Source: Gnetum montanum
Taxonomy: Eukaryota; Plantae; Gnetophyta
Direction of reading: 5' to 3'
DNA: 64,000 nt
Assembly: GCA_015680685.1 (NCBI GenBank)
Contig: MNCI01003374.1
Location: 124,001-188,000 of the forward strand
Numbering within the stretch: the first letter of the stretch is position 1; the number at the start of each line of letters is the position of its first letter. Shown here in pieces: positions 1-64,000 of this stretch. The position numbers and the translations under genes were made by a program. Under the pieces are notes generated by a model. That model worked only from the letters and a program-made list of their open reading frames with translations. It did not search any database and was not told the DNA's origin.

Positions 1-1309
1 GTTCGTTTTTGTTTGCTGACTGCTGGAATTAAAGTTAATCCGATGTGCACATAACATTGCTTGCCATTCTCTAGCAAGAGGCCAGCATTTGACTTAGCCC
101 ATTGGCTGGCATTTTGTAACCTTTCTATTGGTAAACATGTGCAAATTTGTTTTTTTTTTTTTACATCTTGCTGTTTTTCTGTTCCTCTATATACTTATTC
201 TTTTATTTTTTTAAAAAAGGTTTTGGCTTTGAAACCTTATGCATTGTAATGCAACTACTTGCACAGCACTTGGGAACTGGACATTTCATGATAAAAGTGA
301 TCATTGTTTCAGCAGATACGTTACGTGTAGGTGAATTGATCTTTGTCTCATTATCGGAATTGATACTGGTTTTGTGTAGGCACATATTGTGCATGTTAGG
401 CCAACACTCTTGTTCTCAGTTAAGTATTTCATATAATGGTGATTTCATGCTTTGTGTGATGTTTTTAAAATGAATTTCTGTACCATCATGTGTTTCAGCA
501 CTGCAACAATGACTTTTTTGGTCATGTTCAAAACTGCTAGATAGCTTTCATCATCATAGTGCTTTTATCTCATCAACATAGGCTAACTCATTACCTAATG
601 CTCGTGGACGTTTATTTTTGTTATACGTCCTCGAGGTGGGATGTATCTCAACATAACTCTGGAAATTGAACTTATGACTTGCAAACCACAAGACACCTAC
701 TGTAACCAATGGATCTAGGTTTCTAGATAGCTTTGATATTATTAAATAGTTATAAGAACATACCTAGGATTTTTTAGATTGGTTGCATGTATTATGGATC
801 CTTGATCATATTTTGTAGTTGATGTCTTAGATATCAGGGAATCACTTTGGAGCATTGGATACTGATTTTGTTTCATTGGCTAAGTTGCTAAGAACATGGT
901 AAGGTTCACTCTAAATCCAAATTTTAGAATCAAAATTATTTTCTTTATTTGTTAAAATAAATGTTTTAAAAGTTGGGAAATTGCTTTTAATGGAAACAAG
1001 AGAGTTGGGAAAAGTCGGCAAGTTAAATGAGGTGGTAAAGAAAGTCAAATGAATCAGATTGAAAAACATGGATTTTGTATGAAAAATACTGAGAAGAAAA
1101 AGTTGGCCCAACCACTTGGGCTGGCTTGCATTTTAGTGTGGTGACTAATCATTAGATTGACAATCAGTTGCTAGTTTGGAACACTGGTTAAAATATTCTT
1201 AACTTCAAATTTTAATTATTAAAGATGTAGACCATCTATTTGTTTTGGTTGAAGACTTATGTAGTTTTATATGTTTTTTTTTTCTGACAAGGACATCACC
1301 CATCCCTTA

Positions 1310-2341
1310 TGTAAACCTCAAGACATTGTTGTGTGTGCTTCTTGCTTATGTGTGTTGCCTTTTGTGTCTTGAGGAGTTCAGGATACATTCAGGATGTTCT
1401 GGGACTTTTGGGAGCTTGTTGGAGGCGTTTGGGACTTCAACTGGGACATCTTATTGTGTTGGACCCTGCCTGGAAAGATGTCTTCTCCTGGCAAAAGACA
1501 TCTTCCCAGTTTGAAAGATGTGTTCTGTGACAGCTTGGCTCTTGGGAAAGATGTCTTCCTTGATGTCTTCTTTGCATCCTTGCTACATTTGGGAAAGATG
1601 TCTCCTCCTTGGCAAAGATGTCTTCTTTGGCAGGGAGATGTTCTATTGTACAGATTCCAACAGACACCAAATTGTAATTTTGATTACTAGGGGAGACGAA
1701 GTATCACTCAAGAAAGTATAAATAAGTGTCAAAGGCCTGACATTGGGCAAGAGTGTAAGAGAGTGGCAGAAGTTGGAAGGGAGAAGAGTGCAGGTGAGGG
1801 AGAGCTTGTGTTAGGACAATTGTGTCCAATTGAGTGAGAGGCAAGAGTGAGGCACTTGAGAGAGGATGAGAAATCTGTCTTGAGCTTTGTGCTCTAAGTA
1901 TGAGCAATTGAGGGATTGAGAGGGGACATGTGTGGCCTCTAATATCCTTGGGAGGTTTGAGTTAAGCTTGGCCCCTCATCTTTGAAGTATTTTTCCATTT
2001 TGAGAGTGGTTTAATAAAGGGAGATCTTCTCCATTTCTTTGTGTTTTTGTTTTCTAAGCTAATTTTGCTTGGAAAGATTGTGGAATTGGTCCTTTTAGGG
2101 TCTATTGGGACAGATCTACATTACTTTCATCTCTAATGTTTTCCTGAAATAAACTTTTATCTGCTTCATGATGTCATGTAACTTTGTAGATTGTCATCCA
2201 ATGTCTTTTTTGGTTACCTGTTTGTCAGTTGTCAGTTCTGTTCTGTTGAATCACAGGACTCCATTGTATAGAGGTTCCGCTTTGGCATAAAAGAAATAAC
2301 CAAATAATCTAAAATAGTCCTCATCTCCTTTCAGAATTACA
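1310..2341 (+). mobile_element. Putative solo LTR
   Basis: TGTAA...TTACA termini, TATAAATA near 1716, AATAAA near 2013, repeated AAGATGTCTT U3-like motifs; flanks cctta/caata match only partly as a TSD. Confidence 0.55.
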
Positions 2342-3706
2342 CAATAACTAAAACACTTGATAACATATCAATTTGAAGGTTATCATTTTCTTGTTCAATT
2401 TATAATCCGAGCTTAAATAGCCTGAAAAGATTGTTTTGACCTAAGTGGTCAAAGCATGCAACTCAGCTAGAGGTTCAACTTACTTGTTAAGTTTTGTAAC
2501 TTGCATCCTCCAAGTCATAGTTTCAATCCCACTTGGTTATGTTGAGGTATATAGACATTGTGCAAAAGATAATGGGTGACTCAATTCGAGTCAGTACAAG
2601 GAAAGTAGTGAGTGGTTACCACATTTTAACGTAATGCTCGTCATTAATTGCCCTATTTAATGCTTCAATGTTTTTATGTGCAGTGTTCTTCTGCATACAA
2701 CATTCCAGGTCTCGTCAGTCTATTGTAAAATCCTTTGTTGAGTCTCATTAAAATTTTCCAACCACATAAAACCGTGTGATTTTAATTGAGCCTAAGTTTA
2801 AAAAATAAAACTTCACTCTAAACTGTCAACTGGTCTTTAATTTCAAATATTGAAATTTCTGCATGTGTTATTGCCAAAATTTTTCTCCTTCTTTTCTGCT
2901 TTTATTATAATAGTTTTTAATCCTCTTCTGTCCAAAGCCTTTCTCCAGAGCTTTATCTGTGTTTACTCTTGTCAGGTTAGGATTGTAACTTCAGCTTATA
3001 AGCAATGTAAATCTGTCTGGTATCAAAGAGAAACATCATGTGATCATATGCTTTGAATCTATCAATATAAAAACCTACATGGATTAAGGAGTTAGTTTTG
3101 AATATATTCACTCTACAATGTCAAACACAGACATGTCTTTCTGTTTCAGCGGATTGTTTTAATTTCATATTCATAATCATCATGGTGCCTGTATCCTATC
3201 AATGTGGCCAAATATTAATGCAGTGCACAATTTTATTAAGATTTTGATAGCTGCTTGTCTCCTTGTTGCCATCCTAAGTGGATATTTTTTTGCCATCCTA
3301 CAAGGTGGCATGTGTCTGAAGTGAAACTCCAACCAGCAATTCATTGGTCGGCAAACTAATAGAATACCAATTAAGTTACAAAATCACTGGCATTTGATAT
3401 TTTTTATTTCATCTTTAATATTGCATGGACAGTGACTTGTTTTAACCAGCTATGGACAGTGACTTTTATTTCGTTGGCACTCTATGTATTTATGATTTGA
3501 ACAGCACGTGACATGTCCACAGCTGTCAAATAAAGTATGGACAGTGGCTTTTGTTTCATAACACCTTAACCAGCTACGTACTATTCTATCAGAAGGCCAC
3601 TGGTGCTACGCACTTTATAAAAACTATTAAAAATATGTAACCAAATTAATGACCATTTTCAGGTATCGAGAAGCTAGTTGTTCTGATTTATTTTGATTTT
3701 TCTTAG

Positions 3707-3768
3707 GTACCTTCAGGAAGTTCAAAGAAAAGTTGGTGGCACAGAATACTTCAACTGTTCCAGCCAAG
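3707..3768 (+). CDS. TFCB: Tubulin-folding cofactor B, internal exon (first visible in window)
   Basis: ttag|GT...AAG|gtattt; translates (G)TFRKFKEKLVAQNTSTVPAK, matching plant TFCB 'SFRKFKEK..SQNP' region. Upstream exons not found in the window. Confidence 0.9.
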
Positions 3769-5384
3769 GTATTTTGAATTAACAATAATGATTTTTTTCT
3801 CCAAATAATGTACAAATTTTAATAAAATTTAAACTTTTACTTCATGAAAAGGGCCAAAAGCGTCATGCTTTCACTAGTAGTGTGTTATAACTGTTAAGGT
3901 TGTATGAAGGTTACTATGGTGGAAGGGTCAGACCTTCCTTACAGAGGGATTCTAACCATAAAGGTCACCTGATTTTTGGTGATAACTATGGTAAGATGAT
4001 AGCTGGTCTGATCAATATTGCAGTTGGCACCTTTTTAGGAAGGTCATTTAGCATAACCATAGAGGCTACCAGAGTGCTGCCAATAACTATGACGGGAATA
4101 AGGTACTTTGTACATAAGGCTAGTCGGGGATTTGAAATGATTAAGCTGGAAGTTTCTGGAGAAAGAGTTCCAACGTCTCCAAAAATAATCTAGCACAGCC
4201 ACATGCTATTGTCGAAGTTGTATTGCCTGCTTGTTTAAACTTTGGAGACATATCATTGCATCTTAAACCTTCTGAAACATATCGAAGGCTGAGACTACTT
4301 TAGAGACGAAGGGCAACAATCATTAACATTCCTAAACCACTATGAATACATTGTATGAGGACATAGCTAGTTTGCTTCATCACCTGAGGCTGCACCTCCT
4401 ACGATATCTCATATCGCAATGGCCTACATGTTAAGTCATTTTCCTATTCCTTTTACATTAGCATCCTCTGATTCTTATTTTGTAAATTTTATGTGGTGTA
4501 TGATTCCTATGGTTTAACATATGCCTATTTGTAAACAATATGATATCGGAATGTTAAGGTGCTGCTTGTCTAAAATAAAGGCTGCATGTTGGAATAGTCA
4601 TAAAAGCCTACACAGTATATTGAGTGTGTGTGGAAGAGGAATCAATACCAATCCTACTTATCCTTGCTAATGAACAAAGAAAAATCAAATTTAGTAGCCA
4701 AGTATTGAAGACAAAATTGAAGGTGAGTTGAGAGTTTCAATCCAATTAATAGGAAACAATCAACGAGGCTGTAGCTTAATTGGTAACTTGATAGTTTGTG
4801 AGCCAATAAATTATTAGTTTGATCTATAACTGAAGAATTGTTATACATATGTTTGACGAAATTGGTTGTATTCCTGGGGGCATATAGTCAGTGGCTAAGG
4901 GAGCCATGCTTAGATGAGATTTTCCCACATCTACGGGACTTTTCCACAAATATACCTGAGATTTTTTCCGAGGTGTAGCTACCAGATTTATTATGGCCAG
5001 TTTGTTGAACTACCAAAATTGAAACTGGACTGTTTTATTATATCCATCTTAAGACTTCAGGGATTGGATCGAGCTCAGTTTCAGCCATTATCTTTTGCAT
5101 GAAATCCTAAATTTTTTTCATGAAGGAAAACATCAAGTTTTGAAACTTAAGAATCTTTCTTTATAGCAATGTCTGTTGAATCCAAACTGCAGGCATAACT
5201 TTATTTACTTGTAAACTTGGAGGAGATAGTAAATATTATATTGCAAAACTGTAAATAAGGTTAGTTGGGTTGCAATGGGTGCCAGGAAAAATCACTAGTT
5301 GCTGTGTAGCTGATGTGGGAACTAGTCACCACCTGTTTAAACATTGATCTGTGGGTTATGCAAAATAATTTAGCACAAGGATTA

Positions 5385-5579
5385 TTTTTTTTTTTTTGAG
5401 AAGAGTTCGGGATTTTATTAGAAAAATAAACATGTGTACATACGGGATCTGCACACCTGTCAGTCAGCAGTCACGGGCAGGGACCATCCTGACAGACCCA
5501 GCAGGGTCCACAGGTGCCTTCACCCCAAAACAGCCACCTCTGCTGAAGATTGCCATCCACCCCAAAACAAGGTCCCAAA
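5385..5579 (-). mobile_element. Short 5'-truncated LINE (3' end only), same 3' terminus as LINE at 12752
   Basis: Poly-T run 5385-5397; TSD ACAAGGATTA(T) at 5375 and 5580; terminal 45 nt resemble 12762-12810. Confidence 0.85.
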
Positions 5580-5823
5580 ACAAGGATTATAAAGATCTGC
5601 TTTCTTGTAATATTTTACTTTTCATATATAATAGAAATCTAATGTAATATTTTAGATTTCCCCTAGTGATATAGTTATTGTTTCAGGAAAAAATCAATTA
5701 ATCAGTTCCTCCAGCATAGAACTGTTGTCTATTTATGAAATGCATTAGTCATTCGGTTATTTGTATTGATTTCTTAAGTGACTTCTTTAACGTAGTCTTT
5801 TCTTCGTGTGTTATCATATTCAG

Positions 5824-5865
5824 GTCTCAGATGATTTTATGCGAGAAATGGCTGGAAATATTAAA
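5824..5865 (+). CDS. TFCB: Tubulin-folding cofactor B, 42-nt exon
   Basis: tcag|GTC...AAA|gtaagt; VSDDFMREMAGNIK, matches plant TFCB '..ENYMEDLCANIK'; phase 0 on both sides. Confidence 0.9.
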
Positions 5866-6921
5866 GTAAGTAGTCATCAGATCTATACTAGAATGTTACA
5901 TGTATTCAATATTTTTAATATTGAGTGTAAATTTTGTTTCACATGCTTAATATTTTACTTTTGAGCGTAAATTTTATTTCACGTGCTCAAGAAAATTCAG
6001 TTTGTTTGCTTTCCGCCTTGTCATTTTGTCATAAGTGAGAGCAGAAGAATAACTTTTGTAATGCTAGCATTATAAGCTAAGGAATTTCGTCTTAGTTTGA
6101 TTCATTGTTTCAAATTTATTTTAGAAGTTTGGAGTGGATGCAAATAAGATAGAATAAAGGGTTAAAGTTCTTTCTCCATATATTTTTTTAATCAAAATTG
6201 AAAACTAAATGCACAAAATCTAAATATATTTACAGACAAGGGCAGTAGTACGTATCTGTGATATGATGTGTGCTATATCAAACTATTTTATAGCAGGGCA
6301 CACTTTTATGTACATGAGTTATTTCAGCATATCTAAAAATTGTCGCAATCCATTTAAGCATACTCCTATTTAATTAATTGATGTTGTATTTTTAATGTCC
6401 TTTCCATTTATATTCTGGAATTCTTATTAGATCTTTGTCAAATCATATCATATGTCCCTTATTTTAGCTTCGTATGTCTTGGTCACCTCAGTTTCATCTT
6501 TCTGGCCTCATAGTTATGGTGTCAAAACAAAACTATGTTGGGGCAGCAGCAACAAGTTTGCTGGAGTAGTTACAAAACTAGAGCGATGAATACTGTAGCT
6601 GCAATGCCTTTTTCAGTAATTTGTTTGACTATTTAGACTCAGTTGTGCTTGAGCAGAGTGTGGAAAACTTTCATTTTGAGACCACAATTTTGTAGATCGT
6701 AGAGGAATGTAAATTTGAACCATTTGGTTTATGATATGCAAATGTTACATTTATGCTTTTAGATTCAAGAATATCGCACTCCACATTAATTTCAATGCTT
6801 TGTGATAGTTCCTGTTTTATGTGAACGTAATATGCTGTTTTGTTTCGAGATATTGCTATAGAATTAATGGAGCTTGGACAAAGGTATGGGTATATAAGCT
6901 ACAAAGGATTTTGAGAAGGGC

Positions 6922-6996
6922 TTTTGTTTACAGCTCAGTGGTTAAGCTATTGTTTTCCCTTCACATAGACCCGTGTTTAAATCCCTGTACTGTCAC
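6922..6996 (+). mobile_element. tRNA-derived SINE or tRNA pseudogene remnant
   Basis: A-box-like CAGCTCAGTGG (6931) and B-box-like GTTTAAATCC (6975) at tRNA spacing. Confidence 0.5.
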
Positions 6997-7002
6997 TTCT
7001 AG

Positions 7003-7820
7003 TTTTTTTTTTAATTTGGAAAAAGGTTGGCTTAGATCAAATAAGAAAATAATATGTATAATCAAGATGGCAGGGTCAGAAGATCCTCCCCTGCCCAAGG
7101 AGGCCAAAATCTAGAAAATAAGGGAGAAACACCCCCGGCCAACGCATGGGAGAAGCACCTCCAGAAGACAACAGACCACAAAAACAGGGAAAACTACCCC
7201 TTGTAAGCACAAAACAAAGAATGCACAATCAGAAAAACAGAATGGCCCACTCAAGTGATGCTCATTGCGAAATGACCTATTCTATTGGGACCACCTGAAG
7301 ACTAGTCAGAACCGAGAAACACTGAACAAGAAACAAACAACATATGGCCCTAACAAGAGAAACAAAGAGCCAATCATAGGCAGTAGGGGCCCCTCAGTTA
7401 TGGTGGGGCAATCGGGAATAGGCACACCTAGGTTGCACCCTAGAGTGGATTCTATCCAGGATCTCCTACTGGTGCTGGGAGGCCATAAAAGCAACAGCCT
7501 ATTGAAACTTTAGGAACTCTTCTTCCTTGCTTCGCCTTTCCTTAGGAGGTTTGTTCTTCGTTTTCTTAGGGTGAAATTCTGAAGCAACAGAATGAATGTA
7601 GTAGTGCAGAGCTGTCCATGCCATGCTCTTGTTGATATTCATAATCACATAGTGACATTGCCCTTCTTGGAGCCAACGTCTAGCATGCAAATCATGGGCG
7701 TAGTCCAAACGGGCAGTCATTTGTTGCTCTTCTGGGAGAGCTCTAACTCATTGTTCCTCAGCCACTTTTGCTTGGATCTATACATGCAATACTCAAACAA
7801 TGCATTTCATGTTAAGAATT
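7003..7820 (-). mobile_element. 5'-truncated LINE encoding a degenerate coiled-coil + J-domain region
   Basis: Poly-T at 7003-7012; minus-strand ORF 7499-7720 plus read-through (LDYAHDLHARRWLQEGQCHYVIMNI...YIHSVASEFHPK...FLKFQ*AVAFM) aligns with the J-domain region of the LINE at 13217-13490. 5' boundary approximate. Confidence 0.8.
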
Positions 7821-10800
7821 TATAGTACTTTCTATAGCCAACCTTTTAAAAATGTTACTAAAACTTTTGTCCCTTTTCAACTCTAAAGATAACTGCTAGA
7901 CTTGCATTAACAACTAATAAGTGCTTGACTTATCATAACAATGTCGTGATGGTGATAGATTATAGAATTTTGGTATTTCCTTTAGGATAAGGACTTCCCC
8001 TTACCTTGATATTTATTCTAAAGGAACTTCAATATTCTATAATACAGTTATCAATAATTCAATAATTCATAATATGCAACTAAAGTTTACAATGCTTCAA
8101 ATATCGTTAAAAGAAACATGAACAATAAAGCGTTGTCATGACTAGTTGTTTTAACTATACGTCAAAATATTCGTTAAGGGTTTAAATTCCTACAAGGAGA
8201 TGAAAGGGTGATGATTGGTATTTTTAAGCAAAATGGGCTTCCTATGTAGAAAATGGATTATAATACACCTGTTTTGCTGTTGTGTCAAAGAAGGTCACTC
8301 AACATAACTCATATCAAGGAATGGGAAATGACTATTGCTTTCCTTTATTCTAAGGCAGATTAGTCTCTAATTTAAAATTTGAGAGGAAGGAAAATGTAGA
8401 TGTAAATAACAAATATGAATCAAGGATAGAATCACTACCATGATCTATAAGGAAAAATTAGTTTTTAATTAGGTAACAGTAGAATTTGATTTTAAAGTTC
8501 AAACTTAGGTCTAGTTCATGTGATTATTTATTATAGGTAACAATGATGTTAGAAATAATTTTGGTTTTGGCTAAGAGGCCAATTACTAGTTGACAAAAGA
8601 GGAGTATACCTGGTCACAGTAAATAAATTTTTTTGGTCATAATGGCAAGGGTGAGCTTTTTGGTCATGATAAATAATGTTTTTTAGTTTTAGCTAAGAGG
8701 TCAATTACTAGTTGGTTAGACTTTGTCAATAATTATGGTCATAAGCATCAACAGATGAACTTTTCTTTTCTTTTTTGATGTGTGTAAACCAACAAAAATC
8801 AATACAAAATTTCAAGTTGAACAACTGCCACGGCAAGAATTGTTTAACATTGCTTTTGATTTTTTTCAAGATGAAAATATTCTGCATTAAAAAGTAAGAG
8901 TTTTATTGCTAGTGAATCCATTTTGGGATTTCATTAATTTGAAAAAGACAAAGATTCTCTTGGCCAATAATAGATATACAAGGATCATCATCACCTGGAG
9001 CCATAGTGCTCATCCTGCTAAGCAGGGTTCCAAGAGGGTTGGTAGATGAGTGAAAGCCTAACCTTTTCAAGTAGGCACACCTAGGCTCAAACGTAGGTCT
9101 TCCATAAGCTACTTGTAATGTTCATGTTTTTAATTGGAATTAGGTGTAAACTTGTCATACAACAGTATGATGTAATCATTGTAATTAAATACCTCTTAAT
9201 AAATGAGCACTTTGTTATGAGGAGATGTGACGCTTTGTGGTACCCTTTGGGGATTTGACTTGAGGTATTAAAGGCCAGTAACCAAGGTCATGCCAATAGG
9301 GACTTGTGGTGCTAGTAATGATAAGTAACGAAAGCTGGTTGAAATAGGACTATAAGGGACTAATCACCCCTTCAATTAGGTTTGACCTAACCATCATGGC
9401 AGTGATGGATTGCCTATAAGGGATTTAGGACCTTAAGAAGACAATCCTCGAAGCCACCTACTAAAATTTTTATTCACTTTCCTTCTTATTCATAAAGTAT
9501 TATTTTCTTTTCCTTTATTCAATGTTCAAGCATGAGTGTATTGTTAATTCGAAGTGTTATTAAGCATGAGAAATAAGCATTTCTTTGACATCTTGGAATA
9601 GGATGTCGCAAGGGAAATTAGAGCCAAACTGTGATTCCCAAAAAGGAAGTTGTCCTAAAATTAAGTTAAAATATGAAGTATATCAGAGAAACATTAAATG
9701 AAGGAAATACAAATAAGGAATTAATAATAAAAACAAGAGTGCTAAAGCATGATCCCTTAATGATAGAGCAACTGATTCATGATCTGGACTTGGTGGCACA
9801 TTCCTACTTAGTGACATTGGGATGCTAAAACATGTCTCAGCACCTGGTTAAGCTTTCAGAAAGATGAAAGCAATGTTGAGCTGTTTTTCTATTTGTGGCA
9901 TGAGCATCTTGAAGTTCAGAAGCATTATTCTCTAGTTCATGAATTTGACATTCATATACTTTGGCATCTAGTTTTAAACTTTTTACCTTTTTATGAAAGG
10001 AAAAAGATCAAAGAGAAGAAGAGATTAATGAAGTGAGAGAATTGGATAAATTGAGGAGAGAGAAGAATCTACGTATGCCTGAAGGCTATCCTTTTCAATT
10101 TGAAGAAGACATCAAGAATTTTAAAGGTGACGTGCCAAGAAACCAGAGCTTTGAAATTCTCCCAGGATTCTCTTGAAACTCTTTGAGGTCTAAGGATATT
10201 GTTTGGGATGGGGTAAAGGAAAGAAATTTCCCCACTGTGAACAATTTGAAAATCATGCTCAAATTTGCACCATGAGAAAGTGCAGGTTGAAAATTTCTTT
10301 TTGAAGGCATTTGGTTTACATTGCAAGACTTCATCTTATGAATGGTGAAGCACTACCAACTCTTATTCCGCTCCATGTATAACATGACTAAGCGAAATAT
10401 GAGTATCTCTAATAATAATGGTCATGATGGGAGCAAGGGTATTAGTTTCGGTAATCTGAGCATTGACCGAGAATGGAATAGGTATTTCTGTAGGTGAAAA
10501 TCTTGAAGAAGCAAGATTACTTCGAGAGGTTTTAAGGGAGAACTAGGTAAAGAAGTACTTTCTCTCACATTTCTATCCTTAGCTCCCATGGTTTTAATGA
10601 TGGTTAGTCTTTCTATTTTGTTTGATACGTATCCAAATCCTGAAGACTCCGACTATGTGAAGAGTAAGGAAACATTAGTATATAGGGAGAACAAGGGCAT
10701 ATAACATATAATGAAAATAATTACTAGAGCCTCCTAGTATGTTTTTGTGAATTTTTGAAGCAGAATTTTCCCTCGTGAAGGAAGATTATTCTTTCTTGGA

Positions 10801-12209
10801 GGAAGTAGTTGTTTTCCTAGGTTTCTAAAAACAATTATAAAGTTCAGATTTTAGGATAAAATAAGAATCGCAAATAGGCAAATAAATAAATTAATAAACC
10901 TTTTTTGGGATAGTGTTTGGACTTTCTAGCTGACCAGATGAGCAACATTTTGCAGCCTCTGCCCACGGATTTTCTTCGGAACCTGCAGTCCGTATCCTAG
11001 ATTCTTTTCAGAAGTCTGAATCACAGAAGCTGTGGTGGTTATGGTATGCTACTAAGAGTTCAGTAGCCAATATATAACAGAATGCAATAAATTAGAATTA
11101 TTACTTGTGAAATTAAGGGAAGTAGAATAGCTCTTCATTGCTACCCATGCCTTTAAGGTGTTGTAATTTTATAATATTTTCTTGACTCTTTTTCAAACTC
11201 CTGATCCTACCTTGTATGTGATATTCATCCTCAAGGTATTCTTTCGATATCAGAACAATTTCACAGAAGTGTAGGAACTTTAAACTGTGGAAACACATGA
11301 TTAAGGACATAAATACTGGGGCTTGATATGCAGGATGATGTTAGATTGAGGACAGTGATTCTAGGAATCTAAGCAACTAAGAATAACATGAATGGGTCCA
11401 GTTATATTGTCTTCCTAATCTTGCACCATGGAGAAGGATCATATGGAAAGTTGAAACTGTATAAGTATCACTACTCCAAAGGATCTCATGGATAAGAAAG
11501 AAGCAAATATTAAATTCCTTTTAATTATTGAAATATTCTTGTTTAAAGCCATGCTCAGGGATGCTATGAGTGTTCAAATAGTTCATTTATACAGAATTGA
11601 TGGAATTTTAAAAAATAGTGATAAGGAATTAAAGGATTGTTCTTGTTATGAAAACCCAAATAGTTTCTAATCATTTCAAGTGTGCTAGTTACTGGACTCT
11701 CATTATCACAATTGAAAACTAGCTGTCTAGCGTTACTACCAATTGAATTATAAAAGCTACTTCATACCCATGAAGTGCAAGTGGCCCATGTTGAAATCAG
11801 GAAAATTTAACAAACGCGTGAAAAGGAAATCTTGTAAATATTGATATACAGAATCCTCTAATAAAGATTGAACCTGCAAAATAGTCTCAATTAAGTGATT
11901 TTGTCTCCAACTAAGAAGAGGAAATGGTCTACTTGTGGGGGTTGAGGGTTGATTCTTTGTAGAAGGCTGAGTTTGAGTTGATTACGATCCAAAAGCCATG
12001 ATAAATAATGTCAAGAAAAATGCTTGAGTGATTTGCGTAGAATTAGCCTGCCCATTGGAAGTCTTGTGCTCAATTATTGTTCAAAATAAGAAGGGAAGGT
12101 CTTTATTTATAGTGTTCTAGGGTTCTAAATTTGCAAGAAAAGTTGATAGTTAACAAATAACTAACTTTTAGTTAATTGTTAGTTATAATTAGTCATAAAT
12201 GATCACAAT

Positions 12210-12303
12210 GAGGTGTTCGCTTAGCGGTAAGAGCCTTGGTTGGGTAACTCCAAGTTACATGTTCAATTCCAGTAGGCAGCATTGAGTTATATATTTAAAA
12301 AAA
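12210..12303 (+). mobile_element. tRNA-derived SINE; degenerate relatives near 2505-2553 and 32060-32143
   Basis: A-box-like CGCTTAGCGGT, B-box GTTCAATTCC (12261), shared body CTCCAAGTTA...TTGAGTTATA, A-rich tail. Confidence 0.55.
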
Positions 12304-12850
12304 CAAATAATTCTATAAAAGGAATTCTGAAATTGGTCCTATAGATCCAAGGGTCTTAGTGGATTCAAGTAAAAATTTAGTTTCAATTTAAGATTTTTTT
12401 TGTCAGCTAACTTTCCTTTTTACTTTATAATAGAATATTTTCTAAATTACATAAAGTTAACTTCAATAAATAGGTATGCAACCAGTTGTAACATGTTCTA
12501 TTATATGAATAGTGTTGATGTCTTAGCATAGTGTCTACTATAAGAGTCTAACACTTCATCCTTTCATTTCCTTGTAAAGGTCTCATGCAAGTATATCAGA
12601 AATGTGGAAAGAAGATGAAGGAGCAGTTTGAACTAAGAGTTTCCAAGATGCCTCCAAGGAATGAGAATCATAGGGTTATTCAGAATGGTCATGACGAGGT
12701 CCATGAAGAAGTATCATTGAATAATAGGCCTCAATCCCAAGCTCATAAACCTTTTTTTTTTTTTGAGAAAGTGTTCGAGATTCTATTAGAAAATAGTGAA
12801 AGTATGTTACATGAAATTACAACAGGGGGGTCACCAGTGGTGGCCGCACC

Positions 12851-12936
12851 GAGGGGGAAGGATCCCCCAATCGCTCACAGCATCTCACCCAGNCTGAGGG
12901 GGAAAGATCCCCGATCGCTCACGGCATCTCACCCAG
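12851..12936. repeat. Two-copy ~45-bp tandem repeat in LINE 3' UTR
   Basis: GAGGGGGAAGGATCCCCCAATCGCTCACAGCATCTCACCCAG repeated with few changes. Confidence 0.85.
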
Positions 12937-13216
12937 GCCGCCCGGCCGAGGGTAGAGAGCCACGAGAAGAAATCAAAAAGCACTAATCACCAAAGAGANN
13001 NNNNNNNNNNNNNNNNNNNNNNNNNNNNNNNNNNNNNNNNNNNNNNNNNNNNNNNNNNNNNNNNNNNNNNNNNNNNNNNNNNNNNNNNNNNNNNNNNNNN
13101 NNNNNNNNNNNNNNNNNNNNNNNNNNNNNNNNNNNNNNNNNNNNNNNNNNNNNNNNNNNNNNNNNNNNNNNNNNNNNNNNNNNNNNNNNNNNNNNNNNNN
13201 NNNNNNNNNNNNNNNN

Positions 13217-13824
13217 ATCAGCTCATGCAGAAGGTCGAGAGTATTCTGGTGTTCCTCTGTGTCCATGAAGTTGGTTGCCTGCTAGATACCCTGCATGGCT
13301 GCCTGCCGTCTGTTTCTGTCCTCATGGGAGGTGCTGGCGTCGGGGTGGCAGTGCGCCAAGGTTTGGCGGATGTATCTACGAAGCTCGTCCCATGAACTCT
13401 CGCAACTGATACCTAACGTAAGGTACGGGCAACGTCCCCCACGTAACCACTGTCTGGCGTTATGCTCGTGGGCACGATCTAGCTGATGTTGTCTCTGCTC
13501 TTCCTCCTCCAAAAGCTGGGCGCGCTCCTCCTGCTCTGCCTGCTCTCTTTGTCTCCGGGTTTCATCCTCCTGCGTGAGCTCCTCCCGCACCTGGGCTCTG
13601 ATTTCATTGATGAGCCGTGCCCTGGCAGCGTCCGCCATAATGTCCTGCTGTCTAGCCCGTTCTTGCTCCCTTGCCTGGAACTGGGCTTCCAACTTGCGGC
13701 GGGCCTGGGCAAGGGCCTCCGTCCACTTCGCCTCCCATTCCCTCCTTTCTGCCTCTCTGGCTTCCTCCGCCACCCTCTTTCGTTGTTCCTCATTCCAAGC
13801 GGAGGTTTCAGGGGGGCCAGACAT
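13217..13824 (-). pseudogene. LINE cargo part 2: coiled coil + DnaJ/Hsp40 J-domain (HPD at 13339-13347)
   Basis: E/R/Q/A-rich helix of about 120 aa, then CPYLTLGISCESSWDELRRYIRQTLAHCHPD...AAMQGI*QATNFMDTEEHQNTLD, collinear with the J consensus DPYEVLGV..AS..EIKKAYRKLA...HPD...FQEINEAYEVLSDPEKRAIYD. Confidence 0.85.
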
Positions 13825-13829
13825 TTCTG

Positions 13830-14633
13830 GGGGGGCGGGGGTAGACTGGTCCTGTCGCGCGGGGGGATGCCGCTCCCTCGGGGCCCTACGGCCCCACGTG
13901 ACGCCAGCACCCCAAGGGCCCCAACACTCTGCCCCCCCAGTGGCCTAGGGGGCATCTTGACGAGACCCCCCGGGGGGGGGGCAGAGGAGGAGGGGTGCTG
14001 CCCCCACTCTGCCCCCCACCACAGAGCCAGAATCACTCCTGAGTGACGACCCCGACGCTTGAGGCGAAGGGCTTCCTTAAAATAGCGGGGGAGATTGACC
14101 TGGCAGCCTGTTTTGAGGCAACAGAGAGAGGTGAAGTGCATGCCCTGTAGCTTGGATCCGTTGTCGGACTGGACAAAGAACCTGTCGACCAGGTCCACAC
14201 CACGTGCCCAAAGGCGGGGGAGGGCAGATCTAGGCACCTGCCTGCTCTTCGTCCTGGGGATTGGCCCGTTAAAGAACAGCTCCGCGTCCTGGAGGCCGTG
14301 GGTGGAGGGCAGGATGGTCTCCCCAGCGATGGGGGCCCCCAGACAGTTGGCAATCGCTGCCTCCGTCACCCAGATCTCCTGCCCCCGGAAGAAGGTACGG
14401 TCGTTGACCCAGTTTGAGAAGAAAGCATCATCGGCCAAATTTGGGTCCCCCACCAGTCGCTGTAGTGGTACAACCCACCCACATTGAACCACCAACTGCC
14501 AGAGCTTCTCGAATTCCTAAAAGGCGGCGTAGTCTGGCTCGAATGTGGGCGTGGTTCCCATGGCGCTTTCAATTTCTTTCTACGCGATAAAGGCCTGCCA
14601 GACCAGTCGCTGTGGAGGGGGGCACCGCTGCTG
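13830..14633 (-). pseudogene. LINE cargo part 1: putative plant transposon protein (Transposase_32/PF20167-like) segment + Pro/Gly-rich linker
   Basis: QCGW...DAFFSNW...FRGQEIWVTEAAIANCLGAP...LCCLKTGCQVNLPRYF fits the family pattern GW..EFYAN..VRG..I....IN..LGLP..INLG. Recognised by eye. Confidence 0.6.
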
Positions 14634-16340
14634 TCAAAAAATGAAATTATTTTTGGCCTTCCACGCTACCCAAAGAAGTAGTGTGGCCCAGGAATCACCG
14701 GTCAGGCGTCTCAGGGGGGGGGGGCACTGCCGCCGTGTGCCACGTGTCGCGCATGCAGGGGCAGTCGTAGGCGAAGTGGAGGGTAGTTTCTGCTGCACCC
14801 CCGCATGTCGGACACGTGTCTGTGTCAAGCAGCCCGCGCCGCCTTAACAGGGCTCTGACAGGCAGCGCGTTGTGATGCAACAACCAAAGGAAAAATTTAA
14901 TTTTTTCAGGCAACCTTCCGCTCCAGATCTGCCGCCATGTGTCGCAGCGCGAATACTTTTCAGCCATGATGGCTCTAGGCTCGAGGTTAGCCCAACCCGA
15001 GGCTTGCATGTCACGCACGTGTCTGGCCACTGCCTGCCAAGATTTAGAGTCCCGCGCCGTCGTGTCCCTGCGGACATATTTATTGCGGATAATATTAATC
15101 CATGGGACCGGGTCCTGATGCGGTTGTGAGAGCCGGAGAATGAGCCGTTGCCGCCCCAACATCAAATCGTCCTCGAACGTCGTGATGCCCAGGCCGCCTG
15201 TGCTGCGTGGGCGCGCCACTTGCTCCCAACGGACCAAGTGCAATTTGCTCCCCCCTCTACCCCCCCAGACGAAGTGACGAACCAAGGAATTGACGACATT
15301 AATGACGGTACCGGGGGGGGGGGCGGCCACCGCAGCCACGAAACGCGCGGTTGCCATGAGGATTCCTGCGGCCACCAGTAGGCACCCCTTGCGGCTCAAG
15401 AATCTGTTAGCCCAATGGCTTGCCCTTCGCTCCATCTTTTCCAGCAGATGACCCCACGCCATGGTCCTTCCCCACCGGAAAATGGGGATGCCCAGGTATG
15501 TGTCGCTAGGGGCCCCTGGCGGAATGGCCAGGGTGTGCGTCACCCTTGTTTTAATCTGCTCATCCACGTTAACGAAATAAGCTGTGGACTTAGCTCTGTT
15601 GACTTCCAGCCCCAGCTCAGCGGCCAATCGAGATAACGCCAAGTTTATGCATCGTGCTTGTGGGACCGCTGCCCTGCTTAGCAGCATCGTGTCATCCGCA
15701 TAATGTTCCGCCCGGCAAGTCACCCCGGCTATGCTAAGTCTGTCCACCCCGGAGGTACTGCAGTAATGTTGCATTAGATCCATGGCAATAATGAAGAGGA
15801 GGGGGGAGCGTGGGTCCCCTTGCCTCAGCCCCCTCCCTGGGGATGCGAGGCCCCACAACCGACCCCCCACATCAAAGGAGAACCCCGCCGAGGATTGCAG
15901 GTGGATGCACAACCGGGTGAATTGCGGGTCGAAGCCTTTTTGTTGCATGATGGACTGCAATGCTTCCCAACTAAGGGTGTCGTAAGCTTTCGTGATGTCT
16001 AGCTTGAGGCAGAGTCCCGGGAAACCCGAAGTCCCAAGCGAGTGGATCACCTCCTGCATGAGGAGGATTTGGTCCTGGATGACCCATCCCTGCACAAAGC
16101 CTGCTTGGTTCTTTCCCACCAGCTTGGGCATGAGTGGCGTAAGCCTATGCACCAATAGTTTCGAGAAGATTCGGAGGATCACGTTGCACACTCCGATAGG
16201 GCGAAACTGTTCAGGTCGTTGTGCATCAACTTGCTTCGGGATGCACACAATTCATGAGCAGTTTATCTCCCTACGGATCTGTCTCCTGGCCAGCATGAGG
16301 TTCAGTGCATCAAGCAGATTGGGGCCCACGATATCCAAGA
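14634..16340 (-). pseudogene. LINE ORF2: reverse transcriptase + zf-RVT (endonuclease lost by 5' truncation)
   Basis: FRPIGVCN, KLDITKAYD, GLRQGDPRSPLLF, YADDT, YLGIP, LHLVRWEQVARPRSTGGLG, CPTCGGAAETTLHFAYDCP. A frameshift in the G11 run (14714-14724) leads to WVAWKAKNNFIF. Confidence 0.95.
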
Positions 16341-17771
16341 ATGTTTAAGAAATCAGACCAATGGGAATAGACCTTGCTACCATGATGGCTCAAGGAATGC
16401 AACAATATCAAGCCCAACCTTTAGGCAATCAAAGTCAACAAGAATTAAGTCATCTAAGAAACCTTATCCAAGTGTTTATGAAGCTTAATCCTTTTAAGTT
16501 TTTAAGAGAAATGGATCTTGCTAGGGTGGAGGCATGGTTGAGTGACATAGAAAGAGTTATTAATACCTTGGGGTGTCTTGAAACAAAGAAGGAAACCCTT
16601 GCTATTTACATGCTACAAGGTGAGGTAAACTTATGGTGGCAAATAGAGATGGTCAAAATTGCTGATGTGGATAATCACACTTGAGATGAATTTATAGAGA
16701 TATTTAATGAGAAATATGTCACGTAGTTCTACCTAGATAAAACGAGATAAGAGTTCTTCTTTTTAATGCGGACTCCTAATTCTAGTGTTAGTGTTGATGA
16801 AGCTAAATTTGTGCAGCACATGAACCTAAGTGAGAGAGATAAGACTAATTGATTTATGGAGAGTTTCATTCCATCTTCCTTGTACATATACATGCCAAAG
16901 TCTAAATGTTTCAGCCTAAGACATTTGCAAAAGCACTAGAGAAAGCTAGGATCACCAAAGATGATTGGCAGAAATCTCAAGTTAATCACAAGTCTTGTTT
17001 GCTACCCAAGGGTCCAAGTTTCATAAATCATGGATAGCCAAGTCACCCAAGTAGGTCCAAGAATTTTCATAACAGTTTTAGAAATAGTGAATCAATACCA
17101 AACTCAATGAAGTAATAGAAATTAGAACTACCTCATGCAAAGACAAGGTAGTAATTATCCTATGGGAGAAGGTACAAATCAAAGTGTCAATATGGAATCA
17201 TCTTAAAGTCAAAAATGTTACATATGTGGACCTCATTTGAAGAGGTTTTGTCTAGAAAATCAGACCAATAATACTAGTCAAGCTAACCAGGGATCAATTC
17301 ACAATGTGTCACAATTCGTTCATCAAACTATGGGGAGACTTCAGGCTGTAGTTGAAAATCAAGGTGTGCAATTTCAAAATTTTAGCATAGAAGGGTACCA
17401 CTCATTGCTTTAGCTTACCTAGATTAGTGTTAAATGAAATCTAAGTTGTGTGCCAATAGAGGGGTGTATTGAGTTAGCCAATGGGTCTAAAACCAAAGTC
17501 AATAGGAAGGTCCAAGGATGTACATTGTTCCTAATTGGGGGAGAGTTTGAGTTGAGTTGGAAACAATTTCATATATTTTGGAACCTTTGACATGTCATTG
17601 GGCATAGGTTGGTAGCAATTATAGATCATAAGGGACAATTACTTATAGGTAAATGGTCAAGAAATAAAAATTCAAGGGGAACGTTAGACAACTACAAGGA
17701 ACTTGGTTGACATTAGGCAAATTAATAAGGAGCTTTGAAGGGGTAATCAAGTCTTCATTGTTTATTGCAAA

Positions 17772-19440
17772 TCAACAATTGTGGAAGATGATCAAAGTTA
17801 TAAGGAACATTTTTGCATATAGGAATGAAATAGGTCTATGTATCTCTTTTTCTATTTTTGCCCTATTTCTGTGATGGAGTAGTGTGCCCCACGCCAATCC
17901 ATGCTCGATTCTTATGGTGCCGACGTCGTTAGATGAGTAGAGCAGAGTAGTTGTTGAATTGAGTATTAGGGTAGGACTTTTCCTTGTGAATCGAGTCACT
18001 GTGATTCTTTGGTCGTATAGGACTTTTCCTTGTGCATGAGGGCTGATTGTTTTTCTCTCTTAGTTGCTGCTGTTGCTGCTACTACTATGTTGCTACTATA
18101 GTCATCGCTTGCAATAGTTGCACTTGCATCACACATACCTTTGTGGGTTGCACCATAGAGATTTTTTTTTGTTGTAGTGCTTTGATCCATTGCTTTCTAG
18201 TGAAGAGTTTTGTGGATGGTCAAAAACCCTAAGGGTTAGGATTTTCATTTTTGCATTCTCCTTCACGTAGTGCAAGCAAGGTAGCAACATTGCTTTAACA
18301 CAGTGGAAAGAAAGCAGCATGAACACCATGCCATAGCAAGGAGGAAGCATTTCATGTTTCGACATTTTGAAGACTTCATGGATTGTTGGCAGTTGAAAGT
18401 GGTGGTTCGTTGACTACATGCAATGTCGCCAGATCTAGTTGGTGATTCTTCAAGTGGTATCGTTGCTTCTTTGCCATTTTATGAATTGCCTGATGATTTA
18501 TATGAATCTATTACTCAAGAAGTTTTTGGAAGGTATGTTTTTGTGCAAATTTTGGATTATTTACCTCATTGCTCTAATTTTTTGAATCATTTGAATTTGG
18601 TTTGGAAAGATTAGGGTTTGGATGCCATTCATGTTCGTTATTTGTCTAACTCATTCCTGCTAGTAGAATTTCTTGACTTGAAGATGGTTTCTAAAGCCCT
18701 TCAATATTGGTATTTTTAATCATCATCATGCTATATTGATTATACGAAAGTGGACTTCTTTTTTTAACCTAGCATCTCTTGAATTTCGAAAAGTTCCTTG
18801 TTTTGCTGAATTGTTTAATCTTTCTTTAATTTTTGAAAAAGTTGAAAGGGATAGTCTCTCATATTGGGCTAGTCAAGTACTTTAAAATCTTAGTTATAGC
18901 TAGTGGTTTTTGTAGGACTCATTATATGATTGAAATAGATTTTGATTTTCTTAAGTGAGAAATTCTTATACATGTTGGCAAAATTGATTGTGTGCAAAAA
19001 GTTGTTTATCACAATCTTTTAAGTCATGTCACTATTGTCATCAAGAGGGTCATATGTTTGATTTATGTTCTATTATGTTGCAAAAAAGGCAATGCAAGCA
19101 CATCATCAACAAGTTACTGTCAATGTTTCTAAGGTTTCTTCTATTAATGTTAAGGATATTGCTAAAAATGTCTTTTCAAGTAAGGTTTTAAGGAATTTAG
19201 TTTTCAAAAATTTTTCAATGACTAAGGGAAAATGAGTATATAGTCCTAAGGTTTCATAGAATCCTATTGTTGATTTATATGGTTTTCAAATGATTTTTCA
19301 TAGTAAGAAGTGTCAAAGTAGTTTATCTATTGGTGAATATATGCCAAATCTTTAGAATGGTTAGCTTGCTCAGGTTTTTTTTCATTACAAACAATCCATT
19401 TACTACTATTTGTTAAAATATTGAGAATCAATTCATGTAT
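17772..19440 (+). mobile_element. Degraded LINE 5' part (UTR + ORF1, DUF4283-like and zinc knuckle) sitting where the Tekay RT should be
   Basis: 18423 onward: ..LNLVWKD*GLDAIHVRYLSNSFLLVEF..KALQYWYF (ORF1 RRM-like); CHYCHQEGHMFDLC (CX2CX4HX4C) near 19027. Boundaries approximate. Confidence 0.7.
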
Positions 19441-21282
19441 CGTGTCATTGTTAGCAAGCCTTATGTGTTCTACCTTGATGCATTAGGAGATGGCATGGGT
19501 TGTGTTTTAATATAAGATGATAGGGTAATTGCTTATGGTTTCCGCTAGCACAAAACTCATGAGAAGAATTACTCTACTTGTGACTTGGAATTAGCAGCTA
19601 TTGTCCATGCACTTAAAATTTGGTGTTACTATTTGTATGGAGCAAGTTTACAAGTGTGGATTGATCACAAAAGCCTAAAGTACATTTTCAAACAACAAAA
19701 CTTGAACCTAAGGCAAATGAGATGGATTGACTTCCTTAGTGACTATAATTTTGAGATATGTATCATGAAGGCAAAGGTAATAAGGTAGCTGATGTAGTAA
19801 GTAATTGAGGAATTTTAAAGGCCATAATGGAAATCAAGGATCAAATTCCATCTATCATAGCTAAAGCACAAATTGATGATTCCTTTTGTTAGAAAGTTAA
19901 GTCTCAAGTCTTAGAAAACCAAGAGGCAGAATTTTTCACTAGGGAAATGAAGTTTTAAGGTTTAAAAATAGAGGATATGTTTCTCAAGGTAATAACCTTA
20001 TAGAAAAGCTCATGTATGAATTTCATAATCCTCCTATAGCCGGGCATCTTTGTGGAAACAAAATGTATCAAAATATGAAGTTAGAATTTTGGTGGCTAGG
20101 AATGAAGGTAGATGTAGCATCATTTATTGCTAAATGTGTCACTTGCCAACAAGTCAAACTGAATATAGGCATCTAGCAGGCTTATTATGTTTTCATGATG
20201 TGCCCGAATTCAAATGGGATGTAATCAACATGGACTTCATTGTTTGGTTGCTAAGGTCACAAAGAGGAAATGATTCTATTATTGTGGTTGTAGACAAATT
20301 TTCTAAATCAGCACAAGAAAACTTATGCTGCAAAAAGGACAACAAAAATCTATATTAAGAACATCATTAGGTTGCATGGTGTTCTTTTAAAGATAATTTC
20401 TAATAGGGATACACTATTCTTCTTTAAATTTTGGAAAGAGGTTCAAAAGGCTTTTGGAACTGAATTAAATCCAAGCATTGCTTATAATCCCTAAACAAAT
20501 GGTCAAGTAGAAAGAGCAAATCAAAGGCTAGAAGACCCCTTGAGAGGTTGTGTTCTTGATAATCCAAGAAGTTGGGAAGACTAATTACCCTTGGTTGAAT
20601 TTACTTATAATAATTGCTGTCATAAATCTGTAGGCATAACTCCTTTTGACGTTTTGTATGGGAGGAAATTTTGAGTTCCCACTTCATGGAACAAGTTAGA
20701 AGATAAGGTTATAATTGGACTAGAACTACTTCAAGACATGGAACAAAAGTTGAGAATTATAAGGGAAAGGCTCAACTAGATAGACAAAAGAGTTATGCAG
20801 ATAAGAGATGAAGATCCCTAGAATTTGAAGTGGATGAGAAGTTTTTTCTTAGAGTTTCCCCCATGAAGACAATTGTTAGATGTGTAAAGAGATCAAAATT
20901 AACCCCAAGATTCATTGGATTGTTTGATATTTTGGAAAGAATTGGGCTTGTGACATATAGATTGGCTTTACCCCCTCAACTGGCAAACATGCACAATGTT
21001 TTTCATGTAAGTATGTTAACAAACTATATTTCAGATCTATCTCGTGTTTTGAATTGGCAACATATTCAAGTGGAGGTAGACTCTTCGACGATGGAACAAC
21101 TAGAGAGAATCCTAGATAGTCAAGTAATGAGGTTGTAAAATAGGGAGGTTTGTCAAACTCAAGTCAAATGGCAGAACCATGGAGTGCATGAGGTTACTTG
21201 GGAAATGGAGGATGAAATGGATGAACTTTACCATTTTTGTTTCTAGATTCTTAGAAGGCAATCTCTTTAAGTGGGGGAGTTA

Positions 21283-23892
21283 TGGAGTGCCCCATAGTTG
21301 TACATGTGACCTTAGTGCTCTATTAAATACTTGGACTTGGACTTATTTTAAAGCTTATACATATTTATAGATGTGCTTAATGCTTCTATGGTAATATGAA
21401 GACTTTTGATTGGGTGATACAAGCAAGTTTACTATTTATTTCTAATTTCTTTCTAATTATTTATTAATTTAACTATATATATATATATGATGAATGACCA
21501 TGACAAAATTTGACATTATTTTAGTACATACTATGAAACTAATGTAATGTGGATCCTTGGTTTATTTTGACATTTAGTTAGAATTTTAATTTATTAAATA
21601 TCTTATTAATTAAAATATGCCAAAAATTTAAGGTAGTTAGATCACACTCAAATTTGGTGGACTAACTTAGTTTTATATCTAGATTATAGATTTATAATTA
21701 GTTTTGCAATTTGAGGGATAGAGTTTGAAATTGTAATGTTAAATAATTAAAAATGTACATTGTGGGACCATTATTTCTTTAATTTAATTAAAATAGTAAG
21801 TTTTAACATGCTAGCTATGGCATGTTTGTGCTGGTTATGACTAGTTGACATATGTAAAATTTTAGATGTGAAAAACATTTAGTATGAATGAACTTTACTA
21901 GATAAATTATAGGAAATGTGGAAAATAGATAAAAAGCGAAAAATAAATTAGAAATCCTCATAGCTTATAAAGTAAAAATAACTAAAAATGTGAGAGATGT
22001 CCTAGGGTGGTGGTTCTCCTGGGGCCTCCCCATGGTTCGGGGGCCATGGAACACTTTGAGGTGCCCTTGGGTGACTCTCAAGTGTTAGAAAACCCATCCC
22101 AGCTTGGCGGTACCAAGTCAGCAGCAGGACACCCTCCTATTGCAACTCTCTCTAAGTTCTCTTCATTCTACCCTCACGTGGAGAGCTACATGGTCTTGAT
22201 TCTATGGTGGTTGTAGATATGTAGGCAACCAGGATTGGATAGTTCTGGTGCAGTGCCAGGCCACACCTTGTACTAGATCATGACAGATTTGGGGATGCGG
22301 CACCATCCCTTGTAGATGCATCGTTTCCTTTTCCACTGATGTTGTCTATAGGGTTGCTTGTGTGCTTGTTTGCATGGTCCTTGTTTGGAGTTAGTTATCC
22401 TCCTTGAGGTACGTTTTCATACACATAATAAGAAGCTGTGTTGCTGCTTGCACTCACTCTTGGCTTGCTGACTTGCTTGAGGTGTATTCCCTAGGTCTTC
22501 CGCCCTAGATCCATTGGATCTTAGTGAATTCCTTGGGGTGTCGGACAACGTCGGGGCAATGTTGTTACATAAAATGAACCAATAAAAGGTGGGGCCACAA
22601 GAAAAGTCAATGTGGGATGGTGATGTATGCTTTATGACATGCTTATGATGAAATACATTTTTTAATATGCTAATTGTCCACTTCATATTAATGGTTGGAA
22701 AAGGGACAAAGAACTCATTTAATAGGTACCATGTGATTCTCTTGAGCGTTGCCACTCTCACATGTCTACTCCATGAAAGCTTGCTTGTCCAAGTCAAGTA
22801 GTAATGATGCCATGAATTTAAAAAAAAGATTTTTGGTGAATGGGTTATCTCGTCTTTGCCCATTTTGTAAACATTTGTTTCCAAGTTTATGGCCAAGCCA
22901 TATGGTTTCCTTTATCCTATAAATAGAGCCTTTTGCCAAGCAAGGTGAGACTATGCTAGTTTAAGGTATGAAGAGTGAAGGAGAGTAGCTTTTCCTTACT
23001 TATTCTCAGCCATCTCTTGACTATTTTGAGTGGTCTTGTGGGCTCTTGGGAGGCTGACCTTGCTGCTGTTGTTGGAGGCTTTTGTGACTACTTTTTGGGG
23101 ACTGTTTGGCTGAGCCAAAGGACTGTTTTTCTTTGGCTCTGTGAGAGGATTTTTGCTGTACCTTGGACTTGTAGTTTGAATCTGAATTCTTGAGGCTACT
23201 AGTTGGACAACAACCCAAGCTTGAAGTATCTTCTTCCTCCCCAAATTGGCCAACTGAAACTCTAGCGGTGTGTTTTCTAAACCCTTGTTGTATAGAATCT
23301 TTTTTGGGTAGGTGCTTCTCGTATTGGCTTGGACAAGTGAGGATTATTTCATGATGGCATGTGGGATTTCTTGTAAGGTGTGGGTCATGCATGGACCCTT
23401 TCATAAGTCATGGATATCATTTTTGATATGCATGTATTTGGCTTATGAAATAGCCTTTTCTTTGGGTAATGTGCAGTTGGTATTTCATGTTTTTGTTATC
23501 ATTCTTAAGGAATGCCTCCCATCTTTCTATCCAAAGCTGGTGATCTCTTGTGTGGGCTACAAGGGTTTAGTTCTTGGAGGTGCTTGATGGTGTCAGCCCC
23601 CACCATTTTATTCAACCTTGGTGTTCTTCTGGTGTAGGCTACAAGATGTTGTAAGGTTGGAGGGACTTGGTGTGTGAGTTGAATGGCCAAAGGGTCCATT
23701 GAGTACTCATTTGAAAATAAAATAAAAATAAACTATGTATATTGATGATTTCTTTTTGGTGTCATTGCATAATGGAAAGTGAAGTGTACATGTTCTGTTT
23801 TGTTGAGCATTTTTGTGGTTTGTTTTTGTGGGGTTTCAAGAGAGCTTCCATGTCCCAGGTCATTGTTAAATAGTCCTTTATTCAAGGCTACA
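21283..23892 (+). repeat. 3' LTR of the Tekay-like element
   Basis: Starts TG right after the PPT, CCTATAAATAG near 22917, ends GGCTACA. End position inferred because no 5' LTR is available for comparison. Confidence 0.6.
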
Positions 23893-25229
23893 TTTCTTAC
23901 AATGTGAAAACATGAGAGACTGGAAAATTTAATAATGAAGATCTCAAAAGTTTGGGATCATGTTAATTCATTGTGGTGCTCAAGCTTGGTATAGTTAAGA
24001 TTTCATTTCCCTCATATCTTTTCAATATCGTGTTCATAGAATTTACTTTTTCTGTTTACTTAGAATCAGAGATTGATTTCATGTTTAGGATAGAAGCTAC
24101 ATTTTTTTAATGGCTGCCAACTTCTGGTTTCTGTTCTTAAGACAATCACCTAAATCTTTTCTCTGTTATATATATATTTTTAATGAAATCCTAGACTGAC
24201 TGTCCTTTATTCATGGGGAAAAATTGGAAAAACTGAAGCAGAGGCTTTTAATCATTTTGCTGTTATTTTATTTGAATTTATGTGCCTCATTGCCAGCAGT
24301 AACTTTAATTTTGTACATCATTTATAGCATGACTATATATAATAACTTGATTTTTCTTTCAAGTCATGTAAGGTCTTGCTAGGATCTCTATGTATGATAA
24401 AAGAAAACAAAAATAAAGTTTGCCCAAATTAAATAGTTGGTAATTCCTCATGTTTCAGCCACCATACCTAGAGAAATTGCAGAACTTAAAAATGCCTTAG
24501 GCTGAAGGAAAGCATTGCTAAATGCCCAGTTTCAGAAACTGTGATGATAACTAAAATTTCAGATTTATTCTAGGCTGTCATTTTCCACAATACTCAGATT
24601 TGATTGCCAAAAATTCAAGCCCTGCTTTCATACATTGTTTGCCCAATTTAGGATGCTGCAAATTGGAGAAAACATTGGTTGATTTTCACATGAGAAGCAA
24701 ACCTCTGTGTTGTTGATGTGTGAGCTAGTTCCTTATTTGGTGATTAAGAACTTACTTGAAATGCATAATTATCTTTTTTTAATTGTAAGTTGAGGACAGT
24801 GGATCTTGGAAGCTTGAAAGTCTCCTTTGAGCAAGTCTTTTAATGCATAATGAATGTTTTGTATATTTTGTCATACCTAAATTTTTCTTTCATGCAAAGT
24901 AAAATATTATTTATTTATTCCTGTTTTGATATGCTAACCCCATTTATTTATCAGCAAATATGTTTTTTTATTTGTGCAAAGAAAAGAAAGAAAATATACT
25001 TGTGATCATGTATGTTCATTTGCGTTCCATAAAATGAACCCACATGAATTATGATTAAAAGCCCTTTGGACCCTAGGATAAATAATTCACCTAAATTCAC
25101 AGTTAGTAATTAGGTGGATGATGCATATAATTGGTGTATCTTGTGTCAAACATGTAGTATTTTTAGGGATCATTAACTTAACATTTTAATAATAATATAT
25201 TTATCCATGTACCTTGAATGGATGGGTTG

Positions 25230-26450
25230 CATTGTTTATTTGTTTTGCATGCTCCTTACCCTGGATGTGGAGATTAACACCACTATCCAACTCTCCCCGT
25301 ACATATGCTTGCTCAACATTGGACCCAAGGGGGTTGAGTTGCTTAACACCTAAAAGTTTTCAATAATGTAGACACCATTTGTAAGTTTGTACCCCCTAAC
25401 GTATGATCCCCAATCACCAATCTTGGAGGTAATATCGAGGTGTAGTCAAAAAATGATGGTTGAGCTAAGCCTTGTTTGTGTAACATAGAACCCAAAGATA
25501 ATCTAACTCATAGTTGGATGACCCTCAATGTGGAAATGTAATGCCACATTGTGTGCGCAAAGTTATTGAAACCTATGTATATATTTTATTCCCAGCCATT
25601 GTTTGAAGCCTACTATAGATTAAACAATCTTGTTTGGCAAAAACATAGTAGAGGATTAGAATTAAATCTAACTACATTCATTGGTGCTACATATGAAGAA
25701 AAACCTAAAACAAGTGAGTAACACATATGTTTGATGTTTTCTAGCTTTCGAAGTGATGGGAAGTTTTAGCCATTACCATTGGCTATACTAGTCTTGAGGT
25801 ATCCTAGTGCTACTAAGGATAGATGACACACAATCAATGCATCAATCCTTAGAAATGTGAAGAGTAAAAAGGTTTCATCTCATCAACTTGTTATGACTAA
25901 TGAGGGAAGGAGATGCGTAGGCCTTGTAATCAATCCATCATTAATGAGTTATATTATTATTAGTTACTAGTGTAAGTCTAGTCCCATGTTCTAAGAGGAT
26001 TGTTCAAAAAATTTAGTGGATTTTGGAGGGTGGCTTTTAGGAATCTTACACTTCATTCTTGTGGTGGCGGATTGATTCTCAAACTCCATTAAGCTAGCCT
26101 AATCCAACCTTGCGTAGTGAATGGACAGAAGAGGAATTGAAAACAATGGAGCATATTTGCAGTAATGGGTCATCTAAACACTGACAAATAATTGCTAGAG
26201 CTTTATAATCCATTTTGTGCCATTCATTGATGAAAACAGAAGTAGACTTTATGCTTGGTCACCATACAAGCAACTAAACATCCTGTTTATATGACCCCAA
26301 TGTTTCTCCTTGAACTTCCAGAGCTCATAATTTTAGATAACAAATTTATCTACCTAAATGTCTTCATCTTGCACAAAGGGCTTACATTGAGTAAATAGAA
26401 TTATGCAACAAATACACTTCTACATCAAAGCCTACCTCAGAAATGACTAT
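25230..26450 (-). mobile_element. Ty1/Copia gag-protease remnant
   Basis: Minus strand: EWHKMDYKALAIICQCLDDPLL (UBN2/gag-like, about 26160-26230) and LDSGVNLHIQGKE (copia protease DSG motif, about 25250-25295). Confidence 0.6.
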
Positions 26451-27247
26451 AGTATGAATGCCACCAAGCTTGACAATTGTTGATAAGAGTACTTATGCCA
26501 AAAAAACGCCATTGCGGCAAAATTGTTGTCGTACAAAGCTGCAATGAGCTTTAATACCCATTCCTGTGAAATCATGTACTGGAAGTGTCTTGTTATGAAA
26601 CAGTGTAGCAGCACGTGTAGAGAATACGGCAATGGAATCATTCAATGATTAACACATTAATAGAGGGAAACTGATAGAGATGCAGCAATGAGAGGAATCC
26701 TGAAAATTAATAGGAAAGCAAGAACAAACAATGATTGAAAGCCAATATTTAGGCTTTCCAATAATAACCCCAGCATAGAAGACCAAACCCTCTTACACCT
26801 CTCATTCTTCTCATGCCACAACACTGAACCCAGTATGGTTTTATAAATACATACACAAAGTAACATGATCCCAGTATTTTTCTCTCCCATCCTCTTGATT
26901 TTTTTTTTAAAATAAAACCCCCAAGACCCCCAAATGTGGGTTTATTACAGTGTTCACCTTTACAACATGTCAAGGGCCCATAGTTTACAAACAAAAACCA
27001 GGACAAAATAAATAGATTTGGCTTTAGTTAGCTCCAACAGGAGTTGCAAATTTAAAATGGTGATTGAAGGTCGAGTAGAGAATTACATGTAATACTTGAC
27101 TTTGGATGTACATTTGGAACCTAAGTACTTCTCAGACTGGTGAATCTGGTAATTAGTTTTTTTTTTTTTAATTTTTACTTTTTTCAGTTATTAGCATGCA
27201 GATAAAATTTTTATTCAATAGAATGTTGATCTTTTTTATTATTTCAG

Positions 27248-27381
27248 GTTGGCCAACGTTGTGAAATTAATCCTGGTGGCAAGAGAGGGGTTGTTATGTT
27301 TGTAGGTCAGGCAGAGACCCTTCCACCTGGATATTGGATTGGAGTACATTATGATGAGCCTGTAGGAAAGCATGATGGGGA
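27248..27381 (+). CDS. TFCB: Tubulin-folding cofactor B, CAP-Gly domain exon
   Basis: tcag|GTT...GA|gtaagt; [44 protein letters not shown], with the CAP-Gly GK(H/N)DG signature. Confidence 0.96.
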
Positions 27382-28168
27382 GTAAGTGTTTAATTGTTAG
27401 GCAAAGTAGACAGTGATTATTACATCAAGCATCTAGTTTTAGAGCTGCAGAAATAATCATCTCATATGCATCTAATAAAGAGATGACCAAACAAAAGCTA
27501 TACAAAATGCTGACCTAATTGAATACAATTTGGATCAAATTCAAAATGTATTTTACATTTATTTGTAAGATATGATTGTTCCTCACTGTAATATATTCTC
27601 ATGGAACTTGGTATCTTTGGTAATGCTAATATAGTGTTGTCATGTCCTGAGTTCTCACAAGGTTCTTTTGTCCTTTGCATTTCTATTCCAATAACTGGAC
27701 AAATCTTGTACTAGATATTTGCTTCTACATCTTCTTTCATACTTCACTTTGGCTTGAACGTTTGCTTTTTATTTTTGCAGAACCGGTACTTTCTGCCTGC
27801 TTCTTACAAAATGTAACTAATTTTTTCACAATTTATACATGATACATGCATGTTGATTAACAGTGTTGGTTATAAATTTGCAAGCGACAACTCTTAAATC
27901 ATCTTTTCATCCAAAATTATGTGTATCTATAAGATGACAGTCTGCTAGGTTACAAATTCATCACAGTTGGACATAATTCATTTTTCTATATATAAAGTCT
28001 ATTCACAATATTGCTTTGACGTTGGTATGTTTCATTTTACATTTAGGTTGCACAGATATTTCTAAAAGTGATTCTAATCCTATAGGTTGCTAAAATAGGA
28101 TATAACAAATCATATGACATGCATATCCATATTTGCAAATTTTTTGATCTATTTTATTCTGGCTTCAG

Positions 28169-28238
28169 GGTGAAAGGAAAACGCTACTTTTCTTGCCCAC
28201 CTTTTCATGGTGGAATGCTTCGACCAGATAAAGTACAG
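28169..28238 (+). CDS. TFCB: Tubulin-folding cofactor B, CAP-Gly domain exon
   Basis: tcag|G GTG...CAG|gtttgt; (E)VKGKRYFSCPPFHGGMLRPDKVQ; phase matches the previous exon. Confidence 0.96.
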
Positions 28239-28769
28239 GTTTGTGTTGTTTAGTGGTGTTTTCAGATTGTCATGAATTAATTAGCATTCTTGGATTACAG
28301 GTTCTTGGATTTTGCTTTCTTCATATCCATAATTACATTTAGTTTCTTTTTAATAGTTTTGAAGAAGCTGCATTTTAGTTTCATAGTTACAAGCCCAAAA
28401 GTTAACGCTAGAAAATTTAGTGGCTTCTGTTAGGCAAACCTCCTTGTACAATACTTTGATTATCAAAGAATAAAAGTTAAATGGGCAAGATAAAGAAGAG
28501 AAGCAATCAAGGAAACTTACATAGATAACAAGAGTCATCCAAATTATATTTTATAGTTGTTGCAACATTGGTATAGATAGAATGCTTATGGAAGATCATG
28601 CTTAGCTGTAATCATAATTCATTTTCTATCGTATGGGTCCTAGAATTAAGATCCACATTTTTAGATGAGCAGCAGTCGAGTTCTTTAAAGAATGGACATG
28701 CCTAGGTAATATGTTGTTTTGCAAACTAGCTTTGCAAATTCAAAGGTGTTTCTTCTTATGGTACAAGAA

Positions 28770-29270
28770 GCATATGAAAATATATGAAAGAGTGCCTAGA
28801 GATATTATTTGGTGATCCTTGTGGAGGAAACACATCCTTCATAAATATATTAAAGTGATTCAAGACATGTATGAAGGAGCTACTATTAAAATTAAAATAG
28901 CTTGAGGAATCACATTTGATTTTTCAGTCACAGTAGGTCTACATTAAGGGTTTGCATTTAGCTTATACTAGATGAAATCCTTTGGTATATGCTATTTGTA
29001 GATGATATTGTGTTGGTCGATGCAACCAAAGAAAATATTTCTTCTAAAACTAAAGAAGTGGAGACATGGTTGAGAATCAAAAAGATTAAAAATTAGGTGT
29101 TAGACAAAATATATGAAATGTAATTTCAAGGAAAGCATAAACAATGGTGAAATAGAAGTAACAATTCAAGTTTGAAAAGTTCCTCATTGCAAATATTTTT
29201 GCTATCTAGGATCAATGCTTCAATCAAATTGTGAAATTGATGAAAGATATAAGAAATATGATTGAGACAA
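28770..29270 (+). mobile_element. RTE-clade LINE reverse transcriptase remnant
   Basis: YERVPRDIIW..KYIKVIQDMYEGA..FSVTVGLH*G..WYMLFVDDIVLV..KYMKCNF..YLGSMLQ with many stops. Confidence 0.85.
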
Positions 29271-29560
29271 GATGGTCAAAAGGAGATAAGGTTTATCTTT
29301 GGTAAGCTCACTTGCTTCTTGATTTGAGAATCTTCTTTGGAAAAGTTCATGCTTCATTAACATTGATCTTTTCACCACCAATACACACATGGCTATTAAG
29401 CTTCTTTCATGAAATGGTACTTCCAACAAGTAGGTTGCTTCATTAATTTATAATTTGGTGTAATTTGTAATAAGGGAATCCCCTTGTTTTTAAGCTTAAT
29501 TATTCACCTTTCAAGAGGGCTTAGGTTTAGGACCATCTTAAATCTTAACTTTCAAGATTT

Positions 29561-30280
29561 CTTACAACATTTCCATGTTAAGCCTCATCATCGATGAGTT
29601 AAGATTTCCTTAAGTCTTTTTTGCTAAGATAAAAGGGATTTCTTAGTGAAATTAAATTTGAAAGTTATGAAAGGTTTCTTCACAAACATAAAAAGAATTC
29701 TAATTTTAGTTTCATGTTTGATCAACATCATGTTCCTTGCTTTTATGTTTTTATCCATCTTTTTTCCCTCATGGATATCAAGATGATTTGTTTTGTTTAT
29801 TGATATGGTTAAGGTTTCTTACAACATTCCCAACGTAAGCCTCACCATGAATATTTAATATTTTTTTCAAAATTTTTTACTAAGATAAAAAGAATTTCTT
29901 AGTAAAAATGAGTTGGAAATGTGTTTGTTTGATTTAAAGTTTTGGAAGGTTGCTTTATAGACATAAAAGGAATCTTAATTTAGTTTCATGTTTAAGTACC
30001 ATCATGTTTCTTTAAGTTTCTATCCTTTTTCTCCTCTTGGATATCAATATATGGTTGATCCATTTGTTTATTGATATGTTTTTCTCGGTATTTTAAGTTG
30101 TTTAAAAAGAATTAAAGAAACTTATGTTCGTTGCTTCCATAATCCCATCATTTTCCCTCCTTTTTAGACATCTTTTTTTTTCTTTTTGGATACCAAGATA
30201 TCGTGATTCTTTTTGTTTATTGATATTGTTTTTTAGTTTTCTAAGTTAAATTGTTTACAAAGAATTAAAGAGAATTATGG
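29561..30280. repeat. Degenerate local tandem duplications (~255 bp and ~150 bp units) in the last TFCB intron
   Basis: TTCTTACAACATT..AAGCCTCA..CTAAGATAAAA at 29561 and 29816; TTGGATA.CAA..TTTGTTTATTGATAT..AAAGAATTAAAGA at 30038 and 30187. Confidence 0.7.
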
Positions 30281-30292
30281 TTGGATTTTCAG

Positions 30293-30340
30293 GTAGGAGA
30301 TTATCCTGAGCGAGATCTTTTTGAAGATGAAGAAATTTAA
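30293..30340 (+). CDS. TFCB: Tubulin-folding cofactor B, terminal exon
   Basis: tcag|GTA...TAA; VGDYPERDLFEDEEI*, the typical TFCB C-terminus. Confidence 0.96.
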   Translation, partial: VGDYPERDLFEDEEI

Positions 30341-32361
30341 GCAATCGCTTCACTCTTCTTCTATAACATTTTAAGATTAATTACTAGTTGTAACATTGGA
30401 TTAATAGAGAACATATATTCATGTGTTCCTTAAATCTTCATAGGGAAAATGATTGTTATGATCAATTTTAGTTGTTGATATTAATAGGGATTACAATTAA
30501 TAACCAAATATGCTTTTGATTTTACTTTTAATTTACTTTTAGTCGTTGATATTGTGGTAATTGTAACTATCCTTTGTTGAAAATATTAAGTAAATAGTAA
30601 TCAAGATATGATTGTAGGGTACATGCAGTGATATGAATAGCTTTGGTAAAAATTCATGGTAAGAAATTCAAATTTTGAATGCATTGAATATAGTTTTCAT
30701 AAGAACATTTATAATTTATATCTTCATGCAAACTACCTTAATCTATTTTATTGTTTTATGATAAATTGTCGTAGTCATGTATGAACAATTTTATTATTTT
30801 ATCTTATCAAAGTTTAATAATTGAGATGAAAGCATTTTGCTAATATTTCTTATATTGATTTTGACGGTATAAAATATTGTCTAGACAACCTTAAGGATGC
30901 TTGAGTATGAGATGCAACTTTATGTTTTAAAGATTTTTGGGATATGTATCATGCCTATTTTTTTGACCATTATAAGTTTTGAACAATATCTAGATAGATT
31001 TTGACCAGGATAGTTTTCATACATTTCATCTAGATTAAAATCTTAAAGGCTATGGTTAAGAATAGGATAGATCAATTTGGAAGAAATACCAATAGCATTA
31101 AATTGTAAATACAAATTCACAAGGTACCAAAGAGAGTTGATTTTTATGTCTTAGATCCTTTGTCTTAGATCTTTTGCATTTGTTGGATCTTAACTAGTTT
31201 TTGTTGGACAATGCTTGTATATTAGTATTTAAGATGAAAAAAAGAAAAAAGGAAGCTAAGTATTTGAATTACATGAGGATTTTCTAATGACCATCATGTA
31301 GAGTAGTTATAATTGTAATGCCTTGTTTTTGGATGCCATGGCAACCATAAAATATATGTTATATTCAACATTGCATTATGTGTATTAAATACAATAGGGA
31401 AAATATAAAAGAAAATAAAAAGAAACACTATTAACAAGGAAATTGGAAAATGATTAAGAGCATTTGGGTCATGCTTTGATGATTTTCGGGGTTGTCTTCA
31501 TTTGACATCTATCTTTTGCGAACAATTTAGCATTGCTTCCATGGTTAGAAGGGATGGTCAAGTTCCTTCCTTTCACACTTCCCCTAGCACTTGTTACTCA
31601 TAATTATTAGCTTTGTAATTTTATGTTGACATGACCTTTGAGTGAGTTACTAGTACAAATACTTTAGGTGAAACCTCCAAAGGTTTTCTTAAAAGATGTT
31701 TGTAATTACATGTCCTTTTATTAGAGGTCTTTTAATAATAATTACAACTCCTACTACCATTTGGGAATGAGGATAAGACAAACTATCCTACTTACTACTT
31801 ACCTTTTGTTCATCCTTGAAAGAATTCATGCCAAGCCCCTTCTCTATGTTTCAATGCATTAATTTCTCCTTTGAAATGGGATTTTAATATTCTCTTGCTT
31901 AATTTGCAATAAAATAAGTATACATTAGATAGGAAATTGAGGAAGAAACAAATCTATCATTATACTAATAACTTATATTAATCCCTTAGCAATAATAAGA
32001 GACGAATTAAAGGTTTACCAATTGCAAGTTTTGAATAGAATTACACTGTGCATCTCGTGTTCTTTGGTTATTTAGTGGTAAGACTCTTGATTTGGAATCT
32101 CCAAGTTATGGATTTGATTTTGGTGGACAATGTTGAGTTATAAAGTTCTAATTAGACTACATATCTTGGTGTGTACCTAGTAATGTTTACTTATTTTATT
32201 TAAGGGTTATAAGTTAAATAAGAAAAGGAAAAAAAAATAATAATTGTTAAGAATCTCCTTGTTCTTCATCTAGCTTTGGGTATTAAAGGATGTAGTTGCC
32301 CTTTAGCCATAAAGGAAATATGGTTGAATAGCCACATTTTGGATGGTAAGGTTTGACCTTG

Positions 32362-33329
32362 TGATGAATTGTTGTTGTGTCACGCCTATGGGCCCTCTGT
32401 TGGCGTGGCCTTGTCGATGGGGCCTCGTCGATGCAGCCCTGTCTATGTGGTGTTCCCTAATCAACAGGGTTGCATTGACATAGCGTTTGTTGCGTCTATG
32501 GGGCCTCATCGATGTAGCTCTTGAAGAAAGTCTATAAATACAAGCTCATCAACCATGTTTATGGGATATTTGGTGATAGTTGTAGTAGAGCTCTTGTAGT
32601 TTTGTCATTTGATAGTTAGAATAGTTCTTTGAGTGCCTGTAGCAACAGTCAGAAAGTGTATGGATCTTTATTCAAGCACTATTGCACCTAAACACACTAG
32701 TGTGAATGGTAATAAAGATGAGCCTTTTGATCTAACCCTGTAGCACTTGGAATAGATTAAGGATTCATTTATGCATTTATTGTTTTCATTAATCATGCAA
32801 TTAATTAAGCTAAATTAGATTTCAAGTAATTAGTTAATTAATTAAGCTAAATAGACTAAACACATACGTACGACTGCTTCAAGCATAAACATGTAATCGC
32901 TTGGTAATCCCAGCAACGTTATTGCTTGGTTCACCCAATAGCATAGCACTTAATAACCCTAGCAGTGGATACGTGGGTTTAGGACATGTACGGAAAGTGG
33001 GATCAGATGCTTATGTTAGGACTAGTTAGAGATTAGTTAATTAGTTAAATCAAATTAGTTATTAAATTACTTCATTTCTCTATTTTAAGTACCAAGAACA
33101 TAGAACATAAAACATAAAATAACGAAAATCATATGCCTCAATTATACTTAACCATACCATGTGCATCACAAGTGTAATTGAGAAGACAACGAATGACTAT
33201 TAGGGCAAAGTTCACTTCTTAGAAGATTAGTGTACTAGAAGACATAGAGTCTATGGAATTCGACTGGATCGCAAATGAATGCTTTGTGATTTGTATGGTT
33301 GGGTGTAGGGGTACCTTGACTGTTCATCA
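32362..33329 (+). repeat. 5' LTR
   Basis: TGATGAATT...TTCATCA, TATAAAT at 32533, similar to 44592-45522. Confidence 0.95.
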
Positions 33330-36300
33330 TTGGTCCCATTGCCGAGGACTCTTTTTGTTTGAGATGTGCACTATCTAGGTTTAGTGAACATGATTAACAT
33401 TGTTGGACGAACCCTAAGGTCAAAATCATTCTCACAAGTAATATAATCATATAAGCACACCAAAATTTTATTTGTATTGTAGACTGTCTTCTTCTCATAA
33501 GTGTGATGATACTAAACCACTGGTCCCTCAAGAATGCAAGGTGGTGTATATTCATCCAGATGAGTATGTGCCTGACTTCACCTTCATCCTGCATCAGGAT
33601 GAACAATTGCAATGGCATGATATGGAAGGCAACATTGTAATACCTTCTAATCGATCTATGCTCGTGATGTTGCTTCAAACTCTTAAGAAGTTGGGCATTC
33701 AAGATCTTCATGACGAGTATTTTGTTCATGATTACGACTACTAGGACTACTGTCCCACTGAAACATAACGTAGGAGAGATCGACACTAGGAGAAGCACCA
33801 TGAGTTTGTGAAGGGAAAATAGTTCACCAATCCTTTGTTCCTACTTAAGCAAGACAACAATGAGGACCCTCCCTTTGGGGGATCTCAACATGAAAATTCT
33901 CCACCCGTTGTTACTAGTGATGGGGGTGTGGCCTTGAATCTATAGTCCACTATTAACAACCTAGGTTTAGGTAAAGATAGTAGTCAAGGCAGGGGCTTGG
34001 ATAGGCGACAAGATGATAAGAAAAATGATGAACATGGTTGTGAAAACTAAAGGGAAGTTGGCAGATACCATGATGATGGTAGTCCTCCTCCCTCTTTTCC
34101 CTCTTCATTTGCATCTTTTTCTTTCTCTTCTAGTTCTGACAAACATCGCAAAAAGAACAACTGTGATAGAGGTGAACAGTGGGACAACAAGGATGATCAC
34201 CAAGCCCACAATGATCAAAGGGGTAATAAAGGACATCATCAGAGACAATGAAATAATGATGATGATGAGCCTTTATTGGCAGCTCAGAGCATGCTAAATA
34301 TTGCAGAGGCTATAAAAATTCCAACTAGGCATGTGAAAGATAGTCGGATTAGACAACTTGACATGAATAATATTTCCAGATTTGAGGGCGGATATAATTT
34401 TGATCCACAGACACATCTTTAAGCTTTTCACGATGCTTATGCCTTACAAAATATAAAAAATGATTAGTAGAAACTAAAGCTATTTCCTAATACACTCTTC
34501 AAAGAAGTAGAAAGTTGGTACTAATTCTTAAAACTAGAATCTATTTGCCGGTTGAGTACAATGCTTGAGCTATTTAATGATAAGTATCAAATGTACTCTA
34601 GAGTGTCTAATTTGAGAAGGTAGATCCAAGGATGGAAGTAAGGAAACCATGAACCCTTGGATGCTGCCATGGGTAGATACTATTTTCTCATACATTGATG
34701 CCCTAGCTATGGTTATTCTCAATGGGAACAACTTCACCATACCATAGATGGACTGAGATTAGAAATGAGGAGAACTCTTGGGGTCTATGCCTAAGGGAGA
34801 TGATCAGAACTCAGAGCCATTAGTTTCAAAGGCTAATTGAGTAGGTAGCAAAGGAAGAAGCAAAGTTGCAAAAATATGAAAGTGTAGAGGAATACAACAA
34901 GGATCCCTCCATTAGAAAGAGGGAAGTTCGATTTTGTGATAGTGAGGAGGAATCACCTCTTGATGAGGTGGTAAATAGAAAAACCTTGCCAATCCAAAAA
35001 TCTATGTTTGAAATTTTAGCTAAGGTGGACAAAATGTGGGTTTCATTGGATGAAAAATTCTAAACTACTTTGAAAATCACCAAAGAATCATGAGAGTATA
35101 GTAGTGATCATAACCGCAAGAGGTGAGAAGAAGTTGAATGTGCCTATCAAAGGGGTAAGGGCAAGATTGCTGCAGTAGATGAAGTTGTGGAAACTGAGTC
35201 AGATGATGATGGTGGATGTGACATTTGCCAATACAAGCATCCTAAGGGATGGTTTCCCATTGTGTCACAGTTACAGGAATCTAGGGTGTATGCTCTAAAT
35301 CCATGACTAGCAAGAAGCCCAACACCCAGAAGGTTGCCTTATCCTCAAGGTAATCCCAGGCAGTTCCATTAGCAACAATAGTATTATTCAAGTGGAGCAC
35401 CACCACAACTGTATGAATAATATCAATAGTGGCATCAACCACAATCATGGGGGATGCCACCACCAAGGCAATAGTACCCTTATAGGCAACTAGATCTATA
35501 TGGATATTACATTCAGCAACCTCTATCTTCATGTGACTCTTCCAATCACTTTTCTCCTTTCCAACATCACTACCACCCTCTCGAATACTACAAAACTCAT
35601 TCTCCATATTCTAGGAGGGATGCCACATTTTATCCTTATCCTCCTCCTATTTTTGCATTTGTTCCTCAATTGTTAACCTAACTACCACCTACTCCATCTA
35701 TGCAAGATGAACTTTTAGCCTAGTTGTAGCAACGTAACACTACCAAGGTCATCAATCTACAACTGATTCATCAACTAAGGGGTTCGGAACCTCATGCTTG
35801 TAAAAGATCATTCTTTTAACCTAATAGCCCTACTAAGCCTTCACAAACTCAGGTGGCTAACCATCCTACCCCTACTTCATCATCTACAAACCATTCCATT
35901 GGGTTTCCTTCAAAACAAATGCTGCCCAATATCCATACTATTATGCTCACCCATGCCATATTTGATTGGATCTAGGCCAGCAACCTTCTCAGGAAATTAG
36001 CTAAACTTGGGAGTCCTCTTATCTATCTATAGATTGTTGGAAATGAACCATGTAAGGATTTTCTTGATTCAGGTTTTGCTGTGAACTTGTTGTCTCATGA
36101 GATGTATATTGCCTAAAACCTACCACCTCTCAAGAAGAGTAATATAAGATTGGAATTGGTAGACCAGTCCATCATTGTTCCATTGGGACTAGTCAAAGAT
36201 ATTATAACCACTATTTGTGGGTGGTCTTATCCTACTGATTTCCTAGTAAGCAAGGTTGAAAACTGCAAGGGGAACTTTCAAATCATTATGGAAAGGGCAT

Positions 36301-39300
36301 GGTTAAGCATTGTTGATGCAAGAATGGGCATAAGAGATCTTTCTTGGGAGATATCTAAAGAAAATGCATTTGGAAAGATTGAGAAGAGATGAGTTCCATG
36401 CATCACGTACAACGATACAGGGTGTATTGCGTGCCAAAGCTCTAGTCCATTAAACAAGCATCTATTTCTGCATTCAAGTAGTGTGAACATGAGGTAGATA
36501 TTCAAAGGTGTTTGTATGCAACAACCACAAAACAAGAGGGCACCTAGTGGCTGACTGCTAATTCTAACAGTAGCACAATGTGCATGAAACTTACTGAGAG
36601 CCTAACATGCACTTATGTCGTAGCCATGGATAAACTAGAGAAAGTTCATTACTAACTCTTTGATGATGAAAATGATGGCACCAATTGGGAAGAGTTGGAG
36701 ATCCCTGAGAATTTTAAACAAGAGCCCTTAAAGTTGAGAACTCTACTTGCTAGCCTAGAATATGCATTCTTAAAAAATGGCAAGGTGGTTATATTGAATG
36801 CCAAACTTGCTCCTAAGTAGAAAGCAACAATGTTGAAAGCTGTCAACAAATGACCAATAGCCTTTGCTTGGTCATATCATGAACTCAGTGGAATTGATCC
36901 ACGGATATGCCAGCATCGCATTTACATTGATTTGTCCATGAAGCCATGGAGGCAACCACAATGGCAGTTGAACCCAAATTTGAAGCAAATTGTCAAAGAG
37001 GAGATTGAGCAACTCCTTAAGGTGAGGTTCATCTACCCCATTGCAAATAGCGAGTGGATCAGCCCACCCGTTATAGTGCCAAAGAGAGGTGGTAAATGAA
37101 GGATTTGTATCGACTTTAGGCTATTAAACATTGCAACGTTCAAAGATAATTTTCTATTGTCATTTGTTGATCAAGCGTTGGACACCATAATTGGGCATTG
37201 CTATTATAGTTTTTTGGATGGTTATAGTGGTTATAACCAAATCTTGAGAGCACCAGATGATCAAGCCAAAACAAAATTCACAAGTTTCTAGGGGAATTTT
37301 ATATATCACAAGATGTTTTTTGGTTTGTGTAATGCTTATGCCACTTTTCAACATCTGGTCTTAAGTATCCTTCAACACCAAATAAGTAGTAGAGTAGAAG
37401 TCTTCATGGATGACTTCTCCACTTATGGTGCTACATTCGAGCAAGCCTTGGACTACCTTGAGCAAGTACTAAAAATGTGTGTGGAGACAAATATGCATCT
37501 TAATTGGCAAAAGAGCCATCTCATGGTTTAAGAGGACATTATATTGGAACATCGAATTTCATAGGAAGGGATCTAGGTAGACCTTGAAAAGATAAGGATC
37601 ATCCAAGGAATCACTCACCAACTAGAAACCGTGAAAGATGTTCGGTCATTTCTTGGACACACTGGTTACTACTGGTAATTCATAGAGAATTTCTCTAAGA
37701 TTGTGAAACTATTGGTTGAGTTGACAAAGAAATATGTTTCCTTCATCTGGACTAAGGAATGTGAAAATGCATTCTAGAGCCTCAAATAAAAGCTCGTAGA
37801 GACTCTAATTCTATGAGCACTTAACTGATTTAGACCATTCCATATTATGATGGATGCATCTAACTATGCCTTGGGAGCTATGCTTATGTAATTGGATGAT
37901 AATAAATGTCCATGTTACATTCCTTGTCCAAGTCAAAGCATTATAGATGCACAATTGAATTACACTACCATGGAGAAAGAATTGATGGTAGTGTTTGTGC
38001 ACATTGATCACAATGTAATTTGCTTCCTCATGAACAAGCCAATGGTGAGTCATGTTATATGGTGGCTGGTGATCTTGTAAGAATTCGATCTTACAATGGT
38101 AGATCAAAAGGAAACTGAGAATGTGTTTGTTGATCACTTGTCTTGGTTATGATGGGATAACAAAGAGGAGGAGAGTCTACTCTCTGACCAATTTCCTGAT
38201 GAGCTTCTCTTTGCTATTGTAATAAATGAACAAATGACCATAGAACCAAAATGGTATGATGGAATTCTCACTTATCTTCTCACTCAAGAGATGCCATAAG
38301 ATTTGGACTATAGGAAGAAACAATAGTTTCTTCATTAGGCGAAGCACTTCATGGAAATCAATAGGCACATTTACAAGGTGTGTGCCAATGGCCTAGTTCG
38401 CTAGTGTGTACCTAATGCAGATCAATTGTGTGTTCTCCAGAACACTCATGAAGGTCCTTGTGGGGGCCACTATGCTGGGAGATGTACAACCATAAAATTC
38501 CTGATGGCAGGATACTATTGGTCCACAATCTTTAGGGATGCCCACCAATTTGTCTGATCCTGTGAGCACTATCAATGAAATGGTGAGATAACTACATGAA
38601 TGGAAGGTCCTCAATAGTGGATTAAACCATTAGAACCCTTTGATATGTGGGCATAGATTTCATTGGTTCCATCACATCCATGTCCAATGGGAAGGCATAT
38701 ATAATCGTTGTCGTTGACTAATGTATCAAATGGCAGAAGCAACAACCGTCACCGATTGTACATCATCCACTATTGCTTGATTTGTATAAAAAAATGTTGT
38801 CAATACATTTGGGGTGTCATGTGCATTGATTTCTAACAACAAAACCCATTTTATGGGTGTCACTTTTTGAAAAATCATGCAATGCTTGGGGGTTGAACAT
38901 AAATTAACAACATCCTATCACCCCTAAGCTAATGATCAAGCAAAAGTGACTAACAAGGAGATCACAAAGATTCTAACAAGAACTATTAGAAAATATAAGA
39001 TAGACTGGAGCACAAAATGAAATGATGCCCTTTGGGCCTACTGCTCAACGTGGAAGCTCCCTATTAGCTACTCTCCTTACAAGTTAGTATATGGAAAATT
39101 TCTAATGCTTCGAATCCAATTTCAGCATCGTACACTCTCAATAGCCTCTGACTTGGATCTTAACCTAAGTCTGGCACAAAAAGAAAGATTGATCAACCTC
39201 AATGTGCTAGATAAAAATTGATTGGTAGCCCAGTCTTTGAATGAAGTGCACAGGGCATTTAACAAATAATGTCATGATCTTAGAATACGGAAAGTGAAAT

Positions 39301-41099
39301 TTCAACTGGGAGATATGGTTCTCTATTGGAATCCACACATGATCAAATTCCAAACTTTGTGGGAAGGGCCTTATATAATTGATGAAACCTTTCCTTCTGG
39401 GGCCATGATCATATAAAAACTTGAAAGTTCAAACAAAAAGTAGTTGGTCAACATCCAACAAATAAGGCCTTTGCATGAGCCAAAGCAAGCGAGTGCAACA
39501 AATACCTTAATGGATGGGCAACCATGCTTAATTTTTTAGATCTCCTCCTTCGAACTTAGTTGTAGGGAAGATGGCCATTTGTGCTAACCATATATGTGGC
39601 TCCTTAGTTTTTTTATTTTTTGTTTTACACATTTTTTTCTTTGTAATTTATTTGTTTTACACCTTTTCATTTTAAATATTTTTCCTATTTTACACTAATT
39701 TTTTTTACACCATCGTTAGTACATTTAAATCTTTGTCAAATATTCTACACTTTATTAAATATTTTACTTTATTTTTAGTATGATTTTCTAATTTTTGCTA
39801 ATAAAGGTGCTTTGTGCCAATAGGACATAGTGTTGCTCTAGATGTTACTAATGGTGGTTTATGCTTAATGTTTTGTTTGCTAATGTTTGGTTTTTGTTTC
39901 TGAATTTTTGTACTAATGGCTAAGTCATGGTTTTCTTTTTCATGGAACAGGTAGTGAATCCACGACATCCACCCATCCACAAAATCTATGGTTTTCCTTA
40001 TTTTGAAAGTTTGAGGTCATTTTATTAAATAAACTTTTAATAAATTTGTGACCTTGGTAGTTTCCAGAATTGGGAAGGATTTAAAGGTTTTCATAAGATG
40101 TGACTTCCAAAGGACTCAATACTCTTTGCACTCTTCTACTTTCTCGAGTGCATGAGTGTTTTTATAGACTTCTTACTATTTCATGTTGACCACTAATAGG
40201 AAGTTGAATAAAGTCTTTGCATGGTGTGGTTCCCATCCAAAAAGAAAAAAATAATAATGAAAAAAATATGATGGGAATTCAAAGCACATTCCTTAGACAA
40301 ATAAATGGGCTACAAGCACTTGTTATGGGACTAGGAAGACATGTTACCCATGCTTGAAGGTTGCCTCTAACTAAGGCCCTCTCTAACTTCCTGCTTCTCT
40401 TTTCTTCTCTGTATGGAATGGTGGTTGTTTTGTGGGAGCACTATTGTGTCTTGAGGGGGTGGATTGGTCTTAGAGTGGCAATGTGAAGTATCTGAATGTG
40501 GTTGATTTTGGTTTGGACTGAGGATGGATCTTCTTAGGTCATTTAAACACAAATCCACAAGGGACTTCTTATGACCTCAATTCAGAATTCCATTCCAACT
40601 TCTCCATCATCTATCTATGCTACTTGTAACTTACCTCACTATCAGTGTCCATGTTCTTGATTCAGTGTCTTTGTTTAATGTATTTGAATTCTTGGTCAAA
40701 CTCTTATGGGTTTTGGTCCTTAACTTCCATCAACCATTAATTGCCTATGGGGTCGACGATCTCCTTAGGTTGAGGTTATACAAGGGAAAACAAGGTATGT
40801 GTCTACTATGGGGAGGATCCACTTACATATCTCTTGGTTGGGTTCATTAAGCACCTTATCCTTAGACATTATTGCAAATATAATCTTTCATACATCCATC
40901 GTCTACATCAAACCATGTGCTCCTTTACATATTTTATTATATACACACATGCACCATTAATTTTTTTAGCTTTTTAGCTTTCAAAGACCCTCTTTAATGA
41001 TTTCATCATATTCTTGGCTTTTCTAGAACTCCAGGGACTCTAAATTTATTCAAAAATTCATTGTATTTTTCTAAATATTCACAATTGAAGATTTTGTTT

Positions 41100-41196
41100 A
41101 TGGACCTCGTATATAGGGCCCCATTGATGGACCTGATATGTATACGAGGCCTTGTATACATGGCCCCATTGATGTAGTGGAAAGAATAGTATAAAT
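41100..41196 (+). promoter_or_regulatory. Putative internal promoter for the extra ORF (equivalent at 55572-55666)
   Basis: LTR-U3-like GGCCCCATTGAT repeats followed by TATAAAT (41190; 55660). Confidence 0.55.
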
Positions 41197-41644
41197 GTGT
41201 GACCCCTTAGAAATTTTTACATTTGCTCACAAACACCAAGGGAGTTTTTCAAATTTTTAGAGCCTAGAACATTCTAGAGCCCATAACGTCCTAACCATTT
41301 ATCCAAATCACTTTGCTATTCAACCTTGTAGCTACCAAAGGTAAGCTCTTAGTTGTGGGGGCCACAAATGTGCTATTTTTGATAGAAATATTTTCATCTT
41401 TTTTCTAACTCCCACAAAGGTTTAACTAAGAAATCAACATTTGAACACCAAATTACAGAAGTTAAACCCTTCCAAAGTGCTCCGGTGACACTTATAATGA
41501 AAATTAATTAATAAAATAAGAATAAAATAATTAATCTTCTATAGTCCAACCTTAGCCAAGTGTAACTAACTAACGAGATAAGGTACTCAAATATTCAAAG
41601 TCACATGTTATAATTACTAATCTATGGATGTGTCATGACTGTAG

Positions 41645-44372
41645 ATTACACTGAAAAAGAAGCACATGCAGGAAGGAGGACTATCTCAACAAAGGGAGAA
41701 ATGGCCAAGAATGGGAAGGTGCCTAGAACAAGCCTAGGAAGAATTTCTTACAACCCATGCCATGGGTTCTCTTAAGGAAGAGGCTAGGGTGGAATCTATT
41801 CATCAAATTCAAGAACCACCAGCAGTAATAGAACATTCCCATCAGGATGAGGCACTAACTCAACAATCAAACCTTGAGGTGACCTTGATAGAAGCTTGCC
41901 TATATCAAATCAGATCAAGGGAGGTCTAAAAAATAGTGCTTTAGGAGTTAAAATTTGGCCCCTTCCTAGAGCAAGCACTTAAAGAAGTACAGGACTAACT
42001 AAAGACCTCTCCCATGTGGCTAATTATCACTTCCACTAGAGAGTGGTATATGGGAGAGACATTCTTATTTTGGAACAACAAACAAGCCAGTTCAATGGTT
42101 AAAATCAAGGACATCTCAGTGTCCTACTCACTGTAGGCCATTGCTAAAGTGCTTGGGTTGCTAGATATAGGGGTGAATCTTGTTGAGACTCCAATGTTGG
42201 TAGACCCTAGCATCAAATAGGAATGGATGCGATAGTGCTATGGTATCAACCTCAAGGAGTTTTGCATTCTTACACTAGTAGAAAGGATCTACTACAAGAT
42301 TGTGGCCTTCTACTTAAAGCCTACACTGATCTATTTAGAGATGGAGAAGTGATTTAAAGAAAATGAATGTGGAAGAAAGACACTCCCCTTTCCATGCCTC
42401 ATTACATAACTCTATCAAAGTGGAGGGATATTTCGTTATATAAATGATGCTATCAGGCATGATCCAATTGCTAATTAGATGGAGATGATGAAAGGAAAAA
42501 TGCCTATAATGACCATTCAAGAAGAGGAGTAGCAGCCACAACCTCCACATGCCACTTAAAAAACTATGTCAAACATCATTGAAATAGCCTAATGGTTGCA
42601 CAAATATTAAAAATGGCTCTTCAGCGAACAAGAGTGACAAGTAGGCATGAGTGGTGGGGATCCATCTATGTACCAACTAACGATGAGTCACCTAAATGAG
42701 GTGGCCCAAATAGTTAGCCTGATGGGGGAAGGTGGATCTATTTTCTTGGCCCAACGAATGTAGTTGTTTGCAAGGTTGAGTCCTAATGCTAGAGAGGTTA
42801 TGATATCTTTTGCAAAATAACAACCACTCCCAAAAATCTCTAGGAATGCCATGACCTTCTCGATGCACTTAGAGGAAGGCAAGGAACCAATAGTATTGAT
42901 GATGTTGCACCAAGGGCAGGAGACAACAATAGAGGTGGTTGTTGATAGAATTGTCAAAAAACTCAATGCACTTATGGTGTTTGTACTAGACATCATTGCA
43001 CTCAAAGATGTGTATACATTTGCAAGAATCATAAGTAGCAAAGTAAGCACAACCTAACATGAAGAATTGTTGGATTGGATGGTGGGAACTGGGCGACTAC
43101 TTCCAGATGTCTTTGATCTTCTGAATAGTATTGCTGCAACCTAGTTGAAGTTGCTAGAGGTAAGGGGAAAAACATCATCTTGGAAGAGAAACTTGAAACA
43201 ACCAAGTATTTGAATGAACACTTAGTTGTTAAAGTTACTAAATCAAGAATCCAAATTACCGACCCTACATTTCTCAACCATCATTGACAAAAGATGAAGC
43301 TCTTGAATGGCACAAAATTCATAAGGCCTTGGATTTGACCTACTAGGAGAATGTGCAACTGATTGTAGAAAACCATCACCTATGAAATGTTGATGAGCAT
43401 AAACAAAAATTGATCGACTTTATCCATAAACAAGAGCAATGAGCTAGAGTGAACATAGAGCTAAGGAGATTGGTAGTTGAAAATAGAAACCTCTTCATGG
43501 AGGAGATTCATACCCTTCGCTACAAGACTGCAATAGAGGTAGTCACTTGGAAATCAGAGGCTCTCAAATATGAGAGAGTCAAAGATCATTACAAAGATCA
43601 GGTCGGTCTATAGAAAGAAGTTAATGAAAAGCACATCTAGTTGGCGAAGGCAAAAGTAAATAAAACCTTCCAGCAACTCTAGCAAGGAAGAGAAGTTTGA
43701 CAACCTATTGTTGATGGGATATATGCTTACAATAAGGTAGAAATACACATGAAGGAGTTGTAGATTGAGGAGATGAAAAAATATATGGAACTTGCTAATC
43801 TCTGATATGCAAATTTGGCTATGTTGACTGCCAAAAAGCTACAGTTAAAATTGGAGAAGCAAGTGGCCAGCTTGTACTTGTTGTACGAGGCTGAGTTCAA
43901 GCATCATAAGGACACCAAGCAAAAGCTTGCAGTGGTAAATGTAGAACTTGAGGTTCTCAAGGGTAAACACATTGATTAGAGATCTATTGTTGAGAACTTA
44001 GCCAAAAGGATGAATGACTACCAGGAGTTATAAAACATAGGCAGGGCATGCAATGTTGAATGTAAACAATTCACTGCTTGGTTTGTCAACATTAAGAAGT
44101 TATTATTAGTAATGCCCTATTTGTGAGATATACCCATTCTAGCCCACATTGGTGATGCTGTGTGGACTATGAATGATCCTTAAAGTAAGAAGGAGAAGAT
44201 GAAGGCATTACTAGATACCTTTTTCCTTCCACTAGAGGTTGTAGCCATAGTAGAATAGCCACAACTGCCTCAACCACCACACATACCCATAGCCAACGAA
44301 GGTCCTTCAAAACCTTAAGAACCTCCACCACCTAGGACTATCTAACCTTCACAACTGCCTTCATGCCATTAG
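41645..44372 (+). pseudogene. Athila-like extra 3' ORF ('env-like'; Transposase_32-like + coiled coil), degraded
   Basis: SPMWLIITSTREWY..VKIKDISVSYSL*AIAKVLGL then a long E/K/L-rich region; homologous to 56117-58860. Confidence 0.75.
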
Positions 44373-44591
44373 AGGATGTGCTATCTAGTTTTGAGTAGTC
44401 ATGTCATGGTGTTCAATTTTGTGTCATGAACACCATAATTTTTTGTAATCTTGTTGATTTGTACACTTGGGCATTAGTTTTGTCAAGTTAGTTAAGTATG
44501 TTAAGAGTTAGTCAATAATTGCATAGCTTTCCAATTTTGTACAATTTTGTAAAGGAACTCGAGGATGAGTTTTCATTTAGTCATGGGGGTA

Positions 44592-45522
44592 TGATGAATT
44601 TTCATTATGTCATGTTGATGGGGCCCCATCGACATAACCCCATCTACATGATGTTGCCTCATTGATGGGGCCACATTGACGTAGCATTTGCTACATCTAT
44701 GGGGCCCCGTCAATGTAGCTCTTGAATAGAGTCTATAAATACATGCTCATTAGCCATGTTTATGGGATACTTGGTGATAGTTGTAGCAAAGCTCTTGTAG
44801 TTTTGTCATTTGAAAGTTAGAATATTTCTCTAAGTGCCCACAGCAGGAGTAAGAAAGTGTATAGGTCTTTATTCAAGCACTATTGTACCTGAACACACTA
44901 GTGTGAATACCAATAAAGATGAGCCTTTTGATCAAACCTTGCAACACCTGGAATAGATTAATGATTCATTTGTGCATTTATTGTTTTCATTAATCATGCA
45001 ATTAATTAAGATAAATTAGATTTCAAATGATTAGTTAATTAATTAAGCCAAATAGATTAAACACATAAGTATGACCACTTCGAGTGTAAACATGTGTTCG
45101 CTTGGTAATCCTAGTAGAGTTATTACTTAGTTCGCCTGGTAGCATAACGCTTGGTAACCTTAGTAGTGGATATGTGGGTTCAAGATGTGTATAGAAAGTT
45201 AGACCAGATGCTTATGTTAGAACTAGTTAGAGATTAGTTAATTAGTTAAATTAATTTAGTTATTAAATTACTTCATTTCTCTATTTTAAGTACTAGGAAC
45301 ATAAAACATAAAATAATAAAAATCATATGCCTCAATTACACTTAATCATACCATGTGCATCAAAAGTGTAATTGAGAAGACAATGAATGACTATTAGGGA
45401 AAAGTTCACTTCCTAGAAGAATAGTGTACCAAAAGACATAGAGTTTGCCGAATTTGATCGGATTGCACATGAACACTTCGTGATTTGTATGGTTGGATGT
45501 AGGGGTACCTTGACTGCTCACA
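44592..45522 (+). repeat. 3' LTR
   Basis: TGATGAATT...CTCACA, follows CATGGGGGTA PPT-like tract and is followed by the TSD. Confidence 0.95.
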
Positions 45523-46903
45523 CCTTGCTTCTGAAATTCTTTAGAAATTTACTGTAGTAGCTTGGTAACTTGAAAGAATCAAGTATCCTACCAAATATAA
45601 TCCAAGTTATCAATAAATAAAGATGTTAATCCATCTTTGGTAGTCATTTTAACATAATTTGTGAACTAAAGTTTTGATGAATACCATTCATGAGCATCAC
45701 CTATTTCTAAATTCAAAAATTCAACTTATCTATTGATGAGTCAAAGTAGGTGTAATATACATGAGCTAATGGAATGGTAGGATTAATTGACGAAAACATC
45801 ATGTTCAAATCTAACTCCTGATCAAAAGGATTTTTCATACATCCATATTTCAAGAATTGATGAACATCCATATTTCAAGGATGAATGGTACTAGGTTAGA
45901 ATTAGTATAAGATAAAAATAGCTTATTCTTTAGCTTTTCTTAATCTAATTGGCTCTATAAGATACTTGATAAATTATAACATCTAAACATGTTAGATTAG
46001 TGATCAAATATGTATTGACTACACATACACACTTTCTTAACGACAACATCCTTAATACCAATACTATGAAAACATAACTTTGAAACCTTGATTGTTCTTT
46101 CCTACCCATGATTTGGAGATTTGGAATTTTGAAAATCATGTCTTCTAAATTGCATTCAAACCTTTTTACTAACTTGAACATGAATTTTTTTGTAGAATAT
46201 TACATAACCATTTATGTTGTGGTTCTTATAGTAGGCTAGTCTATATGGTTCAAAAGAGGAAACATTATAAGAACCTTTTTACTATGTTTTAATATCATAA
46301 CTTTCTTTAATTAGGTTAGAATTGGTACATAAATTCCCATGGTAGGACCTCTTATAGAAAAAGAAAATCAACATTCAAGCTTTATAATTTTGTAAGGATA
46401 CTTAGGTATTAGTACATGTGCTAGTAAAAGGCCTAAGATAGACATGTAGGATGTTGCCTTTTATTACCTAAAGTCCTTGTAAGCATATTGTATGTTATTT
46501 TCATACATATTCATGAGTTCTATCTTGAATCATTCTCCTTCACGAATATCATATCCCTTGTTGAAACATAGTTATGATTCTTCATGATGGTTGATTTTTG
46601 CTTGATGTGTCTTAATGCTTATTAAATTAGGTATAATTCTCATTTCATTGTTATTTTATAAATTGATTCTTTAACCACTCTATATAATGGTTTATCTTCT
46701 ACTATTTATGAGATTACTACCCTTTTTAGAACATTAACTTTGAGAATGTGAAAGATTACAAACTAGGGATCACTAACCTAGGTTTTGTTTTACAGCTCAT
46801 TTACCTAGTATTTGAGTCTCTATATGGGAAGGGTATGCATCTAAATTCCCCTTCATAGGATTGAATACTATTTAAATATTGGTTATTTATAGGTTTTCCT
46901 TCT

Positions 46904-49900
46904 TGATGAGTCAACAAAATTTTCCTGTGTTGACAAGATCCTGTCGATAGGCTCCTGTCACTGCGATTGCGTCAATGCATGGTTTGCCATGTTGACGCAT
47001 ATGCATCAACGTAGTGTTTGTTTTTGCTTATAAACATGCATGCATCCACTACATTTATAACATCCAAACATTAGTTGCTAGTGGAAATCTTACATTTTTA
47101 TCTTCTCAGAGATAGAATATTTTCTAAGTGCCTATAGTAGGAGTGAGAAGTGTACAGAGCATTGATGTACTTGAGTACCTCAGTGTGAACGGAAATAAAG
47201 ATGAGCTTTCTTCATAAACCTTGTAGCACTTGGATTTAGCTTAATGTTTAATTCATGAATTTATTATTCATGATATTTACTTTAATGAATTTGATTAATT
47301 ACTTAATTTTAGATAAATAACACACATAAGTACAACCACTTCAAGCATACATTAATGCTTGGTAAACCTAGTAGCACCTAATGCTTGATAACCTAGTAGC
47401 ATTGCAACGTGTTCAGGATGTGTATGGAAAGTGGAAGTACATTAGTTAAGTATTAGTTATTTATTAGGTTAATTAAACATTTCATTACTTTATCTTTAGC
47501 ACTTAGGTGAATTAGTGAAAAACAAAAAATGATAATATTCATCTGCCGTAGTTACACTTAATCATAACTTTACACTTCATAAGTGAAAATGAGAAGACAA
47601 TGATCACATACATTAGATTTACTACTTAGTCTCAGTGTACTTAGAGAGCTAAATTCTATGGAATTTGATCGAATCACTTATAGAATGCTAGTGATTTATA
47701 TGATTGGGTGTAGGGATTACTGGTTGCTCATCATTGATGCCATTGCTGGGGACTTTAGTTAGCTACATGCACTAGCTAGGAGTTAGTAAAATTATATAAT
47801 GACATTATAATGAACCCAAAAATCAATATCATTAAAGAAATAATAATAACAACAAGAGTACACTATTTTTCTTTCGATCTAATATGGCTTCTTCTCATAG
47901 GGGAGATTCTTTGTCACCATATGAAGGTGGTTCCAATCACCAAAGGTGTGAAGGGTCAAAACCACATGTGCCGTAGCAATGTAGAGTGCTCTATACTCAT
48001 CTAGATGAGTATGTTCTATACTTTACCTTCATCTTGCACTAGGATGAATAGTTTTGGTGGAGGGACATGGAGGATAACATTGTGTTGCCACCTAATCAAT
48101 TAGTTCCTATGATGCTGCTTCACACTCTCATTATATTGGACATTGTAGGCCTCAATGTAGATTACATTATGTAGGACCATGACTATTGGGATTATCATCC
48201 CACTAAGACACAATAGAAGAAAGATTGGTAGTAGGAGGTTTGCTATGAGTCATCAAAGGGAAAATGGTTCACAAAACTCTTGTTCCTACTTAACCAAAAG
48301 GAAGGAGAGGATCCCTTCTTAGGGGGTTCTCACAACACTGACTCTCCTCCCCTTTTCTTTGATGAGGGGACCCTTAACTAGAATTTGTAGTCAACTATAA
48401 ACAACCTTGGTTTAGGGAAGAATGAATCCCATGACCATGGGGGTTCCAAAGAAGGGAGTCAAGGCAGGAGAATGGAAAAGCACCACGATCAACATAAACA
48501 TGGTGATTATGGCCATGACCAATGAAGAGGGAGTAGTAAACACCATTCTGGTGCTAGTCCTCCTTCCTCTTTGCCTTCAATGTTATCATGTTCTTCCTCC
48601 TCTAGCTTCAACCAAAGTCGCAAAGAATGAGATCATGATGCAAGTGATTGACAAGACAAAGATGATTGTAGGGCCTGCTAGACCAGTATAGATCAAGGGT
48701 GTGGGCAATCAAGGGAGGTCCATCATCATGAACAAAGGGACAGTAGGGGACATCATAGGCATCATGGTTATCACAGGGGTTATGACTATGATGAGCCTTT
48801 GCTTGCATTGAGAAATATGTTAAACATTGTAGAGGTCATGAGAATTCCAATAAGATATGTGAAAGATAGTAGAATCAAATGATTGGACATGAACAATATT
48901 CCCATGTTTAAAGGGGGATGCAATTTTGATCCACAAAATCATCTCCAAGCCTTTCATGATGTTTGTGCCTTATAGAATGTTGAAAATATATGGCAAAAAT
49001 TGAAAATTTTCCCTAGGATACTCATTAAGGAGGTTGAAAGTTGGTATTGGTCCTTAAAACTGAAATCAATTAGATGATGGAGTAAGATACTTGAACTCTT
49101 CAATGACAAGTATCAAACATACTCTTGAGTGTCTAATCTAAGGAAATAGATTTAAGGGTGGAGATAAGGAACACATGAATCCTTGGATGTGGACATTGGT
49201 AGATATTACTCTTTGTTGCATAGAAGCCCAAGTCATGGATTTTCTCAAAGGGAGTAGCTTCGCCATATCATAGATGGGTTTAGAATAGAAACAAGGAGAA
49301 ATCTTGGGATTTATGCCCAAGGAGGACTTTCAAAACTAAAAGCTCATCAAATCCAAAGGTTGATCGAGCAAGTGGCCAAAGAAGGAGACAAGTTGAAAAA
49401 AAGGAAAGGTGCAAAGGGGTACAATAAGGATCCTTCCATCCGAAAAAAGAAGGTTTGATTTTGTGACATCTAGGAGAAGGCATCACTTGATGAAGTGGTG
49501 CAATGTAGGACCTTGTCAATACAAAAATCTATTTTGGAAATATTGGCTAAGGTAGATAAAATGTGGGATTCTTTGGATGAGAAGTTCCAAACTACCCTTA
49601 GAATTGTTGAAGAGTCCATAGAACAAGGTAGTGGTCATGATTGAAGGAGAATGAAGGAAGTTGAATGTGTTCATCAAAGGGATATGGGCAAAGTGACTGC
49701 TATTAAAGAGGTTGCACAATCTGAAATAGATGATGATGGTAGGTGTGACATCTACAAATGTAAACATCCTAAGGGATGTTGCCCTATTGTGTCACACTTG
49801 TAGGAGTCTAGTGTACATGTTAAATATTAGATTGGTAAGAAGGAAAGAACCCAGGAGGTTACCTTACCCTCAAGGCAACTACAGGTAGTCTACCAACAAC

Positions 49901-52900
49901 AAGCCTAATATCCAAGTGGAGCTCCACCCCAACCATGAGTAGTACTAGTAATGGTAGCACTCACAGTCATGGGGGATGCCACCACCAAGGTAGTAGTACC
50001 CTTACCAGTAACCAGATCCATATGGGTACTATTTTTAGCAATTGATTTCTCTACGTGATGCTTCCAATCATGCCTCTTTCCAATACCACTACTACCCTAC
50101 TGGGTATTACAGAGCTTAATCTCCAAGAGGAGAATCTCCATTTACTTATTATTCTCCTCATATTTTTGCACTTGTACCTTTACCCTTAACTTAATTGCCA
50201 TCAGCTCCATCTATGCAGGGTGAAATTCTAATCCAACCACAGTAAAGAAATGCCACAAGGGTTGTTAACTTACAGTTAGCTTTCTAGCCAAGTGGTTTAG
50301 AAAATAAGGCACAAAAAATACATTTTTTTGAACCAGAAATCCTTCTAAGCCCTCACAGACACTTGTAGCTAATGACCTTGCTTTTCCCTCATCCTTTGCA
50401 ACCCCATTCGAGATCCCTTCAAATCAAACACCTCCTAAGGCCCACACTGTAATGTTGATCCAAGTAATCACCAATTAATTATAGGCTAGGAACCTTCCTA
50501 GGAAAAGATATGACCTTGGGAGTTCTCTAATCTACTTGCAAATTGTTGGGAATAAGCCATGCATGAATCTTCTAGACTCAAGTTCTGGTGTGAATTTGAT
50601 TTCCCATGAAATGTATAAAGCTTGGAACCTACCTCCTCTTAAGAAGAACAACATTCATCTTGAGTTGGTAGATCAATCCATCACTATTCCCTTTGGATTG
50701 GTAAAGGACATTATGACTACTATTTATGGATGGTCATATCCTGCTAATTTCCTAATGATTAGAGTTGACAACTACAAGGGGAACTTCCCAATCATCATGG
50801 GAAGGGCTTGGCTAAGTACAATAGATGCATGGCTGGGAATTAGAGACCTCTTCTTGAAAATTTTCAAGGAAAATGATTTTGGAAAGATCGAGAGGAATTG
50901 CATTCCATGCATTACGTATAGTGATATAGGATGCCACTACATGCAGAAATTATGATATGTGAAAAGCACAACAATCACAACATGTAGGCAGTGTACAAAT
51001 GTCATAGAGATCCAAAGGTGCCTTTACGCAATAACCAAAAAATAGAAGGACACCCAGTGGATGATTGTTAAACTGGAAAGTAGCTCAACCCTATGCATGG
51101 AACAAACTAAGAGCCTTACAAGTGCCTACATCGAAGGCATGGATGAGATGGAGAAAATCCATAGCCAACTCTCTAATGAACCAGATGAAACTAATTGGGG
51201 AGAGTTAGAAATCCCTAAAAGTTTTAGACATGAGCCCCTTAAGTTAAGAACTCTACCGGTTGAAATGAAATATGTTTTCTTGAAAAATGACAACCCAATT
51301 ATTATCAATGCCAACCTTACTTCTACATAGAAAAAGAAGGTATTGGAGGTGGTCAACAAATGGCTAACAGCCTTTGTTTGATCATATCCTAAACTCATTG
51401 GAATTAATCCTAGAATATGCCAACACCACATCTACAGATATCCTTCCATTAAACCAAAGAGGCAGCTGCAGCGGTGGTTGAACTTTAAATTGAAGCATAT
51501 CATGAAAGAGGAGATTGAAAAACTCCTCAAGTTGGGGTTCATCTATCCCATTGTACATAGAAACTAGGTTAGTCCACTTGTGATAATGCCAAAGAAAGAT
51601 GGTAAATGGAGGATCTGCATCGATCTCAGGCTGTTGAACATGGCAACATACAATGATTATTTTCTATTGCCATTTATGGACCTAGTGTTGGATACCATTT
51701 CTAGGCATTAATACTACAGCTTTTTGAATGGTTATAGTGGTTATAACCAAATTTAGATTTCCCTAGCAGATCAAGCCAAAACAACATTCATGAGTCCTTA
51801 GGGGACTTTCACATATAGAAAGATGCCATTTAGCTTATGCAATGTCCCTGCCACATTCCAATGCCTTATCCTGAGCATTTTCCAATAGTAGATTTGTAGC
51901 AGGGTGGAAGTCTTCATGAATAACTTTTTCACCTATGGGGCTACATTTGAGAAAGCCTTGGATCATCTTGAGAAAGTGCTAAAAAGGTGCATAGAGATAA
52001 ACCTTAAGATCAATTGGTAGAAAATCCACTTGATGGTCCATGAAGGCATTGTGTTGGGGCATAGAATTCAAGAAAGGAATCAAGGTGGACCTTGAAAAAA
52101 TAAGGGTCATGCAAGGAATTACTAGACAGCTAGAAATAGTTAAAGATATGAGGTTATTCCTTACTCACACTAGCTTCTACTGACAATTCATTAAGAATTT
52201 GTCTAAGATTACCAGATCATTGGTGGAGTTGACAAAGAAGAATGCTTTGTTTGTTTGGACTATGGAATGCGATTGTGAATTCCAGTAACTCAAGCAGAAG
52301 CTCATAGAAACTCCAATTCTATAAGCACATAATTGGTTTAGGCCCTTCCACATCATGAAAGATGCATCCAATTATGCCTTGGGAGTTATGCTCCATAGTT
52401 GGACAATTAGAAACATCCTTACTAAATTCACTATGCAAGTAGAAGCATTATAGATGCATAGCTAAACTACACCACAATGGAGAAAGAATTGATGGTAGTG
52501 GCATTTACCTTGGAAAAATTTAGGCACTATGTACTTGGGTACAAGGTGTTTGTGCACATAAAGCACAGTGTAATCTAGTTCCTAATGAATAAGTCAATGG
52601 TGAGTTCCCATCTTATATAGTGGTTGGTGATCTTATGGGAATTTGATCTCATGATGGTAGATTAAAAGGAAATCGAGAATGTCATTGTTGATCACTTGTC
52701 TTGGTCGAGATGGGACAACAAAGAGGAGGAGAGCCCACTTTCAGATTAGTTTCCTGATAAACTCTACTTTGTTGAGGCTATAACTAAATAAGTTCCCATT
52801 GAACCTAACTAGTACAATGGCATTCTCACCTATCTTCTCACTTAGGAGATGCTTGAAGAGTGGGGCAATAAGAAGAAATAACAGTTTCTTCATAAGGTCA

Positions 52901-55900
52901 AACACTTCATGGAAATCAATAAATACCTTTACAAGGTGTGTGTTGATGACATGGTTCAATGGTATGTACTTGATGCTAATCAACTACACATGCTCCAAGA
53001 TGCTCATGGACGTCCTTGTGGGGGCCATTATGCTGGGAGGTCCATGAACATTAAGATCCTCATGGTAGGATATTATTGGCCAATAGTTTTTAGGGATTCT
53101 CACCACTTTGTTTGCTCCTGTGAATGCTATCATTGTGATGGTGGAATGATTGCTAGTATGGAGGGACCTCAACAATGGATCCAACCACTGGATCCCTTTG
53201 CATTGACTCTATGGATCCTATTACTCCCATGTCAAATGAAAAGGCATACATCATAGTCGTTGGTGACTATTGTATGAAATGGGTAGAAGTTGCAGTTGTC
53301 ATTGATTGCACATCTTCCATAGCTACTTAGTTTGTACAACAATATGTTGTAAATAGGTTTGGGGTGCCACATGCAATTATTTTTGATAATAGAACTCATT
53401 TTACAAGAACTACCTTTCGGAAGCTCATGTAATGCTTGGGGGTTGAACATAAATTAACAACATCTTACCACCCCAAGCCAATGGTCAATCATAGGTTACA
53501 AATAGGAAAATAACAAAAATACTAACCCAAACCATTAGGAAATATAGGAGGGAGTATAGTAGAAAGCTCAACGATGCCCTTTGGGCCTATCGCTCCACTT
53601 GGAAACTTCTTATTAGCTACTCTTCCTATGAGCTTGTGTATGGGAAATTACCAACACTTCCAATCCAAACAAAACTTTGTACACTATCAATAGCCTATGG
53701 CTTGACCTTGACCTAAGTCTAGCACAAAAAAAAAAATACTAATGAATCTTAATTTGCTAGATGAGAATCAATTGGTAGCCCTGTCATCTAATGAAGTGCA
53801 CAAGGAATTTAACAAGCCATGACATGATCTTGGAATCAAGAAAGTAAAATTTAAACCAAGAGATAGGATCCTATATTGGAATCCCACACATGTGCCATAA
53901 AGAACAAAGCTTCAAAAGATATGGAAGGGGTCATATATTATCTATAAAACCTTTTCCTTTTGGGTCATGTTAATATACAAACCTAAAAGTCTAAATATAA
54001 AGTTACTAGTCAACATGTAACAAATAAAGCCCTTCCATGAACCCAAAAGAGCCAGTGATCAAAACACCTCAATGGATGGACATGAACACTAAATTTTTTG
54101 GACTTCTTCCTTCCAACTCAGTCATTGGAGAGGTGGCCATCCATGCTGATCAAATATGTGGCTCGCTGGTTTTTTCATTTTTTGTTTTACATCATTTTAG
54201 CACAATTTCCCTTTCTTAAATATTTTACAACTTCTTTTATATTTTACTTTAATTGGGTTGGATTTCTTTTATGCTTTTCTTATGTTTTGTTTTTCTTCTT
54301 TATTGTTGCTAGGACTATGTAAAATTGCAGTTATTAATTGATGGTGGTTTGTACTATAATGTTATTTGATTCTTAATGTATGGATTCCATCTTTGAATTT
54401 TGGTGTTGATATCTAATACATGATTTCTTTTTCATGATAATAGGCAATGATCACACATCATCCATCCATCCACGAAACTCTATGGTGTTTCCTTGTTTTG
54501 GAAATATGTGGTCCCTTATTAAATAAAACTTTTAAAAGAACTTGTGATCTTGGTAGTTTCCAAACTTAGGAAGGATCAAATGGATAGAAAAGGGTGTGAA
54601 TTTAAAGGGATTTGATGCTCTTTGTACTTACCTACCCTCTTGGGTGCACGAGTGTTTTCATGGATTTCTCACCATTCCATCGTTGAGAAATAACAAGAAG
54701 TTAAGTCTTTGCATGATGTGGTTCCCATCCAAAAACTCAAAATAATAATAATAATAATGGGAATTCAAAGCACAACCTATAGATGAAATAATGGGCTACA
54801 ACAATTGGTTATGAGACTACAATAACATGTTACCCATGCCTGAAGATTCCCTTTAAGTAAGGCTCATCTCACTTCTTGCTTCTCTTCTCTTCTCTTCTAG
54901 GAATGGTGATTGATCCATGGGGATGCTCTTGTGCCTTGAGGGAGTGGACTAGTCTTAGAGTATTGAAGCAAAGTCACTAAAAGTGGTTGGTTTTTTATTC
55001 AGAATAAGGATGGGTGTTATCAAGTCATGTTAACCACAAAAAATCCACAAGGGACTTCATGTGATGATGATATGGGACTCCATTTCACTCTTCACCTCAT
55101 CCATCTATGCTTTCCATATCTCACCTCACTACCTCTTTTCATGTTTTGTTTAATGTTTGAGTTTGATGCATCAAAGTTCTTCAATAGTTTCTTTGGTGAT
55201 TTTGTCCTTAACTAACCATGACCATGAATCACCCATGGGGCTCATGGACTCTTTAGTTTGAAGGCATGAAAGGGCATTAAGGGCATGAGCTTTCTATGGG
55301 TAGGACCCACTTGCACACCCCTTAGTTCCTCATCCTTTAGGCATTTTTGTATTCAAATCTTTTGTGCTCAACTTTGGTTATGTCCAATTGTGCACTCCTT
55401 CATGGCATTTCTCTAATCATTCTCCCAATTAAATCTCCTTTTTTATGAAATATCTAGCCCTCTTCATGCATTTCATTGTGTTATAGGCTACTTGGACTTC
55501 CTTTGGACTCTAATTTTATGTAAAAAATCCTTGTTTATCCCTTTTTTTTGAAAGTTAAAAAGTCTATTTTTTGGCCACATTGATAGGATCCCATTGACAT
55601 AGTTGGATGCATCAACATGATCTCATTGACAGGATTCCATTAACATAGGGAAAAATTTCTATAAATAATGCCCAACACTTAGCAAATTTTTTTCATTTTC
55701 TCTTAAATAGAAAAGAATTTTTTGCAATTTTTAGAGCCCAAAACCTTCCAAAGCCCATATATTTCCAATTTCTTGTTTGATTAACCTTGTTTTTTGTTCC
55801 TATAACTACTAGAGGTGAGCTTTACATCATGGAGGCAACAAGCCTTAGGTCTTTAATGAAAAATTCTTGAAGTTTTTTCTAACTCCCACAAGGTTTAACT

Positions 55901-58860
55901 AATAAAATAATATTAAAATAACTAATTTAAGAGGGTTAAGCCTTTCCAACAAACTTTGGTAGATATTAAAATGAAACAATAATAAAATAATATTAAAACA
56001 ATCAAACCTACCTGATCATAACTTAGCCCAAGTGTAACTAATTCAAAGAGATAAGGTACTCAAGTATTATAAAGTTATATACCAAATGGAAATCCTTGAT
56101 CATGTTGTGATTACAGATGACACCAAGACCTAAGCACCCATAGGAAGGAGGACCATCCCAACCAAGGAACAAGCAGACCAAAACTGGAAGGTGTTAACAA
56201 AAACAACCCTAGGAGTAGGTAGCTAAGACTCATGCAATGGGACCTCATCAAGAGGAACTCAAAGTGGAATATGTCCATCAGATTTCCCAAGATGAAATAG
56301 AGTAATCCCACCAAGATGAGGCACCAGGATCAAGGCCAAGCCTTGAGGTCACATTGGCAGATGCTTGCCTTAGGCAAATTCAGTCTAGGAATGTCCCACT
56401 TTTAGTTCTTCATGAATTGAATTCTGATACCTTCTTAGACTTTGCCCTAGAAGATGTTAAAATGCAACTACAGAGCTCTCCCATGTGGCCCATGCTCACT
56501 TCCAATGGGGAGTGGTACATGAAAGAGACATATCTCTTCTGAAATAATAGGAAGCTAAATTGCACTGTGAAGGTCAAGGACATTAGTGTGTCTTACTCAG
56601 TGGAGGCCATCTCTCAGGCCCTTAGATTGCCTAAAACTAGGACCAATTTGGTAGAGATCTTGACATAGGTAGACCCAAAGGTAAAAAAGGAGTAGATCCA
56701 CTAGTTCTATGGAGTGGACCACAAGGAGTATGGTGCACTCACAAAGGTAGAACATGCCTATTTCAAGATAGTGACCTACCACCTCAATCTAATGGTAAGG
56801 CTAAGCAAGGTGACAACCTTTTGTGCCTATGCTTACGTTGCTTTGAGTAGGAAATTCCTTGTCAATCTTCCATAGCTGATCTATCTTGAGATAGAGAAGT
56901 AGTTCAAGGGAAACAAGCATGGGAAGAAGGAACCCCCCTTTTTATGTCTCATCCAAAAATTATGCAAGAGGAGAAGAATAGATTGCTATTTTAATTATAC
57001 ACTCAAATATGCTCTTGCTACCTCTTGGGTGGAAATGATGAAAGACAAGGTCTCTACCATGACCAAGTAAGGGGAGTAGCCACCACCACCACCCACTCAT
57101 GAAACAACTTGGAAGGCTCATTTTTCCATGGAGTGCATGTAGAAGCTCTGTGAGCAACTCTTGCAGTACTAGCAAGCAAGTCTCAGTGGTGATTCATCTA
57201 TCTACCAACCAGCCCTTAGTTATTTAAGTGAGGTAACTTGTACTATAAGTTGGTTGGAGGACACAATGCCAAATTTATTTACCTAAAGAATGGAGGCATC
57301 CATGCGCTTGAATCTTAATGCTTAAGAGGTAAAGGTGTCCATCCTAGGACATCAGAAATTTCTAAAAATCTCTAGAAATGCCAGTACCTTCTCAATGTGT
57401 TTAGAGGAAGGCAATGGAGAAACTGTTCTAGTGATGTAATACTAAGAATAGGAAACAGTGGCCAAGGTAGTGGTTAATAGAGTGGATGAAGTCCTTAATG
57501 TTCCTATGGTGTTTATGTTGGATAATGCTACACTTAGAGATGTGTGAACATCTACAAGAGTGCCAAGTGGAAGATTTAGCATAGCCTAACATGAGGAGTT
57601 GTTGGAACAACATTGATTCTAGAGGTCTTTGACCTTTCAAATGAGATCAATGCTACCTAGTTAGTGCTATTGGAGGCAAAGGGCAAGTACCTCATTGCCA
57701 ATGCTTAGCTTGAGGTATCCACAAAGCAAAACCATATCTTGGCTACTAAATCTATAGAGTTGAAAGCCCACCTCTCTAATTCCATGATAAGCCAAGCTAT
57801 AACCACGGATGAAGCTTTGTAGCAGCTTTATTCCAAACTTCAATAGGCTGAGTATGTCAAGGAATTAGAAATCTTTAGCCAATCCTTAGCAAATGCCACC
57901 ATCTACAACATTTAGAAGGACTTGTTGAAGGCTTGCTAGGAGAATATAATTTTAACCAAGGATAATCATCACCTACACACTATGGAGCACTAGAAAGAAT
58001 GAATGGTTTAATACATGAGAGAACAATAGGGGTAGCTTGCCAAGGTGATGTTGGATTTGAGGAGGTTAGCAGCTGAAAATTGTAATCTCTCAATGGAGGA
58101 GGTCCATGCCTTTCTCTAGAAATTTATAATTGTGATTGTCACTTGGAAGAATAAGGCCCTCAAATTCAAAAGGATCAAGAACCATTACAGAAATCAATAA
58201 AAAAGAGATCAAACTAGCGAAGGCAAAGTTGAATGAGGTTCTTCAACAACTCCAACAAGGAGGTCCCAAGTGGAAATCCATATTTGATGGGTTGAACACA
58301 TACAGCAAGGTAGAAGTCCATCTTAAGGAGCTTTAGATCAAGAAAATGAAAGAATACATGAAGCTCGCCAACCTTTGAGACTTAAGCATGGTAATGCTAA
58401 CTATTGGAAGGCCACGATTAGATTTGGAGAAGCAGCTGGCCAAATCATATCCATTGTACAAGGTAGAGTTCAAGCATCATAATGAGACCAAGTAGAAGCT
58501 AGAAATGGAAAATGATGAACTTGATGATCTTAGATAGCGCTTCATTGATCAATAGTCAATAGTTGAGAACCTGGCTTGCAGATTGAATAACTACTAGGAA
58601 TTGTAGAACATTATCAAGGAATTTGGTATGGAACAAAAACAATTTGTAGCTTGGTTTGTCAATGTGAAGGAGTTGTTCCCTACAATGCCCTTTCTATGGG
58701 ATGTTCCTGTAATGACCTAGATTGGTGATAGTACATGGATCGTGTATGATCCTCGGAGTAAGGAGAAGAAGATGAAAGCATTGCTAGATGATTTCCATCT
58801 TACATCGAAAGTCATAGCTATAGCCAAACAACCATAACCATAGCTTACACTTCTATACCA
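46904..58860 (+). mobile_element. Second Athila-like element of a related family, lacking PPT and 3' LTR
   Basis: 5' LTR 46904-47733 (TGATGAG...CTCATCA), PBS TGATGCCATTGCTGGGGA, gag-pol collinear with the first element (LLDSSSGVNLI, GWSYPANFL, CGGHYAG), extra ORF from ATG 56117. Confidence 0.92.
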
Positions 58861-61800
58861 TTGCCAATTTATTATTGGAAGATACTGAAGACAAGTTATT
58901 GAAAGGTTGCAAGTGCATTAAAAAGGCCAAATGATATTTTTTATAAAAATTGTCTCCTAGGGACTTGTGAATGTGATTTTGGCCTACTCTTCTAGGGCTA
59001 TTTGGATATGATTATAGCCACCATACCCATCTAGAAAGTTATAATACTTATGTCCTACAATAGTATCCAACACTTGGTTCACAAATGACAATGAAAAATG
59101 ATCCTTAAAGGTTGTCCTGTTCGATAGTCAAAAATTAATGTAGATCCTCCATTAATACTCTTTCTTTGGTATGATGACAAGTGGACTTACCTGCTCATTA
59201 TCTACAATAGGATAGATGAACTCAATATTAAGGAGCTTTTTCACCTCCTTTTTGATCACTTCTTTTAGGTTGGGATTCAACCTCCACTATGGCTATCTTT
59301 TGGGCTTAAATGCAAGATCTATATAGATTCAATGTTGGCATATGCCTAAATCAATTTCTATAATTTCTTCATACAACCAAGCAAATATTGTTGGCCATTT
59401 GTTCACTACCATTAGTATTTTTTTTATTCCTTTGTGAGCTTAGCATTTATAATTACCAATTTTCCATTCTTCAAGAACATATCTTTAAGTGAATTTGATA
59501 ATTTTTTCAATTCTAGAGGCTCTAGTTCAGATACTTCTAGAATTTCCAACTCTCCCCAGTGCATGTCTTCTTCTTATCAATTTTCTACATTGGAGAGTTT
59601 TCATCTAAGCTAGTTCATCTCATCCAATCTATTCATATATGCACGTGTGAGGGTTTCCTATGGTTTCATGAAAATGATTAAACTATAGCTTTCATTTAAA
59701 ATCAACCACTTAGCATCATCTTTTTTAGTGATTATTATGTATAGGCACCTTTGCATACTTTCTGATTTGACACACGACCTACATGCTATGATAAATCTAT
59801 GTTTGACTGCACATATCTTCTACATGTAGTTATATCTTATGTCATTGTATGTGATGCATGGAGCTCTCTTCTTCTCTATTATTCTATACTTATTTTTCAT
59901 GGAGATTTCCAAGAATAAGTTTCTGATTCCAAGCTCAGCATTAATAATGCTTAGAAAAGCTCTTTCCATGATGATGGAAAATTCCCCTTTGAAATTGTCC
60001 ACTTAAATCATCAAGAAATTAGTAAGGTACAACCAACCACTAATAGAGATTACAATGTATTCTCCCAAGAGAATAGTGATGGATTAGTTTGCAAGATCTA
60101 ACTAAATATTTCAGTTTTTGAAAGATGGCAGGTTCAAGGCTTTATACATCTCTTTGGAAATCAAGTTACTTCTAGAACCTAAGTCTAGTAGAGCCTTATG
60201 AAGCACATTTTCTTCTATTTACAAATAGATTAAGGGACTTCATAGACTAATTCTTGTTTTAGGAAGGTTTTCTACTTTTATCTAATCTCTAACTACATAG
60301 GTTAATATGATAGTTTGTATATTTAAGAAACTCTGGTTTGAAGATGGCTCAAATGTTATCTAGGAGGTAGTTGTTGTAGGACCCATAGCCACAGATGCTT
60401 GTAGAGGTTTGGATAGGCTAGTTGGCCCAAAGAATGAATATTTATGAGGTGTACACTTAAAACCACTTGAGTTATCATCCATCTACAAATTCATTACTCT
60501 AGTGGCATTATGCTATTATGGTTGTAGTTGGATCTCAGCTTGCATTGGTGGAATAAGTAGCAAAGGATTTGAAGTATGAGGTTGAGAGTGTTGTAAAGGA
60601 TCAAGAGTGTAAGGAGAAGAAGATTCAACACATGTAGTAGCAAGCTCATGATACTCTAGAGGATAATAATGATAAATAGAGACATGGGTGAAAAATCCAC
60701 TGGAAGATGACTATTGAAAGACATTTTACCCATATGAATCAGGTTACTTGTAAGGGCAACATCCCCCATGATTATGGATTTTTCCACTAGTGATAATATT
60801 CCTAAGGTTGAGGTGAAGCCCACTTGGATAATATTGTTCCTAGTAATAGGTTTTTCAATAGTTGTCTTGAGGAAAAGATAACCTTCTAGGTATTTTCTTT
60901 TTAATGAACTTTGGATTTAAGGCACAAACCCTAGATTCTTGGAGATGTGATATTACTAGGAAATAACCATTTGAATATTTATATTAATAAATGTCATAAC
61001 CATCATCATCTAATTTATAGTCTGCAACCTCCTCTACTACAAATACTTTTCCTTTTTGCTAATAATAGTTATTTCCTACATCTTTCTTCTTTCTTTTGTC
61101 CTTGTCTTTGGCTCAACCTTGTTCTACTTTCTTCTTCATGATCATAGGTATTGTCTAAATTTTTTTTCCATGGAACCGCAAATTTTATCAACATTTGCTG
61201 ATATTTCAATAAATAATTTTTAAGTAGGTAAGACTTTTCTTTGCACAACTTCTTCCAATGGTGCTCCTTCATTTGTATCATAAAGAGAGATATCCTTTTT
61301 ATGGATGGAAGAATCCTTGTTGTACTCTTATGAACTCTCTCATTTTTTGAGCTCATCTTTCTTTTTTGCCACTTGGTAAATTAGCCTTTGGACCTAATGG
61401 ATTCTCATTTTTGATAATCTCCCTTAGGTATATACACTAAGAGTTTCTTTGTTCTTATTTTTGAGTCTATCTATAATATGATATAGTTTTTCCTTTAAAA
61501 GAAGTCATGGCCTAGACATCAATGTAGTAGAGAATTATATCTATCCAAGGTAGCATCAAGGCATTCATGATTACCTTATCTTTACCCTTAGATCTACTTC
61601 CTAAAATTTGACACTAGGGAGTACATTTGATACTTATAATTGAATAGCTCCAAGATTGTACTCTATCTTCTAATGGATTCTAGCTCAAATGACTAAGACC
61701 AACTTTCATTTGCTTTAATGAGGGTTCTTAAAAAGAGTTTTAGCTTTTTTCATTTATTTTCAATATTTTCGAAGGTGCAAACATCATGTAAGACTTGTAG

Positions 61801-63822
61801 ATGATGTTATGGATTTGTGTTGTAGCCTCCCTCAAATTTAGAGAGGTTTTTTTTATATTTAGCCATTTGATTTGGTTGTTCTTCGAATGCTTGATTGGAA
61901 TGTAAATGTCCTTTATAATATTTATCTTGCCCCTTATGGAAACTAATGGTTCATCATTGTCATCATGTCCATCATGGTCCCTATCATAACCATGTCTCCT
62001 TTAGCATTACCTGCTATATCTTCGTTGACTTCTATACTTATCTTCTTACTCATGTTTATCATCTCTTTGACCATCCATATGATGGTCTCTTCTATCATCT
62101 CCACTAGATTTATGATTATTGACCCTATTATCTTAACCATGTTTATCCTCTTTAGAGCTTGATGATGAAGATAAAGAGGATCAATATGAAGAACTAGGAG
62201 CGTTATGCCAATTTTCTCTTCTTCTTTGACCCCTTTAATGTTCTTGGGGTTGTCTACTGGAAGGCCTTAGTCTTAAGACCCTCTTGTATTGGCTTCTATT
62301 CTCCCCTTACCTTGGTTTCTTTCCAATATTAAATGTAGTCAAGGATGGTTCATGTCATCTCCACTAGGAGGTGAATAATTTTTGTGTTGAAATTAGCTAG
62401 ATTGATAATTGGTATCGTTCTTCTTTAAGTGTGATGCCAATTGAATGGTAACCTTTTCTTCCTTAAAAGCTTCATGGAGAGACTCCATGAATAGGTCTTT
62501 GCATAGTTAGGCTTCTATAGGCTGGTAAGGCCTAGATATCTTGTCACTTGCCTTGTAATCTTAGACTACTACATTAAGTCCTAGCTTCATCAATGTCGTT
62601 ATAAGCATTAATGGTGCTAAATGATCATGTGACAACACAATATTTCCCTTCATGTTTCTCCATTGCAATTATTCATCTTGGTGAAGAATGAAAGTGAAAA
62701 CTAGATGATATGGATTTAGATGCTGGTAGGCTATTTTACTTGTGTCACCTCATCTCAATTCTTAGCAACCCTATCACATAACCTTGCCAAATCATTAGCA
62801 AATGGGGAATCTGCCTTATGGGAAGAAGATATTTTGTAATTAATAAGTGTGCCTTTAAATAAAATATTATTGTTTTTAGTTGATTAATTATTTTAGATTA
62901 TAATAGTGATCCTTGAATAATTTTAACTATCTAAAACACTAGCACCAATCCCTGGAAATGGTGCTAGTGATGAGTGGTAGAGTAGACCTTGTGCTCAACC
63001 ATATAGATCGTAAGTGTTTATGCATAATTTATTCAAATTCCATGGTTTGATACTAGTTTAAATGCCTTAAATAGCTAAGCATTAGATTGATAGTCATTGT
63101 CTTCCCAATCACACTTATATGGGCTTAAGTCATATGGTTAAGTGTGATTGAGATGCATGATCAAAGTTTTATTATTAAAATATTAAAATTCTAAACTATT
63201 CAATTTCAATCTAAGAAATAAATCTAGCCTAGCTTAGGCTTGTAGTATTTGTTCCCAACTTGCTATAAACTTCCTAAAAATGTATCAACATTGCTATGTT
63301 ACCAAGTGTCCATTACTAGGTGTACCAAGTGGTATACGACTAGGATTAGCAAACATTAATGCTTTTATGCTCCAAGTTGGTCATACTCATGTGATTTAAT
63401 TAAGTACAATAAATGGTAAATTAATTAACTAAGTGCATAAAATTAAAGAACACTTAAAGTAAATTTCAATTAAGAAATTATAAAGCTAAGAGAAGTGCTA
63501 CAATCAAGGAAATAAATTTTGAGTTTATTGGCATCATGAGAATGTGTTTAAGTACATCATCACTCAAATAAAATTGTGTACAATCCACTTGATTTATGTT
63601 GCAGGTACTAAGTGACAATTTCTAACTTTTACAAAAATAAACTAACCGAGTCTAGCTACATTATCAACTAAACTATGATATAAATGTGATGGGTGCTTAC
63701 ATTTATATAGGTATTTATTAAACTTGCATTAGTGTTGATGAAGTAAACCCTAGGTCAACATTGCTACATCAATGTGATTGAGTTCAATGGATGTTTATTA
63801 ATATCCATGTCTTATTCCATCA
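58861..63822 (-). mobile_element. Third Athila-like element, inverted, truncated within RT
   Basis: LTR about 62968-63822 (minus TGATGG...TCATCA), degenerate PBS at about 62948-62966, gag, protease (FSIIMERAFL), RT start (LDTIVGHKYYNFLDGYGGYN) broken near 58861. Confidence 0.88.
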
Positions 63823-64000
63823 AAAAATAAATTTAATATTCTTGAACAATTTAATTTTCTATAAAATGTTAATTTTATTGTAGTATTACTTTTTATATTA
63901 TTAGTTTTATATCATAGATCATATTAAAAATTTCCTCATTAACTTTTAAATAAAGCTCTAAATTTTATATGGTTTTTTTTATTCAACTAGTAATGTGAAA

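What the first reader, a model, noticed from the sequence alone, without database searches (positions are those of the whole stretch)
13217..16340. L1-type LINE carrying a DnaJ/Hsp40 J-domain cargo downstream of its reverse transcriptase
Seen in sequence: the gap-free stretch 13217-16340 (minus) runs RT, zf-RVT, Transposase_32-like segment, Pro-rich linker, ~120-aa coiled coil, then J-domain. The J-domain has all hallmark parts: PYLTLGI, ELRRYIRQTL, an intact HPD at 13339-13347, and MQGI*QATNFMDTEEHQNTLD matching FQEINEAYEVLSDPEKRAIYD residue for residue. It lies inside the element, upstream of the poly(A) tail. Established knowledge: HPD J-domains recruit and stimulate Hsp70; polyomavirus T antigens use their own J-domains; hepadnavirus RT needs Hsp40/Hsp70; Arabidopsis J-proteins act in methylation-reader complexes (DNAJ1/2 with SUVH1/3 anti-silencing, SILENZIO with MBD5/6 silencing). 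I am not aware of a described LINE lineage encoding a J-domain. Inference: the retrotransposon encodes its own Hsp70 co-chaperone, either to mature its RT/RNP or to counter host silencing.
Basis: partly seen in the sequence, partly recalled or inferred. Interest (0 to 1): 0.95.

Follow-up and report, generated by a model that had tools for sequence, protein, structure and literature searches.

The report
Plant LINE with a J-domain tail
A dead, front-truncated copy of a plant LINE retrotransposon carries, after its reverse transcriptase, an extra protein tail ending in a J-domain, the module that switches on Hsp70 chaperones; a second old copy nearby shows this tail evolved as a protein, and I found no such LINE in the literature searched.

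Summary
The observation largely holds. On the minus strand, 12752-16340 is a GC-rich (about 58%), 5'-truncated L1-type LINE copy inside an AT-rich Ty3/gypsy element.

- **Core:** RVT_1 (9e-25) and zf-RVT (1e-15).
- **Add-on:** about 430 codons: a 177-aa domain, a Pro/Gly linker, a 115-aa E/R/Q/A-rich helix, and a J-domain-like end with HPD at 13339-13347.
- **J-domain support is below threshold but consistent:** Pfam DnaJ is the top match (7.8e-4, under the cut-off). A two-copy profile hits 17 J-domains among 18 PDB matches.
- **Second copy:** an old, 5'-truncated copy (7003-~7810) has the same helix, J region and poly(A).
- **Selection:** over 103 codons the two copies agree at codon positions 1/2/3 in 50/54/17% of cases, so the module evolved under protein-level selection.

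The copy is broken: two or more frameshifts, five in-frame stops, a 218-N gap. 'Transposase_32-like' is not confirmed by Pfam. No relatives turned up in any protein or metagenome search, so RT-to-J linkage rests on this one copy. Hsp70 recruitment is inference.

The scan noted this family before on other DNA of this genome (59 first-reader notes, none followed up). New variant of a known kind; interest 0.6.

The parts
12752..16340 (-). Copy c1: 5'-truncated, pseudogenised L1-type LINE (includes a 218-N gap)
   Evidence: GC 0.51-0.73 per 100 nt against 0.25-0.40 in the flanks. CpG o/e 0.66 against 0.20-0.27. Pfam RT domains. Poly(A) at the 3' end.
15490..16242 (-). Reverse transcriptase domain
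   Evidence: Pfam RVT_1, E 9.4e-25, residues 3-253 of ORF 14695-16248. Best database relatives are plant L1 ORF2 proteins at 31-35% identity.
14740..14967 (-). zf-RVT zinc-binding domain of plant L1 ORF2
   Evidence: Pfam PF13966, E 1.3e-15, residues 428-503.
14616..14732 (-). Last stretch of canonical ORF2 homology, read in a shifted frame after a C11 run (14714-14724)
   Evidence: tblastn of 120 plant L1 ORF2 proteins. Hits continue in the next frame down to 14616-14637, and none reaches further 3' than 14590.
13986..14516 (-). Middle domain of 177 aa, possibly PF20167/ATHILA-ORF1-like
   Evidence: Open frame. No Pfam hit and no homologs. Atlas neighbours are mostly PF20167 at 0.90. AF2 pLDDT 32.
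13825..13985 (-). Pro/Gly-rich linker with homopolymer runs; it holds a frameshift
   Evidence: Three-frame translations. C10+G6 run at 13966-13981.
13456..13800 (-).
   Evidence: E 23%, A 17%, R 17%, Q 14%. Only 17 strongly hydrophobic residues and no clear heptad register.
13217..13428 (-). J-domain-like region: HPD at 13339-13347, TAG stop at 13282-13284, cut off by the gap
   Evidence: Pfam DnaJ E 7.8e-4. Both phmmer hits in the PDB are Hsp40 J-domains. Profile A1 gives 17 J-domains among 18 hits, all in register. Nearest named Atlas cluster is DnaJ.
12999..13216 (.). Scaffold gap (218 N) hiding the last residues of the J-domain, the stop and the start of the 3' UTR
12752..12998 (-). GC-rich 3' UTR (12765-12998) and A13 tail (12752-12764)
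   Evidence: The last 74 nt resemble those of fragment c3 (score 24 against 8.5 +/- 1.5 in shuffles).
7003..7810 (-). Copy c2: old, 5'-truncated copy with the end of the charged helix, a J-like region (HPK at 7565-7573, two stops), a 3' UTR and an A10 tail (7003-7012), without any gap
   Evidence: tblastn E 1.3e-8. 103-codon alignment scores 150 against 30 +/- 4.8 in shuffles. Pfam DnaJ E 0.069 on 7502-7660. CpG o/e 0.26.
5385..5650 (-). Fragment c3: 3'-terminal piece of a related LINE with an A13 tail (5385-5397)

Best explanation
The stretch 12752-16340 (minus strand) is a dead, 5'-truncated copy of a diverged plant L1-clade LINE. In this lineage the ORF2 region is extended beyond its normal end, at the place where some plant L1s carry RNase H.

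The extension is about 430 codons: a 177-aa domain of unclear kin, a Pro/Gly linker, a long charged helix, and a C-terminal J-domain with an HPD loop.

- **Shown:** the parts and their order in c1, the J-domain homology, a second diverged copy of the helix-J part, and protein-level constraint on the helix-J part.
- **Inferred:** in intact copies the J-domain docks on host Hsp70 and triggers its ATPase, loading the chaperone onto the LINE's own large protein or RNP in cis. This would aid folding, RNP assembly or remodelling during target-primed reverse transcription.

This particular copy makes no such protein.
For: - RT and zf-RVT are present.
- Canonical ORF2 homology ends at about 14616, and none of 120 plant L1 ORF2 relatives covers the add-on.
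- Pfam DnaJ is the top hit for c1 (E 7.8e-4, the sole match on the 57-aa piece) and for c2 (E 0.069).
- The PDB searches return essentially only J-domains, aligned from helix I to HPD.
- The AF2 secondary structure is helix, HPD loop, helix.
- c1 and c2 align over 103 codons (score 150 against 30 +/- 4.8). Identity by codon position is 0.50/0.54/0.17 and dS is saturated.
- The stops in the two copies sit in neighbouring codons, not the same one. That fits independent decay.
- GC3 of 0.65-0.72 and CpG o/e of 0.66 are uniform over the RT and the add-on.
- c2 shows J region to poly(A) with no gap.
- From established knowledge: HPD J-domains stimulate Hsp70.
- From the title of PMC3753637: the human LINE1 ORF1 protein interactome has been mapped. 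I did not read the paper. That such interactomes include Hsp70-family proteins is my own recollection.
Against: - The DnaJ score is below Pfam's cut-off, and the full domain could not be scored across the stop.
- The fold model is weak and Foldseek found nothing.
- No relative of the helix-J or middle parts was found among 1.84 billion representatives or in the word-indexed search.
- Only c1 links the RT to the J region in my data.
- c2's 3' end is not significantly like c1's (56 of 1000 shuffles).
- The J-to-tail link in c1 crosses a scaffold gap.
- c2 has HPK instead of HPD.
- No Hsp70 binding test could be run.
Confidence: 0.6

Rival explanations
1. The module is a passenger. A host mRNA for a helix-J protein was joined to LINE RNA by template switching or read-through. 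c2 would then be a processed pseudogene of that host gene, and the J-domain would do nothing for the element.
For: - No external relatives were found to show a family-wide layout.
- c2 holds no RT.
- c2's 3' end is not significantly like c1's.
- Both copies carry stops.
Against: - GC3 and CpG content of the add-on equal those of the RT and differ from the AT-rich host.
- Third codon positions are saturated while positions 1 and 2 are kept. This means long coding constraint, whichever lineage carried the module.
- The add-on starts exactly where canonical ORF2 homology ends, and in the same frame.
- Many unchecked first-reader notes report RT-to-J copies elsewhere in this genome.
Confidence: 0.15
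2. The J-domain serves against host silencing rather than for folding. It would draw Hsp70 away from methylation-reader complexes, or mimic the host J-proteins that act there, as SILENZIO with MBD5/6 and DNAJ1/2 with SUVH1/3 do in Arabidopsis.
For: - Plant J-proteins do work with methyl-DNA readers and HSP70 in TE silencing (PMC8616336).
- The neighbouring middle domain may be kin of ATHILA ORF1/PF20167, another TE-borne accessory domain.
Against: - There is no sequence tie to those host J-proteins.
- A cis-acting chaperone role needs fewer assumptions.
Confidence: 0.15
3. The J-like end is a decayed or J-like fold that no longer works with Hsp70, or a chance likeness.
For: - The Pfam score is below the cut-off.
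- c2 has HPK.
- Model pLDDT is 62 and there is no Foldseek match.
Against: - Two copies with 29% identity both have DnaJ as the top Pfam hit on their J piece.
- 17 of 18 PDB profile hits are J-domains in the same register.
- HPD is intact in the young copy.
Confidence: 0.1

Closest known systems
Plant L1-clade LINEs (ORF2 with APE endonuclease, RT and zf-RVT, some with an added RNase H)
   Same: - RT and zf-RVT domains, and a poly(A) tail.
- 5' truncation of copies.
- The best protein relatives are plant L1 ORF2 proteins.
- An extra domain placed after zf-RVT.
   Different: - RT identity to any database protein is only 31-35%.
- The add-on is not RNase H. It is a 177-aa domain, a linker, a charged helix and a J-domain.
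- None of 120 relatives has it.
Insect R1 LINEs with a C-terminal viral-type SF1 helicase domain in ORF2 (PMC4686597)
   Same: A LINE lineage that gained a foreign C-terminal domain in ORF2 (abstract seen).
   Different: Different clade, host and domain: a helicase, not a co-chaperone.
J-domain of polyomavirus large T antigen (own knowledge, not tested here)
   Same: A selfish genetic element carrying its own HPD J-domain to use host Hsc70.
   Different: - A DNA virus, with the J-domain at the N-terminus.
- There it acts on Rb-family complexes and replication.
- No sequence tie was shown.
Host type III J-proteins of plants, such as SILENZIO (PMC8616336)
   Same: A J-domain combined with unrelated partner domains, with links to TE control and HSP70.
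   Different: - These are host genes, not mobile elements.
- No detectable specific similarity: 0 hits in 1.84 billion representatives.

Membership tests
L1-clade LINE | Reverse transcriptase of the non-LTR type | tested here: met
   RVT_1, E 9.4e-25. The best relatives are plant LINE-1 ORF2 proteins.
L1-clade LINE | C-terminal zinc-binding domain of plant L1 ORF2 (zf-RVT) | tested here: met
   PF13966, E 1.3e-15.
L1-clade LINE | APE-type endonuclease and ORF1 upstream of the RT | tested here: inconclusive
   The copy is 5'-truncated at about 16340. Nothing upstream belongs to it.
L1-clade LINE | Poly(A) tail and target-site duplication | tested here: inconclusive
   An A13 tail is present. 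The only candidate TSD is an imperfect 20-23 nt likeness at 12732-12754 and 16403-16422.
J-domain (Pfam PF00226 DnaJ) | Profile score at or above Pfam's gathering cut-off (27.8 bits) | tested here: not met
   19.9 bits, E 7.8e-4, on the 57 aa before the stop (profile positions 2-40 of 63). c2 gives 13.7 bits. The whole domain could not be scored across the stop.
J-domain (Pfam PF00226 DnaJ) | HPD tripeptide in the loop between helices II and III | tested here: met
   HPD at 13339-13347 aligns with the HPD of DNAJB1, DNAJB9 and others. c2 has HPK.
J-domain (Pfam PF00226 DnaJ) | Four-helix fold with a helix II/III hairpin | tested here: inconclusive
   AF2 gives helices at 27-41 and 46-61 around the HPD, but pLDDT is 62. 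No Foldseek match. Helix IV is hidden by the gap.
J-domain (Pfam PF00226 DnaJ) | Stimulates Hsp70 ATPase | not testable with these tools
It needs a bench assay.
PF20167 Transposase_32 / ATHILA ORF1-like | Pfam profile match | tested here: not met
   No Pfam family at E up to 10 or up to 1. Only Atlas neighbours at 0.90.

The most novel reading that the evidence does not exclude
A plant LINE lineage has kept, under selection and through long divergence, its own Hsp70 co-chaperone module fused behind ORF2. This would make it a retrotransposon that recruits the host chaperone machine in cis, for its own replication or to blunt silencing. I found no element of this kind in the literature I could search.
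Probability: 0.45. Interest if true: 0.8.

Novelty: new variant of a known kind. Interest (0 to 1): 0.6.

Why it matters
LINEs are thought to depend on host chaperones, but none is known to encode a co-chaperone. A LINE-borne J-domain would give a direct handle on two questions: how Hsp70 serves target-primed reverse transcription, and how a plant retrotransposon meets silencing. A single point change in HPD would serve as a clean test. It would also add a new case of domain capture by non-LTR elements. Five literature searches found no described case.

Tried and rejected
- **Read laying:** No read depth, copy number or RNA evidence was obtained. They were read only inside local scripts, and I print none here.
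- **Complex prediction (J piece with E. coli DnaK):** not folded, because the tool refuses a eukaryote-microbe pair. No verdict.
- **The search for homologous proteins:** nothing with the helix-J ORF or the middle domain.
- **The search of protein representatives with the helix-J ORF:** 0 hits.
- **Metagenome scans with helix-J and with the RT:** nothing.
- **Foldseek on the J model:** no match. The model is too weak and truncated.
- **AF2 of the middle domain:** pLDDT 32, so it was not searched.
- **DNA-level alignment of c1 and c2:** not alignable.
- **tblastn of the middle domain against the window:** only E of 0.18 or worse, so a domain shared with neighbouring LTR elements is not supported.
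- **Scoring the whole J-domain across the stop:** left out.
- **Host species:** remained coded.

Full report
**What is there**

The window is AT-rich (about 31-40% GC), with one GC-rich island at 12-16 kb. The island is the minus-strand stretch 12752-16340. It runs at 51-73% GC per 100 nt, with CpG o/e 0.66 against 0.20-0.27 in the flanks. A run of 218 N at 12999-13216 lies inside it. The island ends in an A13 tail at 12752-12764.

It interrupts the gag region of a plus-strand Ty3/gypsy element. Gag-like ORFs lie on both sides, and there is an RT_RNaseH match at 19585-19785.

**The LINE core**

The 517-aa ORF 14695-16248 matches RVT_1 (9.4e-25) and zf-RVT (1.3e-15). Its best relatives among 5.8 billion proteins are plant L1 ORF2 proteins, at only 31-35% identity. 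The lineage is therefore a distant one.

Nothing of an endonuclease or ORF1 is present. The copy is 5'-truncated at about 16340.

I ran tblastn of the 120 relatives onto the copy. Canonical ORF2 homology passes into the next frame at a C11 run (14714-14724) and stops at about 14616-14637. No relative covers anything further 3' than 14590.

**The add-on**

The parts follow in this order:
- an open 177-aa stretch (13986-14516), in the same frame as the ORF2 tail;
- a Pro/Gly-rich linker full of homopolymer runs, in which the frame changes again;
- a 115-aa stretch that is 71% E/A/R/Q (13456-13800). It has few hydrophobic residues and no clear heptad register, so it may be a charged single helix rather than a coiled coil;
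- the J-like end (13217-13428).

**J-domain evidence**

- Pfam DnaJ is the top match of the 180-aa ORF (E 0.0042; three unrelated families at E 1.9 or more). It is the sole match of the 57 aa before the TAG stop: 19.9 bits, E 7.8e-4, profile positions 2-40 of 63. This is under the 27.8-bit cut-off.
- phmmer against the PDB returns two hits only, both Hsp40 J-domains.
- A profile of the two copies found here (A1) returns 18 PDB sequences at E up to 10. Seventeen are J-domains, all aligned from helix I to the HPD.
- The ESM Atlas gives a DnaJ cluster as the nearest named neighbour. This is a lead only.
- AF2 gives helix, HPD loop, helix, but at pLDDT 62. Foldseek finds nothing.

**A second copy and selection**

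tblastn of the helix-J ORF against the window found a homologous stretch at 7571-7738 (E 1.3e-8). This copy (c2, 7003-~7810) starts within the charged helix. It has HPK at 7565-7573 and two stops, and it runs without any gap through a 3' UTR to an A10 tail. Its CpG o/e of 0.26 equals the background, so it is old. c1, at 0.66, is young.

The two copies align over 103 codons, scoring 150 against 30 +/- 4.8 for shuffles. They are not alignable as DNA.

Identity by codon position is 0.50, 0.54 and 0.17, with chance at 0.25. dS is saturated and dN is 0.79. Neutral decay would hit the three positions alike. Most of this divergence therefore arose while the sequence was read as protein.

The stops in the two copies lie in adjacent codons, not the same one. 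That fits independent decay.

GC3 is 0.65-0.72 in the RT, middle domain, helix and J alike, which argues against a recent graft of a host gene.

A third fragment (c3, 5385-~5650) shares the last 74 nt with c1 (0 of 1000 shuffles reach the score). c2's end does not do so significantly (56 of 1000).

**Limits**

- Only c1 links the RT to the J region in the data I could reach, and its J-to-tail link crosses a scaffold gap.
- The copy is broken: two or more frameshifts and five in-frame stops. The frameshifts sit at homopolymer runs and could partly be assembly errors.
- The helix-J and middle parts have no detectable relative in 1.84 billion representatives, in the word-indexed searches or in metagenome contigs.
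- 'Transposase_32-like' fails Pfam and rests on an Atlas lead alone. PF20167 is known from extra ORFs of Athila elements (PMC11728184).
- Sequencing-run look-up: 20 runs under eight coded organism labels (A-H), in 12 studies, hold parts of the stretch, 34% of its sampled words at most. This hints at related copies in kin.

**Earlier notes of this scan**

First-stage readers noted LINE plus DnaJ 59 times in this genome, including 'full-length, TSD-bounded' copies. None was followed up. I treat these as leads.

**Reading**

The best explanation is a dead copy of a diverged plant L1 lineage whose ORF2 region ends in a middle domain, a charged helix and a J-domain. That the J-domain loads host Hsp70 onto the element's own protein or RNP is inferred from what HPD J-domains do. 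An anti-silencing role is a rival.

Five literature searches found no LINE with a J-domain. The nearest precedent found for domain capture at the ORF2 C-terminus is the helicase of insect R1 elements (PMC4686597).

Noticed in passing
window 12585-12751 and 16361-19785 (+): A plus-strand Ty3/gypsy LTR retrotransposon whose gag region is split by the LINE copy. Gag-like ORFs lie on both sides, and there is an RT_RNaseH match (3.6e-14) at 19585-19785.
   Followed up: partly
window 5385-5650 (-): A third, short 3'-terminal LINE fragment with an A13 tail. Its last 74 nt resemble those of the main copy. It holds no coding part.
   Followed up: partly
window 12732-12754 and 16403-16422: Two alike stretches of 20-23 nt flank the insertion, about 60 nt outside the GC-rich boundary on the 5' side. 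This could be a degenerate target-site duplication or an internal repeat of the gag sequence. Unresolved.
   Followed up: partly
window 14714-14724 and 13966-13981: The frameshifts of the LINE copy coincide with long homopolymer runs (C11; C10 followed by G6). Some apparent breaks may be assembly errors rather than mutations.
   Followed up: no
window 52909-53253 (+): Weak Integrase_H2C2 match (E 0.0035), one more decayed LTR-retrotransposon remnant. Outside the LINE copy the window has almost no ORF longer than 110 aa.
   Followed up: no
window 12893: A single N inside the 3' UTR of the LINE copy.
   Followed up: no
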